Assembly (NCBI GenBank): GCA_963701295.1
Contig: OY969585.1
Coordinates: 1,056,001 to 1,120,000, forward strand
Source of the DNA: Ignavibacteriota bacterium
GTDB lineage: Bacteria; Bacteroidota; Ignavibacteria; UBA10030
Length of the DNA stretch: 64,000 nt
Direction: 5' to 3'
Of this stretch, positions 1 through 64,000 are shown piece after piece (position 1 is the first letter of the stretch; every line of letters starts with the position of its first letter). A program made the translations under genes and the position numbers. The notes beneath the pieces are model-generated. The model was not told where the DNA came from. It saw only the letters and a list, made by a program, of their open reading frames with translations, and did no database searches.

Positions 1-344
1 TTGGGATGAATAAGCAGGATCCACCCTGGCATTTTTTCCAAGTGACACAACCGGAGAGATTTGCCGGCTCAATTGAAATGATTGCATCTACACAACTGTA
101 TACGAGCAAGGTTGGAACAAGCCATTGGGGTTTCTCCGGACAAATCTTAGCACATCTGCCGCTCATTGAGTATGGCGAATATCTCGGTCTGAACTTCGGC
201 GTTGCCCGCTATACCATTGCAGGGATGTCATCAAACTATATTATCGGAGGGTTTTCAACTTTTTTTGGTTTTCTTCATTACAATATCAAATTTAGTCCGT
301 CTGACAAAATCTGGATGAATTCAATCGAACTTCGATTTTTCTAG
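1..344 (+). CDS. Hypothetical protein, probably the 3' part of a gene starting before the window (possible outer-membrane beta-barrel)
   Basis: Frame is open to the window edge; amphipathic beta-strand-like segments; C-terminal Phe (IELRFF); stop is 8 nt before the next gene. Confidence 0.45.
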   Translation, partial: GMNKQDPPWHFFQVTQPERFAGSIEMIASTQLYTSKVGTSHWGFSGQILAHLPLIEYGEYLGLNFGVARYTIAGMSSNYIIGGFSTFFGFLHYNIKFSPSDKIWMNSIELRFF

Positions 345-352
345 CCTTCGGT

Positions 353-1309
353 ATGAATTGCAAAAAACGTCTCCTGCGATTTGCTTGTTTTTCACTTTTT
401 ACTCTTCACTGTTCACTCATCGCCACAGGCTGTAATTCCTTCCTGACTCGTTTCATTGCAAAATCGTTCGAACAATTACCTGTTTCACCTGACACCGTAG
501 AAGCAAAGATTGAACATCCTGTTTTTCCGCAAGTTGGACTTTCAGTTCTATGGGTTGGTCATGCAACATGCTTGATTCAAATTGGCGACAAAGTGTTCCT
601 CACAGACCCGATATTTACCAACACAGCGGGTATGATTTCCAAACGCCGGATAGAACCGGGCATTCTGCCATCATCGATTGATCGATTAGATTACATCCTC
701 ATCTCGCATATACATTTCGATCATTTGAGCTATAGTAGTCTGTCGTTGCTGCCCAAAACTGCAATAATGCTTCTTCCACCGGGTGGCGTAGAATATACTC
801 CAGAGTTCGGTTTTTCAGAATACCGGGAAATGAATCCATGGACGACATTTGAAGCGGATGGTGTACGAATTACCGCCGTTCCTGTGAAACATTTTGATGG
901 ACGATACGGATTTGATGTCGCTTGGCTGGATCATCATACGTACACGGGTTATGTGATTGAGTACCAAGGAAAAACTGTATTCTTTGCCGGCGACACCGGC
1001 TATGATCCGGAGATGTTTAAAGAAATAGGGAGGAAGTTCGCCATCGATATAGCGCTCATTCCCATCGCGCCAATTGAGCCGCACGATTTCATGATGCGAG
1101 TGCATACAGATCCAAAGGAAGCATTGCAGATTTTTGAAGACGTTGGAGCCAAGTTCATGATTCCTATCCACCATCGCACGTTTATGCAAGGGCTGGATTC
1201 TTCATTGACGCTCGCACAGGATCAATTGAAACTACTTGTTTCTGAAAGACATATCGAAAACCGCGTGATGATATTTAGGATCGGTGAGCAGCGAATTTTT
1301 GTGCCGTAG
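353..1309 (+). CDS. MBL-fold metallo-hydrolase (NAPE-PLD/RomA-like), predicted lipoprotein
   Basis: WVGHAT, LTDP, SHIHFDH (HxHxDH), FAGDTGY, PIHH motifs; lipobox-like ATGC. Confidence 0.85.
   Translation: MNCKKRLLRFACFSLFTLHCSLIATGCNSFLTRFIAKSFEQLPVSPDTVEAKIEHPVFPQVGLSVLWVGHATCLIQIGDKVFLTDPIFTNTAGMISKRRIEPGILPSSIDRLDYILISHIHFDHLSYSSLSLLPKTAIMLLPPGGVEYTPEFGFSEYREMNPWTTFEADGVRITAVPVKHFDGRYGFDVAWLDHHTYTGYVIEYQGKTVFFAGDTGYDPEMFKEIGRKFAIDIALIPIAPIEPHDFMMRVHTDPKEALQIFEDVGAKFMIPIHHRTFMQGLDSSLTLAQDQLKLLVSERHIENRVMIFRIGEQRIFVP
389..423 (+). repeat. Degenerate heptad tandem repeat inside the signal-peptide coding region
   Basis: TTTTCAC TTTTTAC TCTTCAC TGTTCAC TCATCGC. Confidence 0.6.
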
Positions 1310-1436
1310 ATTTGTTTGTTCAAAACTGAAAAAGCAGTAATGCTGCGCTCTCTTCATAAATAAATTAGGACTGCAAAATAATATGATCCTCGTTTTTGTA
1401 GACGAGACAATCACCAGACCGCCAATGACATCACCG

Positions 1437-2573
1437 TTACCGTATTAAAATCATTTTACAGGATTTCACATTTGTTCCTATGGCGATGCGATAGAAATAT
1501 ATGCCCGATGAAAGTGTCTTTGCGTCAAAGGGCACTTGATAATTTCCTGCTTGCTGTTCTGCATTGACCAGAGTAGTCACATATTGACCCAGAATATTAA
1601 ATACTTCAAGTCGCACATTGGATTTTGTTGGCAGTTGATATTTGATCGTCGTCGATGGATTGAACGGGTTAGGATAATTCTGCGATAAAATTATTTCCTT
1701 TGGAAATGAATTGAAATTATCTCTCTCTATGCTGCTCGTATTTGTCTTGGATTGCGAAAACACCCATGGTAAAAGGAAAATACTATTATATGCTGTATCC
1801 CAGATTGCGTGACTGCCATACTCGTATTCTGTATAAATAAGTCTTGCACCATTTTTGAGTGTATCGGCAATCACGCTATCGGGGAGCCCTGTACAATCCC
1901 CATTGCGGCAATTTGTATAGACAACTGTGGCACCTGCGTTTTCAAGTGCGGTCATCATGTCTCTTGAGTATTGCACGGGGACAGTACCATCCTTAGCACC
2001 ATGGAAATCCCATATTGGAACATGTTTGATCAATCTCGCCTGAGAGGTATCTCCTCCTCCACTCATTGGAATAGCAGCCGCGAACTTGTTCGGAAAACGA
2101 ACAATCAAATCCCATGTTGCGTATCCACCCATCGAAAGGCCTGTGATATACATGCGGTTTGTATCAACGGAAAATTCAATCAAGAGAGAATCCAATATAT
2201 CGTTGACGGTGAGTATGATATTCGAAGTGGTCCACCACCCATCAGCCGGGCATTGTGGAACAACAATGAAACAAGGCCAGCGTGTTTGGTTAGAATCTCT
2301 TGCCCATACGATAGCCATACTATTTTTCTTCACGGCAGAAGGATCATCGCCCCTTTCACCGGCTCCATGCAAACAGAGCACAAGGGGGTATTGAATTTTA
2401 GGATCGTAGGACACCGGCACGAATATGTAAAAGGGAAGCGTCGTGCTCTGAAAAGTGTGATACTCCTTGGTGAACTTGTTGAAGATACTATCAACGGATT
2501 GAGCATGAATTATTCCAGAAACACAACTGGTTATTATAAGCCATGCGAAAACCAACCTCCTGAAGTTATTCAT
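1437..2573 (-). CDS. Secreted alpha/beta-hydrolase (esterase/peptidase) with T9SS C-terminal sorting domain
   Basis: Signal peptide; LHGAGERG; nucleophile elbow GLSMGG; FHGAKD; C-terminal QNYPNPFNPST...SSGIYFY domain. Confidence 0.85.
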   Translation of the reverse strand: MNNFRRLVFAWLIITSCVSGIIHAQSVDSIFNKFTKEYHTFQSTTLPFYIFVPVSYDPKIQYPLVLCLHGAGERGDDPSAVKKNSMAIVWARDSNQTRWPCFIVVPQCPADGWWTTSNIILTVNDILDSLLIEFSVDTNRMYITGLSMGGYATWDLIVRFPNKFAAAIPMSGGGDTSQARLIKHVPIWDFHGAKDGTVPVQYSRDMMTALENAGATVVYTNCRNGDCTGLPDSVIADTLKNGARLIYTEYEYGSHAIWDTAYNSIFLLPWVFSQSKTNTSSIERDNFNSFPKEIILSQNYPNPFNPSTTIKYQLPTKSNVRLEVFNILGQYVTTLVNAEQQAGNYQVPFDAKTLSSGIYFYRIAIGTNVKSCKMILIR

Positions 2574-2851
2574 CTCGTTCCTTTGTAAAAATTGAAAATC
2601 GGCAATTGCAGCTATTGTTTTTATAATATGGACTGTAACGATTTTCGAAACATATCACTTTCAAGGTACAACTTACTTTGAGGAAAAGCACCATTGCTCA
2701 GGAAGGAAAAGAAGTTTGTCCGCTTGTTCCTCCCATCCAAATATTCATCGGTTAAATTCCTCTCTGTTTTCTCAAGCTTTTCGTTGATTCTCCTTCAACT
2801 TCTCATTACATTTCAACGTCATCGTGAGGTGCTTACTCTGGCAAAAGTGGA

Positions 2852-3469
2852 ATGAACATCGCGATCTTCGCCTCCGGGCGCGGCTCTAACTTTCAAGCAA
2901 TTCTCAGCGCAATCGATGCCGGTCTTCTGTCGGCGCGCATCACCGTACTTATCAGCAACAAGTCCGATGCAGGCGCATTAGATATTGCACGCGCTCGTAA
3001 AATTCAAACAAGTCACCTCTCGCAGAAAATGTTTCCGTCGGAGGAAGCGCTTACCGAGGCGATGCTTAATGTGTTATCCCAGCAGAGAGCAGAACTTCTT
3101 GTGCTCGCAGGATATTTGAAGAAAATTCCATTGCAGGTGGTACGACGATACCGTAACCGCATTGTGAATATTCATCCTGCGTTGCTGCCGTTGTTTGGCG
3201 GATCGGGAATGTACGGTCACTTTGTACACGAAGCAGTCATTGCGAGTGGTATGAAAGTTTCCGGCGCTACGGTTCATCTTGTAGACGAAGAATATGATCG
3301 CGGTCCGATTGTGATGCAAAAAACTGTCGAAATCATTCAAGAGGACACTCCAGATTTGCTCACTGCAAAAGTGTTAAAAATTGAACATGAAATTTATCCT
3401 TTAGCAATAAAAGCGTTTGCTGAAGGGAAAATAAAAATTGAAGGAAGAAAAGCTTGGATAACGTTATAA
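2852..3469 (+). CDS. purN: Phosphoribosylglycinamide formyltransferase
   Basis: [33 protein letters not shown] motifs. Confidence 0.97.
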
Positions 3470-5052
3470 TTTTGGATCCTTTTTCAAAGCCAACTTCATC
3501 AGATTTCGGCCCATTGTTGAAAATTCGGCGTGCGCTGATAAGTGTATCGGATAAAAAGGGAATCGTCGAATTTGCAAAAGCATTGAAAGAATTCGGCGTC
3601 GAAATAATTTCCACCGGTGGAACATTTACTGTATTGAAAAACGCCGGCATCGATGTGAAATCGGTGTCAGATGTGACAGGTTTCCCGGAGATTCTTGATG
3701 GCCGCGTGAAGACTCTGCACCCGATCATTCATGGCGGCATTCTTGCGGTGCTCGACAATCCATCGCATCGTGAGCAACTGCAGAAACATAACATTGAACC
3801 GATCGATCTCGTGGTCGTGAACTTGTATCCGTTCGAACAAACCATCGCTGCTGAGAATGTGAAGCTCGACGAAGCCATTGAACAAATCGATATCGGCGGA
3901 CCGGCGATGGTGCGTTCGTCCTCAAAGAATTTCAAGCACACTGCCGTAGTTGTCAATCCCAATTTGTACGGCGTCGTATTGGAAGAAATGCGTGAGAACG
4001 ACGGTGCGCTCACTGTGCAAACACGTTTCCAGCTTGCATGCCGTGCGTTCCAGCACACCGCTCATTACGATGCAGTCATTGCATCGTATCTTGCTGGGCT
4101 GACGCCGCAGAACATACTGCCCAATTCCATTACCTTGTCGTTGATGAAGGAACAGCCAATGCGATATGGTGAAAATCCCCACCAATCGGCTGCGCTCTAT
4201 GGAAAATTTGGCGAGCATTTTCAGAAACTGCACGGTAAAGAACTTTCCTATAATAATATCTTAGATATCAACGCGGCAGCACTCCTGTGCGCAGAGTTTG
4301 ATGAACCAACTGTTGTCATTGTAAAACATAATAACCCTTGCGGTGTTGCCTCCGATGCAGTTCTCGTTGAAGCTTACAAGAAAGCATTGGCGACCGATAC
4401 CAAGTCGGCATTTGGCGGTATTGTCTGTGTAAATCGTCCGCTCGATCGTACAACCGCAGAGGCTATCAATGAAATTTTCACCGAAGTTGTTATTGCTCCG
4501 GACTATGAACGAGGAGTTTTGGAACTTCTGACGAAAAAGAAAGATCGCCGGTTGATGAAGCAAACATCCAATCTTCGCAAAATGCGGGAGTTGGATATCC
4601 GTACGGTCGTTGGCGGTGCGTTGGTTCAAGAACCGGATCAGCACCGTATTCATCCAACCGATTTGAAGGTTGTTACTAAACGTCAACCGACGGACGAAGA
4701 AATGCGGGCGCTGTTGTTTGCGTGGCGCGTTGCAAAGCACGTGAAATCGAACGCTATCGTATACACATTAGGTGATCGAACACTCGGTATCGGTGCAGGA
4801 CAAATGTCGCGTGTCGATTCATCCAAGATCGCCGCGATGAAAGCTACAGACGCTGGATTTGATTTACACGGCTGTGCAGTCTCATCCGATGCATTCTTCC
4901 CGTTTGCAGATGGATTGTTGGAAGCGGTAAAAGTAGGCGCAACTGCAGTTATTCAGCCTGGGGGTTCTGTGCGCGATGAAGAAGTTATCAAAGCAGCAGA
5001 CGAATATGGTGTGGCGATGGTTTTCACCGGCATTCGACATTTTAGACATTAA
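3454..5052 (+). CDS. purH: Bifunctional AICAR transformylase/IMP cyclohydrolase (true start may be the TTG near 3514-3517)
   Basis: [61 protein letters not shown]. Confidence 0.97.
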
Positions 5053-5093
5053 ATGATACTTTTGTTCACTTTCTAATTAGTCATTGGATACTC

Positions 5094-6140
5094 ATGGGAC
5101 TCTTTTCATTATTTTCTGCTGACCTTGCCATTGATCTTGGCACTGCAAACACTGTCATTTGGATGAAGGGCAAAGGCATCATCCTGAATGAACCTTCCAT
5201 CGTCGCGTTCGATCGAAACACGAAGCGTATTATTGCTATTGGCAATGAGGCGCGTGAGATGCTCGGCCGTACGCATAAAGATATCCGCACAATCCGTCCA
5301 ATGAAAGACGGTGTGATAGCGGATTTTGAAATCGCTGAAGGTATGTTACGTGAGTTTATCAAGAAAATCAGCGCGGGCTGGGTGCCGAGCAGGCGCATCA
5401 TCGTGTCAGTACCATCTGGCATTACGGAAGTGGAAAAGCGCGCTGTGCGCGATTCTGCCGAGCATGCCGGAGCGAAAGAAGTACATTTACTTGCCGAACC
5501 CATGGCAGCCGCCATCGGTGTCGGTTTAGATGTCGATGCACCGGTTGGTAATATGGTCGTCGATATTGGCGGCGGCACGACGGAAATTGCTGTCATCGCA
5601 TTGTCCGGTATTGTCAATGAAGAATCGCGGCGCGTTGCTGGCGATGAGATGAACGAGTCGATCATCCAATTCTTCAAACGGAACCACAACATTTTGATTG
5701 GTGAGCGAACCGCCGAGGCTATTAAGTGCGAAGTCGGATCAGCAATGCCTCTCAAAGAAGAAATCACCATTCAAGTAAAGGGCCGCGATCTTGTCAATGG
5801 CATACCGAAAACAACAGAAGTAAGTTCCGTTGAAATACGTGAAGCACTCAACGAACCGATTGCACAAATTGTAGAGGGTGTGAAGATCACACTGGAACGC
5901 ACTCCGCCAGAACTCTCCGCCGATATTCTCGACCGTGGTATTATGCTTACCGGCGGTGGTGCCTTACTAAAAGGTCTTGACGAACGACTTCGTCTTGAGA
6001 CCAATCTTCCCGTCCACGTTGCCGAAGAACCATTGCTGGCTGTTGTGCGCGGCACCGGCAAGGTAATGGAGAATATGGAAAAGTACTCCAAAGTTCTGCT
6101 CAAGGGAAAGCGGTACCAGAAATTTCGAAAATCGAATTGA
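5094..6140 (+). CDS. mreB: Rod shape-determining protein MreB
   Basis: AIDLGTANT, EPMAAAIG, DIGGGTTE, LTGGGALL. Confidence 0.97.
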   Translation: MGLFSLFSADLAIDLGTANTVIWMKGKGIILNEPSIVAFDRNTKRIIAIGNEAREMLGRTHKDIRTIRPMKDGVIADFEIAEGMLREFIKKISAGWVPSRRIIVSVPSGITEVEKRAVRDSAEHAGAKEVHLLAEPMAAAIGVGLDVDAPVGNMVVDIGGGTTEIAVIALSGIVNEESRRVAGDEMNESIIQFFKRNHNILIGERTAEAIKCEVGSAMPLKEEITIQVKGRDLVNGIPKTTEVSSVEIREALNEPIAQIVEGVKITLERTPPELSADILDRGIMLTGGGALLKGLDERLRLETNLPVHVAEEPLLAVVRGTGKVMENMEKYSKVLLKGKRYQKFRKSN

Positions 6141-6563
6141 CAATTGCGAATTAATGCAATATAACGATGCATTCAGATGATTTAAAACAACGAACAAAGC
6201 AATTTGCAATTAACATTTTTCGATTGATTGAATCATTACCATCCAGCCATTCTATTGATATCATCGGAAAACAACTAATGCGGGCTGCATCATCGGTTGA
6301 TGCAAATTATCGAGCTGCTTGTCGAGCGCGATCAAAAGCCGATTTTATTTCAAAGATAATGGTTGTTGAAGAAGAAGCGGACGAGTGTCAGTATTGGCTC
6401 GAGTTATTCCATGAATTGGGAAATCACAAACCAACATCCATTGAATTGCTCCTTAAAGAAGCAAAAGAGTTAACTGCTATTTTTTCTGCTTCCGGTAAAA
6501 CATCTAAAAAAAGGTGATAAAAATTTTATTTCGCAATTGGCAATCCGAAATCCGCCATTAGAA
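6121..6563. repeat. Inverted heptad-repeat arms flanking the four-helix-bundle gene
   Basis: 6133-6152 CGAATTGACAATTGCGAATT is 17/20 complementary to 6528-6547 ATTTCGCAATTGGCAATCCG; both arms are built of AAT-phased 7-mers. Confidence 0.7.
6167..6517 (+). CDS. Four-helix-bundle protein (23S rRNA IVP / TIGR02436-like)
   Basis: DLKQRTKQFA...QLMRAASSV.ANYRAACRARS.ADFISK...EEEADE..YWLEL family signature. Confidence 0.9.
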   Translation: MHSDDLKQRTKQFAINIFRLIESLPSSHSIDIIGKQLMRAASSVDANYRAACRARSKADFISKIMVVEEEADECQYWLELFHELGNHKPTSIELLLKEAKELTAIFSASGKTSKKR

Positions 6564-6564
6564 A

Positions 6565-7404
6565 ATGTTTCAACGTTTCTACAATATTCTTTATGAATTC
6601 CGAGAGTATGCCATTCTCACCGGCTTAGTTGTGCTTTCTGTTTTCCTGATGTCATTGAACGACAATCCTCAGATAAAACAGATTCGCACAATTTCAACAG
6701 TGGTGTTCGGAGTAATGCAGGAAAAACTGAGTTTCATCCCTACATACTTCGGACTTAAATCTGAGAACGAACTTCTTCGCCATATCAATATCGAACTCGC
6801 AGATGAAGCACAACGGCTTCGTGAAGCAAAGCTCGAAAATCTTCGGCTTCACCAGCTGTTGGAATTGAAAAATCAATTACCATATACATTGATAGCGGGC
6901 CGTGTCGTCAATAAAAATCTTTCTCTTCTCCGCAACACGATTACACTTGATGTTGGTCTCACAGACGGCATTCAGGAGCGCATGCCGGTAGTGAGCAGTG
7001 GTGGATTGGTCGGTGTTGTCACATCGGTCACGAAGCATTTTTCCACTGTGAATATTCTCATCAACACGGATTTCCGTGTAAGCGCCAAAGTCCAACGCAG
7101 CCGGGTGGATGGAATTATTGCTTGGGATGGGAAAACCTTTGCTCTCAAGAACATACCAAAGATGCGAGATGTCAAAATTGGAGATTTAATAACTACTTCC
7201 GAATATGGTAATACTTTCCCATCGAACATTCGCATCGGAATTGTTAGCGATGTACACGATCAAGAAAGCTCGCTTTTCAAATCCGTTACTATGACACCTA
7301 GTGTGGACTTTGTTAAGCTGGAAGAGGTGTTTGTGATAATTTCCGCACCAGACGCGGAGCGAGTAGAACTCGAGCAGCGTTCCATTCCGCATACCAGTAG
7401 ATGA
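6565..7404 (+). CDS. mreC: Rod shape-determining protein MreC
   Basis: N-terminal TM, coiled coil (ENELLR...ENLRL..LL), GLVG, TTSEYG.TFP; downstream of mreB. Confidence 0.93.
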   Translation: MFQRFYNILYEFREYAILTGLVVLSVFLMSLNDNPQIKQIRTISTVVFGVMQEKLSFIPTYFGLKSENELLRHINIELADEAQRLREAKLENLRLHQLLELKNQLPYTLIAGRVVNKNLSLLRNTITLDVGLTDGIQERMPVVSSGGLVGVVTSVTKHFSTVNILINTDFRVSAKVQRSRVDGIIAWDGKTFALKNIPKMRDVKIGDLITTSEYGNTFPSNIRIGIVSDVHDQESSLFKSVTMTPSVDFVKLEEVFVIISAPDAERVELEQRSIPHTSR

Positions 7405-7538
7405 CTGGACAACCTTAGTAAGGTTTTTATTTGAGTTCAATAATCAAACGACGGACTTGATCGCCTATTTCTTGCATCTTGCTCGTTTTTCCGTTACTTT
7501 ATTTACAAAATAATTCGCAAATACTAGTGAATGCATTG

Positions 7539-8510
7539 ATGGCAAAGCTCAAAACAGAAAAGCCCAGCAAATCGCAAGTTCCGTATGTCTCCATTGTCAT
7601 TCCCCTTCTGAATGAAGAAGAATCATTGCGCGAGTTATTTTCGCATATCAGAGAGACGATGCGACGGATAAACAAGCGCTATGAAGTCATCTTTGTTGAT
7701 GACGGAAGTATAGATAATTCATTTAAAGTGTTAGCCATATTACACGCTGAGCATCCGGATAATGTAAAAGTGATTCGCTTTCGGCGAAATTTTGGTAAGT
7801 CGGCAGCGCTTTCGGCAGGCTTCAAAGAAGCAAAAGGCGACTTTGTTATTACGATGGACGCCGATTTGCAGGATGATCCCAAAGAAATCCCATTGCTCAT
7901 CGAAGCATTGGGTGATTCGTACGATCTTGTATCGGGATGGAAGAAAAAGAGACACGATTCTGCCATCTTCACGTTGCCATCACGTATCGCTAACGCTATT
8001 ACAAGTAAGTTAACTGGATTGTGTATTCATGATCTGAATTGTGGCTTAAAAATATATCGAAACGAGGTTGTAAAGGAATTGAAAATTTATGGCGATCTCT
8101 ATCGCTATATTCCTATTTTGGTGCATCAAGCCGGTTTTCGTGTGGGAGAGAAAGTTGTTCAACATCATCCACGAAAGTACGGACACTCAAAATATACCGT
8201 TGGGAAATTTTATCGTGGCTTTCTTGATTTGCTGACAATTCTTTTCACTGCAAAGTACATTCGCCGTCCACTTCATCTTTTTGGCATTTGGGGGCTTATC
8301 TCATTACTTATTGGTGGTGCAATAGATACATATCTTTCTGCTGAATGGTTTTTAGGACTTACAGTTTTAAGCAACCGCCCGCTTTTCATTGTTGGAATTC
8401 TATTTATTATTGTAGGCATTCAATTTATTTCTCTTGGCTTATTAGGAGAAATGATTTCGCGCCAAGGACAGGATGAGGAAACATATTCCATTCGTAGCAT
8501 TCTCAAATGA
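7539..8510 (+). CDS. GT2 glycosyltransferase (polyprenol-phosphate sugar synthase, ArnC/DPM1-like)
   Basis: VIPLLNEE, VDDGS, RNFGKSAAL, MDADLQDDP, two C-terminal TMs; start trimmed to ATG 7539. Confidence 0.88.
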   Translation: MAKLKTEKPSKSQVPYVSIVIPLLNEEESLRELFSHIRETMRRINKRYEVIFVDDGSIDNSFKVLAILHAEHPDNVKVIRFRRNFGKSAALSAGFKEAKGDFVITMDADLQDDPKEIPLLIEALGDSYDLVSGWKKKRHDSAIFTLPSRIANAITSKLTGLCIHDLNCGLKIYRNEVVKELKIYGDLYRYIPILVHQAGFRVGEKVVQHHPRKYGHSKYTVGKFYRGFLDLLTILFTAKYIRRPLHLFGIWGLISLLIGGAIDTYLSAEWFLGLTVLSNRPLFIVGILFIIVGIQFISLGLLGEMISRQGQDEETYSIRSILK

Positions 8511-8536
8511 TGTATGGATATGAATTCTTCTACAAA

Positions 8537-8715
8537 TATCTTGCCAATACCAATCATCTTGGTTTGTGGTTTAGGAGCACCATGAAGTTGCTTCTGCTGA
8601 TACCGCTTATTTAGTTTCTTGACTGTCTTCCAATCAGGGCGAAACTCTCGGGCAGCATCGCTGATGGTCGAGCTCCGGTAGCGTTCTCCGATATGCATCG
8701 GTCAGGCGTTTGTGC
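8537..8715 (-). mobile_element. ISL3-family transposase remnant
   Basis: Minus-strand HIGERYRSSTISDAAREFRPDWKTVKKLNKRYQQKQL...KMIGIGKI resembles the ISL3 HTH-to-'IGIDE' region, with the catalytic DE degenerate; no full ORF. Confidence 0.6.
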
Positions 8716-8820
8716 TTGCTCATAAATTTCAACAGATAATTTGTTATAGCTAAGACACACAAATACCTTGGTACTATTATTGATTGCTATTCATTTTTGT
8801 GCTATAATTTACCCACTCAT

Positions 8821-10458
8821 ATGGGAGAATACACCTCAAAAAAGAGGGATACAAGAGACCGCTATTCCTTCGGAGCGAAATTGGCACGTAGAGAAAAAGC
8901 AAAGGAAAAAACTGAACATTTCCGTATCAAGCTTTCAGAACGGCAATTGTGGCTTCTGACTGCTGGAACTGCGGCAGTGTACTTTATCTACTCCTTTTTC
9001 TCCAACGGATTCTATCAGCATGATGAAATTGCGCACTATTTGAACATGCTTGATTTTTGGGGCGATCCCAAAGTCATTCTCGGCAATTGGGCAAAGCCCG
9101 GATTCAAGTTATTGTATATTGTGCCGGCGCTCGGGGGGCATACTGCAGTATTAGTATTGAATTGTGTCGTAGCGGCGCTCGCTTGCTATATTGCATACAA
9201 AACTGCCCAAAAGCTCGGATCTGCATATCCGCTCTTTGCATTTCTGCTTCTTGCGCTTCAGCCCATGTGGTTGCAGCTTTCATTTCGGACATATTCTGAA
9301 CTCATCTCTGCACTGCTGTTCATTACAGCGGTCTATTTTCATCATAGCGAAAAGTATTTTGTATCGTCTTTGCTTCTCTCGTATGGAACGATGATTCGTC
9401 AGGAATTCATCATTATTGCTGCGTTGTACGGGCTCTATCTGCTCATGCAAAAAAGGATTGTAGCAGCCGCTTCGCTGGCGATATTTCCCATTCTTACGGA
9501 TCTCGCAGGTTTTCTTGCGACAGGCGATCCACTGTATCTGTACACTTCCACTCTAAAAACCGGAGCGACTTACGAGAGCAATTATCCTAAACAAGGATTT
9601 GAGCATTATTTTCTGATGGCGCCGACAATTTTTGGGCTTCTTGCGTTGAGCTTGTTGGTTCTCTATATCGCCTTGACTGTCTTTAAGAAAGAGAAGCCTG
9701 CCTATTTTCTAATTGTCCCTGCGGTCACGTATTTTCTCCTCCATTGTTTGTTCAACACGCAGAGTTTGACGATGGGAGCTTCGACAGGCGGAAACTTGCG
9801 ATATATGATTGTCATTGCACCCATTGTCGCTGTCCTTGGTAACCTCGCAATCGAGCGCTTCATGAAAATGCAGGATCGCTCCAAGGCTCTATTCTTTTTT
9901 GTTCCGTATCTGGCGGCGATCAGCATATGGACGACATATGCCCACAACAATGTTGTATTGCAGAGTGATGAACGGGATATGGCCCCGTTAGTGCTCGGAT
10001 TGGTGGCTGTGGGCGGAATTATGTTGTTCCGCAGTCCGCGTGCCGTTTTCAGCTTTCTGTCCATCTGCAGCATAGGTTTTGCATTGATCGTTGTCCACCC
10101 TATCCGACTTTCGACTGAAGACGCGCAGATTAAGGAAGTAGCGCGCTGGGCGCAACAAAACCAGATTGAATCTCAGCACGTGCTTGTGAACCACAGCGTG
10201 TTCTTCTATTTCTATGGAAAAAGTGCAGGCGGATTTTCCAATGGATCTGTCTCCATAGATTCTCACACGGTCGCGCAAGCGCCGGTCGGGTCCTATATTT
10301 TGTGGGATTCTCATTATTCATACCGCCCGGAGTGGAATCCTGAAGCCGTTCATTATAATTTCTTCCTCAACAAGCCCGCTCAATTCAAGTTGATGAAGGA
10401 GTTTATTTCAGCAGACAGACGGTTTGCAATGCTTTGTTTCCAGAAGATAGCTTCATGA
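8821..10458 (+). CDS. Polytopic membrane GT-C-like glycosyltransferase (ArnT/PMT-like)
   Basis: DE motif after the first TM (YQHDEIAHY), many TM helices, RQE and LRYM motifs; next to a GtrB-like GT2. Confidence 0.6.
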   Translation: MGEYTSKKRDTRDRYSFGAKLARREKAKEKTEHFRIKLSERQLWLLTAGTAAVYFIYSFFSNGFYQHDEIAHYLNMLDFWGDPKVILGNWAKPGFKLLYIVPALGGHTAVLVLNCVVAALACYIAYKTAQKLGSAYPLFAFLLLALQPMWLQLSFRTYSELISALLFITAVYFHHSEKYFVSSLLLSYGTMIRQEFIIIAALYGLYLLMQKRIVAAASLAIFPILTDLAGFLATGDPLYLYTSTLKTGATYESNYPKQGFEHYFLMAPTIFGLLALSLLVLYIALTVFKKEKPAYFLIVPAVTYFLLHCLFNTQSLTMGASTGGNLRYMIVIAPIVAVLGNLAIERFMKMQDRSKALFFFVPYLAAISIWTTYAHNNVVLQSDERDMAPLVLGLVAVGGIMLFRSPRAVFSFLSICSIGFALIVVHPIRLSTEDAQIKEVARWAQQNQIESQHVLVNHSVFFYFYGKSAGGFSNGSVSIDSHTVAQAPVGSYILWDSHYSYRPEWNPEAVHYNFFLNKPAQFKLMKEFISADRRFAMLCFQKIAS

Positions 10459-11234
10459 GCAGCGTCATTGTTCTTTCAGAAGTAGAATCGGGCGAAAAAT
10501 TCCCGTCCATCTATTTTAAAATTGCTGACGAGAATCATTTCTGGTGCCAATGGCGATTTCGGATTTTTCTCCGGATGCTACAGGATTTGCACATTGATAC
10601 TGAGATGTCATGGAGGGTTCTTGATGTTGGTTGTGGCAATGGTGTCGTTCGCCGGCAGCTGGAAGCGCGAACAGCGTGGACAACGGACGGCACTGACTTT
10701 CCCATGGAGGCGCTTGAGAAGAATGTCGGAGTAAAAGGGAAAACATTCCGTTACAACGTTTTTGAAGAGCGGGAAGAATTCAGACATTCGTATGATGCCA
10801 TCATTCTCTTTGATGTGCTTGAGCATATTGAAGATCCTCCACGTTTTCTTCGTGCACTCGATTTTCATTTGAAGCCAGGAGGATGGCTTTTTGTCAACGT
10901 GCCCGCCTTGGAAGCGCTGCGCAGCCCGTATGATGCAGTTCAAGGACATCTGCGGAGATATACTCCTGAGATTCTCAAGGGTGAGTTTATCGGATTATCA
11001 TTTACGGTGGAATCGGTATCGTATTGGGGAATGATGCAATTGCCGTTGCTTCTTGCACGCAAGGCGGTACTTTCGATGATGAAGAAAAGAGGGGATGTGT
11101 ATAAAATCGGTTTCCAGCCACCGGCGAAATTTGTAAATACGATATTGGTGATGATTATGAAATTAGAGACGGCAATTCTTCGACAGCCGCCAATCGGAAC
11201 GTCGGTTCTTGGAGCATTTCGGAAAAAACCATGA
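10455..11234 (+). CDS. Class I SAM-dependent methyltransferase
   Basis: VLDVGCGNG, FDVLEHI, LKPGG, GHLRRY; ATGA overlap with the upstream stop. Confidence 0.88.
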   Translation: MSSVIVLSEVESGEKFPSIYFKIADENHFWCQWRFRIFLRMLQDLHIDTEMSWRVLDVGCGNGVVRRQLEARTAWTTDGTDFPMEALEKNVGVKGKTFRYNVFEEREEFRHSYDAIILFDVLEHIEDPPRFLRALDFHLKPGGWLFVNVPALEALRSPYDAVQGHLRRYTPEILKGEFIGLSFTVESVSYWGMMQLPLLLARKAVLSMMKKRGDVYKIGFQPPAKFVNTILVMIMKLETAILRQPPIGTSVLGAFRKKP

Positions 11235-12226
11235 AAACTGCCAGGCTAAAGAAAAAAAAATTATTCAAAACGACGGAACTATCTGTTGTAGTACCTGTCT
11301 ACAACGAGGAGGAGACGGTCGGTTTCCTGATCGAGCGATTGGTAGCGGTGCTTGCCTCGATCACGAAACGGTATCAAATCGTTTTCGTGAATGACGGAAG
11401 CGCAGATAGAACATACGTGATCATTTCGCATGCAGCCGCCAAGAATCCAAACATCCATATTATTGATCTCTCCCGCAACTTTGGACATCAGACGGCAGTA
11501 GCGGCTGGATTGGCATACGCTGTTGGTGATGCGATTATCGTGATGGACGGCGACTTGCAGGATCCGCCTGAATTGATTCCAGACTTTGTTCGGATGTGGC
11601 GAGAAGGCTATCAGGTTGTCTATGCAGTCAGGGCAGAACGCAAGGAAAATATGCTGAAGAGAAGCGCCTATAAGGCTTTCTACCGAACGCTTCATCGCTT
11701 TGCGGATATTGATATTCCGCTGGATTCGGGAGATTTTGGCTTGATGGACCGATGTGTCGTTGATACAATCAATGCGATGCCGGAGAGGAACCGATTCGTT
11801 CGAGGTCTTCGCAGTTGGGTGGGCTTCCGTCAGATCGGATTGCCGTACAGCCGTGATGCTCGCTATGCAGGTGATTCAAAATACTCACTGATGAAACTCA
11901 TGAAGCTTGCGATTGATGGCCTGCTTTCCTTTTCGACGTTGCCCTTGAAAATCGCCACGGCGATTGGATTTGTCATATCATTCTTTAGTTTTCTAGGAAT
12001 CATTTTCTATCTATATTTATTTCTCACAACACCAAGGGTACCGGGATTTACTACACTCATTATTGTTCTCCTGTTTATTGGCGGCGTTCAGTTGCTGACG
12101 ATAGGAATCTTGGGTGAGTATGTCGGGCGAATCTATGAAGAGAGCAAGCATAGGCCGATGTTTATAGTTCGCAAAACAATAAACACTCAACATAAAGATG
12201 AGTTACCGAGTGAGAAAAAATCTTAG
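11231..12226 (+). CDS. GT2 glycosyltransferase, GtrB/YkcC-like bactoprenol glycosyltransferase
   Basis: VPVYNEE, VNDGS, SRNFGHQ, MDGDLQDPP, GDFGLMDR, GEYVGRIY. Confidence 0.9.
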   Translation: MKTARLKKKKLFKTTELSVVVPVYNEEETVGFLIERLVAVLASITKRYQIVFVNDGSADRTYVIISHAAAKNPNIHIIDLSRNFGHQTAVAAGLAYAVGDAIIVMDGDLQDPPELIPDFVRMWREGYQVVYAVRAERKENMLKRSAYKAFYRTLHRFADIDIPLDSGDFGLMDRCVVDTINAMPERNRFVRGLRSWVGFRQIGLPYSRDARYAGDSKYSLMKLMKLAIDGLLSFSTLPLKIATAIGFVISFFSFLGIIFYLYLFLTTPRVPGFTTLIIVLLFIGGVQLLTIGILGEYVGRIYEESKHRPMFIVRKTINTQHKDELPSEKKS

Positions 12227-12366
12227 CAGCAAGGCTACCCGGTGTGTGGAGCACCTTGGAATAGAATTGCATGCCGAACAAATCCAGATTCAATTATTGC
12301 AAAGTGGAAGTTGCTCCAGATGACTCACGTTCTCTATTTCCCAAAAGTGCCGCAAGATTGTAGCCT

Positions 12367-13512
12367 ATGAAGATCGTGCTCATTGGCCCGGCGTATCCGA
12401 TCCGCGGAGGGAATGCACTATTCATCGCATATCTCTATGAAGCACTGGCGGCAACGAATGATGTTCAGGTGATTTCCTTCTCGCGTTTGTATCCGGAATT
12501 TCTCTTCCCTGGTGTACGACAAACAGATGTAAGCGGTGTTGCCATTAAAAAACATCCTGCCACACACACCATCGATTGTCTAAATCCACTTACGTGGTGG
12601 AAAGCTGCACGTGTTGCTGCATCATTGAATCCCGATATGCTTGTCTTTACTTGGTGGAATCCTTTCTTCGGTTTCATCGTGAGAACCATCGCTTCAGAAT
12701 TTAAACGACGAACAAAAAAACCGGTCGTCATCATAGCAGAGAATGTCATATCACATGAAGGACGATGGATTGATCTGTTCCTCACAAAGATCGCGTTGCG
12801 GACTGCGAATCGCTTCCTTGTCCTCTCCGGTGTTGTTGAAGAGAATATCAGACAATTATTCCCTACTACTAAAGTTTTCCAATCCTCGTTACCGATTTAT
12901 GATTGTTACCAGACCACAGAACAACTCACCCAACAACAGGCACAGCAACGGTTAGGATTAGATGGAAAGAACGTTCTGCTGTTTTTTGGTTATGTTCGAA
13001 AGTATAAGGGATTAATGAATCTTATAGAAGCACTGCCGTTGATTCTGGAGAAAGTTGGGAATGCACATTTGCTCATTGTTGGGGAGTTTTATGATGATCC
13101 GCAACCATATTTGAATGCCATACGACGGCTTGGTCTCGACAAGAATATCACAATCATAAATGAATATGTTGCAAATGAGACAGTGCATCTCTATTTTACA
13201 GCAGCGAATCTTGCCGTTCTTCCGTATAACGAAGCGACACAGAGCGGTATTTTGAGTATTGCATACGGCTTTGCCAAACCGGTTGTTGTCACAAACGTCG
13301 GTGGGTTGGCAGAATTAGTGAATGATGGAGGAACGGGGTATATTGTGCCTCCGCATGACATCACCAAACTTGCCGATGTTATTATCCGATATCTCAAGGA
13401 TAATCACGAACAGTTTTTTTCGCATAATATCGAAGCGAAGAAGCAAGAAAACAGCTTTCACAACATCCGGAATATATTTGATACAATTCAAACAGATCTT
13501 CAGAAAACATGA
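12367..13512 (+). CDS. GT4 glycosyltransferase
   Basis: LFFGYVRKYKG, VLPY..ATQSG, PVVVTNVGGL. Confidence 0.9.
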   Translation: MKIVLIGPAYPIRGGNALFIAYLYEALAATNDVQVISFSRLYPEFLFPGVRQTDVSGVAIKKHPATHTIDCLNPLTWWKAARVAASLNPDMLVFTWWNPFFGFIVRTIASEFKRRTKKPVVIIAENVISHEGRWIDLFLTKIALRTANRFLVLSGVVEENIRQLFPTTKVFQSSLPIYDCYQTTEQLTQQQAQQRLGLDGKNVLLFFGYVRKYKGLMNLIEALPLILEKVGNAHLLIVGEFYDDPQPYLNAIRRLGLDKNITIINEYVANETVHLYFTAANLAVLPYNEATQSGILSIAYGFAKPVVVTNVGGLAELVNDGGTGYIVPPHDITKLADVIIRYLKDNHEQFFSHNIEAKKQENSFHNIRNIFDTIQTDLQKT

Positions 13513-14624
13513 TCCTTAAACTCGACTGCAAACACTTTCCCGGCGACCGGCCGTGTGTCTTCAATAAACGCGAAGGCATGAAGTGCGACAACTGCCCATA
13601 CTATGAAACCGTAGACACGCGTATCCTGATCGTGAAACTTGATGCTATTGGTGATGTGCTAAGATCGACATGCATTCTTCACGGACTCAAAGAGGAATAT
13701 CCAAAAAGTGAGATTATTTGGATCACTCGTAAGAATGCGGTACCTCTCTTCGAGAATAATAAACTTGTTGACCGCGTGCTTGTCTTCGAATCAACCGAAG
13801 CATTTGTGCACACGGCAATCGAAGAGTATGACGTTATCATCAATCTCAATTCTTCTCCTGAGAGCGCGGCACTTGCTTCGATGGCAAAGGGTCAAAAGAA
13901 AATTGGCTATGGTCTTGATATACATGGAGATGTGTTTCCATTCAATCCGGAAGCTGTCACATGGTTTGAAATGGGTGCCTTTGACGATGTAAAAAAGAAG
14001 AACATACATTCGTTTCAAGATTTAATGTTGGAAATGTGTCAGCTTAAGACCAAGAAGAAAGATATTATTCTTGAATTGTCTGAAGAGGAGTTGGCATTCG
14101 CACATTCGTTCGCACAACGGCACCAAATCTCAACACAAGCTTCAATCATTGGCATGAATACAGGTGCCAGCGAAAGATGGCAGTTGAAGCAATGGACATT
14201 AGAAGGGTACGAGGCACTCATCCAATTGCTGCTTGAAAGAACAACAGCAACAATTCTGCTTTATGGCGGACCGTCGGAAAAAGAACGGAATGCGCATCTC
14301 TCTACACTTCATTCAACTCGCGTTGTGGACACCGGAGCTGAAAATTCACTCCGTCAATTCTTCGCACTGCTGACGTTAAGCGACGTATTCGTCACTGGAG
14401 ATACACTCGCACTCCACGCCGCTACAGCCCTGCAGAAGAAAATTATCATAATCGTCGGGCCAACATCTATGGCGGAAATTGATTCATACAACCAGCAGAT
14501 CATTAAGGTTCAAGCAGATCTCGATTGTCTTGTCTGCTACAAACCGCGTTGCGATTTCAATCCCAATTGTATGAACTCCATAACACCGGAACAGATATTT
14601 TCACTGATCAATACTCATCTATGA
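13509..14624 (+). CDS. GT9 (ADP-heptose:LPS heptosyltransferase-like) with Cys-rich termini
   Basis: KLDAIGDV, KQW, VTGDTLALHAA, GPT; CKHF..DRPC..CDNC and CLVC....C....CM. Confidence 0.85.
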   Translation: MILKLDCKHFPGDRPCVFNKREGMKCDNCPYYETVDTRILIVKLDAIGDVLRSTCILHGLKEEYPKSEIIWITRKNAVPLFENNKLVDRVLVFESTEAFVHTAIEEYDVIINLNSSPESAALASMAKGQKKIGYGLDIHGDVFPFNPEAVTWFEMGAFDDVKKKNIHSFQDLMLEMCQLKTKKKDIILELSEEELAFAHSFAQRHQISTQASIIGMNTGASERWQLKQWTLEGYEALIQLLLERTTATILLYGGPSEKERNAHLSTLHSTRVVDTGAENSLRQFFALLTLSDVFVTGDTLALHAATALQKKIIIIVGPTSMAEIDSYNQQIIKVQADLDCLVCYKPRCDFNPNCMNSITPEQIFSLINTHL

Positions 14625-14687
14625 TGAGTAATCAAATTGTTTTCAATGCATGTTCAGTTGCTTGTTTTCTTCAAGAGTGATATTTGA

Positions 14688-15497
14688 ATGTATTACGATC
14701 CTATTAAATTTTTTTTTGGAAATATCATTCGCAAGAATCCTCGATTGAGGATTCTGTTCTATAAAATTCTCGGATTGATGTTTCTCCGCGAGTGGCATGT
14801 AAAGCGTGAACTCAGGCGCCAATTGAGTGCACGGAATGAGCCCTTCACTGTTTATGATGCCGGCAGCGGTTTCGGACAATATTCATACTATATAGCAAAA
14901 CAATTTTCACTCGCGTCTATCTATGGAATCGACTTGAAAGCGGAGCAGGTTGCCGACTGCAATCAATTCTTCCATGCTGTTGGTTCAACGCAATGTTCTT
15001 TTGCCGTAGAGGATTTGACAAAGATACGGCATTCCGAGGAATTTGATTTCATTCTTTCTGTTGATGTCATGGAACATATTCCGGATGATGTTGGAGTTTT
15101 TCAAAATTTTTATCGTGCACTTAAAAAAAATGGGCAACTTTTCATCAATACACCATCTAACTTAGGGGGGTCCGATGTACATTCGGAAAGCGACCACAGC
15201 TTTGTCGAAGAACATGCACGTAACGGCTATGGTATGGAGGAGATACGGAACAAATTGGCTGCCGCCGGTCTTCACGTCGAGATGATACGTTACACGTATG
15301 GACATTGGGGTACCGTTGCGTGGCGATTGGGTATCAAATTCCCATTGATGCTTTTGAATGCCTCAAAAGGATTTCTTATCTTGCTGCCACTCTACTACCT
15401 CATCGTATTACCGTTTGTTTTTCCGATGATGTGGTTGGATTATATTACAGACAATAAAACTGGTACAGGATTGAATGTCGTGGCAAAGAAAGTGTGA
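14688..15497 (+). CDS. Class I SAM-dependent methyltransferase
   Basis: YDAGSGFG, VDVMEHI, EHARNGY. Confidence 0.85.
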   Translation: MYYDPIKFFFGNIIRKNPRLRILFYKILGLMFLREWHVKRELRRQLSARNEPFTVYDAGSGFGQYSYYIAKQFSLASIYGIDLKAEQVADCNQFFHAVGSTQCSFAVEDLTKIRHSEEFDFILSVDVMEHIPDDVGVFQNFYRALKKNGQLFINTPSNLGGSDVHSESDHSFVEEHARNGYGMEEIRNKLAAAGLHVEMIRYTYGHWGTVAWRLGIKFPLMLLNASKGFLILLPLYYLIVLPFVFPMMWLDYITDNKTGTGLNVVAKKV

Positions 15498-15626
15498 TAT
15501 TGTGTGTGCCAATGAGTTTCTTGAAAGTAACCCCTTTTCTCTGTATTATATTTTTAGAAGAAAATCAAATCAAGCTCCTCATTGTCAAAAATTTCTCACA
15601 ATATTCATGAGGGATTAAAAATATTT

Positions 15627-18176
15627 ATGACAAAGAAAGTAAGAGAACAGATTCGTAATCCCAAAACCACGGTTGAACATCCCATCGTTCCCCCGAAGTA
15701 TCAGCATCCTGTTGCTATTGCTATTATTTATCTCAGTTTACTATTATTTTTCCATTCCATTATATTCGACGGCAAATCGTACCAAGGTGCAGATTCAATT
15801 GCCTCACATAGTTGGGATACATTATATAAGGATGCTAAAGCAGAGGGAATTGTTCCACTATGGAATCCATATATTTTTTGTGGAATGCCGGGATATGCAA
15901 GTGTCACATTCGCAGTAGAAAGAACGTTTGACCTAACAGCCTTTGTATGGGAAAAGATAGTCCGCACTGTGCTCACATACCTTTTCTTAGATAGAGGCCA
16001 TCAATCAGGCACATGGATACTGTTCTATTTTGTCTATGGAATTGGTGTCTACTTTTTTGCCTATCAGCGGCTTAAAAATAAACCGGTTGCATTGATCGTG
16101 TCGTTAATGGCAATGTATGCGACGCGTGTTGCAATTTTGATTATGATTGGTCACGTCACCAAAATTGCCGTGCTTGCATGGTTTCCCTATGTATTTCTTA
16201 TTGTGGATAAACTACGTGAGAAGTTTAATTTACTTTTAGCCCTTTTACTCATTATTATGCTGCGGCTGTTATTAGAACCAACCCATGTACAATTCATTTA
16301 TTACATTTATTTGTCTCTGGGATTTTATCTGATCTTTTTCTTTGTTCAAGCACTGCTAAAAAAAGAGAACTGGAAGGGAGTTCTTGTAAGTGGAACAACA
16401 TTATTGACCGCCACCATTTTTGCAGTTCTTATGGGAGGAGACCAATATTTGTCGATACTCGAATACAATCCATATTCGATCCGTGGAACAAATCCTATTA
16501 TACATACATCATCAACATCACAAACAAAAACTGTTGAGGGTGGATTGGACTACGATTATGCAACGAATTGGTCGTTCAGTCCCGGTGAGATGATGACTTT
16601 CTTTGTCCCTTCATGGTACGGATTTGGAAATCATCCTTACCAGGGTCCATTAACGCAAGACCGGGAAATTAGACTAAACACATACGTAGGCCCGCAACCA
16701 GATGTTGATTCTCCTCAATATATGGGTGTTGTCGTTATTATCCTTGCAATCATCGGATTCGTCAAGTATCGAAAAGAACCATTTGTTCAATATATGGGAA
16801 TTATAATTCTATTTTCATTGCTTGTCGCATTTGGAAAGGAGTTTTCGCTTATTTACGATCTGTTGTATCGGTACCTTCCTATGTTCAACAAGTTTCGAGT
16901 TCCGCTGACAATTCTCATACTCGTCCAATTCTTTACACCCATTCTTGCCGGGTATGGGATTGTATCATTTATTCCAGAACAAAGGAAGAACTTAACCTCT
17001 TTTCAGGAGAAACGATGGAAATATGCGCTTGGAGGCATTGGTCTCGGTATTCTTTTTGCCGTCATAGGCGAGGGAGTAATCAAAGGGATTTATAGGTCAT
17101 TTTTCCCAGTTCAAGAAGTTGGTAATATTCTAGCGCGATTCTATGGCCAACTTAATCCGGCGGCTCTCGAAATGCTGTATGATTTTATTGTCTCTTCTGT
17201 CATAACGGATGTTCTTGTTGGGTTTGTTCTCCTTATGGTTGTGTTTAGTGCTTTCTTTTTTTATAACAAAGGAAAACTAAAATCCGCAACGTTGTATGGC
17301 ATACTCGTTGTTGCCGTTCTCTTTGATCTCTGGCGTGTCGCATGGAAACCCTCAGACCCAAAAGATCAGAAGGAAAGCCTCCAATATATCCCAACGCCAG
17401 AGTTTGTAAAAGCATTGCAACAAGATACTACAATATTCCGTGTATTGAAAATTCAAGATGGTCAACCTATTTATGATAACTCGCTTGCATACTGGCGTAT
17501 CTCGAATGCCTATGGATATCAAGGAGCAAAGATGCGCATTTATCAAGACATGGTCGATGTAGCCGGGCTGGGAAATCCGCTCGTGTGGCAACTCATGAAT
17601 GTAAAATATCTAATTACCAATCGGGACGAATCAAACCCTGGATTAATGCAAGTATATAATAGTCCGGGAACAAACGTTTACGCCTTCCGATCATGGCTAC
17701 CCAGAGTATTCTTTGTTAACCGATGTGAGGTAAGCGATGGTTTGAGTACGCTTAATAAAATAGCCGCAGTGTCATTCGATCCGCGCGATATTGCCTATAT
17801 CTCAAAAACAATTACTGCAAATATCGATTCTCCATTACAAGGCACAGAAGCAGCTATTGTTCATTATGGAATTCAAGATCTTGAAATACGCGCAACGGCG
17901 ACAGGGAATAATCTTTTATTTCTCAGTGAAGCGTACTATCCTAAGGGATGGAAAGCGTTTATCGATGGGAAAGAGGTGGAAATTCTTCGGCTTGATTATC
18001 TCTTCCGTGGTGTTATTATTCCTTCGGGAACTCATACACTCACGATGAAGTTTGAGTCGGAATCATTTACAATCGGTAAGAATATCAGCTTAGGAACCAA
18101 TCTTTTGGTTCTCAGCGGTCTTTTAGTGTTCGCGATACAATTTTTTATTCGAAAAAAGAAAGAATTACAAGTCTAA
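15627..18176 (+). CDS. YfhO-family membrane glycosyltransferase
   Basis: PLWNPY.F.GMP, many TMs, WLPRVFF, SEAYYPKGW.A.IDG, G.H.L...F C-terminal signature. Confidence 0.85.
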   Translation: MTKKVREQIRNPKTTVEHPIVPPKYQHPVAIAIIYLSLLLFFHSIIFDGKSYQGADSIASHSWDTLYKDAKAEGIVPLWNPYIFCGMPGYASVTFAVERTFDLTAFVWEKIVRTVLTYLFLDRGHQSGTWILFYFVYGIGVYFFAYQRLKNKPVALIVSLMAMYATRVAILIMIGHVTKIAVLAWFPYVFLIVDKLREKFNLLLALLLIIMLRLLLEPTHVQFIYYIYLSLGFYLIFFFVQALLKKENWKGVLVSGTTLLTATIFAVLMGGDQYLSILEYNPYSIRGTNPIIHTSSTSQTKTVEGGLDYDYATNWSFSPGEMMTFFVPSWYGFGNHPYQGPLTQDREIRLNTYVGPQPDVDSPQYMGVVVIILAIIGFVKYRKEPFVQYMGIIILFSLLVAFGKEFSLIYDLLYRYLPMFNKFRVPLTILILVQFFTPILAGYGIVSFIPEQRKNLTSFQEKRWKYALGGIGLGILFAVIGEGVIKGIYRSFFPVQEVGNILARFYGQLNPAALEMLYDFIVSSVITDVLVGFVLLMVVFSAFFFYNKGKLKSATLYGILVVAVLFDLWRVAWKPSDPKDQKESLQYIPTPEFVKALQQDTTIFRVLKIQDGQPIYDNSLAYWRISNAYGYQGAKMRIYQDMVDVAGLGNPLVWQLMNVKYLITNRDESNPGLMQVYNSPGTNVYAFRSWLPRVFFVNRCEVSDGLSTLNKIAAVSFDPRDIAYISKTITANIDSPLQGTEAAIVHYGIQDLEIRATATGNNLLFLSEAYYPKGWKAFIDGKEVEILRLDYLFRGVIIPSGTHTLTMKFESESFTIGKNISLGTNLLVLSGLLVFAIQFFIRKKKELQV

Positions 18177-18219
18177 AATGATGTTGAATCTGTACGAAAG
18201 CAAAGAGAAAGGGTTCTAA

Positions 18220-19002
18220 ATGAAGGCGGTGATTTTATGCGGTGGCAAAGGAACACGGATTAAAGGCATATCCGAATTACTTCCTAAACCAATGGTGCCC
18301 ATCGGCGGCAAGCCTATTTTATGGCACATCATGAAGAACTATTCTCATCACGGGATCAAGGAATTTATTCTGTGTTTGGGTTATAAATCATGGGAGATTA
18401 AAGAATTCTTTGTGAACTATAAGGCCATTTGCCATAATTTCACAATAAATCTTAAGAACGGTCATATGGACATTCACGATAGTTCGGAAGATTCGGACTG
18501 GAAGGTGACGCTTGTTGATACCGGAGAAACCACAATGACAGGCGGACGTCTGTCGCGAGTGAAAAAATATTTAGAGGGTGAAGAGTTATTTTGTCTAACG
18601 TATGGTGACGGTCTTTCTGATATAAACATCCGAGACAGTATAGAATTCCACAGGAAATCCGGAAAAATCGGTACATTAGCTGCTGTACATCCATCTTCGC
18701 GATTTGGTGAAATTACATTTAAAGATTCCACCGTTACTAATTTCAATGAAAAAGCGAATATTGTAGAAGGATGGATTAATGGCGGATTTATGGTGTTCGA
18801 CAATAAAAGACTATGGGATTATTTGTGGACAGATGATGATCTAGTGTTAGAACGAGACACGCTCCCTGCCCTGGTGAAAGACAATCAGCTAGGGGCATTC
18901 CAACATGAGGGTTTTTGGCTTGGTATGGATACTCCGCGAGAATATGAATCCTTAAATGAAATGTGGGCAAGTGGTACTGCTCTTTGGAAAACCTGGGCTT
19001 AA
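18220..19002 (+). CDS. rfbF: Glucose-1-phosphate cytidylyltransferase
   Basis: ILCGGKGTR, PKPMV.IGG, TMTGGR, LTYGDG, WINGGF, GFW..MDT. Confidence 0.93.
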   Translation: MKAVILCGGKGTRIKGISELLPKPMVPIGGKPILWHIMKNYSHHGIKEFILCLGYKSWEIKEFFVNYKAICHNFTINLKNGHMDIHDSSEDSDWKVTLVDTGETTMTGGRLSRVKKYLEGEELFCLTYGDGLSDINIRDSIEFHRKSGKIGTLAAVHPSSRFGEITFKDSTVTNFNEKANIVEGWINGGFMVFDNKRLWDYLWTDDDLVLERDTLPALVKDNQLGAFQHEGFWLGMDTPREYESLNEMWASGTALWKTWA

Positions 19003-19009
19003 TAACTTT

Positions 19010-20125
19010 ATGGAACATTCATTTAAAAATTTTTATCAGAATAAACGTGTTTTAGTAACAGGGCATACGGGTTTTAAGGGAGCTTGGCTCAGCATCTGGC
19101 TTAACGAACTTGGTGCAAAAGTATTTGGATATTCATTGGATCCTCCATCGAGACCGAATATCTATGAATCGTGCGGTCTACAAAGCCGCATTGAAGAAGT
19201 ACATGCAGATGTTCAGAATTATGATACGTTAAAAAAATATTTTTTAGAAGTGAAACCTGATATCGTATTTCACTTAGCTGCTCAAGCATTGGTACGATAT
19301 TCCTATGATGTACCTCAGCTGACCATGAGAACCAATGTCCTCGGGACTTTAAACATTCTCGAAGCTGTCAAAGAATCTGATTCGGTCAAATCGCTCGTCA
19401 TTGTCACGAGCGATAAATGCTACGAAAATCATGAACAGGTCTGGGGATATAAAGAGAGTGATCCTCTCGGCGGAGAAGACCCATACAGCGCCTCAAAGGC
19501 TGCTGCAGAAATTGTTTTTCGTTCGTATCTCAAATCTTTCTTTCGACATAAAGAAAACCTCGGTGCCGTGAGTGTGCGCGCAGGAAATGTCATTGGAGGA
19601 GGGGATTGGGCAAAAGATAGAATTGTTCCGGATGCCATTAGATCCCTAACCCAAGGTGAGTTAATTCAAATACGAAATCCTATGGCCATGCGTCCATGGC
19701 AGCATGTGTTAGAACCACTTGGCGGTTATTTATGGCTGGCTGCACGTGCAAGCGATGATCCAACCGGATTTTCTGGAGCATGGAACTTTGGCCCAAGCGA
19801 TAATTCTGCCAAGTGTGTACGTGATCTTGTGGAGGCGATCATTAGCAAATGGAAAAGCGGCGGATTTAAAGTTATGCAGCAAGAGGGACGAAAACTCCAT
19901 GAAGCTGGCTGGTTACGATTGTCCTGTGACAAGGCCCATGTCATGCTGCCCTGGTCTGCGGTGCTCACGTTCGATGAAAACATGAAACTTACCGTAGACT
20001 GGTATAAAAAGTATCATGAGAACCCGGATCAAAACCTGTATCATTACACTGTCCACCAGATACGCCAGTATACAGAATTAGCACAAAAGAGAGATCAGGT
20101 TTGGGCGTCTGAACACCAGAAATGA
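19010..20125 (+). CDS. rfbG: CDP-glucose 4,6-dehydratase
   Basis: VTGHTGFKGAWL, HLAAQALV, TSDKCY, DPYSASK, RAGNVIGGGDW, RPWQHVLEPL. Confidence 0.95.
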   Translation: MEHSFKNFYQNKRVLVTGHTGFKGAWLSIWLNELGAKVFGYSLDPPSRPNIYESCGLQSRIEEVHADVQNYDTLKKYFLEVKPDIVFHLAAQALVRYSYDVPQLTMRTNVLGTLNILEAVKESDSVKSLVIVTSDKCYENHEQVWGYKESDPLGGEDPYSASKAAAEIVFRSYLKSFFRHKENLGAVSVRAGNVIGGGDWAKDRIVPDAIRSLTQGELIQIRNPMAMRPWQHVLEPLGGYLWLAARASDDPTGFSGAWNFGPSDNSAKCVRDLVEAIISKWKSGGFKVMQQEGRKLHEAGWLRLSCDKAHVMLPWSAVLTFDENMKLTVDWYKKYHENPDQNLYHYTVHQIRQYTELAQKRDQVWASEHQK

Positions 20126-20191
20126 AGCTCTGATATTCACATGTTTTGTATCTGATTGATGTCTTTTTGAACAAAAACCTGTTATGTAAAA

Positions 20192-21445
20192 ATGAATATG
20201 AATCATACAGAGACCTTCTGCCGTTCATGTAGTTTTACCCGGCTTGCACCAATTTTAACGTTAGGTCACATGCCATTAGCGAACGCCTTGCTGACACAAG
20301 CTCAACTCAATCAGCCGGAATCGACCTATCCGCTCGATCTTGTATTTTGTCCGCACTGCAGCTTAGTACAGATCACCGAGACAATTTCTCCGGAACAGTT
20401 ATTTCGAGAATACTTATATTTTTCTTCTGTCTCTGATACAGTGTTGGAAAATGCTAAGAACATCGCACGCCGTTTAATCATACGCAGAAATTTAACATCG
20501 TCAAGTTTGATCGCTGAGATTGCTAGCAATGACGGCTATCTTTTAAAGAACTATCTGGACAAGAATATTCCCGTCTTAGGAATAGAACCAGCAGCAAATA
20601 TCGCACGCGTAGCAGAAAAAAGTGGCATTCGTACTCTCTGTGAATTTTTCGATGAATCATTAGCTCAGCGATTACGGACACAGGGTGAACAAGCAGACGT
20701 AGTCCATGCGAATAATGTTGTCGCACATGTTGCCAACCTTCATGGTGTTGTGGCAGGAATCAATGTGCTTTTGAAACCCGATGGTGTCGCAGTTATTGAA
20801 AATCATTATGTAAAGGATCTTATCGATCATGTGGAGTTCGATGCCATTTACCACGAACATTTGTGCTATTATTCAGTGACCTCGTTTCAAAGGTTGTTCC
20901 GCCGGCACAATCTCGTTCTGGTAGACGCCGAGAGGCTGCCGATCCAGGGAGGTTCCATACGAGTCTTCTTTCAACGTGCGGATGGTCCATGTAGCATGGC
21001 ACACGAGGGTGCCACTCGAGTAAAAGGATTGCTTGAAGAAGAAGCTGCGTGGGGTGTTGATCAATTTGATTGGTATAAAGATTTTGGCGAAAAAGTGGAA
21101 CAGACAAAACGGGAATTAGTTTCAGTTTTACGAAAGTTAAAAACGGAAGGCAAGAAAATTGCCGTCTATGGGGCGTCTGCAAAGAGCACCACTCTGCTGA
21201 ACTACTATGGGATCGGATCAGATATTCTCAGTTATGTGGTCGACAGGGGACCCGCGAAGCAGGGGCGATATACGCCAGGGACACATCTTCGCATCTATCC
21301 GCCGGAACAGTTGCTGGAAACCCAGCCGGATTATGTACTCCTGCTCTCGTGGAATTTTGCAGACGAGATACTACTTCAGCAAACTGAATATCGCCGGCGC
21401 GGCGGGAAGTTTATCATCCCAATTCCTCATCTAAGAATTGTGTGA
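20192..21445 (+). CDS. NDP-hexose C-3 methyltransferase
   Basis: Zn motifs [35 protein letters not shown]. Confidence 0.88.
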
Positions 21446-21450
21446 TTAAT

Positions 21451-21981
21451 ATGATTTTTTCTAAAACAGCCATCCCTGATGCTTTTCTTATTTCTCTCAA
21501 TCGTAATGAAGATGAAAGGGGTTTTTTCGCTCGTACATTTTGCCGCTCTGAATTTACAGAACACGGACTTGTTTCTGATCTTGTACAGTGCAGTATCTCT
21601 TTTAATAAGCAGAAGGGTACTTTGCGCGGTATGCATTTCCAGAAACCGCCGTACGAAGAAACGAAAATAGTGCGTTGCACAATGGGTGCATTGTTCGATG
21701 TTATTATTGATCTGAGGCCTGACTCGCCGACATTTAAACAATGGCTGTCGTTTGAATTAAATGCTGAGAATCGATCGATGTTGTATATCCCACAGGGTCT
21801 TGCTCATGGATTCCTGACGCTTGAAGATAACACTGAAGTGTTTTATCAGATGTCTGATCGATATGTCCCTGAATCTGCCGCAGGCGTTCGATGGAACGAC
21901 GCGGCCTTTGGGATCCAATGGCCTGAGACTCCACATATTATTTCAATGAAGGATCAACAGTATACGGATTTCATCTTATGA
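21451..21981 (+). CDS. rfbC: NDP-4-keto-6-deoxyhexose 3,5-epimerase (RmlC family)
   Basis: DERGFF, GTLRGMH, DLRPDSPT, GLAHGF, GVRWND. Confidence 0.9.
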   Translation: MIFSKTAIPDAFLISLNRNEDERGFFARTFCRSEFTEHGLVSDLVQCSISFNKQKGTLRGMHFQKPPYEETKIVRCTMGALFDVIIDLRPDSPTFKQWLSFELNAENRSMLYIPQGLAHGFLTLEDNTEVFYQMSDRYVPESAAGVRWNDAAFGIQWPETPHIISMKDQQYTDFIL

Positions 21982-22898
21982 TGAAGGTTCTTGTAACCGG
22001 AGGAAGCGGATTTATCGGCCGTCACTGTCTACCAATGCTCGTAGCGAGCGGTTATGAAGTTCACGCTGTGTCTATCATACAAGAGGATCCTGTACCTCAT
22101 ATTCATTGGCATGTTGTTGATTTGCTGAATCCGGGAGAAGTGAACAAACTCATCACACAAGTAAAACCGACACACCTGCTTCACTTATCTTGGTATACAG
22201 TTGTGGGAAAGTACTGGACGTCGCTGGAGAACGTCCGCTGGGTTCAGGCAAGTTTGGAATTACTTCTGGTATTTGCGGCAAATGGTGGTAAGCGGGTCGT
22301 GATGGCAGGAACCTGTGCCGAGTACGATTGGAAATATGAATTGTACTCCGAGCAAACTACGCCTCTTGTACCCGCGACACTTTATGGATCCTGCAAACAC
22401 GCTCTCCAAGTCATGGTGGATGCTTTTTGCAGGCAAACCGGGTTGAGCTATGCGTGGGGACGAATTTTCTTTCTCTATGGCCCGCACGAGCATCCGGATC
22501 GACTCGTCTCTTCTGTAATTCGTTCACTCTTACAAGGAGAACCGGCACGTTGTTCTCATGGCAATCAGTTACGAGATTTCCTTCATGTGGAAGATGTCGG
22601 TCATGCATTTGTTATGCTCCTCAATTCCGATATGGAGGGTGCTGTGAATATTGGACAAGGAACACCGACAGCAATTCGTGAGGTCGTTGAGATCATCAGC
22701 GACCAATTACATGGTAAACATTTGATTCAACTTGGAGCGTTGACTACATCGCCCAATGATCCCCCTGCCTTGATTGCCGATACACACCGCCTCAAAAGCA
22801 TCGGTTGGCAGCCGAAGTACGATTTGAAAACTGGCTTAGAACAAACAATTGCTTGGTGGAAAACAAATCTTAATACTGCTAAAAGATTACAAAAATGA
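21978..22898 (+). CDS. NAD-dependent epimerase/4-ketoreductase (NDP-sugar)
   Basis: TGGSGFIG, GTCAEY, YGSCK (YxxxK), RDFLHV. Confidence 0.85.
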   Translation: MMKVLVTGGSGFIGRHCLPMLVASGYEVHAVSIIQEDPVPHIHWHVVDLLNPGEVNKLITQVKPTHLLHLSWYTVVGKYWTSLENVRWVQASLELLLVFAANGGKRVVMAGTCAEYDWKYELYSEQTTPLVPATLYGSCKHALQVMVDAFCRQTGLSYAWGRIFFLYGPHEHPDRLVSSVIRSLLQGEPARCSHGNQLRDFLHVEDVGHAFVMLLNSDMEGAVNIGQGTPTAIREVVEIISDQLHGKHLIQLGALTTSPNDPPALIADTHRLKSIGWQPKYDLKTGLEQTIAWWKTNLNTAKRLQK

Positions 22899-23659
22899 AA
22901 CTTACCATAGATACGAATTCGAAATTATTAACTTGCGAAATAGATGGCCACACGCAAAACATTGATTTGTACTCAAAAGAAGCGTTTGAATTGATATCGA
23001 ATCAATGGCTCAAGGTAGGATGGAATCAAAAATATCCATATACCTTTAGTTGGATGGGACGACCTATCATTCAATTACCCGAGGATATGATTCGCATCCA
23101 GGAAGTGATTTACCGCATCAAGCCGGATGTGATCATTGAAACTGGAATTGCGCACGGCGGCTCGCTGATATATTATGCCAGCCTCTGTAAAACGATGGGA
23201 AAAGGAAGAGTTATTGGCATCGATATCGAAATTCGTCCACACAACGCTCAAGCAATTAAAGCACATGAATTATTTGGATTTCTTACACTTGTCGAAGGAA
23301 GTTCAACCGATCCAAAGATTGTTGCAAGAGTGAAGAGTATGGTCAAGTTCGGAGAAACCGTTCTGGTAATTCTCGACTCCAACCATACGAAGCAGCATGT
23401 CACCGACGAACTTGAAGCGTATTATACTCTTGTGACACCCAATTCATATATTGTTGCAACAGATGGCAGTATGCGCGATTTATTTGATGTACCGCGAGGA
23501 AAATCAGATTGGAAATGGAATAACCCTACTACTGCTGCAGCCGAATTCCAACAGAACCATCCTGAGTTTATTATTGAACAACCACAGTGGCCTTTTAATG
23601 AAAGCGAACTCTCACTCAATATTACACATTGGCCGGGCGCCTGGTTGAGGAAGAAATAA
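22895..23659 (+). CDS. CmcI/cephalosporin-hydroxylase-family (rhamnosyl O-methyltransferase-like) protein
   Basis: W.GRPIIQLPED, KPDVIIETG.AHGGS, GIDI, LDSNH. Confidence 0.85.
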   Translation: MKLTIDTNSKLLTCEIDGHTQNIDLYSKEAFELISNQWLKVGWNQKYPYTFSWMGRPIIQLPEDMIRIQEVIYRIKPDVIIETGIAHGGSLIYYASLCKTMGKGRVIGIDIEIRPHNAQAIKAHELFGFLTLVEGSSTDPKIVARVKSMVKFGETVLVILDSNHTKQHVTDELEAYYTLVTPNSYIVATDGSMRDLFDVPRGKSDWKWNNPTTAAAEFQQNHPEFIIEQPQWPFNESELSLNITHWPGAWLRKK

Positions 23660-23665
23660 CGCTTC

Positions 23666-25156
23666 ATGTCTTCAATAAAAAAAAATGTCGTTGCAAATTT
23701 TGCCGGGAGTGCATGGACCGGTCTGATGGGTGTGATCTTTGTTCCTCTATACATTCGATTGATGGGTGTAGAGTCGTATGGAGTTATCGGAATTTTTGCC
23801 TCTCTTCAAGCGATGTTTGCGGTACTCGATCTGGGCCTATCTCAAGCTCTGGCTAGGGAAATGGCACGCCTTTCTGTTGATCAGAAAAATGCACTCCGCA
23901 TGGCAGATACGGCACGCACATTGGAAATTATTTATTGGGGAATCGCTCTCGTCGTTGTTGCCGTCATTACGTTGGCGTCACATTTTATCGCTTATCATTG
24001 GTTGAATCCGGAAAAATTATCCAGGGAATTCCTACTGGAAGTCCTCTGGATTATGGCGCTGGTCGTGGGCTTGCGCTGGCCTGTGTCGTTATATACGGGA
24101 GGCCTCAACGGCTTGCAGCGTCAAGTCCTCGTGAATTCGATCCTTGCAATTTTTGCAACTCTGCAAGGAGCAGGCGCGGTAGCAGTGTTATGGCTGATAC
24201 AACCAACAATTCAGGCGTTCTTTTTTTGGCAGGCACTAATGGCGATGGCCCAAGTGATCGTATTGCGGATTGTATTATGGCGAAACCTTTCTTCTGAACG
24301 GAAAGGAAAATTTCACGGAGATGTGCTGAAGGAAATCTGGAAATTCGCAGCGGGTATGACCGGTATCTCCCTGGCCTCAACAATTCTGATGCAAACAGAT
24401 AAAATATTACTCAGCAAGCTGCTTACTCTCTCTGACTTCGGGTACTACACCTTTGCTGCAATGGTGGCAGCAGTACCTGTACAGACTCATCACACCGGTG
24501 TTCACAGCATACTATCCCCGTTTGACTGAGTTGGTTTCCAAAAACGATCAGAATGATCTCGTGAAAACGTATCATCAGGGTTGCCAATTCATGGCAGTTG
24601 CTATTCTTCCTTCAGCACTTACTCTCGCTTTTTTTCTAGAGAAGTACTTAGCTTGTGGGTAAGAGATCCCGGAGTTATTGCTCATGCAAGTTTATTGGTG
24701 AGTTTGTTGGTGATCGGGAATGCTCTCCATGGCTTTATGCATCTGCCCTATGCCTTACAACTCGCGCATGGATGGACAAAGCTTTCTTTTTCTTCAAATT
24801 TGGTTGCCGTAATTTTCTTAGCTCCTGCTATCTATTTTTCAACGATGGCTTGGGGGACTGTGGGAGCTGCTAGTATGTGGATTGTTCTGAATGTAGGATA
24901 TCTCCTCATTGTTATTCAACTCATGCATATCCGGTTATTGAAACATGAAAAATGGTCATGGTATCGCAATGATGTAGGTAAGCTACTAGTGGTTACTCTG
25001 GTTATCACTGGTGTAGGGCGATTGATTATGAGGGATGGTTTGGAAGATATTCTAAAATTCGTGATATTAATAATAGTGTTTGGAACAGCAACCTTGGGTG
25101 CAGTGATGGGAACAACATCGTTGCGTGATACATTGAAGATTCGAAGGATTTTTTGA
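23666..25156 (+). pseudogene. wzx: Wzx-type oligosaccharide flippase split by two compensating frameshifts (possibly sequencing errors)
   Basis: Fragments 23666-24529, 24453-24662 and 24581-25156 join into one flippase (LDLGL, DKILLSKLL, GYY, YPRLT) if one C is removed at 24471-24479 and one T added to the T7 run at 24629-24635. Confidence 0.8.
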
Positions 25157-25205
25157 TTCATCATAAATTATTACAGTGGAAATCATTCTATATACTTACT
25201 AAACG

Positions 25206-26417
25206 ATGAGCGAGAATAATAAATATACTGTTATTATTCCAACGCGAGAAAGAGCAGAGACATTGCGTTATACCCTCCGCACGGTCGTGGAGCAGGATTA
25301 TGCCAACCTTACTATCATTGTAAGCGATAATTTCAGCCAGGACAACACACAAGATGTTGTTTCATCTTTTTCAGATCCTCGGATTCATTATCTCAACACC
25401 GGCAAACGTACGAGTATGTCCGAGAATTTCGAATTTGGCCTGAATCATGTCAGTAAAGGATTTGTCTTATTTCTCGGTGATGATGACGGACTGCTTCCAG
25501 GAGCAATTCGTCGTGTAAACACCATAGTTGAGAAAACCGGCATGCGCGCAGTGACTTCCGGCATTGCACAATATGTTTGGCCAAACCATCCCGATGAACA
25601 TTTGCGAAATAAAATGTCATGGTCCATTCGGGATGATGTTGAAATTCGGCATTCCTCCGAATGGATGAGGACCGTTCTGAGTTTTAGACCGCTCTATACA
25701 TTTGATCTTCCAGGACTATATTGCGGTTTTGTTCATATCGACGTGATCAACTCCATGAAAAAAAATGGTGTGTTTTTCCGATCACAGACACCCGACGCCT
25801 ATTCGGCGTTTGCTTGTGCCGTTGCACTCGACGCGTATGCTTTTTCACATCGGCCATTTGCAATTCATGGCGCCTCAGGACGCAGTAATGGTGCTTCCTA
25901 TTTTCATAAGCAGGACAAATCAGAATCAAATAAATTCTTTCAAGAAAACACTATTCCGTTTCACCCCATGCTTAGGGTCTGTCCCTCTTATCGTGTGATA
26001 GCGTCTGAATCGTTCCTGCAGCTGAGAGATGCATTTCCCGAGAAAACAAGTTCCTATAAATTTGATTTGAACGCACTCTTATCTGCAGCATTAAGCGAAC
26101 GCAATGAGTACACTCGTACAGTGATTGACCAAGCCGTTATGGAAATGGCCACTCAGAACAAATTGAATGTGAACCATATTTATCGTCAAGGAAAAAGGAT
26201 CGTGCCAAGAATTCAAAGATATCTCTATGAGCTCTCTAAACTGTTTCCATTGCGTGCGGCATATTCTGGTATTCCCGATTTGTCTATCCTTGGTATTTCC
26301 AATATCTATGATGCAGCAAAAGCGATGGTCGTTTTTTGGGGAATCAACGACGGTGTCATTAGAACACGCTATCGATCTTATTTGAAACGATTTTTGATGA
26401 TGTTCAAAAAGTCGTAA
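25206..26417 (+). CDS. GT2 glycosyltransferase
   Basis: IIPTRER, VSDNFS.D, FLGDDD. Confidence 0.85.
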   Translation: MSENNKYTVIIPTRERAETLRYTLRTVVEQDYANLTIIVSDNFSQDNTQDVVSSFSDPRIHYLNTGKRTSMSENFEFGLNHVSKGFVLFLGDDDGLLPGAIRRVNTIVEKTGMRAVTSGIAQYVWPNHPDEHLRNKMSWSIRDDVEIRHSSEWMRTVLSFRPLYTFDLPGLYCGFVHIDVINSMKKNGVFFRSQTPDAYSAFACAVALDAYAFSHRPFAIHGASGRSNGASYFHKQDKSESNKFFQENTIPFHPMLRVCPSYRVIASESFLQLRDAFPEKTSSYKFDLNALLSAALSERNEYTRTVIDQAVMEMATQNKLNVNHIYRQGKRIVPRIQRYLYELSKLFPLRAAYSGIPDLSILGISNIYDAAKAMVVFWGINDGVIRTRYRSYLKRFLMMFKKS

Positions 26418-26502
26418 GGTTTGTTCTCTGGGATGTTATGTCAAGCAATCCGGAAGACATTTCCCAATATAATTTATCAGTCAGTATGTATCTTTGTTAA
26501 AT

Positions 26503-27417
26503 ATGACAGATCAACCATTTACTACTCCCATTCTTTTCCTCATCTTCAATCGTCCGGACACAACCGAAAAAGTATTTCAAAGAATTCGGGATATTCGGCC
26601 GCGTCAGCTCTTCATATCAGCAGATGGACCGCGTCAACACAAAAATGGTGAAGACCGGCTCTGTGCCGAGACGCGAAAGATTGTTGAAAAAGTAGATTGG
26701 AAATGCGAACTCCAGACAAACTTTTCGAAAAAAAACTTAGGATGTCGAATAGGTGTCAGCTCCGGCATCGACTGGTTCTTCCGTCACGTAGACGAAGGAA
26801 TTATTCTTGAAGATGATTGCCTGCCGGACTTGTCATTTTTCCATTTCTGCCGATCATTGCTTGCCCATTACCGAGACGATACCAGAATTATGCATATCGG
26901 GGGATCAAATTTTCAAGATGGGATAAATCGTGGATCAGGCAGTTACTATTTTTCCTCATTAAATCATGTTTGGGGTTGGGCTACGTGGAAGCGTGCATGG
27001 GGAAAATATGATGTAGATATGAAATCCTATCCCCAATGCTTACGTGAAGAAAAACTATTGCAACTTTTCCCTGATCCAGCCTCCCGTAGGTATTGGAAAA
27101 AGAACTTCGATCTCGTCTATGAGCAAAGAAAGGATACATGGGATTTTCAGTGGCAATATGCTACATCCTTCTATCAGGGACTGACCATTATTCCCAATAA
27201 GAATTTAATATCGAATATCGGATTCAACTATAACGCAACGCACACAGTTGATCTCTTTCACTCACTGGCCGATCGCCCGACTTCAAACATTGCTTTGATC
27301 AATCACCCGGCATTCGTTGTGCCCGATCTCCATGCCGATCGTTATACTTTTAGAAAATATATGAACCCCAACAAATTTAAGAAAACGTGGCAATTGATTC
27401 AACGTTGGTTGAATTAA
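26503..27417 (+). CDS. Nucleotide-diphospho-sugar transferase (GT-A fold, HlpA-like)
   Basis: FNRP, SADGPR, NLGC, ILEDDC, WGWATW.RAW, DTWD.QW, NIGF. Confidence 0.82.
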   Translation: MTDQPFTTPILFLIFNRPDTTEKVFQRIRDIRPRQLFISADGPRQHKNGEDRLCAETRKIVEKVDWKCELQTNFSKKNLGCRIGVSSGIDWFFRHVDEGIILEDDCLPDLSFFHFCRSLLAHYRDDTRIMHIGGSNFQDGINRGSGSYYFSSLNHVWGWATWKRAWGKYDVDMKSYPQCLREEKLLQLFPDPASRRYWKKNFDLVYEQRKDTWDFQWQYATSFYQGLTIIPNKNLISNIGFNYNATHTVDLFHSLADRPTSNIALINHPAFVVPDLHADRYTFRKYMNPNKFKKTWQLIQRWLN

Positions 27418-27444
27418 ACGTATTTCATCTGAAAGGTAACGCGA

Positions 27445-28248
27445 TTGATTTGCAAGATATGCAATAGCGCAATTTCTAAAATATTCCGCAGAAATATACT
27501 CAACCGCTATAATATAGATTACTTCCAATGCTCATCATGTGGATTTATACAGACAGAAGAACCGTTTTGGCTGAATGAAGCTTATCATGGACCTATTACG
27601 ATTGAAGACACTGGAATAATAAAGAGAAATGTTTTATCTGCAAAACGAACAAGTACTATACTCTATTTTCTTTTTAACAAAGAGGGACGCTTTCTGGATT
27701 ATGGAGGTGGCTATGGACTTTTTGTACGATTGATGCGTGATTACGGCTTCGATTTTTATTGGACAGATCCTCTCACGGAGAATCTTTTTGCACGAGGATT
27801 CAGTTTCGACAGTGGAAGCGATGTGCCTGTCGAACTCTTAACCACATTTGAATGTTTTGAACATTTCGTGAATCCCCTACAGGAAATAGAGAAGATGCTT
27901 TCGATATCTCGTTCGATATTATTTTCAACCGAGACATTTACTTCCGGAACACCCAATCCGGAGCAGTGGCAATACTATTACTTTTCTCATGGACAACATA
28001 TCGCCTTCTATTCCATCGCAACTCTCAAGAAAATCGCCGAAATATTCAACTTGCATCTTTATACGAATGGAAAGAGTTTTCATTTATTAACACAAAAAGT
28101 AACGAGCAGTACACTGTTCAATGTATTACTCAAATCATCATTACTTGGTATTCCATCAATGATAGCGATGCGTATGGGAAGTAAAACAAGAATCGATTCA
28201 CATGCAACTGAACATAGAAAACGACCAGCAGATCAGAGGGAAAAATGA
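27445..28248 (+). CDS. Class I SAM-dependent methyltransferase with N-terminal Zn ribbon
   Basis: CKIC...CSSC, LDYGGGYG, FE.FEHF, GQHIAFY; TTG start. Confidence 0.82.
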   Translation: MICKICNSAISKIFRRNILNRYNIDYFQCSSCGFIQTEEPFWLNEAYHGPITIEDTGIIKRNVLSAKRTSTILYFLFNKEGRFLDYGGGYGLFVRLMRDYGFDFYWTDPLTENLFARGFSFDSGSDVPVELLTTFECFEHFVNPLQEIEKMLSISRSILFSTETFTSGTPNPEQWQYYYFSHGQHIAFYSIATLKKIAEIFNLHLYTNGKSFHLLTQKVTSSTLFNVLLKSSLLGIPSMIAMRMGSKTRIDSHATEHRKRPADQREK

Positions 28249-29351
28249 ACGTTCTCTTTGACCCTCAAGTATTCTCGTTTCAGGAACATGGCGGAATATC
28301 AAGGTATTACTACCAACTCTTTAAAGCATTTTTAGGTATGGAAGGTATCATACCTGAACTCCTTATTAGGTATTCGAACAATAGGTACATAATCAATTTT
28401 GACGATGTTCATGTTAAACAATTTTTTCCTGCGCATAGGTTTAAGGGGAGAAATGAAATTATAAAATTATTGAACCGTATATATGTCAGAAACAGCTTTC
28501 CCCAACGCTCTGGTCCATGCGTGTTTCATCCAACGTACTACCATCCATATTTCATGAACCTTATCGGCGATATACCGTTTGTTCTCACAGTTTATGATAT
28601 GGCGCATGAACATTATCCTCATATGTTCAGTAGATTTGATTATACCTCTGAGCATAAAAAGAATGTGGCGCTTAAAGCAGATCGTCTTATTGCCATTTCT
28701 GAGCATACTAAAAATGACATCGTCACTTTACTAAAGATACCTGCTTCGAGGATTGATGTCATTCCGCTCGCTACCACGTTATCATGCACTGATGCAAAAG
28801 AGCCGTCTATTCCTCTGCCGAATCATTTCATTATGTATGTCGGCAAGCGTAATACGTATAAGAATTTTTTCTTCCTTTTGCATGCACTCAAGGTGTTCTT
28901 TAAAACATATACAAAATGTTTCTTAGTATGCGCGGGTGGAGGCACATTCACAAAACAAGAAATCCGTGAAATTGAAAGGCTGCACTTGTCCGAGCGCATC
29001 ATCCAATTACATGCAGACGATGCTCTCTTGGCATATCTTTATTCCAAAGCACGGGCATTTGTCTATCCTTCGCTCTACGAAGGGTTCGGCATTCCTGTCC
29101 TTGAGGCATTTGCCTGCGGTTGTCCGGCCATACTAAGCGAGAGAAGTTCGCTGCCCGAGGTAGGAGGAGACGCTGCACAGTATTTCGATCCGGAAAATCC
29201 AGCAAGTCTTGTGACGGTACTCTCTGAAGTATTGAACAATAACAATGCAGCCGATCACATGAGAGAAAAGGGATTGGAAAGGGTAAAATTATTTTCTTGG
29301 GATGATACTGCTCAAAAAACTCTTGAGACGTATAAGAAAGTAATTCGTTAA
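28245..29351 (+). CDS. GT4 glycosyltransferase
   Basis: GGISRY, TVYDM, YKN, YPSLYEGFGIPVLEA. Confidence 0.92.
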   Translation: MNVLFDPQVFSFQEHGGISRYYYQLFKAFLGMEGIIPELLIRYSNNRYIINFDDVHVKQFFPAHRFKGRNEIIKLLNRIYVRNSFPQRSGPCVFHPTYYHPYFMNLIGDIPFVLTVYDMAHEHYPHMFSRFDYTSEHKKNVALKADRLIAISEHTKNDIVTLLKIPASRIDVIPLATTLSCTDAKEPSIPLPNHFIMYVGKRNTYKNFFFLLHALKVFFKTYTKCFLVCAGGGTFTKQEIREIERLHLSERIIQLHADDALLAYLYSKARAFVYPSLYEGFGIPVLEAFACGCPAILSERSSLPEVGGDAAQYFDPENPASLVTVLSEVLNNNNAADHMREKGLERVKLFSWDDTAQKTLETYKKVIR

Positions 29352-29470
29352 TCTCATGCAACGGTACTATCATCGTCGAAATACGGCTTAACTGAAAGTT
29401 CGACTCCGCATTATCAATTGAACGAATATGATATCCAAAGACGACTCACACAGAGAAAGTACATTGCTTT

Positions 29471-30382
29471 ATGGCAACTTCTAAAAAGAATCTCATCGAT
29501 ATAAATTATAAAGCTCAAGAAGTCAATATCGAAAACATAGCAAAAGAAAAAGAACAAAATTTGTTTCACATTAGGAACCAGAACTGCGCTGCCTATAAGT
29601 TAACGGCAGAGCCGTTGAAGAATCTAGAACCTTTTTTCGATGCAAAGAAAACATGGTTAACAGTAGCAGATTATAATGGCCTCGAAGCAAATTATTTATT
29701 GCAACAGGGACAAAATGTCATAGCGTCGGATATTTCAGATGCTCTGCTCAAAGAAGTTAAAGCCGAAGGCCTTATTACGGGGTACAGCAAACAGAACGTT
29801 GAAAAACTAACATATGGTGATAACTCATTTGATTATGTTATGTGCAAAGAAGCTTTTCACCACTTCCCACGAGCTTATTGGGGACTTTATGAAATGATAC
29901 GTGTGAGCAGAATTGCGACAATTCTTGTTACTGAACCAATTGATATACTTTCTAAAATGTCACTGCTCGTTCTGATCAAAAATATCTGTGATAGGATACA
30001 TCCATTATTGATCAATAAACTCTGGAAAAATCGTTTTTCTTGGGAAACTGTCGGCAACTATGTATTCAAAATTTCTGAGAGAGAGATAGAAAAAATGGCA
30101 ATGGGCATAGGACTTCCATTTATCGCATTTAAAAAATATACCAACTTCAATGGTCATAAGAAATATGACGGCATGATGGACGTTCCGCTTAATCAAAAGC
30201 TTTACAAAAAAATAAAGCTGAACCTGGCAATAAGGAATATGATAAGCTCATTGGGAATAATTCCTCATGGCTCTTTGTGTTGCGTTGTATTTAAAGGACA
30301 ACCAGGTGAAGAAATTGTAAAAAAAATGAAAGACAAAGGATTTATTACTATCCAACTACCTGCAAATCCATATCTGAAGTGA
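29471..30382 (+). CDS. Class I SAM-dependent methyltransferase-like protein
   Basis: ASDIS, DNSFDYV, EAFHHFPR, EMIRV; motif I divergent (VADYNGLEA). Confidence 0.65.
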   Translation: MATSKKNLIDINYKAQEVNIENIAKEKEQNLFHIRNQNCAAYKLTAEPLKNLEPFFDAKKTWLTVADYNGLEANYLLQQGQNVIASDISDALLKEVKAEGLITGYSKQNVEKLTYGDNSFDYVMCKEAFHHFPRAYWGLYEMIRVSRIATILVTEPIDILSKMSLLVLIKNICDRIHPLLINKLWKNRFSWETVGNYVFKISEREIEKMAMGIGLPFIAFKKYTNFNGHKKYDGMMDVPLNQKLYKKIKLNLAIRNMISSLGIIPHGSLCCVVFKGQPGEEIVKKMKDKGFITIQLPANPYLK

Positions 30383-30521
30383 AGTCAATCTACATCGAAT
30401 GCTTGCCTATCAGGGAACTTGGAAGGCACTGATCCCATTTCTTTACCGCGCGTTGACATACAACTATTTATATATTTAAATGTTTTTAAAAAAGTAATTT
30501 AGATAGGTTAAAAGAGAAATT

Positions 30522-31787
30522 TTATAGCGGGACGGCTTCGCTAAGAATTTCAGCTAACGTTTCAGCAATTTCTTTTCTGTTGAAACGGCGTACAACACTC
30601 ATAGTGGTTTGAAAATTGTGCGCACGGTCGAAGAATTCCCGGGCATTTGAGGTATATGGAAAAATCATTCCTGCATTTGTTTCATCAAGAATTTGTCGGA
30701 TTTCTTCATTGTCATCTCCGAACGCAAGGATAGGTTTGCCGGAACGAAGATATTCGAAGAGTTTTCCGGGTACGTGGCGTTTCTCCGTTGCGCATACCAT
30801 AACGTACGATGAAGCGCCTAATTCTTCAATCATTTTATGATACGGGAGAAATCCCTTAAATTCGGCCCGGTCACTGAGTCCTGCTTCCGTGAGCGAATGC
30901 CGAATACCAGAACTGACCGTTCCGATAAAAACAATCTTGATATTCCTTCCATTGTGTATTTCCTTTTGAAGAGTTGCCCAGAGTGCTTTTGGATTTTGAT
31001 AATCAAAAATATTTCCTGCATGCAAAAGAATTTCTGTTGCTGACACGCTCTTTGGAATATAATCATGAAACGACTCTTCGTTATATCCCCAATACAGAAC
31101 ATGTGATGTATTTCGGATAGCAGGATATCGCCGTGCATAATCTTCTCTCATGCTTTCCGTAACAAACACTCTGTGTGAAGCTTCTTCTAGGACAGACCGT
31201 TCTAGGTGACGATCAAGCGCAAGTGTAAGTACGCTTCGCTTGAAGTCACGATAATACGCGATATCAACCCACGGATCGATGAAAACGGGAATATGCGGAA
31301 TGCCAAATTTCTTGCTTAACTTTTTCCCAACCAACAATGTCGTATGCGGCGGGCCAATGGAAACAATTGCTTGAATGTTTTCGGAACGAAGAATTTGTTT
31401 TCCTTTGTGAACGGCATTCCAGTACCAGCCAATGCGTGCATCCGGGATAAAGAGATTCATCCGTATCCAGATTGCAAGCCGATGACGTAATCCGCGATTG
31501 GTCGTTGATATTGTTTCCGACGCTGTTAACGGTGTGTTCTTTTCTTTTCCTAATAAGCGGCGGTAGAGGCCGAACGGTTCAAGTGCCCGTGCTTTAAAAA
31601 CTTTCAGATCAGGATCAACTTCCTTGAGCAAGGATTCATCTTGAGAAGAAAATATATCTTCGTCAGCAGTGAGAACAAGCGGCTGCCATCCAAATTCTGG
31701 CAAATGTTGGATCATTTTCAGCGGCCAGTGTACAGTCGCTTTGCCAGACGGAGGCCAAAAATATGTAATGAAGAGAACTTTTTGCAT
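30522..31787 (-). CDS. GT4-family glycosyltransferase
   Basis: ITYFWPP, IPDARIGW, DPW, PGKLFEYL. Confidence 0.85.
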   Translation of the reverse strand: MQKVLFITYFWPPSGKATVHWPLKMIQHLPEFGWQPLVLTADEDIFSSQDESLLKEVDPDLKVFKARALEPFGLYRRLLGKEKNTPLTASETISTTNRGLRHRLAIWIRMNLFIPDARIGWYWNAVHKGKQILRSENIQAIVSIGPPHTTLLVGKKLSKKFGIPHIPVFIDPWVDIAYYRDFKRSVLTLALDRHLERSVLEEASHRVFVTESMREDYARRYPAIRNTSHVLYWGYNEESFHDYIPKSVSATEILLHAGNIFDYQNPKALWATLQKEIHNGRNIKIVFIGTVSSGIRHSLTEAGLSDRAEFKGFLPYHKMIEELGASSYVMVCATEKRHVPGKLFEYLRSGKPILAFGDDNEEIRQILDETNAGMIFPYTSNAREFFDRAHNFQTTMSVVRRFNRKEIAETLAEILSEAVPL

Positions 31788-31848
31788 ACGCTAATGCAAC
31801 AATGTACTTTGAATCTCGAGGAATGACAACAAGTTTTCGCGTGAATTT

Positions 31849-32613
31849 CTATTCACAGATTGAACCGAGTTCGAGGAGAAGGGGCACATTTTTCTGTCTA
31901 AGCTGTGCTATCGGCATTTCATCGAAGGTTCTTCCGGAGAGTTCACGGCCGGCTGCTTTTTTGCGGACACCGCCCCACTGCTTGAAAAAGAATGGGATAT
32001 TCATTTCACGGCAGCGGCGTTTAATCTGTGTTATCCAATCACGCTCCATCGGACGCGCACCCGGGCCTGATTCGCCGCCGACGATAACCCAATCGATTCC
32101 TCTCAGCGGAAGTTTTGAGATAGGACCAAGCAATGGCTCTAAGGAAAGAAATCGAACAGCAGCAGGTACTTTGACCAGTTCATGGATCCGGTCTGTATAT
32201 TTTTGAGATTCGACACTCACGCCCATCCAGACATTTTCAGGCCATGGAAGAAAAGGTGCTATGTGCACTAACCGATCCGATCTTTTTGTAAGTATCTGGA
32301 ATGTGTGCCAATATGCGCGCCTCATGGTATCAAAGACTTTTACGATAAAATCGCAAGGAACATCTTTATGCAATAAATCGCTCATGGAATTGACAAAAAT
32401 GACGCGCGGTTGTTTCCATTCGAGCGGCAATTCGACGATGTCTTCCTGAAGAGTTACCTTAAATCCATTTCGATAGCGCTGTGATCCCATTGCTTGAAGT
32501 CGCATAGCCATACGCTCGGCATAGCAGTTCTTGCAGCCCGGACTGATTTTGCTGCAGCCAGTTACCGGGTTCCAGGTGGATTCTGTCCATTCGATACTAG
32601 AATTTTGCGACAT
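31849..32613 (-). CDS. DUF5131 (phage Gp37/Gp68-like, radical-SAM-like three-Cys) protein
   Basis: [67 protein letters not shown]. Confidence 0.93.
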
Positions 32614-32618
32614 ATCTT

Positions 32619-33818
32619 TTATCGTTTTACGAGTTTAACAAATTTTTCATCGGAAATTCGAACAGAACCATTTTCAGTAATAAGATCACCTGTTTCAAGC
32701 AACTTTTTAATAGCTTCATTGTACTCACTTTTTGTAAACCGAGCAAATTGAGACTCAATAAATCGCTTTCGAAGTTCTGGCCTCTTCATCTGAATACTAT
32801 AAGGATTATCTTCAGACTTGCATCGCTCATTTGCTATTCGAAATGCCTCTTGCAACATAAGTTGAGGTAAAGCCTCAATATCAGGTTGCATGCCACTATA
32901 AAGAAATTCAGATGGTTCATTGTTCTCAAACAATGTGTCTACATTCTTGCATCTGATTTCTTCAAGCATTAATTCTCTCTTTGCTTTAATCATGACATCG
33001 TTCATTATTTCTATTGCAATTTGACTTTGAGAAGCAAAAATCAGAAAATATTTTACTTCTTCCCCCTTTAACCCAGTAGTCACAGGAAGAACACCTAACC
33101 ATTGAAAGATTTCTCGAAAAGATTCCAGATATTTTGATTGAATAATTTGTGGTTTATCATCGTCTGGAATTGATTCTGAATTCATAATATCTAACCACCA
33201 ATTTCCACCTAATGAATCTGTTACAATAGATGTAATTGTTTCAGCCTGTTTACGTAATGTGTCATTTTTAGAATGTAAGTTTTTACAAATTCCTGTAAGT
33301 CTTGGTATAGCTCGGTGGTTAAAATTGATCAGAAGTTCTGTACTTCCTTTCTTTGCCCGTTGAAACACTTGTAATAGCAGCCTCATCGATAATCCTTTTA
33401 TTCCAAAAGGATCTAAGAACATAAATAGAGGTATTTGCTGAGGCAAATTTTTTAATAGAAACAGTCCAACATCTGCAGCTTCACCCGGTATAACATTGAC
33501 TATTCCTTGATCAATAAATTCATGAAGATTGTTCTTCAATTGTTCTCGATCTTCATCATTAATCTCCGCTAAAACAACACGATTATTAAAGCCTAGCTTC
33601 TGTCGATAAATACGTGCAAGATTGGCGATGATCATTGGAGAACCATCGGAACCATCGTCGAACTTCCCCTTGCCGGCAAATAAGTCAGCAACTATTGCTG
33701 GAGATCTATATTTTTGATTAACTTTTGGAAAATATTCTAAGAGGTAGTTTTTAAGAATCTTGTACTTTATGAGAGACCAAGAACGCGGCCGTTCAAAAAA
33801 AGAGTCTGATGTAATCAT
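32619..33818 (-). CDS. tcmP: Three-Cys-motif partner protein (TcmP; SAM-MTase fold, possible C-terminal wHTH)
   Basis: WS..K..IL..Y, DLFAGKG...GSP, FLDPFG, TELLINF, Y.LIFAS; 5 nt from DUF5131; visibly AT-rich. Confidence 0.82.
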
Positions 33819-33889
33819 ATTGGCGTAATAAATATTACAACTAATTTAATTCATTCTCTATTCATATCCGATCTTTCTATGTTCTCACA

Positions 33890-33925
33890 TACATTTTTAA
33901 CCATCATTATCACACGCCACATGAA
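33890..33925 (-). pseudogene. Diverged relic of the 3' end of the S24 repressor gene
   Basis: Encodes FMWRVIMMVKNV versus repressor end FMWRVIKVIKSV (34408-34373); 27/36 nt identical. Confidence 0.7.
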
Positions 33926-33941
33926 GCTTCTATAATGTCCA

Positions 33942-34373
33942 TCATCCTGGTCGTTTCTTCTTCCCGCAATCAATACAATATCCTTTATGAACACAAATTG
34001 TACCTCCACATTGAGAGCAAGTCCATTTTACATCTTCATTCTTTAAAAATTTTCTAATACCGAGATTTTTAATATTTTCAAGATTTTCAATCATGCTCAT
34101 ATCGTATTTGGTTCGGTATCTTGTATCCAGATGCTTCAAATTGTCGCAGGGGAAATTACTGCATTCAAAACAAAATTTTGCTCTTCCGGTTCGAAAATTT
34201 GTGCAGTTCTTGATTTTACATCGAACACGGGTAACCGGTTTATTCGCGTTCGCTCCTCTGCAGCCGGGACATTTATTTTTCTCTCTCAGATAAGCCATGC
34301 AAATGCCGCAGTTCATTCCGCAAGGAGCTATAAGAGAAAACTTATTCAAGGATTCCATTTTCTCCTTTTTCAC
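33942..34373 (-). CDS. DUF3795 Cys-rich (Fe-S/Zn) protein
   Basis: APCG.NC..C, CPGC, C.IKNC, C.EC..FPC, CSQCG...C..CG; GTGA overlap with the repressor stop. Confidence 0.8.
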   Translation of the reverse strand: MKKEKMESLNKFSLIAPCGMNCGICMAYLREKNKCPGCRGANANKPVTRVRCKIKNCTNFRTGRAKFCFECSNFPCDNLKHLDTRYRTKYDMSMIENLENIKNLGIRKFLKNEDVKWTCSQCGGTICVHKGYCIDCGKKKRPG

Positions 34374-35020
34374 ACACTCTTAATCACTTTTATAACGCGC
34401 CACATGAAAGTCACATCTTTCTTGTGTACCGCCATTGGTTCGTATTCGGGATTGAGTGGAATCAAGTGTACAAATTGTTCGTCAATTTTTATCCGTTTTA
34501 CAGTATCCTCTTCATCCACGCGCACCACGCAGATGTCGCCGCTTCGCACTTCTAATTTTGGCGTTACCACAATGATGTCGCCGTTCTCGATGCGGGGCGC
34601 CATGCTGTTTCCCTTTACTTCGAGTGCGAACGCATTTGGGTCGCGCACATTGTCCACCGTGATGTATCGCTCTGCCTGATCGGAATGAAACCGCTGGCTC
34701 AATGCACCGGCCGGCACCGATGCAAGCAAGGGAAGCGAAACGAGTTCTACTTTTTTATAACGGTTTGTTGGCAATGGTATGACCTTGGATTTGTGCTGTT
34801 CAGCAGGAACCATCTCTCCTTCACCGCTCAGCAGCCAATGAGCCGCGACTCCGGTCGCTTTGGCAATGCGCATGAGATAATTACTGTCGGGCACCTGATC
34901 GCCTTTTTCCCATCGCTGAACAGTGCGTGTAGCAATATCGATCTTTGCGGCAAGATCAGCCTGGTCAAATTGTTTTAACAACCGCGCTTCGCGGATACGT
35001 TGTGCAATTGTAGGTTTCAT
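34370..35020 (-). CDS. XRE-HTH plus S24 peptidase self-cleaving repressor (LexA/CI-like)
   Basis: RIREAR...DQADLA..I.IATRTVQRWEKG..VP HTH; Ala-Gly cleavage site VPAG; catalytic Ser GNSM and Lys TVKR; GGAGA SD 6 nt before ATG 35020. Confidence 0.92.
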   Translation of the reverse strand: MKPTIAQRIREARLLKQFDQADLAAKIDIATRTVQRWEKGDQVPDSNYLMRIAKATGVAAHWLLSGEGEMVPAEQHKSKVIPLPTNRYKKVELVSLPLLASVPAGALSQRFHSDQAERYITVDNVRDPNAFALEVKGNSMAPRIENGDIIVVTPKLEVRSGDICVVRVDEEDTVKRIKIDEQFVHLIPLNPEYEPMAVHKKDVTFMWRVIKVIKSV

Positions 35021-35033
35021 AAGCATTCTCCAA

Positions 35034-35049
35034 ACGACATAAATGTCAT
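35034..35049. promoter_or_regulatory. Putative repressor operator 1 (ACGACA-TAAA-TGTCAT)
   Basis: Near-perfect 6-4-6 palindrome over the predicted transcription start of the repressor gene. Confidence 0.75.
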
Positions 35050-35053
35050 AACC

Positions 35054-35083
35054 AAAATAATGCTTTTTATCCCATATTGTCAA
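35054..35083 (-). promoter_or_regulatory. Sigma70-type promoter for the repressor operon
   Basis: TTGACA (35083-35078), 18 nt spacer, TATTTT (35059-35054). Confidence 0.55.
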
Positions 35084-35134
35084 TAGCTTTATAATAGAGC
35101 AGAAAACAACAGCGGGCTGTGCTGGAATCACTTC

Positions 35135-35163
35135 TTGACAAGACGACAAAAATGTCGTATTGT
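35135..35163 (+). promoter_or_regulatory. Sigma70-type promoter of the iRadA-PolB operon with operator 2 in its spacer
   Basis: TTGACA (35135-35140), 17 nt spacer, TATTGT (35158-35163); perfect palindrome ACGACA-AAAA-TGTCGT at 35143-35158. Confidence 0.8.
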
Positions 35164-35174
35164 CTTATAAATAC

Positions 35175-35966
35175 ATGAGCAAGATAATCAACATAATACC
35201 CGCTGCGCGCCAACGCCGGTACCCCGCTCCGCCGCCAACCGTGGACCTGCATGATAGTGCGATTCCCATTCGCTCTGAACGGATGATTCATGCCTTTGCA
35301 AACAAACCGGGCAAGGTATTTCTGTTGTACGGCGAGCGGGCTATTTTTCAGTTGTCGCTTCAGATGGCCGCGCATACGATGGTTCAGGGAAATCCTATTG
35401 CCGTTGTAGACGGCTGCAACCGTTTCGATGTGCACGCGCTTTCACGATTTGCCCGCGTGCGGAAAATCGATCCGAACAAATTTCTCAATCATATTTTTAT
35501 CTCGCGCGGCTTCACGTGTTATCAAATGGAACAGGCAATTGCGCACAAACTGCCGGCGTTTCTTGCAACCATCCATTCGAACACTGCACTGGTTTTTGGA
35601 CTGCTTGATACCTTCTACGACGAACAAGCATCTCTGCGTGAGGTGCAGCAGATTCTTCAGAGACTGCTCGGCTCGTTTCAAGAAATGAAATCGAAAGGAG
35701 TCTCGCTCTTGCTGGTGTGTTTAGAAAGGACCGTCGCGCCGCAGGAACGCAATCAGTTGTTTACGACATTAAAGAATGGCGTCGACCGTGTGTACAAACT
35801 CGATATCAATGAACGCGGTACACTTCAGCTCTATTTAGAATCTCAACAGCCTGTGCACGAACAAATAAAAGGAGCATTGAATTATGGGACGAACCGTACC
35901 CACCTTCACCAACCTGATCGATGCGGAACTGGCAAGCTGGTCAAAATTCCGCCGCGGACTGCGTAA
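35175..35966 (+). CDS. Inactivated RecA/RadA-superfamily protein (ImuA-analogous iRadA)
   Basis: Walker A degenerate (LYGERAIF, no GKT); VVDGCNRFD, IFISRGFTCYQM, LLDTFYDE segments typical of RadA-like folds. Confidence 0.75.
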   Translation: MSKIINIIPAARQRRYPAPPPTVDLHDSAIPIRSERMIHAFANKPGKVFLLYGERAIFQLSLQMAAHTMVQGNPIAVVDGCNRFDVHALSRFARVRKIDPNKFLNHIFISRGFTCYQMEQAIAHKLPAFLATIHSNTALVFGLLDTFYDEQASLREVQQILQRLLGSFQEMKSKGVSLLLVCLERTVAPQERNQLFTTLKNGVDRVYKLDINERGTLQLYLESQQPVHEQIKGALNYGTNRTHLHQPDRCGTGKLVKIPPRTA

Positions 35967-36138
35967 AGACGATCAGGAAGTTTTCGACGAAATTTTCCGC
36001 GCCGCAAAACTGCACCTGGCAGAAAATTTTTATGCGATGCGGGCTGTTCCGTTCGAAAGCATGATGATGTCGATTGTCGTGGAACAGCAGAAAGCGATTC
36101 GAAGATTGGAAGAAGAAGGAAAGAAAATAAGAAGTTGA
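35884..36138 (+). CDS. Small helical PolB2-associated protein (arCOG07300-like)
   Basis: MGRTVPTF...W.KFRRGLRK.DQ..FD.IF..A..H...PFE.MMMSI; AAAGGAG SD upstream; lies between iRadA and PolB. Confidence 0.75.
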   Translation: MGRTVPTFTNLIDAELASWSKFRRGLRKDDQEVFDEIFRAAKLHLAENFYAMRAVPFESMMMSIVVEQQKAIRRLEEEGKKIRS

Positions 36139-36250
36139 GTAGATGAGTCTATGAGCAATTTAGCCAATGAGCCGTTGAGCCTATAAGTAGTTGAGCATGA
36201 AAAAAATCAGTTTTCAATCTGAAATCTCCAATCTAAAATCTCCAATCTCT
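36135..36250 (+). repeat. Eight degenerate octamers (WTGAGY..) followed by five AATCT.. heptamers
   Basis: 36135-36198 TTGAGTAG ATGAGTCT ATGAGCAA TTTAGCCA ATGAGCCG TTGAGCCT ATAAGTAG TTGAGCAT; 36216-36250 AATCTGA AATCTCC AATCTAA AATCTCC AATCTCT. Confidence 0.75.
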
Positions 36251-38530
36251 GCCTGGCTGTTCGATGTGTATCCGTCTGAACGCGGCGTCACACTCTGGTT
36301 TATCGGCCGGAACGGTGTACGGCTGCGCTGTTTCCGCACTTTTACGCCGTCATTCTTTCTTCATTTGAATAATTCCGACGCCAAACGTGCGGCGGTTCTT
36401 GCCGACCGGTGCCCTGTTCCGATTTCGCTTTCTCCTACGATGCGCACGGAAATTTACTCCGGCGATTCCATCAATGTGCTGCAAGTCTTTGTTCATGATC
36501 CGATGCGGTTCAAGGAAGTTGTATGGTACTTCGAGAAATTTTTTCCACATTTTGCATTTTTCAATTCTGATGTTTCCGTAGAACAGCAATTTCTGTATGA
36601 AACGCAGTTGTTTCCGCTGGCACTTGGCGAGTATGAGGTCGGTAAGGAAGGTGAACTTCTCTCCTGGCATCTCAATGACAACCGTGAAGCGCCGGAATAT
36701 GAACTGCCGCCGTTTTCCATTATGCAGCTTCGCAACAGCAATGATTTCGTGCCGCCGAAGTACCAGAAGTTTCTGCAGTTAGAGATCAGTTACGAAAACC
36801 GTACGTATGCTTTAGAACAGGATTCACCGCGCGAACTGCTCGAAGCGTTCAACTGGCATCTTCATCATTATGATCCCGACTTGCTTGTTACCGATTACGG
36901 CGATGCGGTTCTTCTTCCGAAGATCCTACAGCTTTCCAAACAGTTCAACATTCCTTTGCTTCTCAATCGAGACGCCGAGGCACAGCACCGCACGACGAAG
37001 GAATCAAGTTTCTTTCAGTACGGAAAAATTGTCCACAAAGATGGTGCATTCACGCTCGCGGGGCGCTGGCATGTCGATGCGAACAATTCTTTTACCGTGA
37101 GCGAAGCTGATCTCGACGGATTATTTGAGATGACGCGTCTGACACAAATGTGCGGACAGCGGCAAGGACGCGCGAGCATCGGCACGTCAATGTCATCGAT
37201 GCAGCTTTCGTGGGCGTACCGCAATAATGTGCTTATTCCGTCGAAGAAACGTGAACCGGAGGAGTTCAAGTCAGCCGCAACACTGCTGCTTGCCGACCGC
37301 GGCGGACTTATTTTTAATCCTCCGCTTGGGTACCACGAAGATGTTGCGGAACTCGATTTCGTCTCGATGTACCCAAGCATTATGGTGAACAACAATGTCT
37401 CGCCGGAGACGGTGAACTGCCGATGCTGCCATAATGAAACAGTGCCAGAACTTGGATATACGATCTGCGAGAAGCGTAAAGGTGTGGTTCCGGAAACACT
37501 TCGCGCTGTTGTCGCCAAACGTGCGTATTACAAACGGATGAAAAAAAAATTCAAGGGAAAAGATGAAGTGCTTTTTAAGCGGTACGATTGCCGGCAAAGT
37601 GCGCTCAAGTGGATGCTGGTAAGCTGCTTCGGCTATCTTGGCTACAAGAACGCCCGCTTCGGACGCATCGAGGCACACGAATCGGTCAATGCCTTTTCGC
37701 GGGATGCCATTCTCACTGCAAAAGAAATTGCCGAGAGCCGCGGCTACAAGCTTCTCCATGCTATTATCGATTGTGTGTGGCTGAAAAAGCCCGGCGCGAC
37801 ACAGGACGATTACGAAGAACTTGCACATGAAATTTCCACACGTGTCGGTATCGATATTTCGCTGGAAGGCATGTACAACTGGATTCTTTTTCCCTCATCC
37901 AAAACAGATCCGCAGATTACTACCGCAAATCACTATGTGGGATGGTACCGGCATGGTGACATCAAAATGCGCGGTATCGAGGCGCGGCGGCGCGATACGC
38001 CGAAATTTATTAAAAACATGCAGAAAGCAATGCTGGATAAAATGTCCGCCGCAAAGAATGTCGAGGAAGTATCGACACTCGTGCCGGAAGTATTGGAGAT
38101 CGCACGGGGCTTCATGGTACTCCTCCAAAGTGGACGTGCAAACCCGATGGAGCTTGTTCTCAAGCGCCACATCACGCGCGAGGCCGATGAATATCTTAAT
38201 AACAGCATCAATGCGGTTGTTTCCAAGATGGTAGAAGAAATGGGAGTACACCTCTCGGCAGGCGAGTCGATCGAGTTCATTATTCTCGATCAATCTGGCA
38301 AGAAAAAGCCCGAAAGAGCTAAACCTCTTGCTCTCTATGCTTTCGAGGACGGCTACGATATTGAGCAGTATACCGAGCTTGCTTTACGGGCTGTGGAAAC
38401 GCTTCTCCTTCCCTTTGGCTACGATGTACAACAGTTGAAAACGCATTTTAGAATCGGTATGCCAAAACAAAAGCGTCTGCAGGTACCCCAAAAAAGTCAG
38501 GAACTTCCATTGTTCCAAATCCAGATCTAA
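36197..38530 (+). CDS. Family B DNA polymerase, PolB2/Dpo2-like, exonuclease-degenerate
   Basis: Motif A DFVSMYPS; motif B RQSALKWMLVSCFGY; motif C HAIIDC instead of YGDTDS; CRCC..C insert; KMRGIE.RRRD; no recognisable ExoI DxE; C-terminal QELPLF. Confidence 0.9.
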   Translation: MKKISFQSEISNLKSPISAWLFDVYPSERGVTLWFIGRNGVRLRCFRTFTPSFFLHLNNSDAKRAAVLADRCPVPISLSPTMRTEIYSGDSINVLQVFVHDPMRFKEVVWYFEKFFPHFAFFNSDVSVEQQFLYETQLFPLALGEYEVGKEGELLSWHLNDNREAPEYELPPFSIMQLRNSNDFVPPKYQKFLQLEISYENRTYALEQDSPRELLEAFNWHLHHYDPDLLVTDYGDAVLLPKILQLSKQFNIPLLLNRDAEAQHRTTKESSFFQYGKIVHKDGAFTLAGRWHVDANNSFTVSEADLDGLFEMTRLTQMCGQRQGRASIGTSMSSMQLSWAYRNNVLIPSKKREPEEFKSAATLLLADRGGLIFNPPLGYHEDVAELDFVSMYPSIMVNNNVSPETVNCRCCHNETVPELGYTICEKRKGVVPETLRAVVAKRAYYKRMKKKFKGKDEVLFKRYDCRQSALKWMLVSCFGYLGYKNARFGRIEAHESVNAFSRDAILTAKEIAESRGYKLLHAIIDCVWLKKPGATQDDYEELAHEISTRVGIDISLEGMYNWILFPSSKTDPQITTANHYVGWYRHGDIKMRGIEARRRDTPKFIKNMQKAMLDKMSAAKNVEEVSTLVPEVLEIARGFMVLLQSGRANPMELVLKRHITREADEYLNNSINAVVSKMVEEMGVHLSAGESIEFIILDQSGKKKPERAKPLALYAFEDGYDIEQYTELALRAVETLLLPFGYDVQQLKTHFRIGMPKQKRLQVPQKSQELPLFQIQI

Positions 38531-38689
38531 TTTCGAGAAGACAATCTATTTCTCTGAGATGATTATACAAAACAAGATTTGAATTTCAGGTGATCTCAGA
38601 TTATCTTCCAGAACAACAAATTATGCAACTTTAACACTTCACATGCCGTCATGTTGCATAATGCTATTTCAAGAACACAAGGTGAATCC

Positions 38690-40359
38690 ATGAAGAACGC
38701 AATGATATTTCTTTTCGCAATAATGCTGTTCGTACCGTTTCTTTTCACAGACGCTCAATCGAACCGAGAGAACCTCAACAATGATAATGTAGGTGAACGT
38801 CTTGGAAACGAAATTGAACAACTTGTTGACAAAATAACACAACGGTGGAGCATCCAAAATGACTTCGAGCAGGATGTGAAAAAGGACACTCTTCCGCCAC
38901 AATCCCGAAGATCACCCGATATTATCGACAGTGAAACTGACGGAAATGCACAAACATTTTCCGGCGATAAAATCGTTCAAGAGTCAGATACGATTAACGG
39001 CAATATCATTGTCAAAGGCGGAAATCTGACAGTCTATGGCGTAGTCAATGGCGACGTGCTGGTGGTCGGCGGTGATTTGCGTTTAAAACGCACCGGCAAG
39101 ATCACCGGTAATCCACGTGTTGTTGATGGAAGCATTCTGAAAGACGAAGGCTCGGTTATCGAAGGATCTGAAGAGAAAACAAGTTATCGTGAAACGCGCA
39201 AAAAGTTTTCACAATCAAGCCGAACATTTGATGTCTTATGGCGAACTGAGCAGACGAACTGGGATAATTATATTTTCCGATATAACCGCGTGGAAAGTAT
39301 TTTTCTCGGCCTCGGGACGGAAAAAAAATATTATTGGGATGGTGAAAAAGTTTGGAATGCATACGGTTCCATCGGTTGGGGATTTAAATCGCATACGTGG
39401 CGTAGCAATTTGGGATTAGTGCGGCAGTTTGCCCTTGTTTCCGATGAAGGATCTGGAATTATTGAACTTGGAGCAGAAGGATATACTCTCACCGATACGA
39501 AAGACCAATGGATTATTTCGCAAAACGAAAACACAGCATCAGCCTTACTGATTCATGAAGATTTTCGTAATTACTTTGAGCGCAAGGGTCTCACAATCCA
39601 TACAGCGTACTATTTGAAACATGACTATTGGAAGGGTGAATTGACACTGGCATATCTGGCGGATTCTTACGATTCTCTAACAAACAAAGTCGATTGGGCG
39701 TTATTTGGCGGTAGTAAAAAGTTTCGTGCAAATCCTGCCATTGACCCGGGCAAGATGCGCAGTGTGATGCTGAGTGGTGGCATCAGGTACCTGTGACCAA
39801 GACAAGCCGAGCACAAGAAGGATGGTGTTTGTTTGGTTCCGCCGAGTTTGCTAAAAAAAACTGGGGAAGCGAATTTGAATTCTATCAATATATGTTCGAT
39901 TTACGACGTTTCCAACCGTTGGGACGATATGAGAATTTTAACGTGCGTGTACGCGTAGGTACTGCAACCGGTGCGCTCCCGCTGCAGAAAGAGTACGAGT
40001 TAGGCGGATTGGGAACGATGAATGCATTTCCTTTCAAGTCGGACATTGGCAACCGGATGATGCTTGTGAATATGGAATTCATTTTGAACGGCAATGTTCT
40101 GGACGATTTGAATTTTTGGCCGACATGGCTTTTTCAATATGTGAATATCATCCTTACCTCGGATGCCGGATTCACACGTTCTGTTCCTCCGTGTGATGGC
40201 GCGGCCCAGGCATTCGGCGGAATGAAGTTGAATGAATTTCAGCACGACTTTGGCGTGGCATTAGGAAACCGGGCCGGCACCTACAGGATTGGATTTGCAT
40301 GGCGAACAGACCGGCCAGCCCCGGTACAGTTTCTTCTCAGGTTTAGCAGGCCATTCTAA
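38690..40359 (+). pseudogene. Outer-membrane protein (bactofilin-like repeats plus BamA/TamA-like barrel) split by a frameshift near 39785-39793 (possibly a sequencing error)
   Basis: Signal peptide, G.V.GDV.V.GG repeats, RYNRVE; second half DLRRFQP, LGGLGT, C-terminal F; removing 2 nt joins the ORFs as GISTVTKTS. Confidence 0.7.
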
Positions 40360-40434
40360 AAAGATAACCATCCTACAACCTTCTGCAAGAAGCGGAATGG
40401 AGCGAACCATTCAATAGTTATGTGAATTTTTTAC

Positions 40435-40470
40435 TTGCATAATTATCCATATTATTGTATATTCATACAA
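40435..40470 (+). promoter_or_regulatory. Tandem ARG boxes overlapping the argC promoter
   Basis: TTGCAT-AATT-ATCCAT and TTGTAT-ATTC-ATACAA, 20 bp apart; TTGCAT-17nt-TATATT promoter; argR is in the operon. Confidence 0.75.
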
Positions 40471-40510
40471 GTAGCAAGATCAAGAAACTGAAGGGAAAAA
40501 CACTCAAACA

Positions 40511-41527
40511 ATGATTTCCGTTTCTGTGGTTGGCGCGTCAGGATATTCCGGCGCTGAACTTATAAGACTTCTCATGAAGCATCCCGGTGTGCAGATCGAT
40601 AAACTCTTCGCGCATACTTCTGCAGGGAAGAAGCTTGCCGATATCCTTCCTTCATTCGGCAAAACGCTAAATATCATTCTTGAATCGTACTCCGTTGAAT
40701 CTATCGCCAAGAGCGATCTGATTTTTATTGCTCTGCCGTCGGGTGAGGCAATGAATCTTGTTCCGGGCATGCTGTCGGCAGGAAAACGAGTGATCGATCT
40801 CGGCGGCGACTTTCGCTTGCAAGATACTTCACTCTATGAGCAGTATTACAAACGTACGCACTCAGCAAGCACGACGTTGAAACAAGCGGTGTACGGTTTA
40901 CCTGAATGGAATTTTAACCTAATCAAATCAGCTGCTCTCGTTGCGAATCCAGGTTGTTACCCAACAAGCGCCATTCTTCCGCTTGCTCCGTTATTGAAGG
41001 AAAGTATTATTGAACACAAAGGAATTGCTGTGAGTTCGCTTTCCGGTGTCTCCGGTGCTGGAAAAAGCGCGTCTGTCGACATGTCGTTCGCGGAAGTGAA
41101 CGAATCGGTTCGAGCATATAAAGTTGGTGTACATCAGCATTTTCCGGAAATTCGGTCAGTTTTAAAGATCCTATCGGGCGTACCGCCTTCGTTCTCGTTT
41201 GTGCCACACCTTCTTCCGATAACGCGCGGCATCTACACGACCATCTTTGCGACATTGTTGAAACAACTCGACGACCAAGCGATACTTGCCATCTATGAAA
41301 AATATTATAGGAAAGCGCCGTTTGTTCGTTGCGCGGCGTCAGCAATTCCAGAAGTGAAGAATGTTAATTATACAAATTTTATCGATATCGGATTCCGTGT
41401 TAATCAGGAAGACAGACAGATCGTTGTCCTTTCCGCTATCGATAACCTGATCAAAGGTGCGGCGGGACAGGCAATACAAAATATGAATATCATGTTTGGA
41501 TTTGAGGAAACAGAAGGATTGAAGTAA
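40511..41527 (+). CDS. argC: N-acetyl-gamma-glutamyl-phosphate reductase
   Basis: GASGYSG, YGLPE, ANPGCYPT, SGVSGAG, DNLIKGAAGQA. Confidence 0.96.
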   Translation: MISVSVVGASGYSGAELIRLLMKHPGVQIDKLFAHTSAGKKLADILPSFGKTLNIILESYSVESIAKSDLIFIALPSGEAMNLVPGMLSAGKRVIDLGGDFRLQDTSLYEQYYKRTHSASTTLKQAVYGLPEWNFNLIKSAALVANPGCYPTSAILPLAPLLKESIIEHKGIAVSSLSGVSGAGKSASVDMSFAEVNESVRAYKVGVHQHFPEIRSVLKILSGVPPSFSFVPHLLPITRGIYTTIFATLLKQLDDQAILAIYEKYYRKAPFVRCAASAIPEVKNVNYTNFIDIGFRVNQEDRQIVVLSAIDNLIKGAAGQAIQNMNIMFGFEETEGLK

Positions 41528-42744
41528 TGGAATTTAAAACAAATCAGGAATGTGACGGCGGCGTGACTGCTGCTCAAGGATTCATTGCTGGCGGATTGTA
41601 CTGTGGTATACGAAAAGCAAAAAAAGATATTGCACTTGTTCAATCGATAAAACCTGCACTTGTTGCCGGTGTGTTCACGCTGAATAAAGTTGTGGCAGCA
41701 CCGTTGCTGGTGGATAAGCTGCAGCTTCAGAATTCAAGCCTGTGTTCTGCCATTGTTGTCAACAGCGGCAACGCTAATGCATGCACAGGCGAGCAAGGAA
41801 TGAAGGATGCATGGACAATGGTCGATATGGCGGCAAACGCTCTTCATCTGCCGCGAGAACAAGTGCTTGTCTCTTCCACCGGAGTGATCGGACAATATCT
41901 TCCAATAGAAAAAATCACAGAAGGAATTCGTGAGCTTTCCACCAAACTTTCAGCAGATGGGAACAGAGATGCCGCTGAAGCGATCATGACAACAGATCTT
42001 TTTTCGAAAGAATGTGCCGTTCGTTTCACAAGCGGTTCATCTGTTGTCACGGTGGGCGGGATGGCAAAAGGGTCCGGAATGATTGCGCCGAACATGGCTA
42101 CGATGCTGGCGTTTGTTACGACGGATGCTGCCGTTGCACCTTCAGCTTTGCAAACGGCTCTGAATGCTGCAAATAATCATTCTTTTAACTGTATTTCTGT
42201 CGATGGGGATATGAGCACGAACGATATGGTGCTCGTGCTTGCCAATGGTTTGGCAAAGAACGAAGAGATTCGGCAAAACACTCCTGCCTTCCGGCAATTC
42301 CTTGCTGCTTTGGAGTATGTTCTCGTCAAACTTGCCAAGATGATTGCACGCGACGGCGAAGGTGCGACAAAGTTTGTGGAGATTGTCGTTCAAGGTGCAC
42401 GAAGCGAGGCAGAAGCAGTACAAGCGGCGCGCTCAGTGGCAAATTCTAATTTGGTAAAAACTGCACTTCACGGTGCAGATGCAAATTGGGGACGTATTCT
42501 TGCAGCTGTCGGGTACTCTGGTATTGAATTTGATCCGGCGAACGTCTCGATCAGTTTTAACGACTTGCCGGTCTTTAAGCCGAATTACGAAATTGTCCTC
42601 GATGAAGTGAAAGCAAAAGCGGCACTGTCACAGGAAAACATCACCGTGTTGATCGATCTGAATCAAGGTTCCGCTAAAGCGCACTTCTGGACATGCGACT
42701 TGACAAAAGAATATGTGAATATTAATGCGAATTATAGATCATAA
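41527..42744 (+). CDS. argJ: Ornithine acetyltransferase/N-acetylglutamate synthase
   Basis: NSGNANACTG, STGVIG, KGSGMIAPNMATML, DGEGATK, WTCDL. Confidence 0.96.
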   Translation: MEFKTNQECDGGVTAAQGFIAGGLYCGIRKAKKDIALVQSIKPALVAGVFTLNKVVAAPLLVDKLQLQNSSLCSAIVVNSGNANACTGEQGMKDAWTMVDMAANALHLPREQVLVSSTGVIGQYLPIEKITEGIRELSTKLSADGNRDAAEAIMTTDLFSKECAVRFTSGSSVVTVGGMAKGSGMIAPNMATMLAFVTTDAAVAPSALQTALNAANNHSFNCISVDGDMSTNDMVLVLANGLAKNEEIRQNTPAFRQFLAALEYVLVKLAKMIARDGEGATKFVEIVVQGARSEAEAVQAARSVANSNLVKTALHGADANWGRILAAVGYSGIEFDPANVSISFNDLPVFKPNYEIVLDEVKAKAALSQENITVLIDLNQGSAKAHFWTCDLTKEYVNINANYRS

Positions 42745-42843
42745 GGACGTAGAATTTATAAAATGGAATGTAAAATATAAATGTTAACTGTTAGTGCTCA
42801 TAGCTCATAAACCTTAACTCAAAACTGATTATAGAAAAATCGT

Positions 42844-43692
42844 ATGATTGACACTCAAACAAAAGAAGAAGTCCTCATTAAAGCGTTGCCGTACATTCAA
42901 ACATACGAAGGCAAAACATTCGTCATCAAGTACGGCGGTGCGGCAATGAGGGATGAACGTCTGAAGGTGACATTCGCTCAGGATGTAACGATTCTGCGAA
43001 AAATAGGTATCAATATCATCATTGTGCATGGCGGCGGAAAAGATATTACTGATCTTGCATCTGCCCTGAATATTGAATCGCGATTTGTTGACGGTCAACG
43101 CTATACCGATGAACACATGGTGGATGTGGTGCTGATGGTGCTTGCAGGAAAGCTGAATAAAGAAATAGTGAATCTTATTAATTCGAATGGCGGGAATGCG
43201 GTTGGATTGTGCGGTGTGGACAACGGATTGCTCAAGGCAAAGCAGAATTCAGAAAAAGATCTTGGTTTAGTGGGGGAAGTAAGTTTTGTGAATGTATCTT
43301 TTCTCAATTTACTCCTTAATAACGGAATGATGCCGGTGATTGCCCCGCTTGCCGTAGGAGAGGAGAGTAAAATTCTTAACATTAATGCAGATCTTGCAGC
43401 AGGTGCCATTGCAGCGGAATTGAAAGCGGAAAAACTGGTGTACCTGAGCGACATTGAAGGTGTACTCGTGAATCAAAAGCTTATTTCATCCCTCACGCAT
43501 TCGGAAGCGGAATCGCTTGTCGAACGTGGTGCTATTCATGGCGGAATGATTCCAAAAGTACGCTCGGCGTTCGCAACACTCAACCGCGGTGTTCGCAAGG
43601 TTCACATCATCGACGGGCGCATCAAGCATTCACTGTTGCTTGAAATTTTCACAGACGAAGGAATTGGAACCCAAATGACACACGAATCATAG
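42844..43692 (+). CDS. argB: Acetylglutamate kinase
   Basis: IKYGGAAM, VHGGG, NINAD, GGMIPK, EIFT..GIGT. Confidence 0.96.
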   Translation: MIDTQTKEEVLIKALPYIQTYEGKTFVIKYGGAAMRDERLKVTFAQDVTILRKIGINIIIVHGGGKDITDLASALNIESRFVDGQRYTDEHMVDVVLMVLAGKLNKEIVNLINSNGGNAVGLCGVDNGLLKAKQNSEKDLGLVGEVSFVNVSFLNLLLNNGMMPVIAPLAVGEESKILNINADLAAGAIAAELKAEKLVYLSDIEGVLVNQKLISSLTHSEAESLVERGAIHGGMIPKVRSAFATLNRGVRKVHIIDGRIKHSLLLEIFTDEGIGTQMTHES

Positions 43693-43703
43693 GGAACACA
43701 CAT

Positions 43704-44156
43704 ATGGAAAAACAACGACGACATTTGGCAATCAAACAAATCATTGCCAACCGTACCATCAACACACAAAGTGAATTGGCGTCGGCCATGCGAAAAGAAG
43801 GATTTAAAACAACTCAAGCGACGCTCTCGCGTGATATGAAGGAGCTTGGTATCGCATGGGTGTATACACCGAGCGGTGCAAAGTACATGCTCAATCCGGA
43901 ACAGGAAGAAGAACGGCTGACAACGCTCATCGGAATGGAAGTAGAAAATATTGAAGCGAATGAGACCGTGATCGTTGTCAAGACGCTTCCCGGTCGTGCA
44001 CAAGGGGTTGCAGAAATTATTGATCATCTTCGATTGCCGTCTGTGCTTGGCACACTTGCCGGCGATAACACAGTGTTCATTTTACCGCGTTCAATCAAGA
44101 AGATAAAAGCAACGATTCTAGCACTGCACGATGTGCTCGCAAAGACAAAACAATGA
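43704..44156 (+). CDS. argR: Arginine repressor
   Basis: TQ.EL, TQATLSRD.KELG, KTLPG.A, GTLAGDNT. Confidence 0.95.
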   Translation: MEKQRRHLAIKQIIANRTINTQSELASAMRKEGFKTTQATLSRDMKELGIAWVYTPSGAKYMLNPEQEEERLTTLIGMEVENIEANETVIVVKTLPGRAQGVAEIIDHLRLPSVLGTLAGDNTVFILPRSIKKIKATILALHDVLAKTKQ

Positions 44157-44198
44157 TGGCTATCTTTGCCACACACGGTTTCAGAGGAATATATTTTT

Positions 44199-44537
44199 AT
44201 GTATGTTCGTACTATTGACATTGCGCATCCGCCGCTGAAGTCTGATGATGCTGAACAAATATTGGAAAATGAATTACGAAGCGCCCGCTTATCAAAAGAA
44301 GGACGTGTGTTGAAAGTGATCCATGGCTACGGTAGTCAAGAACGTCCCGGTGTGTTAAAGGGAGTTGTTCGCAATTGGACGTATCGAAACCGAGCGAAGC
44401 TGTTAGCAGTTATTCCCGGAGAAGAGTATCAAATGTTTGATGCGAAGACGATCGAAATACGGAAGGCGTGCGGACAGATGTTCGATCCCGATCTCGGCAT
44501 GAGCAATTCCGGTATTACATTGATTTGGATAAAATGA
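44199..44537 (+). CDS. Stand-alone Smr/MutS2-domain protein
   Basis: KVIHGYGS...G.LK..VR.W and N.G.T signature; GAGG SD before ATG 44199. Confidence 0.7.
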   Translation: MYVRTIDIAHPPLKSDDAEQILENELRSARLSKEGRVLKVIHGYGSQERPGVLKGVVRNWTYRNRAKLLAVIPGEEYQMFDAKTIEIRKACGQMFDPDLGMSNSGITLIWIK

Positions 44538-44688
44538 GTATTTGAGAAGTTCCCGCCAACTTATTCGCTGTCTTTTTGGCGGACGGTGGATGTGTCTATG
44601 GTACAGAGTTGATGAGCAGTTGAATTGAAAATCCTTAAAATAATAGTAACACTCGGAATAGTAAAAAATAAATCTTAGGAGAATAAAC

Positions 44689-45909
44689 GTGAAGAAGGAA
44701 CGTATTGCCGTCGCATATTCCGGTGGCCTCGATACCTCAGTCATTGTGAAATGGCTGCAGGAAAAATACGACGCAGAAATTATTACTGTCACAGGAAACT
44801 TAGGACAGAAAAAGGAACTTATTGGGGTGAAAGAAAAAGCACTGAAGACCGGTGCAAAGAAAGCATACGTCCAGGATCTTCGCAAGGAATTTGTGGAAGA
44901 GTACATCTATCCTGCACTCAAGGCAGGTGCATTGTACGAATACAACTATCCGATGGCAACAGCGATAGGGCGTCCCTTGCTTGCGAAATCTTTAGTAGAA
45001 GTTGCATTGAAAGAAGGATGCACGGCAGTTGCACACGGTTGTACTGGAAAAGGAAACGATCAAGTCCGTTTTGAAGTCGCTGTGGCGGCGCTTGCTCCGG
45101 AGTTGAAAGTGCTGGCTCCTGTACGCGAGTGGGAATTCAAATCGCGCGAAGAAGAGATTGCCTATTGTGAAAAGCATGGCATTCCGGTTTCTGCAACGAA
45201 GAAGAATCCATATTCCATTGATGAAAATCTCTGGGGCACTGCCATCGAGTGCGGTGTGTTGGAAGATCCGATGGTCGAGCCGCCTGCCGACGCATACCAA
45301 CGTACCGTACCACCCAATCTCGCACCGGACGAACCGACAAGCGTGATGATTGAGTTTAAAAATGGTGTTCCGATTGGATTAAATGGTAAAAAAATGTCCG
45401 GTGTTCAGTTGATCGATCGTCTCAATGACATTGGCGGCGCAAACGGCATCGGCAGACTTGATCTTGTCGAGAACCGATTGGTCGGAATCAAATCGCGCGA
45501 GGTGTACGAAGCTCCAGCTGCAGCCATCCTCCATTTTGCGCACCGTGAGCTTGAACGCCTTGTACTCGACAAAGATACGTCGCACTTCAAAGCGAAGCTC
45601 TCCGCTGATTATGCCGATATGATTTATAATGGCCTGTGGTTCACACCTTTGCGTGTCGCTATGGATGCATTTGTGAATGAAACGCAGAAAGTCGTTTCCG
45701 GTTTGGTGAAAGTAAAACTCTACAAAGGCAATCTCGATATAGCCGGACGCACATCACCATCTTCACTGTATGACACAAAATTAGCAACATATACAGAAGA
45801 GGATTCGTTCGATCACAAAGCAAGCGTCGGCTTTATTAAAATCTATGGCTTACCGGTGAAAACGTTTTATTCAGTGAACAAACAATTGTTAAAGAAGAGA
45901 AAAAAATAG
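44689..45909 (+). CDS. argG: Argininosuccinate synthase
   Basis: [38 protein letters not shown]. Confidence 0.97.
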
Positions 45910-45934
45910 TCAAAGAAGTAAGTTTTTACTATCA

Positions 45935-45966
45935 AAAAGCCATTCTATATTATAGGATGGTTTTTC
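45935..45966 (+). terminator. Rho-independent terminator after argG
   Basis: AAAAAGCCATTCTA...TAGGATGGTTTTTT hairpin plus T tract. Confidence 0.65.
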
Positions 45967-46046
45967 TATTTTGGGTTTGTGCTTGAATTTCATCTCATTT
46001 CTTGATTGATTAATACCAGCAGTATTCTATAATGCTGGAAATTTAT

Positions 46047-47861
46047 ATGCTACGTTCAATCTTAATCCTTCTCTTCTTTGCATCAAGTGCAGAAGCGCAG
46101 GTCAATATCGATCCAATTCGTCCGCATATGCCGGATTCACTTTTCTTGCAAGTACAAATTCCAGATAAAGATACAATCCGGACATTTTCATCGCACTTAC
46201 GGATTGCTGCTTGTACTCGGCCGGAAGCAACGGCATTCATCAATGGCAAGCAAACGACAGTCTATCCAAGTGGCGCGTTTGTTGGACTTGTGAGCGTGAA
46301 TGTCGGTATTACCAATCTTCGATTTACGGTACTTTCAGCAAAAGGCGATTCGCTCTGGAAGGAGTTCGCCGTTCTTCGTCCAGAACCGATGAAGAATTCA
46401 TCGCATGATACACTCGTTATCGAAGATGCACTGATGGAACCATCGCAAGATATGTGGTTGACGTCAGGCGATGTGTTGGAAATGAGATTTAAGGGAAGTC
46501 CCGGATGGGAAGCTTCATGTGATATTCCGGGAATTAAATCAGATATTAATATGCGAGAGCAGTCTTCGAAGGAAGCAGATGGTTTTTCAGGAGTTTATAT
46601 TGCTTATTACACAGTCAAACCTGCCGATGAAGTACATGAAGTGCAAATTATCTTCAGATTGAAAAAAAGTTTTTGGAGTAAAGAAAAAGTTCTTTCCAAA
46701 GCAAAAATATCTTTTATTCCCGGTGAACTATTGCGTGTTGCAGAAATTGTTGGGAGTCGTCCGTATCTCAACGCCGGTCTCGGGAGTGATCGCCTCGGCG
46801 GGTCAAAACTTGGCTTTCTTCAAGCAGGTGTGCGATTGGGGATAACAGGAAAAATCGGTTCGCAGTATCGCGTACGATTATCAGAAATAATGAATGCATG
46901 GCTGCCGGAAGAATTTGCGAAACTCTTACCGCCTGATACACCACTGCCACGCTCGTTGGCGGGTGCTATTTCTGCAACAGGAAATGGCTCGGAAGATATT
47001 GTCACGCTTGTGCTCTCTGAAAAGCTGCCTTACACCAGCGAGCAGTTGATAGCCCCCAACGCAATCGCCGTTGATGTCTATGGAGCAACATCCAACACTA
47101 ACTGGATTTCACAAAATCTTTCTGCAAGCGGCATTGAAAATATCACATGGAAACAGATTGCAGCAGAACAGTACCGTATGACCATCACTCTTCAACATCC
47201 GCATTGGGGATACGATATCGACTATGCGGGAAATTTACTGCGTGTAAAAATACGGCGGCCGCCAGCAATACTCTCTCGCGATTCTGTATTAGCAGGACTC
47301 ACTATTGCTCTCGATGCAGGACATGGCGGCGATGTGAAAGGAGCGGTTGGCGCTACCGGTGTACTTGAGAAAGATGTAACTATTTCGATAGTGCGTCACC
47401 TTGAATCCATTCTCAAATCGAAAGGTGCCAAGATAATACTGACGCGAAGAGAGAACGAAGGGCCGTCCATGGCAGATCGGATCGATAAAATAGCGCGTTT
47501 AGGGGCTCAACTTCTCGTGAGCATTCACTGCAATTCTGCGGGCGAAGCTTCAGATCCGCTTACCATAGCTGGTGTCAGTACGTACTACCGGCCTATTGGT
47601 TTTAAACCGCTTGCGGACATTATATATACTAAGATGCTTGCTCTTGGACTTCAACAATTTGGTGTCGTAGGCAGCTTTAATTTTATGCTTAACTCACTCA
47701 CTCAAATGCCTAATGTCCTCGTGGAAACGGCTTTTCTCTCCAATCCCGAAGATGAAATGCTCTTATTAGATGATGGGTTCAGGAAGAAAGTGGCGGAACA
47801 AATTACAATAGGATTAGAGGAGTTTGTTAGAAATAATTTAGGAGTGAAAGAAATTAACTGA
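46047..47861 (+). CDS. N-acetylmuramoyl-L-alanine amidase (Amidase_3)
   Basis: Signal peptide; LDAGHGG, EKD, SIHCNS, VLVETAFLSN. Confidence 0.88.
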   Translation: MLRSILILLFFASSAEAQVNIDPIRPHMPDSLFLQVQIPDKDTIRTFSSHLRIAACTRPEATAFINGKQTTVYPSGAFVGLVSVNVGITNLRFTVLSAKGDSLWKEFAVLRPEPMKNSSHDTLVIEDALMEPSQDMWLTSGDVLEMRFKGSPGWEASCDIPGIKSDINMREQSSKEADGFSGVYIAYYTVKPADEVHEVQIIFRLKKSFWSKEKVLSKAKISFIPGELLRVAEIVGSRPYLNAGLGSDRLGGSKLGFLQAGVRLGITGKIGSQYRVRLSEIMNAWLPEEFAKLLPPDTPLPRSLAGAISATGNGSEDIVTLVLSEKLPYTSEQLIAPNAIAVDVYGATSNTNWISQNLSASGIENITWKQIAAEQYRMTITLQHPHWGYDIDYAGNLLRVKIRRPPAILSRDSVLAGLTIALDAGHGGDVKGAVGATGVLEKDVTISIVRHLESILKSKGAKIILTRRENEGPSMADRIDKIARLGAQLLVSIHCNSAGEASDPLTIAGVSTYYRPIGFKPLADIIYTKMLALGLQQFGVVGSFNFMLNSLTQMPNVLVETAFLSNPEDEMLLLDDGFRKKVAEQITIGLEEFVRNNLGVKEIN

Positions 47862-48006
47862 GAAGGAGTAAAGGAAAGTCATCTAATTATTCAGTAAGCT
47901 TTCCATGCACGCTATTATTCATGCCCCGTTGTTCCCTCCCCTAAATATGATTAAATTGATATAAGAATAAGTCGTACGTCGACCATGATCACATTGGACA
48001 ACCATT

Positions 48007-49398
48007 ATGGCAGCACAAACACTCTGGAGTGGACGCTTTAAAGAACCCCTCGCTGAAATTGCACTGAAGTTTTCTTCTTCCATTGAATTCGATAGACTTT
48101 TATACGAAGAAGACATTGCAGGAAGCATCGCCCACGTCGAAATGCTTGCTGCGTGTAAGATTCTTACTGCATCAGAAGGACGGCGCATTCGCACAGCCCT
48201 GAAGGCAATTCAGAAAGAAATTGAAACTGGCAAATTCAAGTTGACGTCCGAGTATGAAGATGTGCACTCGGCAATTGAACAACGGCTGACACAGAAAATT
48301 GGTGCGCTTGGCGGAAAACTTCACACAGCCCGCAGCCGCAACGATCAGATTGCACTTGATGAACGTATTTTCCTTCGTTCGGCTATCCGTGAAATCAGTA
48401 AACTCGTCATTAATCTTCAGCGCGTGCTGCTCTATAAAGCGGAAAAGAATTTTGGTGTTTTGATGCCGGGTTATACCCACACACAGCGGGCGCAAGCCAT
48501 TATGTTGTCGCACCACCTGCTGGCGTATATCAGCATGTTGGAACGCGACTTCGAACGTTTGCAAGATTCCAGCAAGCGTCTGAACAAGTCTCCACTTGGT
48601 GCTGCGGCATTTGCCGGAACACCGTTCCCAATCAACCGTGCACTGGTGGCAAGGAAATTAGGCTTTGATGGTATCGTGGAAAATAGTATCGATGCCGTGA
48701 GCGATAGGGATTTTATTCTTGAATTCATCTCTGCATGCAGTATGATGATGATGCACCTGAGCCGTTGCGCTGAAGAGCTCGTCCTTTGGACAACAAAAGA
48801 ATTTTCCTTCGCTCAAATCAGCGACTCCTACACGACCGGCAGCAGTATTATGCCGCAGAAAAAGAATCCGGATATGGTGGAACTTGTCCGCGGTAAAACA
48901 GGACGAGTGTATGGTGCATTGATGAATCTTCTTACGACGATGAAAGGACTGCCGCTCGCATATAACCGCGATATGCAGGAAGACAAACAACCGATGTTCG
49001 ATGTCGTGAAAACAGCGCGCGAGTCCCTCTTTATCCTTGCACATGTCTTAGTTCATACAACGTTCGATAAATATCATCTGGAAGAAGAACTCCGCACAGA
49101 TTTTCTCACTGCAACGGATATGGCTGACTATCTTGTCACGAAAGGCATTCCCTTCCGCGAGGCACATGTGATCACAGGCGAAGTTGTTCAATACTGCGTG
49201 ACGCATAAGATGTATTTTGGCAATCTGGATCTTGGCACGCTGAGGGAATTCTCACCCAAATTCGAGCCGGATATCTTTGATTTTATTTTGCCGCAAACAA
49301 GCGTTGAGCGTAAGCAATCAGCAGGCAGCACAAGTCCGCAGGAAGTGAAGAAACAGATTGTGCATTGGACACATGTGTTGAGTAAACGAAGGGTCTAG
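48007..49398 (+). CDS. argH: Argininosuccinate lyase
   Basis: LWSGRF, HTARSRNDQ, PGYTH.Q.AQ, TGSSIMPQKKNPD, YNRDMQEDK. Confidence 0.97.
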   Translation: MAAQTLWSGRFKEPLAEIALKFSSSIEFDRLLYEEDIAGSIAHVEMLAACKILTASEGRRIRTALKAIQKEIETGKFKLTSEYEDVHSAIEQRLTQKIGALGGKLHTARSRNDQIALDERIFLRSAIREISKLVINLQRVLLYKAEKNFGVLMPGYTHTQRAQAIMLSHHLLAYISMLERDFERLQDSSKRLNKSPLGAAAFAGTPFPINRALVARKLGFDGIVENSIDAVSDRDFILEFISACSMMMMHLSRCAEELVLWTTKEFSFAQISDSYTTGSSIMPQKKNPDMVELVRGKTGRVYGALMNLLTTMKGLPLAYNRDMQEDKQPMFDVVKTARESLFILAHVLVHTTFDKYHLEEELRTDFLTATDMADYLVTKGIPFREAHVITGEVVQYCVTHKMYFGNLDLGTLREFSPKFEPDIFDFILPQTSVERKQSAGSTSPQEVKKQIVHWTHVLSKRRV

Positions 49399-49420
49399 GG
49401 CTGTCAATGCACAGATTATG

Positions 49421-49453
49421 AAAAAGCCGTCTTGATCCATCAAGACGGCTTTT
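49421..49453. terminator. Bidirectional intrinsic terminator between convergent genes
   Basis: AAAAAGCCGTCTTGAT-CC-ATCAAGACGGCTTTT. Confidence 0.85.
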
Positions 49454-49500
49454 GTGTATGTAAATACATACTGTGCAATCGCTCTGTATTTACTGCTTAC

Positions 49501-51027
49501 CTACCAGTTATATCGTATGGTATAGGTAATTGTTTCCTCTTCGTCCTTTTTCAGCTTCACAGGAAACTTGATTGTAGTCTGATTTACTTTTTCCCAAGAA
49601 GTGTTGCTTTTAGTTATATCCCATTCATTCCAGCGCCATGGGTGTTCATAGACAAGAACTTCAACTTGTTCTGATTTATGATTGCGGACTTTGACCTCAA
49701 ATGTCTCATCGACGACATGACCGGAAATAACGACGCGGAAATCTTTCTGCGCTCTTTCGCCGACAATGTCAAATGCGTTTCCGAGATAAAGTTTAATTTC
49801 TTCATCCTTTGGCGTATGATCGATTTCGTCCTCACCGATGAATTGTTCTTTACCATCATCATCTTGTTTATAGACGCGTACTTTGCCTTTCGGCAATGCA
49901 ATGCCGAGTCCAGCTTTTTCTTCGTTCTTAAAAGTCACAAATACACCGACCTTTTTGTTCGATTCCTGGCCGAAACTTCCCTGTGCACGATACGAGTAGC
50001 TATTGTACCAATACCGCCATTGATCAGAAAGCCCATCATAGATAAAAACTTTTTTTGAAAGAACATTCTTAGCAGATGTCAGTTCAATCTGTTTTGTTTC
50101 GTTATTCCCAAGATCTGTTTTTCGCTGGAGCGAATAGAGCTTGTACTCAAAAAGTTCTTTCTGTTGAAATTGCGGCGCGGCTGCCACTCCGTCCATCGCT
50201 ATCCTGGATTTCATCATGCCGCTATAGCTGGCTTGTTCTTCTTTTACAAGATTCACATCGCCTGCTACCAATTTCAATCCTGTGTTTTTAAACGTTGTGC
50301 CGGAATTGTTCGTAATCGTCACCCAGCCTGTCAGGTCGATCTCCGTATCTTTTGAATTGAGTAACGCAACATAATTGCAACCCCATGTCAATTGATTGGC
50401 AAGGTAACTGATTTCCGTTTTGTGCAGACCTGCCTTTGTTGTATTGACAAGCCATTCAAGTTGTGGTTTCAGGATCAATCCCTCCGGCAAATTTGGAAGA
50501 ATAAGTCGACCTGCGGGACCAATTTCGATCTTCCCGTTGATTTCTGCGATCATTTGTCCGGTCGAATAGTAAGGTTCACCGCCACTGTAAGGATTATACC
50601 CGGGTTGAGGCTGCCAACCGGTAGCAAGAAGCTTTCCTTTAACGGTGTAATCTTTCTTTGATTCGTTGTCCGTTCGGATAAATTCCACTTCTTTGCCGAT
50701 GTATTTTTCCATTAACTTAGCTTGGTGCACAAGGTCGTACTGGTAGTTTTGTTCTAACACTTTCACGGCTTCTGGATCGGTGAGACTTGAAAAGTGCAGT
50801 GACGTGCCGTCGATGGTGGCAGGAATATCGGGAATAATGACACGGTTCAATCCTTTCGCCAAGTCGATTGTGCGTTCCTCGCGAACCAGTGCAAGATTAA
50901 TATTATAGATCGTGAGGTCGACCGCTTGGCGATTGCTTGCTGGTGTGATAGGCTGTGCAGATGTTCTACACCAGCCGCCCATTAACACACAAACAACAGC
51001 GAACAACGAGCAAAAGAGATTTTTCAT
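49501..51027 (-). CDS. DUF4139 domain exported protein
   Basis: Signal peptide; LTIYN..LALVRE.R, EQNY.YDL, GW.T..N.SG, LPKG.VRVY, GED.IDHTP. Confidence 0.8.
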   Translation of the reverse strand: MKNLFCSLFAVVCVLMGGWCRTSAQPITPASNRQAVDLTIYNINLALVREERTIDLAKGLNRVIIPDIPATIDGTSLHFSSLTDPEAVKVLEQNYQYDLVHQAKLMEKYIGKEVEFIRTDNESKKDYTVKGKLLATGWQPQPGYNPYSGGEPYYSTGQMIAEINGKIEIGPAGRLILPNLPEGLILKPQLEWLVNTTKAGLHKTEISYLANQLTWGCNYVALLNSKDTEIDLTGWVTITNNSGTTFKNTGLKLVAGDVNLVKEEQASYSGMMKSRIAMDGVAAAPQFQQKELFEYKLYSLQRKTDLGNNETKQIELTSAKNVLSKKVFIYDGLSDQWRYWYNSYSYRAQGSFGQESNKKVGVFVTFKNEEKAGLGIALPKGKVRVYKQDDDGKEQFIGEDEIDHTPKDEEIKLYLGNAFDIVGERAQKDFRVVISGHVVDETFEVKVRNHKSEQVEVLVYEHPWRWNEWDITKSNTSWEKVNQTTIKFPVKLKKDEEETITYTIRYNW

Positions 51028-51112
51028 AGCGAACTCCTTTTGTTCATGGTTAAAGAACACCATGAATTAATATGATGGAATTCAAAAAGGTAAATGAATC
51101 TTTCTATGTTTT

Positions 51113-52024
51113 TTATTTTGAAGGTACAAATTTCCGTTTTGCCATTCTATCCCACAACTTTATTAATAATGGAGCAATAGCAAGTGCAAGGAATGCGACT
51201 GCAATACCTACCACTGCATCAGTCACATAATGATAACGGCAATAGAATGTGGAAATGTACAGCGAGAGCACGATTGGTGATAAAACCCAGAATGATGGGC
51301 GATGATACCGATATGCCATCACCCACATAATTGTCGCGGCGGCTGTATGCGGACTGGGAATCGATCCGCCGGCAAAATGCAGATACTTCCGCATACACTC
51401 ACCAAGAAATGTCCAGACCCAACCATCTAATGGCACAGTGTATAATTGTTTGATGTAATACATTGGACTCGCAACCGGGAAAAGAATGAAGCCAATATCG
51501 CAAAGAATGTTGGTGAAGCCGAGCGTGAAGAAGTAATCCTCCATTGCCAGCTCGCCGCGCAAATAATAAATGATTCCGCAAAGGACGGGATACATAGGAA
51601 TATAGATCACGTAAGAGAACATCAACCATTCCGTGAGAGGTTTTGAGATGAAGTCTTCAAGCCATAAAGTTGGTTGTACACCAAAAACCCATTGTTCGAA
51701 ATCGGTAACATAATAATCCATCCATTGACCATGAATCAGCAATTGGAATTTATCAACGGCACCGAAAAGATATGCATACGTGAGCGTGACTGCTGCGACA
51801 CGCAGAAAGAATCGCCAGAATTTCTTCGAAGTATTTTCGCTTAACCGGTTGAAGAGGATGTATGTAATCGCAACGATAATGTTTTTCAGGATCAACATCC
51901 ACCATCCTTCGATCCGGTTGAAAAAGATAATTGCGAGTAAACTGAAAAATGCAAGTGTTGCGAGAATGAGTCCGTCTGTCGCACCAAGATGTAATTTACC
52001 AATTGCGATTTTTTTATTTGTCAT
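51113..52024 (-). CDS. PAP2-superfamily (AUR1/IPC-synthase-like) membrane enzyme
   Basis: Multiple TMs; FPVASP, PSPH, RYHYVTD motifs. Confidence 0.78.
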   Translation of the reverse strand: MTNKKIAIGKLHLGATDGLILATLAFFSLLAIIFFNRIEGWWMLILKNIIVAITYILFNRLSENTSKKFWRFFLRVAAVTLTYAYLFGAVDKFQLLIHGQWMDYYVTDFEQWVFGVQPTLWLEDFISKPLTEWLMFSYVIYIPMYPVLCGIIYYLRGELAMEDYFFTLGFTNILCDIGFILFPVASPMYYIKQLYTVPLDGWVWTFLGECMRKYLHFAGGSIPSPHTAAATIMWVMAYRYHRPSFWVLSPIVLSLYISTFYCRYHYVTDAVVGIAVAFLALAIAPLLIKLWDRMAKRKFVPSK

Positions 52025-52038
52025 AATATTCCTAAAAG

Positions 52039-52085
52039 ACCTTGTCAAGGTTCACTGTACGTTGCTTTAGAAACCTTGACAAGGT
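52039..52085. repeat. REP-like inverted doublet
   Basis: ACCTTGTCAAGGTT (52039-52052) and its exact reverse complement AACCTTGACAAGGT (52072-52085); each copy is itself palindromic. Confidence 0.7.
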
Positions 52086-52091
52086 TTCACA

Positions 52092-52814
52092 CTAGCCAAA
52101 GCAAATGAAATAATCGAGTGATATACCAAGCAGCCAATGTGTTGTGATCGCGGGCCAGATTGATTTGGAGCGAAACACTAATATTCCCCACACTAAAGCG
52201 CCGAGAATGGAGCTGTAAATTTCGCTATCCGGTTTTCCAATGTGGACGATACATGAAAGGGCAACTTGTACAAAAATAGCGCCCCATATGCCAAACCGCG
52301 GTGTCAATCCGGTCTGCATAAAACCACGGAAAAATATTTCCCAGCTGATGTAAAATATAAGATAGGCAAAAGCATGTATCACAAATAGCTGCATAGAATC
52401 ACCGGCACCTTTGTACAGCGGATATTCTGCAATATATTGTGGGTCTTTGGATGATGGATAGGAAAGCCCAATCATTACTGCCCCTACGATGAGCGCTGCC
52501 GGAACCCAAAATTTCCAATCGCCAACTTGCAATCCATAATCAGTAAGTGATTCCTTAAACACTAATTTGATGATAGCGATGGAAGATACACCTAGTAAAA
52601 CGAAGGCAGAAAAATAGTTGTACCACTCTGCTGTCATCGCAGCACTGTTGAATAAAACGAACGTGCTGCTAAGATGAGCAAGGTAAAACGATTTGGTACC
52701 GTAGTACTTCCAAGTAGTCAGGACAATCGGAGCGATGAGGAGAATGAATATTGGTTTTTTATTCTCTTTGGAAAAAAGGCCGGGAAGAGAAAAGAAGTCT
52801 TCGAATCTGTTCAT
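52092..52814 (-). CDS. CPBP/CAAX-family intramembrane glutamic protease
   Basis: WEIFFRG, HIGKP..E, SIW....HW; start trimmed to ATG 52814. Confidence 0.8.
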   Translation of the reverse strand: MNRFEDFFSLPGLFSKENKKPIFILLIAPIVLTTWKYYGTKSFYLAHLSSTFVLFNSAAMTAEWYNYFSAFVLLGVSSIAIIKLVFKESLTDYGLQVGDWKFWVPAALIVGAVMIGLSYPSSKDPQYIAEYPLYKGAGDSMQLFVIHAFAYLIFYISWEIFFRGFMQTGLTPRFGIWGAIFVQVALSCIVHIGKPDSEIYSSILGALVWGILVFRSKSIWPAITTHWLLGISLDYFICFG

Positions 52815-52816
52815 GA

Positions 52817-53830
52817 TTATTTCTTTTTGAGTTGACGTTGTTGGAGAATCCATTCGTACGTTAAACGAATTCCTTCTTTGAGCGGCGTGAATACATAGCC
52901 AAGTTCTTGCTGGGCTTTTGCGCACGAGTATGCCCAATCCTGCAAAAAGGTTTCTACCCAGCCGGTAGTTATCTGTGGGTAAACACCGAACGTATTGGCT
53001 GCAAATTTTTGGATACCGCCGTACGCAAGCCCAACTCTCGGTGGAAGATTCACTTGAAAATGCTTCTTGCCGCTGACTTCATCTACCAATTCGAAAAACC
53101 GTTTCAATGAGGCATTCTCGCCGCCAATAATATACCGCTCGCCGACGTGTCCTTTTTCCATAGCAAGAATGTGTCCGCGCACCAGATCGTCGACCAGTGC
53201 ATAATTTCCGATGTTGACGCCGCGGTTTAGGAGAATCGGTACTTGACCTCGATCGTATTGATCTATCATCAAGCTCACAGAGTTACCTTCAGTCAGTTTC
53301 CCAGGACCATATACACGCGTGGGGTTCACGATAACAACAGGAAATCCTTCCGCGGCAAACTTGATTGCTTCTTGCTCTGCGAGAGCTTTCGTTTCTTCAT
53401 ATTCTGTATAATATTTTTTGGTAATCCGCGGCATTGTTTCATCGCCGATAACCCCAGGTGAAGTTGGTCCAAATGTAACAATCGTAGATGTCCATATGAC
53501 ACGTTGAACTCCGGTTTGTTTGGAAGCCTCAAAGACATTCCGCATACCAATGACATTATGGTCATAAAAAATCTTCTGATCAGGTGCCCAGTTTTTCGCA
53601 TATGCTGCAAGATGAAAGACGTGTGTACAATCTTTCATTCCTGCGACAAGCGAATCACGATTCATGATGTCACCCTGCACCAGCTTAATATGCTCATGAT
53701 CGAGTCCTTCGCGGTTGCTTTTTGCGCGTGTCAGTGCGTGTACAGTGTGTCCTTGTCGGATAAGTTCGTTCACAAGCTTTGTGCCGATAAATCCTGAAGC
53801 GCCGGTTACAAAAATAGTTGTCGGATTCAT
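52817..53830 (-). CDS. NAD-dependent SDR (dihydroflavonol-reductase/HpnA-like)
   Basis: VTGASGFIG, FHLAA, YEETK, VNPTRVYGPG, GERYI. Confidence 0.85.
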   Translation of the reverse strand: MNPTTIFVTGASGFIGTKLVNELIRQGHTVHALTRAKSNREGLDHEHIKLVQGDIMNRDSLVAGMKDCTHVFHLAAYAKNWAPDQKIFYDHNVIGMRNVFEASKQTGVQRVIWTSTIVTFGPTSPGVIGDETMPRITKKYYTEYEETKALAEQEAIKFAAEGFPVVIVNPTRVYGPGKLTEGNSVSLMIDQYDRGQVPILLNRGVNIGNYALVDDLVRGHILAMEKGHVGERYIIGGENASLKRFFELVDEVSGKKHFQVNLPPRVGLAYGGIQKFAANTFGVYPQITTGWVETFLQDWAYSCAKAQQELGYVFTPLKEGIRLTYEWILQQRQLKKK

Positions 53831-54213
53831 AATATTAGTAAGGGCGGATAGCAATCCACCTCAGAAGCGATGTAATCATCACCCAATGAAAATAGATGTT
53901 CAGCTTGTGAGCAAGGTAAAAAAAAAAGAGGCAAGAGACAACGAAGAATTTTGAATTCTGCTCATTTGGAAAAACATCTCTTCTATGAGAGCAAATAATT
54001 CGTACTAAAAAAACCGTACAACTTTTGCTGCACGAACTCTCCTTCACTTGCCCGCTCTATCTTTTACTCATGTTTTACTAGATTAACCATCACGTTTGTA
54101 TCATGTTTGGCCATTTTGTATTTTATTTTTTTCTAATGCATGAAATACTTGCAATTGAATATTCCTTGTAATATAATGAATCATTCATCTATTTACTTAT
54201 CCATGGAGTGTGC

Positions 54214-54597
54214 ATGAAATACGTACTTCTCTTTATTCTCGCATTGTCTTTTATTTCGTGTCAAGAAATCGTTAACACTCCGCCGCCTACATATGTTTTG
54301 AAACAGAATTATCCTAATCCATTTACCGATACAACAAGGATTATCTACGGCGTTCCTTCTGTTGGAGCAAATGCTACAGGACCGCACGTACGCCTCATTA
54401 TAAAAGATCGATTTAATTATACAGAAGCCACACTTATTGATACCTACAATCATCCGGCGGGGGTGGATACTGTGGTGTGGAACGGCCGTGGAGCAAATTA
54501 TCAAAAAGTTCCTGCCGGGTTATATTACATCGAACTTCAACAATTAACTGAAGGTGATGTGTATGTTCAAGGCCGTCAGGTCGCACTGAAACAATAG
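54214..54597 (+). CDS. Lipoprotein consisting of a T9SS-CTD/FlgD-Ig-like domain
   Basis: Lipobox FISC; QNYPNPF, WNG, PAGLYY. Confidence 0.65.
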   Translation: MKYVLLFILALSFISCQEIVNTPPPTYVLKQNYPNPFTDTTRIIYGVPSVGANATGPHVRLIIKDRFNYTEATLIDTYNHPAGVDTVVWNGRGANYQKVPAGLYYIELQQLTEGDVYVQGRQVALKQ

Positions 54598-54607
54598 GGA
54601 ATCTGCA

Positions 54608-55330
54608 ATGAGAACAATTCTCTTTTTTCTCTCTTTGGTATTGCTTCTACAGTCATTGCAAGCACAAGATACCATCTCTTCTTCCACTCTTTTAAAATAT
54701 AAACTTTCACTCAGTTACGGAATCAATGCTATCAATCCGAGTGATATAAATGACCATATATCAACATCAAACGATGTGTTTGGAAGTACGACAGCAACCA
54801 TAAAATCAATTTCTGAAATTGCAGCAACATTTTCTGTGCGTCCACTGCAAGACAATCAAATTCTTCTTTTTCGCGGCGGATACATGTCGATCCAGCGCTC
54901 CTTTCAAGTTTCTATTCCGGAAACACAAAACAGTCCGGTGGCAACAGGGTATACCACAGGCACTATTAAGGAAATCTATACGGCATATCCTCTTTCCATT
55001 GGTGTCGGACTTGCGTCGTTCACATTCGATTCACAAATTCAAATAGAATTTATTTATGGACTGGGATATATCAACGAAGAAACATCCTACACATCTTCAA
55101 CAGGTAAAGGGACATCCTATTCAAAATCATTCTTCAGCCCGGCGTACGGTTTTAGGATTGCCGGACAAACAACGGTCCGATTTTCAGACAAAATCGGTAT
55201 CACACTTGAACTTGGGTACCGCGGACTTGCCTTTGATGAATATGAAGAAGACACTTCTACCCAACCTGCAAATATTAAATTTTCGTATTCTGGTCTGAGT
55301 GGCTCTGTCGGATTGTCGATTATTTTTTAA
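54608..55330 (+). CDS. Outer-membrane beta-barrel protein
   Basis: Signal peptide, amphipathic strands, ELGYR, terminal VGLSIIF. Confidence 0.6.
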   Translation: MRTILFFLSLVLLLQSLQAQDTISSSTLLKYKLSLSYGINAINPSDINDHISTSNDVFGSTTATIKSISEIAATFSVRPLQDNQILLFRGGYMSIQRSFQVSIPETQNSPVATGYTTGTIKEIYTAYPLSIGVGLASFTFDSQIQIEFIYGLGYINEETSYTSSTGKGTSYSKSFFSPAYGFRIAGQTTVRFSDKIGITLELGYRGLAFDEYEEDTSTQPANIKFSYSGLSGSVGLSIIF

Positions 55331-55476
55331 CTTAATTTCTACAATATATTGAATGTGGCAACCATGAAAATGTCTGTTGCATGAATTGTACTTCGCCGCT
55401 GCCGATTAGTACTTAATGATATTCCTATCAAGATGGATTTATCAAATGCATGGGGTAGCATTTTCGCCACAGACAA

Positions 55477-55806
55477 CTACTTCACGATATAGTGCATCTG
55501 TGTCAATTTTTCAGTGACACGTGTGCGTTGATCTCCCTGTATTTCGATTTTTCCTTCTTTGACTGTTCCCCCGGCTCCGCAATATTGTTTTAATATCCGG
55601 CTGATTTCTTCCATTGTTGTCGGATTATGCCGCAAGCCACTCACGATTGTAACACTCTTTCCTTTTCTTCCATGCATATCCAGCAAAACATGAACAATGC
55701 TGCCTTTTCCGTCGTGTTGATCTCTTGGAGGGGCAGTACGAACCGGTTGCGGTTCGTTGAGTTGCTCTAAATCGAAGAGAGAGCGATATTTCTTTCGATA
55801 TTCCAT
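55477..55806 (-). CDS. yciH: Translation initiation factor SUI1/YciH family
   Basis: GRKGKSVT.V.G, LK..CGAGGTVK...IEIQGD. Confidence 0.88.
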   Translation of the reverse strand: MEYRKKYRSLFDLEQLNEPQPVRTAPPRDQHDGKGSIVHVLLDMHGRKGKSVTIVSGLRHNPTTMEEISRILKQYCGAGGTVKEGKIEIQGDQRTRVTEKLTQMHYIVK

Positions 55807-55834
55807 GTGCGATATTCTCTCTTGACTTCCCAAA

Positions 55835-55993
55835 CTATTTCAATCCGCGTTTCTTTTTCTCTATAACAACCTGAGCATCCACAGGAGCAGCGCAGAGAGG
55901 ACACACGTAACGCCGCATGGTTTCATTGAAGTCGGGTTCATGAACCTGCTTGCAGTTCGGACATCGTATTAAAAGCGGTTTTTCCTCTTTCAT
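55835..55993 (-). CDS. Zn-ribbon microprotein (52 aa), absent from the ORF track
   Basis: Hand translation MKEEKPLLIRCPNCKQVHEPDFNETMRRYVCPLCAAPVDAQVVIEKKKRGLK*; two CxxC; fills the gap between co-oriented genes. Confidence 0.7.
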   Translation of the reverse strand: MKEEKPLLIRCPNCKQVHEPDFNETMRRYVCPLCAAPVDAQVVIEKKKRGLK

Positions 55994-56014
55994 CTTCGCT
56001 ATCTTATTCCTTCA

Positions 56015-57088
56015 TTAACTTGTTTTTCTTTTCTTCGATACAAGAGGAATATTCTCAACGGGCGTTTCCGGTCCGAGTAATACTGCAAGCCACCGTGTTT
56101 GTTCATTGTTCTCTAATGCAAATTTTAATGTCATGGTGAACGGGATGCACAAAACCATACCGATCAGGCCGAGCAAGTTACCCCAGAAAATTAATGAAAG
56201 AAAAACAACGAGTGTCGACAAACCAACACCGCGTCCTACGAGTTTTGGTTCAACAGCTGTGCCAATAATAAAATTTACTGCTATATACCCACCGGCCGCA
56301 AGCGCTGCCTGACCCGGTCCGTATTGGATAAGAGTGAGAAGTACTGCGGGTACAGCAGCAATCACAACCCCGAGACTTGGCACATAATTAAGCAGGAAAG
56401 CCAAAAACCCCCAGAGCACCGGAAAATCTACGCCGAGAATGGACATCCAAATTCCAATAAGGATACCTGTCGTTACGCTGACACCGGTCTTGATAAGCAT
56501 ATAATGATTAATATCATCGATAAATTTTCGGAACTGTGAAAATTCTGCTTTTGGATCATCGAGAATAGCACGAAGCTTAACGGGAAAACTTGAGACCTCG
56601 AGCAAGATAAATGTGACCGTGAGCAGGATGAGAAACATGCTGGAAAGTGTTGAAGTTAATCCTGAAAGCAAGCTGGCAGTTAAACCCATCACCGCTCCCA
56701 GATTGGCATATTCGAGCACAGCATTATCCTTGATCGTGAATCCTTTGTTTGCCAAGAATCCTCTCAGTGCTTGGACTTCCTCCTGTATGCGCTGCTGATA
56801 AAACGGCATGCTATCAGAAAAGTGAGCGAGCGATGTGCCGACGAGTCCGCCGATCATAAGCAGGATAGCGACCATACACGCTAGAACTGCCAGCACGGCA
56901 AGAACAGAGGGAATTCGCTTCTCTTTGAGCCACAGTACCAGCGGCGCTCCGATGACTGCAAGGAACAGAGCGACGAGCATGAGCACCAGAACAGATTGTG
57001 CCTGAACAATGCCCCAGACAATAATGACAAGTGATGCCGCGACAACGAGTAAGTTCGTTCCGCGTTGAGTGTTAATTTCTTTATTCAT
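56015..57088 (-). CDS. AI-2E family transporter
   Basis: Multiple TMs; LNYVP.LG, EPK..G..VGLS, WG.LLG..G..L.IP. Confidence 0.88.
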   Translation of the reverse strand: MNKEINTQRGTNLLVVAASLVIIVWGIVQAQSVLVLMLVALFLAVIGAPLVLWLKEKRIPSVLAVLAVLACMVAILLMIGGLVGTSLAHFSDSMPFYQQRIQEEVQALRGFLANKGFTIKDNAVLEYANLGAVMGLTASLLSGLTSTLSSMFLILLTVTFILLEVSSFPVKLRAILDDPKAEFSQFRKFIDDINHYMLIKTGVSVTTGILIGIWMSILGVDFPVLWGFLAFLLNYVPSLGVVIAAVPAVLLTLIQYGPGQAALAAGGYIAVNFIIGTAVEPKLVGRGVGLSTLVVFLSLIFWGNLLGLIGMVLCIPFTMTLKFALENNEQTRWLAVLLGPETPVENIPLVSKKRKTS

Positions 57089-57245
57089 ACAAAAATCTCT
57101 TTCCGAGTTCTTTGTGAACCCCTTCTTTATCTCGCCTTGAGAGGGGAGAGTTATTGCATTCTCTGGAGTGCATCCCACTAACTATCATAGAACATCATAA
57201 ATTAAATAAAAAAATGTATCTGTTTTCTTGAGAGAATGCAAGAGC

Positions 57246-57300
57246 AGATGGAAAGATGAAAACAGAAAATGAGAAATGCGAAATGGAAAAAATGAGGAAA
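57246..57300. repeat. Degenerate heptad repeat (AAATGNG-like)
   Basis: AGATGGA AAGATGA AAACAGA AAATGAG AAATGCG AAATGGA. Confidence 0.5.
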
Positions 57301-57356
57301 TCGCAGTACGGCGATTAGGTGAGAATTCTAACAGAAACGAGTCATCGTTCGTCCAA

Positions 57357-58499
57357 TTAATCGCCGCCGGCGGAAGAAACGGCATGCTTAGGTGAATCAA
57401 GGATACCCATAAAACGATCAATATTCTCAAAACTCCAATTTACTTTATTGCACAACACGATAATCGTTGTTTTATCGTGAAGTCTTCTCACAAAGATACT
57501 ACTATACCCACGCCACAAACCTGCATGGTACACAATCTTACTGCTGTCGTCAGCCGTCGTGATGCGCCATCCATAGCCGTAACTATTGTCGTTTCGCCAG
57601 TCATAGCTGAAAGGTGTATACGCTTCTTGAAGAGTTGTTTGTTTGACTAATCGTTCGGTGTACAGCGCCTGGTCCCACTTAAACATATCTTCCACGGTGG
57701 AGTAGATCCCTTTATCTCCGATCACACCGCTTAAATAATCTTCCTCCGCTCTGCGTCTATTTTTCTTGTATCCTGATGTATGGTATTCGACGTCTGACAT
57801 ATTCTTCGTGTTATAGATAAACGTCCTCTTCATGCCGAGCGGCTTGAAAATCCGTTTTTCCAGAAATGTATGGAACTGTAATCCCGATACCTGTTCAACG
57901 ATAAGCGCTAGGATCACATACCCTGTATTGTTGTATATGTATTTTCGATCCGGTACAAAAACCAATCCTGGATGATACGTGTTCAACATATCCATAACGT
58001 CATCGTTGCTCATGAGAAGTCTCTTATTCTTCCAGTACCGTTTGGCGAAACTCATATATTCTGGCAATCCAGAGCGATGCGTAAGCAATTGGCGAATGGT
58101 TATATCATGATAAGGAAATCCAGGAAAGAATCGCTGCAGCGTATCGGTAAAGTTGAGCTTACCTTCATCGTGCAGCATCATAATCGCCATTGCTGTAAAC
58201 TGTTTCGTTATTGAGGCGAGTTGGAAGGAGGATTCAATATTGAGCGCCGTTTTCTTTTTCAGGTCGGCATAACCGAAAGCGTTTTTATAGATAACTTTCC
58301 CTCTCAGCGCAATCAGTACGTTACCGTTAAAGCCTCTCTTTGTCGAAAGGACTTGAAAGAGGGAATCTATCCTGAAGACGATGTCGCCAGATGCGTGATC
58401 GTTAGCCGAAATATTGCCGGAGATTGTTGATGAAGTTGTATCGTTCGTAAAACATGCGGAGAACAACGACAGCAAGAAGCAGAAAATAATGGAAATCAT
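57357..58499 (-). CDS. Serine hydrolase (class C beta-lactamase/PBP-like)
   Basis: FQLASITKQF (SxxK), LLTHRSG, YNNTGY, YGYGW, HAG. Confidence 0.88.
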   Translation of the reverse strand: MISIIFCFLLSLFSACFTNDTTSSTISGNISANDHASGDIVFRIDSLFQVLSTKRGFNGNVLIALRGKVIYKNAFGYADLKKKTALNIESSFQLASITKQFTAMAIMMLHDEGKLNFTDTLQRFFPGFPYHDITIRQLLTHRSGLPEYMSFAKRYWKNKRLLMSNDDVMDMLNTYHPGLVFVPDRKYIYNNTGYVILALIVEQVSGLQFHTFLEKRIFKPLGMKRTFIYNTKNMSDVEYHTSGYKKNRRRAEEDYLSGVIGDKGIYSTVEDMFKWDQALYTERLVKQTTLQEAYTPFSYDWRNDNSYGYGWRITTADDSSKIVYHAGLWRGYSSIFVRRLHDKTTIIVLCNKVNWSFENIDRFMGILDSPKHAVSSAGGD

Positions 58500-58733
58500 T
58501 TCAAGTTAACCATATAAAATTAAATAACCTGTCATCATAGTACGGGAATATCGATGAGGTGTCAAGAGATGCCAGCTTTTATTCTCTCCTGAAAAGAAAA
58601 TGAGAATATATTGAACAGCCTTTACCATTGAGAAAAACGACAAGAGAAAACGAAAACAGGTTTGGATAAAGAATAAATCGGCAGGATCAATGATAGTGTA
58701 TTTTCGTAGATGACCATAATAATCATATCGTTA

Positions 58734-59987
58734 TTACTTTTGTTGGGTACTTTTTTGTGTGTGCAGTATATACGCGAATACACCGAATGCACGTATTGCC
58801 TGCGATTGCGGATGCACTGTTCCTACTTCATCAACTTTGTACCCATCCTCGCCGCCGTTTGGATTCCATCCGTTTCGGATGCCATCGTCTATGAGGCGAT
58901 GAAGTGTTATCGCTGCATCGCCGTGATGGTTCGTCCACACGTGTTCCAGCATTTTCTCAATTTTACTTGGAATGTCAGGCAGCTGGTTAGGTGCGATCTG
59001 GTACGCATCCAGAATAAAATGAACGAAAGCCCCATTTCCATCCATCCGCAGTTGGTAATAATCGTTCGAATCGATCCAACCGTTAGCCGGATCCATAATG
59101 CGGCGTGCTGTTTCAACAACAATCTTTTTGTACTTCGCCTCTCTGGTCATTCGGAACATCGCCGCCCCGATCGCACACATCCCTGCTCCGTCCCATGGAA
59201 ACTGTTTGCCGAAAGCCGCCTGTCCTTCGTTGCCTTGCCATTTTCCATTGCCTCGGTAGGACTGTTTCACCACTCCCGGATACTTTGTATCGCCGTTCCA
59301 CAGCAGCATGGCATCTATGTAAAATTGTTGTTCATGTGTGGCTTCGTACAGCCAGCATGCAACAGTCGCCATCTGGTTCATATTGCTGTTCGTGAATATT
59401 CTGAAGTTCCCCTGTGTATTCGGTGCATAGTTATACCAACTCCAAAATCCTTCGTGATGAGAGAGTCGTCCCTCACGCTTTGCTTCCAGATATCTGTTCT
59501 TTGCATCATCCACCCATTGCATATTCTTTCTTCCGGACATATCCCACCAATACATTTCTGATAAACAGATCCACGCACGATTGTCCACCCAAGCTCCATT
59601 CTGCATATCGAGAAGTCTATATGTATTGGTATATAAAGAAAGCAGGTTCTCATCACCGGTTGCAGCATAAAGATACGCATCTCCAATAGCGCCATTCGCA
59701 CCTTCCCATGCTGCATTATAAACTTGATGGAAAAGTTTATCAATCGCGTATGTGCGCTGCACTATACGTTGAAAAAGATCAGGTGCAGGTGAATCCTGCA
59801 TTATCGCTTTTTGAACGACGGGTGTGTCCTTTGTCCCGAATAAGCCACCTTTGGTAAGAATGTAAACTGCAGCAAGAATAGTAAGCAGAGCGATACCGCT
59901 GAGCGTAATTATTTTCAAGCGGAAGATTGATTTTCTTTTCAGTTTTTGTTCATTGACGGCTAGTTGTTTTTTTCGTTTCGTAGACAT
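58734..59987 (-). CDS. Membrane-anchored GH76-like (alpha/alpha)6 protein
   Basis: N-terminal TM; WVDNRAW where GH76 has DD..W; NSN.N, A..L, DGNG.F. Confidence 0.5.
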   Translation of the reverse strand: MSTKRKKQLAVNEQKLKRKSIFRLKIITLSGIALLTILAAVYILTKGGLFGTKDTPVVQKAIMQDSPAPDLFQRIVQRTYAIDKLFHQVYNAAWEGANGAIGDAYLYAATGDENLLSLYTNTYRLLDMQNGAWVDNRAWICLSEMYWWDMSGRKNMQWVDDAKNRYLEAKREGRLSHHEGFWSWYNYAPNTQGNFRIFTNSNMNQMATVACWLYEATHEQQFYIDAMLLWNGDTKYPGVVKQSYRGNGKWQGNEGQAAFGKQFPWDGAGMCAIGAAMFRMTREAKYKKIVVETARRIMDPANGWIDSNDYYQLRMDGNGAFVHFILDAYQIAPNQLPDIPSKIEKMLEHVWTNHHGDAAITLHRLIDDGIRNGWNPNGGEDGYKVDEVGTVHPQSQAIRAFGVFAYILHTQKSTQQK

Positions 59988-60152
59988 AGGAAAGAGATTA
60001 AATTCTGCCGTTATAGCATTCGCTGTCTCCAATGTACATCTAAAGTATGTCGGAGTTCTATTATGTTACCAATGATTTTTGCTCAAAATGTAGACAAAAG
60101 GGAGTCGAACTTCAAGGAGGAAACGGGAATTTAGAAAGATGAAAGCATCAAA

Positions 60153-60481
60153 TTGGATTTACGTTTTGCTACAGAAGGTACATGCGGTTTCCATAACGAT
60201 CACGGTATCGAATCACGGCTCATCAAAAAAGTATTCGAAGGCAGATCAAATATTGTTGACGCTATTAAAAACGGAGAGGTTCAATTGGTTATCAACACTC
60301 TAGCCGATAAAATGAACGAGTTTGATGATTCGTACATCAGAAAAATTGCGATAAAATATAGAATCCAATATATTGCAACAAAAGATACTGCTCTCGCTGC
60401 TATAATAGAAATCAAAGCAAGGTGGAATGGAACATATTCGATAAAGTCACACTACAGGAATATCACGCTGGAATTAAATGA
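60153..60481 (+). pseudogene. carB: Degenerate 3' fragment (MGS domain) of the carbamoyl-phosphate synthase large subunit
   Basis: ATEGT...GI...K..EGR.NIVDAIKNGE.QLVINT....DDSYIRK.AIKY; removing 2 nt near 60450 restores KSLQEYHAGIK*; no upstream carB body. Confidence 0.8.
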
Positions 60482-60508
60482 TAAGCGAGATGGACGGATC
60501 GATACTCT

Positions 60509-61246
60509 TCACCTGTGGATTGAAGAATTGTGCAAATGCAGCATCGCATAGTATGCACCACCAAGAATCAATCCTATAAGTGGCACTATCAATCCGCATG
60601 CAATTTCATACCCATGGGGCGTTTCGGGCGTGAGTCGGATGGCAATATACGACGGCAATCCTCCAAGTATAAATGTTGCTATGTACGTAACAACACGGTT
60701 TTTCTGTGACAGTCCATGATAGAAAAAGAGACTTGCTACAAGGCCGTCGAAGAAAGGTATATGTTTCAATTCTTTTTGACTCCATGTATTCCATAACCAC
60801 ATCAAGTAAAGTGCGATGATAGTGCATATGATGCAATACAATCCCAGGAAAATAATCCAATAGATGTCAGTCGGCGTTCTATCGGTTGGACTTATTTGTG
60901 CTAATCGGATTCGATGCAGGCACAACACACCCAAGATCCATGCCGAGAGAAGAGCCATCGCTATGCGCGACCGTTCTGCAGAATGACCATGAAGCGCTGT
61001 TTTTAAGTCCTGATATCGTTGAACAATCGAAGGAAAGAGGGCCCTTTTTGTGAAGTATCCTTCAAGAATTCGCATGAAGTACAATGACGTCAATACAACG
61101 ATGACAAAAGCTGCAAGGGTCATCAGTACCCAATACGATCGGGCAAAGAACACAATCAATCCGACAAGAATCAGCAACACTTGGAATTCTTCGCGATGGT
61201 ACCACGTGAAAAAGAACAACTGTTGGTTTTGATTTGATTTCGTCAT
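60509..61246 (-). CDS. Hypothetical polytopic membrane protein
   Basis: About 6 hydrophobic segments; 11 nt from the upstream co-oriented ORF. Confidence 0.55.
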   Translation of the reverse strand: MTKSNQNQQLFFFTWYHREEFQVLLILVGLIVFFARSYWVLMTLAAFVIVVLTSLYFMRILEGYFTKRALFPSIVQRYQDLKTALHGHSAERSRIAMALLSAWILGVLCLHRIRLAQISPTDRTPTDIYWIIFLGLYCIICTIIALYLMWLWNTWSQKELKHIPFFDGLVASLFFYHGLSQKNRVVTYIATFILGGLPSYIAIRLTPETPHGYEIACGLIVPLIGLILGGAYYAMLHLHNSSIHR

Positions 61247-61257
61247 CGCATGTTCAC

Positions 61258-62199
61258 TTACACTTGAGCACCGCTATTAAAAGCAAGAGTGGTAATCTCA
61301 GAGAGTTTCCGCGGATTGAAGTACAAACCTTCAAGCTTGCGCAATTCAGAAACCAATACTCCCACTTTTATAAATGGATACATCACCTCGGCACCCTCCG
61401 GAATGATCTTCGTTGCTCGGCACATCAGGTAGTAACTTTTAAAGAACGGAGCATAAGGCTTGAGCCAAGGCTCTGCATTCATAGATTGAAAAAAGTCATA
61501 CACCTGCCGATTGAATCGCAATACTGTTGTTTCGTCTTTTAATTGTTCTTCGCTCAGTTCTGGGAAGTCGGCAGAAAGGGAAAGTCGTTTTTTGTTCGGA
61601 TCAATTCTGACTTCTTGTATTTTTTCGTACAATGGATGGGGAGAATGTGTCTGCGTGTGGATACGCCACAGCTCGCTCATATCAATAGTAACCCCTTTCC
61701 GCAGGAGCGTGAGTTGTGTATCCTGTTCTTTTTCTTTGTCCAAGTTCGCTTGCAGCCGTTCGCGTTGGCGTGATTCCGAATTATTCACAACACGTTTTTT
61801 ATTGTGTTTTCGCTCTCGGCGTATTAATGAAAGTAAATCAAGTCTTCGCTGTTCAGAGCGGCGAAATTGAAGTGCTTCCTTGAAAAAATCCTGTGTATCA
61901 TCAATGTGCAGTTCATATCTTGATTTATTGAGATAATTCATTACAAAACCGGTGAGCAGTATGGAAAAAAGAAGTATGCCAATATCTATAATTTTATGAT
62001 CATAAATATAGTTTACGAACGTTAAACCGATCCCGCCAAACCATGCCAGTAGCGAAAGGAGAAATAGCCATGCGATAGTTCCCCCAAGCATGGATTCAGA
62101 AGCACTAATGGGCCTTTGTATCCATATTCGTGTGAACCGGCGCAGCAGTGGCCAAGTAAGAAGAAAACCAACAAGTGCTATGGGGAAAATTACATACAT
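61258..62199 (-). CDS. Hypothetical protein (3 N-terminal TMs plus charged soluble domain)
   Basis: 313-aa ORF with GAGG SD. Confidence 0.6.
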   Translation of the reverse strand: MYVIFPIALVGFLLTWPLLRRFTRIWIQRPISASESMLGGTIAWLFLLSLLAWFGGIGLTFVNYIYDHKIIDIGILLFSILLTGFVMNYLNKSRYELHIDDTQDFFKEALQFRRSEQRRLDLLSLIRRERKHNKKRVVNNSESRQRERLQANLDKEKEQDTQLTLLRKGVTIDMSELWRIHTQTHSPHPLYEKIQEVRIDPNKKRLSLSADFPELSEEQLKDETTVLRFNRQVYDFFQSMNAEPWLKPYAPFFKSYYLMCRATKIIPEGAEVMYPFIKVGVLVSELRKLEGLYFNPRKLSEITTLAFNSGAQV

Positions 62200-62373
62200 G
62201 ACATGATTGCGAGGTGACGAAGCTTCAGTTTGAGAACTGTGGCAAGCCTACAGAGCATTCCAATTTACCCAGAGGAATATTCCGTTGCAAAAGTACATGA
62301 AGGCGTATCACGGCAGATACCTAAGAGAATGCACTGCGATAAAATCTGTGCTCAGCATATCTGTAAAAAAAAA

Positions 62374-62712
62374 TTACTTATAGCTTGCAATAGCCCGGTC
62401 CACGGTTTCGTAGGTCTTGAACACTTTTACCAATTGTGTAATGGCAAACAGACTTTCTACCTTCTCGGTGATATTTGCTAAACGCAAATCACCGGATTTA
62501 TTTCGTACGGATGTCAGTGCAGCGATCAGCGTGCCTAAACCGGTACTGCTAATCCATCGCACGCCTTTCATATCTACAACAATCTTGGTAAATCCTTCCT
62601 GCAACAGACTGTAAATTTTATCACGTAGATTTTCTGTGTCCGGTTCTCCCATCAGGTTGCCTTTCAAGCTCAGAACTGCAACCGCGCCATGCATTTTTTC
62701 TTTTATTGTCAT
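62374..62712 (-). CDS. STAS-domain anti-sigma-factor antagonist
   Basis: VVDM.GV.WISSTGLG.L, L.LAN, LF.IT.L. Confidence 0.88.
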   Translation of the reverse strand: MTIKEKMHGAVAVLSLKGNLMGEPDTENLRDKIYSLLQEGFTKIVVDMKGVRWISSTGLGTLIAALTSVRNKSGDLRLANITEKVESLFAITQLVKVFKTYETVDRAIASYK

Positions 62713-62915
62713 AGACCTTCCTTTGTGCAATACATCTGGACTGCTTAGTAATACATTCTTCTGTAAAATGATACGTCCTTTTTGACGGAATGTCAACGCC
62801 CATATATTTGCCGGTTAAATCCACAAGGCTGATTGCAATTGGTTTTGGTGCGGACTTCTTTGTATTATTATGCAGAAATAGGCCGATATTACAAACCATT
62901 TCTACACTGAACAAC

Positions 62916-63734
62916 TTGATTACGTTGATACCTATAACATCTCTAGAGTATCCTGAATTGGCGCCGTATCGCACCCTGCGCCAATCGGTCGAACAATTTC
63001 GCCAAGGCAAGTTTATAGGAGAGGGAAAAATAGTCGTCAGGAGGCTTTTAGAGAGCACTCATGAAATTTTTTCTGTTCTCATGACATCGGAATGGTTAGA
63101 AGAATATCGTGAACTTCTCGTCATGAGGCCAGAGAAAATAACTGTGTTTCTAGGGCAGAAGGAATTGCTCAACACGATTGTTGGATACAATCTGCATCAA
63201 AGTATTATGGCACTTGGGAAAATTCCTGCACAGGCAACGCTTGACTCAGTTCTCACACAGTCATTGCCGCCGCGTTTATTTGTCGCTGTGGATGGATTAG
63301 CGAATTCTGAAAATCTCGGAGTGCTTGTACGGAATTGTGCCGCCTTCGGAGTGCAAACTATTCTTGTAGGAGAAACATCAAGCAGTCCATATTTGCGGCG
63401 GGCTGTGAGAAATTCTATGGGAACGGTGTTTAAGATACCCATTGTGCACTGCAAGAATCTTGTCGAAACTCTCACAATGCTTCGACATTCTCACAAATTT
63501 AAAATTATTGCCGCGCATCCTCATGCCGAAGAGCATAACATTCAGCGCATGAATTTCACAGAGCACTGTTGTGTTGTCTTCGGAAGTGAAGGGAATGGAA
63601 TTTCTCCGCGTGTTCTTTCTGCTTGTGATATCACAACGGCGATCCCCATGCAGCTGGGAGTTGATTCACTCAATGTGGCAAGTGCCAGCGCGGTGTTTTT
63701 ATATGAAGTGATGCGACAAAGAAATAAAGCATAG
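62916..63734 (+). CDS. TrmH/SpoU-family RNA methyltransferase (start uncertain)
   Basis: FIGEG, ENLG...R...AFG, RNSMG, FGSEG.G, IPM...VDSLNVA. Confidence 0.9.
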   Translation: MITLIPITSLEYPELAPYRTLRQSVEQFRQGKFIGEGKIVVRRLLESTHEIFSVLMTSEWLEEYRELLVMRPEKITVFLGQKELLNTIVGYNLHQSIMALGKIPAQATLDSVLTQSLPPRLFVAVDGLANSENLGVLVRNCAAFGVQTILVGETSSSPYLRRAVRNSMGTVFKIPIVHCKNLVETLTMLRHSHKFKIIAAHPHAEEHNIQRMNFTEHCCVVFGSEGNGISPRVLSACDITTAIPMQLGVDSLNVASASAVFLYEVMRQRNKA

Positions 63735-63764
63735 ACACGCCGCACTGCATATTTATGAATATAA

Positions 63765-63995
63765 TCAGGATTTTGATGTTACTGGCGGCAACTCGCGTGC
63801 AGTAATTTCTGATTGGAATCCACATTCCCGATGTGAACCATCGCAGAAAGGCTTATCTTTGCTATGGCCGCAGCGGCAAAGTGAAACACTCGTTCGGTCA
63901 TTGAGATCAAATTTCTTCCCGCTCAAATCGAGTAATTCGAAATCACCTTCCACACGAATGCTTCCATTATTCTTCACTGTAATTATTGCTGCCAT
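63765..63995 (-). CDS. CDGSH iron-sulfur domain protein
   Basis: NGS..V.G; LCRCGHS..KPFCDGSH. Confidence 0.92.
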   Translation of the reverse strand: MAAIITVKNNGSIRVEGDFELLDLSGKKFDLNDRTSVSLCRCGHSKDKPFCDGSHRECGFQSEITARELPPVTSKS

Positions 63996-64000
63996 AGAAG

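Follow-up and report, generated by a model that had tools for sequence, protein, structure and literature searches.

A phage-type S24 repressor and a conserved palindrome as the likely switch of a bacterial PolB2 mutasome operon

The polymerase operon reported here is not new in itself: it is a bacterial copy of the published three-gene damage-polymerase operon, which is of archaeal origin. What we did not find in print is a phage-type S24 repressor which, together with a conserved palindrome, likely switches this PolB2 operon. We consider it quite probable that the repressor binds two palindromes and, as predicted, is cleaved after DNA damage, switching on a translesion polymerase complex. 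The features concerned lie in a window of 64,000 nucleotides (the whole stretch of DNA analysed):

31849..33818, minus strand: TcmP and DUF5131 pair, downstream of the repressor
33942..34373, minus strand: DUF3795 Cys-rich protein (ORF and Pfam-type domain call)
34370..35020, minus strand: phage-CI-type repressor, about 216 aa (HTH_3 and Peptidase_S24)
35034..35049, no strand: predicted operator O2, ACGACA-TAAA-TGTCAT, between the repressor -10 and start codon
35054..35083, minus strand: sigma-70-like repressor promoter, TTGACA, 18 nt, TATTTT (consensus match only)
35135..35163, plus strand: sigma-70-like PolB2 operon promoter, TTGACA, 17 nt, TATTGT (consensus match)
35143..35158, no strand: predicted operator O1, ACGACA-AAAA-TGTCGT, a perfect palindrome filling the operon -35/-10 spacer
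35175..35966, plus strand: iRadA, a RadA fold without Walker A (sequence and profile)
35884..36138, plus strand: PPB2 (arCOG07300), 84 aa, with an N-terminal MGRT arm
36197..38530, plus strand: PolB2 (B-family group G2), 777 aa, with a degenerate proofreading site
37265..37276, plus strand: FKSA (PolB2 residues 357-360), an FxxA motif of RadA/Rad51 type, placed in the iRadA groove by the model
37757..37774, plus strand: PolB2 motif C, HAIIDC, first Asp replaced
38498..38515, plus strand: C-terminal QELPLF of PolB2, a likely beta-clamp-binding motif (predicted)

The initial annotation had described a divergent S24 repressor and an iRadA-MGRT-PolB operon, and all four predicted ORFs are present in 34370..38530 as claimed, including the 84-aa MGRT protein (35884-36138), whose ORF is overlapped by the final 83 nt of iRadA. 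On the other side, the start of the DUF3795 gene overlaps the repressor stop, so that the two are likely co-transcribed; the TcmP-DUF5131 pair are candidate regulon members. The locus is flanked by glycosyltransferase-like and arginine-biosynthesis-like genes, as read from their translations. We rejected the idea that this copy came from a mobile element or a prophage, since no integrase or phage genes were recognised in 22-47 kb of the window and a quick PolB2 tree of relatives largely follows families, with the exception of G040.

The two operator-like palindromes (35034-35049 and 35143-35158) had been missed by the earlier reading. O1 is the sole perfect ACGACA-N4-TGTCGT in the 3.64 Mb genome, and the consensus of the box is the palindrome CGACA-W4-TGTCG. 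Its core, GACA-W4-TGTC, was counted 70 times in 64 related loci, where resampled sequence gave 0-2. Among relatives, which are not independent of one another, the box was found upstream of 46 of 54 operon heads, within the promoter spacer in 45 of these 46 loci. Split operons with a separately boxed PolB2 also occur in the order. We set aside sites that fall in ORFs, among them one that recurs in the coding sequence of the repressor itself, and also three sites in G010, taken as chance occurrences within a repeated hairpin element.

Which protein reads this box? Another transcription factor might bind it, the operon being damage-related and the S24 gene merely one more target. This is suggested by G043, a genome that is 100% complete in 60 contigs, with two boxes at its PolB2 operon and no repressor orthologue found (a weak S24 match was rejected as one). 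Against this, the box goes with the repressor gene, also where the latter sits apart from the operon. Of 30 repressor genes, 24, the window's own included, have it no more than 350 nt upstream, and for the remaining six it is 0.5-2.8 kb away; all seven further unlinked repressor genes have a box site. The scores come from a weight matrix trained on PolB2 loci, and about 0.1% of genome windows score as high. The box also vanishes where a canonical winged-helix LexA leads the operon, that is, at three operon heads (G040, G058 and the second copy of G011, so counted because PF01726 was found there) and at six further LexA-led loci. G040 and G058 have neither a repressor orthologue nor the operon box, G058 carrying CTGT-N8-ACAG in its place. 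Five operon heads have no box and no canonical LexA, all at most 2.4 kb from a contig end. Autoregulation being, in addition, typical of S24 repressors, we think that control by another factor is unlikely and that the S24 protein is the probable ligand of the box.

The description of this protein as a cleavable-type XRE-S24 repressor agrees with its domains, Pfam HTH_3 and Peptidase_S24, and with the alignment of A106-G107, S141 and K177 (numbered from 35026) to the cleavage site and dyad of E. coli LexA. Translation likely begins at the second Met, which lies 6 nt past a GGAGA site; most homologues are 216 aa long. It is not a canonical LexA: its N-terminus matches HTH_3 / Phage_CI_repr, not the winged-helix PF01726, for which no match was found anywhere in this genome; it scores 67 bits with the LexA model TIGR00498, under the cut-off of 111; and recA and uvrA regions are, respectively, free and nearly free of boxes. 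Nor do we take it for a prophage CI repressor, given its non-phage flanks and its single-copy status across the order (single-copy in 48 of 61 genomes searched); the best phage match is 33%. At E 1e-30 the family was found in 0 of 134 genomes outside the order. The recognition-helix residues R34, T35, Q37, R38, W39 and E40 are invariant in 16 of 16 orthologues.

One may wonder whether the repressor, while still binding the box, has lost its RecA-dependent cleavage in a large part of the lineage, the operon answering another signal or staying low. The scissile site is Gly-Gly instead of Ala-Gly in 9 of 16 orthologues, we found no paper settling the cleavability of such a site, and recA itself has no box. 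These points are outweighed, in our opinion, by the invariance of S141, K177 and G107 in 16/16 orthologues, by the Ala-Gly site of the present copy and by the presence of RecA in this genome and in 30 of 31 genomes examined, which makes loss of cleavage an improbable reading, slightly more so than binding by another factor. Cleavage after damage is thus retained in the scenario that we prefer.

The identification of the three operon products as PolB2, iRadA and arCOG07300 (PPB2) was right by motifs, profiles, tree and gene order. The protein called RadA-like and Walker-A-less has a profile match to Pyrococcus RadA (E 6e-6) and GERAIFQ, without GKT, at the P-loop position; among five proteins tested, the PPB2 profile picks out the partner gene of haloarchaea at E 6e-20. 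The order iRadA-PPB2-PolB2 is that of the mutasome operon, with iRadA lacking the ATPase site and PPB2 carrying MGRT, and the neighbourhood survey that had been proposed shows the three genes together in most relatives. The polymerase matches DNA_pol_B at E 1e-35, and its best NCBIfam match is archaeal type-B PRK05761 (393 bits, against 54 for Pol II, both under the NCBIfam cut-offs). In a quick tree of 18 rows, with long branches and no PolB3 outgroup, it joins the PolB2 of haloarchaeal plasmids (SH-aLRT 99) and stands apart from E. coli Pol II and from halovirus PolB, as had been anticipated. It comes out closer to the archaeal B1-3 enzymes than to Pol II or the PolB of phages. Identity with E. 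coli Pol II (G1) was rejected: the proteins share 20% over 271 aa (42 bits), and the YGDTDS motif C and active exonuclease of that group are not those of the present enzyme.

The reading of motif A as intact (ELDFVSMYP), motif C as altered and proofreading motifs as unrecognisable is borne out by alignments, in which motif C is H[AG]I[IV]D[CS] and the DR of the D(K/R) motif (residues 367-368 here) is kept in 47/47 rows. The ExoII Asp position aligns to L239 and the presumed ExoI strand (175-180 in the model) has no D/E, so the alignments indicate that the proofreading active site is lost. The supposed CxCC..C insert did not stand: the corresponding part of Thermococcales PolB aligns with it, interrupted by just one gap of one residue, and it is therefore a normal feature of the palm region. 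"Error-prone" needs a qualifier, since purified Sulfolobus Dpo2 is reported to be accurate on undamaged DNA and to act as an extender of mismatches and lesions. Bacterial PolB2 could also serve as a scaffold of little or no activity, working at stalled forks or during gap filling in repair, rather than as a mutagenic polymerase: the first motif-C Asp is replaced in all 47 rows, the family was formerly read as "inactivated", and our literature searches found no assayed or otherwise experimentally characterised bacterial member. With Asp387 (motif A), Lys471 (motif B) and Asp525 invariant, and Sulfolobus Dpo2 reported active with the same substitution, this is very improbable, the least likely of the alternatives weighed.

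The structure-prediction check, made for the PolB2-iRadA pair, passes with a model score of 0.80 (best of three controls 0.00); of 157 solved complexes, 116 had attained the mark, and of 215 mismatched pairs, 2. At least 95% of contacts are common to the runs, the partner pLDDT is 84, and the modelled interface covers PolB2 350-364. The model supports binding of PolB2 to iRadA via the FxxA motif; the complex resembles solved Rad51/RadA FxxA interfaces, and the pass may be by this likeness. For QELPLF, a loose clamp-motif pattern matched 16/47 rows (comparison motif QLxLF).

We thus picture the following course of events. A repressor dimer would bind the boxes seen in the operon -35/-10 spacer and at the start of its own gene, and would keep both the operon and that gene silent, in trans where the genes lie apart, as comparative genomics suggests. 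RecA filaments would then provoke self-cleavage at Ala106-Gly107 by Ser141/Lys177, by analogy with other S24 proteins. PolB2 may dock its FKSA on iRadA (as modelled here), then take up a PPB2 trimer (as in published models of a heteropentamer), and is predicted to bind the beta clamp via QELPLF. Without proofreading, it could extend primer ends that are mispaired or lie opposite a lesion, probably once a Y-family inserter has acted, as archaeal Dpo2 suggests. The outcome would be damage tolerance and targeted mutagenesis. As no characterised bacterial PolB2 was found, a defined repressor-operator pair makes damage induction directly testable, host culture being unnecessary.

In the imuA-imuB-dnaE2 and umuDC systems, a translesion polymerase that has several subunits and a recombinase-fold partner is put under an SOS-type switch. 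The PolB2 locus would, by analogy, work alike with an unrelated catalytic subunit, and the comparison of the PolB2 complex with Pol V was already made in PMC11791011. Indeed, as the initial annotation had stated, related bacterial operons are in print: Makarova 2014 (PMC4104785), Kazlauskas 2020 (PMC7544198, group G2) and Timinskas 2025 (PMC11791011) describe in silico the bacterial iRadA-PPB2-PolB2 "mutasome", its gene order, MGRT arm, modelled complex and lexA neighbours. The present operon is alike in gene order, MGRT arm, motif C with IID, D(K/R) motif, dead exonuclease, RadA-type oligomerisation motif binding iRadA and C-terminal clamp motif (the last two predicted here). Close homologues are present in the 2025 catalogue, with Ignavibacteriota rows showing HAIIDCVWL and the same gene order. 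The neighbour counted there as LexA is a winged-helix PF01726+PF00717 protein, whereas here it is HTH_3+S24. The parts of the published accounts consulted describe no operator at PolB2 mutasome operons, and we found no phage-CI-type regulator of one in print.

Among the closest regulators are the non-canonical, phage-like SOS repressors described in Bacteroidetes (Sanchez-Osuna 2021, PMC8565304), alike by description in having a CI-like N-terminal domain with S24, in autoregulation and in controlling translesion polymerases with no need of canonical LexA; their operators, GGA-N5-TCC or CTAA-N5-TTAG, differ from GACA-W4-TGTC. Minimal S24 regulons are also known for Francisella FddR (PMC13148647) and for HdiR and UmuDAb (summarised in PMC8565304); the FddR box, GTG-N11-CAC, differs from ours, and here it is a B-family complex of archaeal type that is the target. 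The Myxococcus activator DdiA was rejected as an analogue (no S24 mention, no cleavage seen), and "polB" is absent from the Leptospira lexA paper. The present locus may add one more to the phage-type repressors that have assumed SOS functions.

How far does this control extend? The claim of a self-contained cassette with its own repressor holds locally, but the repressor is the sole S24 protein of this complete genome, with no second one such as UmuD, and of the 48 genomes that have it, 24 carry it next to the operon in divergent orientation. Five GACA-W4-TGTC cores occur in this genome: O1 and O2, two inside ORFs and one about 320 nt upstream of tRNA-Ser without promoter layout. A global SOS regulon was therefore rejected, only O1 and O2 being at promoters; the Y-family polymerase, DUF72, recA and uvrA genes of this genome have no box. 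Since the box tracks the operon and the repressor and is absent from LexA-led operons, from recA (0/21 regions) and from nearly all uvrA regions (present in 1/30), it likely marks a minimal, order-wide SOS regulon rather than a strictly self-contained cassette. In other families the box precedes Pol IV, DUF72 and SplB-like radical SAM genes, and G032 and G035 have repressor and box with no PolB2 or PPB2 match.

We lean, with moderate confidence, towards an order without a canonical LexA regulon, in which a domesticated phage-type repressor and the hitherto undescribed box CGACA-W4-TGTCG form the SOS switch, the archaeal-derived PolB2 mutasome being the sole constant target and Pol IV, DUF72, SplB-like and TcmP-DUF5131 genes being recruited lineage by lineage. 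If true, an independent origin of the SOS response would be caught at a minimal stage, and the uncharacterised TcmP-DUF5131 pair would be assigned a role in DNA damage. The unstudied DUF5131, TcmP and DUF3795 genes are pointed to as candidate damage-response genes. One RNA run shared 5% of words, from relatives' contigs only (identity at most 95%). One DnaE gene and a single Y-family gene were counted in the genome.

The iRadA-PPB2-PolB2 operon is already published; the observation made here is real, and what is new is the regulatory arrangement. Related bacterial operons have been noted bioinformatically before: parts of PMC11791011 describe bacterial iRadA-PPB2-PolB2 operons with the MGRT arm, a modelled heteropentamer and clamp motifs, and report lexA, SRAP and DUF72 as enriched nearby; lexA in such operons is also noted in a section of PMC4104785, and a portion of PMC7544198 defines group G2 of the B-family polymerases. 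Among the Ignavibacteriota entries of the PMC11791011 catalogue (the 32 places naming "Ignavibacteriota" were examined for 16) there are rows with HAIIDCVWL, and one such row, compared by eye, is nearly letter-identical to this PolB2 from motif B to motif C. Literature searches, run mostly outside subscription papers, returned no experiments on bacterial PolB2 (the portion of PMC12926913 covered included).

The four ORFs match the layout of the initial annotation. By Pfam domain search the repressor is HTH_3 plus Peptidase_S24. At the N-terminus it matches the phage 434 repressor; at the C-terminus the Ala-Gly site, the Ser and the Lys line up with those of E. coli LexA. The Walker-A-less RadA-like protein is rightly so called, the iRadA profile reaching Pyrococcus RadA at E 6e-6 with GKT absent. 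In PolB2 motifs A and B are intact and motif C, as claimed, is altered, reading HAIIDC; the enzyme's closest solved relatives, by sequence and by fold, are Thermococcales PolB, against which Leu239 takes the alignment position of the ExoII Asp. The supposed CxCC..C insert is not one, because the equivalent Thermococcales stretch aligns with one single-residue gap. An 83-nt overlap of iRadA and PPB2 in different frames (35884-35966) recurs in many relatives, and no slippery site was noticed in it by eye.

In a quick tree of 18 proteins, with long branches and the PolB3 outgroup absent, PolB2 joins, at SH-aLRT 99, haloarchaeal plasmid PolB having iRadA/PPB2 partner genes, and E. coli Pol II and halovirus PolB fall elsewhere; this agrees with the suggested PolB2 placement. 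Several relatives (L350-L353) have another B-family polymerase as well, distant from the first and about 770-790 aa long, which sits on its own long branch and is unmatched by the motif-C pattern used here. A short C-terminal PolB2 remnant (57-69% identity) lies at G000:C1:789148-789355 in the window's genome, with similar ones in G004 and G010. The Leptospira LE1-like phage record KF114878.1 (L346:3222-6982) holds, in order, iRadA-like, MGRT, PolB2 and SRAP-like genes, the MGRT frame not being annotated as such, and three further Leptospira phage records hold PolB2.

Of the suggested PolB-MGRT-iRadA complex, the model covered the PolB2-iRadA pair, which scored 0.80 against 0.00 for the best control (contact agreement at least 95%, partner pLDDT 84), above a mark reached by 116/157 solved and 2/215 mismatched pairs. 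The modelled interface sets the PolB2 FKSA motif, whose F357 is invariant in 47/47 aligned PolB2, in the iRadA groove; likeness to solved RadA/Rad51 interfaces may be a cause of this pass.

In the TTGACA/TATTGT promoter that precedes iRadA the spacer is filled by a perfect palindrome, CGACA-W4-TGTCG; a copy with one mismatch sits downstream of the repressor -10, ahead of the repressor start. The core GACA-W4-TGTC has 70 sites in 64 related loci (titled as Ignavibacteriae or Bacteroidota MAGs), against 0-2 in ten resamplings. A 14-nt pattern is matched in 56/61 genomes, in most far above the reversed-pattern control. With the plain pattern the box lies upstream of 46/54 operon heads, in 45 of these 46 with exactly two bases separating it from a preceding TTGAC[ATC] hexamer; among the eight box-less heads, three are led by canonical LexA and five are no more than 2.4 kb from the end of a contig. 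The box is missing from canonical-LexA PolB2 operons, and CTGT-N8-ACAG is present at several canonical lexA promoters. In G018, G023, G026 and G028 PolB2 is separated from the rest of the operon and has its own box. As for the detached iRadA-PPB2 part, it has a box in G021, G023 and G028; in G018 there is just a weak site, 1.3 kb upstream, and in G026 no box within 1.7 kb.

At the repressor gene a box lies within 350 nt in 24/30 loci and further out in six, in several beyond an inserted gene; additional unlinked repressor loci have one in 7/7 cases. Several points count against the proposed control: G043 has boxes and no repressor orthologue was found there, the cleavage site reads Gly-Gly in 9/16 orthologues, the training set of the weight matrix was PolB2 loci, and related genomes are not independent of each other. 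In similar systems from Bacteroidetes (part of PMC8565304) and Francisella (part of PMC13148647) the repressor type is similar, whereas the box differs; searches for the box spellings, again mostly outside subscription papers, returned unrelated papers only.

In genus relatives (L031-L034, L117, L121, L124) small genes, e.g. DUF559, are inserted between boxes and repressor or iRadA, so box-controlled promoters would seem to act as landing sites. Elsewhere, a pair of boxes spaced 31 nt apart, together with a TTGACA promoter, adjoins an IS1-like transposase and an HTH_17 gene (L148:1949-1995, G002); a perfect box sits in the TTGACA promoter of a 326-aa protein without Pfam or NCBIfam match (L118:550-1530, G004); and a repeated intergenic hairpin of about 130 nt holds a box-like palindrome by chance (G010; L122, L140, L141).

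The window's genome, a single contig 99% complete, has one RecA, one Y-family polymerase, one DnaE, no PF01726 match and one S24 protein, the repressor. The idea that the cassette has its own repressor stands in this last respect, but the two are divergent neighbours in only 24 of 48 repressor-bearing genomes; elsewhere the repressor keeps its own box. A strong PolB2 match was found in 50/61 genomes, the window's own included, and a single repressor orthologue (at least 51% identity) in 48/61, with 0/134 class-level genomes matching outside the order at E 1e-30. Since the PolB2 tree, a quick one, mostly follows families, the operon is a resident feature of the lineage rather than a recent island.

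The repressor most likely silences the operon promoter and its own; RecA filaments would then trigger its cleavage and induce the PolB2 complex, which, clamp-bound, would most likely extend primers past lesions, by analogy with Sulfolobus Dpo2, an extender according to part of PMC8764526. An inserter-extender pairing is consistent with Pol IV genes inside boxed operons. In 20 relatives no box core was found in the roughly 4 kb preceding recA, nor was one found in the recA region of the window's genome, and only 1/30 uvrA loci has one. Lineage-specific members behind the box include Pol IV (G038, G039, G047, G051), DUF72 and PA0069/Rv2578c radical SAM genes. Downstream of the repressor lie further genes:

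31849-34373, minus strand: DUF3795, TcmP and DUF5131, same strand as the repressor

These are inferred to be co-transcribed with the repressor in the window and are candidate DNA-damage genes; a search pairing DUF5131 with DNA damage, mostly outside subscription papers, found no paper. DUF3795 and DUF5131 hold this position in most of the genus, and TcmP-DUF5131 (G029, G035, G036) or DUF5131 alone (G023, G056) stands directly behind a box. DUF5131 also occurs in two canonical-LexA PolB2 cassettes (L060, L085).

Follow-up and report, generated by a model that had tools for sequence, protein, structure and literature searches.

The operators of phages 434 and P22 are palindromes with an A/T-rich 4-bp centre. 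In bacteria, the rebuilding of SOS networks from phage repressors is the model proposed for FddR of Francisella and for the Bacteroidetes (PMC13148647, PMC8565304). FddR is described as a co-opted lambdoid-type repressor acting, in a compact damage module, on its own gene and a divergent gene that is sometimes dinB (PMC13148647), and the non-canonical LexA of Bacteroidetes as an autoregulated protein with HTH_3 (PF01381) and S24 domains and a palindromic dyad-spacer box (Sanchez-Osuna et al. 2021, PMC8565304). The bacterial PolB2 mutasome has the gene order iRadA-PPB2-polB2, with lexA, SRAP and DUF72 enriched near polB2 (Timinskas et al. 2025, PMC11791011). Here, a 64,000-nt stretch of the genome of an Ignavibacteriota bacterium (the window) is described, in which a PolB2 operon and a CI-like repressor gene diverge from two copies of one palindrome, very probably the operator pair of this repressor, as judged from comparative sequence analysis.

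The PolB2 operon

The plus strand of the window encodes an iRadA-like protein (35175..35966), an inactive RadA/Rad51 homologue whose start codon is uncertain, followed by PPB2 (35884..36138; 84 aa) and the B-family DNA polymerase PolB2 (36191..38530; 779 aa), in the order described in PMC11791011. PPB2 starts with the MGRT motif reported in that paper. PolB2 has the motif DFVSMYPS and carries IIDC in place of DxD, the loss of the first Asp being typical of PolB2 according to the same source. The iRadA-like protein had no Pfam match; its Atlas clusters were found at 0.95-0.96, with Rad51 on 14-17% of their members. Its first ATG (35175) lies only about 5 nt past the predicted transcription start, at the same distance as in close relatives (window 35163-35177), so that the message may be nearly leaderless or be translated from a codon further in. 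Elsewhere in the window genome (G000:C1:789148-789352) there is a short piece of polB2 that shares 61-69% identity with residues 664-732.

The CI-like repressor

The divergent gene (34370..35020, minus strand) encodes a repressor of 216 aa with HTH_3 (recognition helix ATRTVQRWE) and Peptidase_S24 domains. It was the sole S24 gene found in the genome, a single contig (99% complete) in which recA is present and the LexA DNA-binding domain (PF01726) was not found. The protein scores 67.1 against TIGR00498 (cut-off 110.95), below the threshold for canonical LexA, and has HTH_3 in place of the winged-helix PF01726. Its N-terminal domain matches the 434 repressor by sequence (E 5e-5), and the best PHROG is phrog_4. 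In the AlphaFold model (pLDDT 79), with five N-terminal helices, lambda repressor is the top fold match, and the small domain resembles P22 c2 (TM 0.91 by target). In the C-terminal domain, alignment to E. coli LexA places A104-G105, S139 and K175 at the cleavage and catalytic positions, that is, the scissile X-Gly bond and Ser-Lys dyad of self-cleaving S24 repressors; the fold of this domain matches those of lambda CI and LexA, RecA-bound structures among them (TM 0.79-0.80 by target).

The repressor gene is chromosomal, mostly single-copy and conserved across one order. The 61 repressor proteins compared fall into 22 groups at 80% identity. Residues Q20, R32, T33, Q35, R36, W37 and E38 are invariant in all 61, as expected for one shared operator, and so are G105, S139 and K175. 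Residue 104 is Gly in 46 of the proteins and Ala in 15, including the window repressor (codons 104-105, 34706-34711). A Gly-Gly LexA has been discussed as probably non-cleavable, although that protein had also lost the catalytic Ser (PMC3091678). The prevalence of Gly-Gly in the family, together with a recA gene that is not under the box, would suit a repressor that uses the palindromes as operators and responds to some signal other than RecA-dependent self-cleavage, or represses almost constitutively. Such a switch is nevertheless unlikely, given the invariant G105, S139 and K175, the Ala-Gly bond in the window, the C-terminal fold shared with RecA-bound repressors, targets that are damage-tolerance genes, and sister cassettes run by canonical LexA.

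A prophage immunity region was considered and rejected: the closest annotated phage proteins are only 30-33% identical, the divergent gene is iRadA, and no phage genes were seen at the locus. No full-length relative was found in IMG/VR, and among 1.84 billion representatives searched, the nearest full-length protein beyond the family shares 41% identity.

Predicted operators and promoters in the window

The perfect palindrome O1, ACGACAAAAATGTCGT (ACGACA-AAAA-TGTCGT), is located at 35143-35158, and the second copy O2, ACGACATAAATGTCAT (ACGACA-TAAA-TGTCAT), at 35034-35049, with one mismatch in the 12 arm positions and a start-to-start distance of 109 bp. A predicted sigma-70 promoter for the PolB2 operon (35135..35163, plus strand) consists of TTGACA (35135-35140), 17 nt and TATTGT (35158-35163). 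The earlier note had O1 filling this spacer, which is nearly exact: it occupies 15 of the 17 bases and the first T of the -10 box. The promoter predicted for the repressor (35054..35083, minus strand) has TTGACA (35083-35078), 18 nt and TATTTT (35059-35054), a geometry that places the start near 35047 and, as the same note had proposed, inside O2. Both geometries are repeated in relatives.

Promoter-like matches were more frequent than in shuffled sequence (5 observed versus 0.8). Motif matches with at most 2 mismatches in the window numbered 5 versus 2.4 expected, a count reached in 9 of 100 shuffles, and the rate of perfect 6-4-6 palindromes of whatever sequence in the window genome is about 0.06 per 155 nt. 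These window-only motif statistics are within chance, and the significance of the motif therefore rests on the relatives. No Rfam family was found in 31000-39000.

Conservation of the motif and its promoter position

Sixty orthologous loci with repressor identities of 55-94% were compared, a site being any match with two mismatches or fewer, or one whose GACA-N4-TGTC core is exact. The earlier note had proposed motif conservation upstream of orthologous cassettes as a check, and a site is present upstream in 59 of the 60 loci, the exception (L049) being truncated by the contig end. In an unbiased count of spaced palindromes, GACA-N4-TGTC was present within 250 nt upstream for 48 of the 60 repressor genes and in none of the 60 downstream control stretches, where the best palindrome of any kind reached 5/60. 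Alternative spacers of 0-9 between GACA and TGTC gave no upstream occurrences, except N7 (3). The consensus is RYGACA-WWWW-TGTCRY, with a centre that is 96% A/T across the orthologues.

Near the closest orthologues (L001-L004, L013) the motif seemed to be missing, a reading that was rejected, as genes are inserted there and the sites lie further upstream; sites remain at the promoters where 0.4-2.7 kb of genes precede the repressor. Insertions, DUF559 endonuclease genes among them, are frequent in the stretch that separates the promoter from the repressor or iRadA, with the operators kept (L001-L004, L084, L088, L091, L134). Matches at +439 and +481 inside repressor genes were discarded as G-D-I-I-V codons.

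With a weight matrix trained on L001-L060, 137 non-redundant sites of at least 18 bits outside the matched genes were available for promoter geometry. As O1 does, 56 of them start exactly 8 nt past the start of TTGACA with a -10 box behind, and 60 further promoter matches lie at -29 to -44, some sites being counted in both groups. In the second geometry, the site coincides with or follows the start belonging to the promoter of the repressor itself; the offset of O2, -34 from TTGACA, recurs at 17 sites in relatives. All these counts overstate independence because the genomes are kin. Paired sites are separated by 30-33 bp (35 cases) or by 96-98 or 107-109 bp (15 cases), spacings that fit cooperative binding or looping and are offered as a lead, the long ones coming from few lineages.

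The palindrome could also be a REP-like hairpin repeat or, GACA being similar to TTGACA, arise where two -35 boxes stand back to back. The identical 16-mer does occur within GCC-ACGACATTTATGTCGT-GG repeats of repressor-negative genomes (L167, L168, L177, L178, L074), in two of them (L177, L178) right behind an IS200/RAYT-like transposase gene; the arms in the window extend to 12 bp, and some secondary sites begin with TTGACA. On the other hand, O1 is the sole perfect copy in the 3.64-Mb single-contig genome, and the outer arm positions vary independently on the two arms, so that pairing is not kept. True TTGACA boxes are separate from the palindrome, at fixed offsets and in one-directional promoters too, and LexA-headed promoters have TTGACA or TTGACT without such a palindrome. 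Both origins are very improbable beside the operator reading, although the GCC-ACGACATTTATGTCGT-GG repeat does confound motif scans.

Probable exchange with canonical LexA

The repressor was found in 23 of 251 genomes of the class, all within the window's order. The strict pattern had 48 occurrences in the 22 repressor-positive relatives (20 of them with a match; reversed control, 0) and 106 in the 228 repressor-negative genomes, that is, 2.2 versus 0.46 per genome. This background of about 0.46 matches comes from coding sequence and the transposase-linked hairpin repeat, and makes single distant matches unreliable. Of the matches listed for repressor-negative genomes, the 20 best-looking, picked by hand, were rejected as evidence of the motif beyond the order: none is by a repressor or PolB2 gene, and most are in coding sequence or the hairpin repeat.

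PolB2 is more widely distributed than the repressor (53 of 251 genomes). Upstream DNA was covered for 40 of the 53; the remaining 13 are the window genome, ten relatives with sites seen in other loci, G050 and G159. Among the 12 repressor-positive genomes, 11 stretches contained iRadA, and nine of these PolB2 operons are headed by a site. Among the 28 repressor-negative genomes (one stretch being too short), 16 cassettes are headed by a LexA-like gene; none of the 16 has the motif in the promoter, where TTGACA or TTGACT is present, and 12 carry ATAC-N4-GTAT, mostly as GGTATACATTTGTATACC. A palindrome like GGTATAC-ATTT-GTATACC lies over the -10 box of the cassette-heading lexA (L285, L286, L288-L290, L296, L299-L301, L314, L316-L318) and is a candidate LexA box, differing from the direct repeat that is the LexA box of Balneolaeota (PMC7739468).

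The DUF72-SRAP-iRadA-PPB2-polB2 cassette is thus found with canonical LexA and a GGTATAC-N4-GTATACC-like box in some genomes and with the repressor and RYGACA-W4-TGTCRY in others: the order in G183 is repressor-DUF72-SRAP-iRadA-PPB2-polB2, and G028 and G264 have the identical order behind lexA. In the PolB2 tree, which has no tested root, these two LexA-headed cassettes are placed among repressor-controlled rows, which implies that the regulator pairing changed more than once. The correspondence has exceptions. In G271 and G031 the motif precedes iRadA and the repressor was not found even by profile, with G024 similar, and in G217 and G081 the repressor is present and iRadA lacks a site. One relative (G011) has, besides a CI-like repressor, a second cassette, SRAP-lexA-iRadA-polB (L127), with canonical LexA, without the GACA motif and with a polymerase 41% identical to the window PolB2; G007, G015 and G019 also carry a separate canonical lexA. 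Since elsewhere in the class this cassette is under canonical LexA and another palindrome, the repressor has probably taken the place of LexA as a non-orthologous replacement.

Size of the predicted regulon

In the window genome, only the two window sites scored high in promoters, in both the matrix scan and the promoter-plus-operator scan, and genome-wide counts above 12-16 bits equal those of permuted-matrix controls. A 19-bit intergenic match at genome position 3436885 was set aside as having no promoter match or clear downstream gene, and a 20.5-bit match at 3183594 as lying inside a gene. The earlier note had suggested that the box may define a non-canonical SOS regulon and proposed a scan for GACA-N4-TGTC-type sites at recA, uvrA and similar genes. 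No site was found at recA, the two uvrA genes, uvrB, dinB or DUF72 of the window genome, the best upstream score being at most 0.4 bits versus 23-24 bits at the locus, and a promoter-position site within 1.5 kb was found at none of 30 recA loci, two of which have isolated matches of 15-16.5 bits. With no further promoter site in the window genome, the suggestion was overstated. A full SOS regulon (recA, uvrA, uvrB and others) with sites too degenerate for the matrix is very improbable on these numbers, with the caveat that recA ends an operon in the window genome and that coverage in the relatives was the 1.5 kb upstream; in its favour are the repressor's standing as the only S24 protein and a 21-bit site at the start of uvrA in a single relative (G036, L107).

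Other sites in the relatives precede damage-related genes, namely DUF72, DinB, PA0069/Rv2578c-type radical-SAM, SRAP-containing and DUF5131/TcmP units. For about 18 of the 137 sites no target was recognised, and background probably accounts for several of them. A strong operator pair away from the repressor (L116:2449 and 2480, G002) is next to a gene resembling IS1-family transposases; its two sites are 31 bp apart, and one of them occupies a TTGACA spacer. Operators just behind TTGACA at L085:1501 and L112:2466 precede unannotated genes of about 320 aa and 206 aa, respectively, which are possible further members of the regulon.

On the repressor side of the window, a DUF3795 gene (33942..34373, minus strand) abuts the repressor stop codon, is present in 10 of 60 orthologous loci and is likely co-transcribed with the repressor. 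Further downstream on the same strand (31849..33818) are tcmP (32619-33818) and DUF5131 (31849-32613; in 13 of 60 loci), whose membership in the repressor transcript is uncertain. In other genomes (L046:999, L050:265, L120:671), the operator heads a DUF5131-repressor-iRadA unit or precedes a tcmP-like gene; in L046 only 20 nt separate it from DUF5131, and in L120 the tcmP-like gene follows it directly. This hints that the tcmP/DUF5131 pair is damage-regulated.

By comparative genomics, one box is thus predicted to give both autoregulation and control of error-prone polymerases (repressor, iRadA-PPB2-polB2, dinB), as expected of an SOS master repressor, without the control of recA and excision repair. 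The predicted regulon is this one locus in the window genome and, across the order, a compact damage-tolerance regulon, not a full SOS network.

Proposed mechanism and significance

From the sites, their geometry and conservation, their co-occurrence with the repressor and its intact cleavage residues, we infer that the adjacent CI-type repressor probably binds both palindromes, keeps its own gene and the translesion operon iRadA-PPB2-PolB2 repressed, and is lost through RecA-stimulated self-cleavage once DNA is damaged. A dimer of the HTH domains would read the half-sites RYGACA across the 4-bp A/T centre. At O1 the repressor would block RNA polymerase between the -35 and -10 boxes, and at O2 it would cover its own start site, limiting its own synthesis. 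Cleavage at A104-G105, triggered by RecA filaments when DNA is damaged, would then free both promoters. A single RNA run, with 0.05 of the words, consisted only of assembled contigs of relatives and does not bear on transcription starts or expression. From the earlier note, the part stating that the palindrome is the binding site of the repressor, with autoregulation and operon repression, is strongly supported by conservation, fixed promoter position and co-occurrence, at the level of sequence comparison; the genome-wide SOS regulon that it suggested is not supported in the window genome.

A wider reading, which we put forward tentatively and at slightly under even chances, is an independent capture of a lambdoid repressor as the damage switch of one Ignavibacteria-type order, seen in mid-exchange, with regulator and operator swapped together more than once, paired operators that are maybe cooperative at 31-32 bp or looped at about 98/109 bp, and most members cleaving at Gly-Gly.

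This kind of system is known; the clade, the box and the swap appear to be new in the literature searched. The locus offers a precise, testable operator and regulator for the damage response of a mostly uncultured group, in a genome where no LexA was found. It also gives a named switch to bacterial PolB2 mutasomes, whose control was only guessed from adjacent 'lexA' genes, and the sister genomes with canonical LexA and another box on the same cassette constitute a natural experiment on SOS networks rebuilt from phage repressors.

Comparison with known systems

No description of the RYGACA-W4-TGTCRY box or its regulator was found in the literature searched, which consisted mostly of texts outside subscription journals; the supplements of PMC11791011 and PMC8565304 may list these genes. 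The similar TGACA-N4-TGTCA has been described for unrelated two-component regulators. A term search gave no mention of Ignavibacteria or TGTC in the main text of PMC8565304, and none of LexA or Ignavibacteria in PMC12926913.

Like the Bacteroidetes non-canonical LexA (PMC8565304), the window repressor has the CI-type HTH_3 and S24 architecture, a palindromic box and predicted autoregulation, and in the place of a missing canonical LexA it would likewise control error-prone polymerases and a radical-SAM gene. The Bacteroidetes regulons, in contrast, are described as large and include recA. Hymenobacteraceae-type proteins with CTAA-N5-TTAG upstream are 23% identical to the window repressor (value for L212) and have the helix KRSLIGAYE and a C-terminal extension. 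With L184, L212 and L222 as stand-ins for the published proteins (the first two with CTAA-N5-TTAG upstream), a quick tree of 45 proteins, weak in its deep branches, set the two groups apart as clades that both have SH-aLRT 99. Neither GGA-N5-TCC nor CTAA-N5-TTAG is among the ten commonest palindromes upstream of the 60 orthologues, a count based on 4-base arms that probes GGA-N5-TCC indirectly.

FddR of Francisella, compared by description only, is alike in its origin and its compact module, in which canonical SOS genes were not induced (PMC13148647); it differs in its box, GTG-N11-CAC, and its phylum, and the target in the window is a PolB2 mutasome. The window operon agrees with the PolB2 mutasome of PMC11791011 in gene order, in the MGRT start of PPB2 and in the lost first Asp of DxD. 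In the parts of that paper covered here, no operator is given and CI-like repressors are not separated from LexA; its supplements may list such genes as 'lexA'.

Canonical LexA (TIGR00498, PF01726) shares with the window repressor an S24 domain with an Ala-Gly bond and a Ser-Lys dyad, and has the same role on the cassette in sister lineages; it differs in its winged-helix DNA-binding domain, which the window repressor lacks. The lambdoid repressors (434, P22 c2, lambda CI) differ in that even the best annotated phage proteins are 30-33% identical to it and in that the window gene is chromosomal, with no prophage genes seen at the locus. The window box has the A/T-rich 4-bp centre of the 434 and P22 operators and, because the protein is CI-like and not LexA, it is best seen as an operator of the phage-repressor type and not as a LexA box variant.
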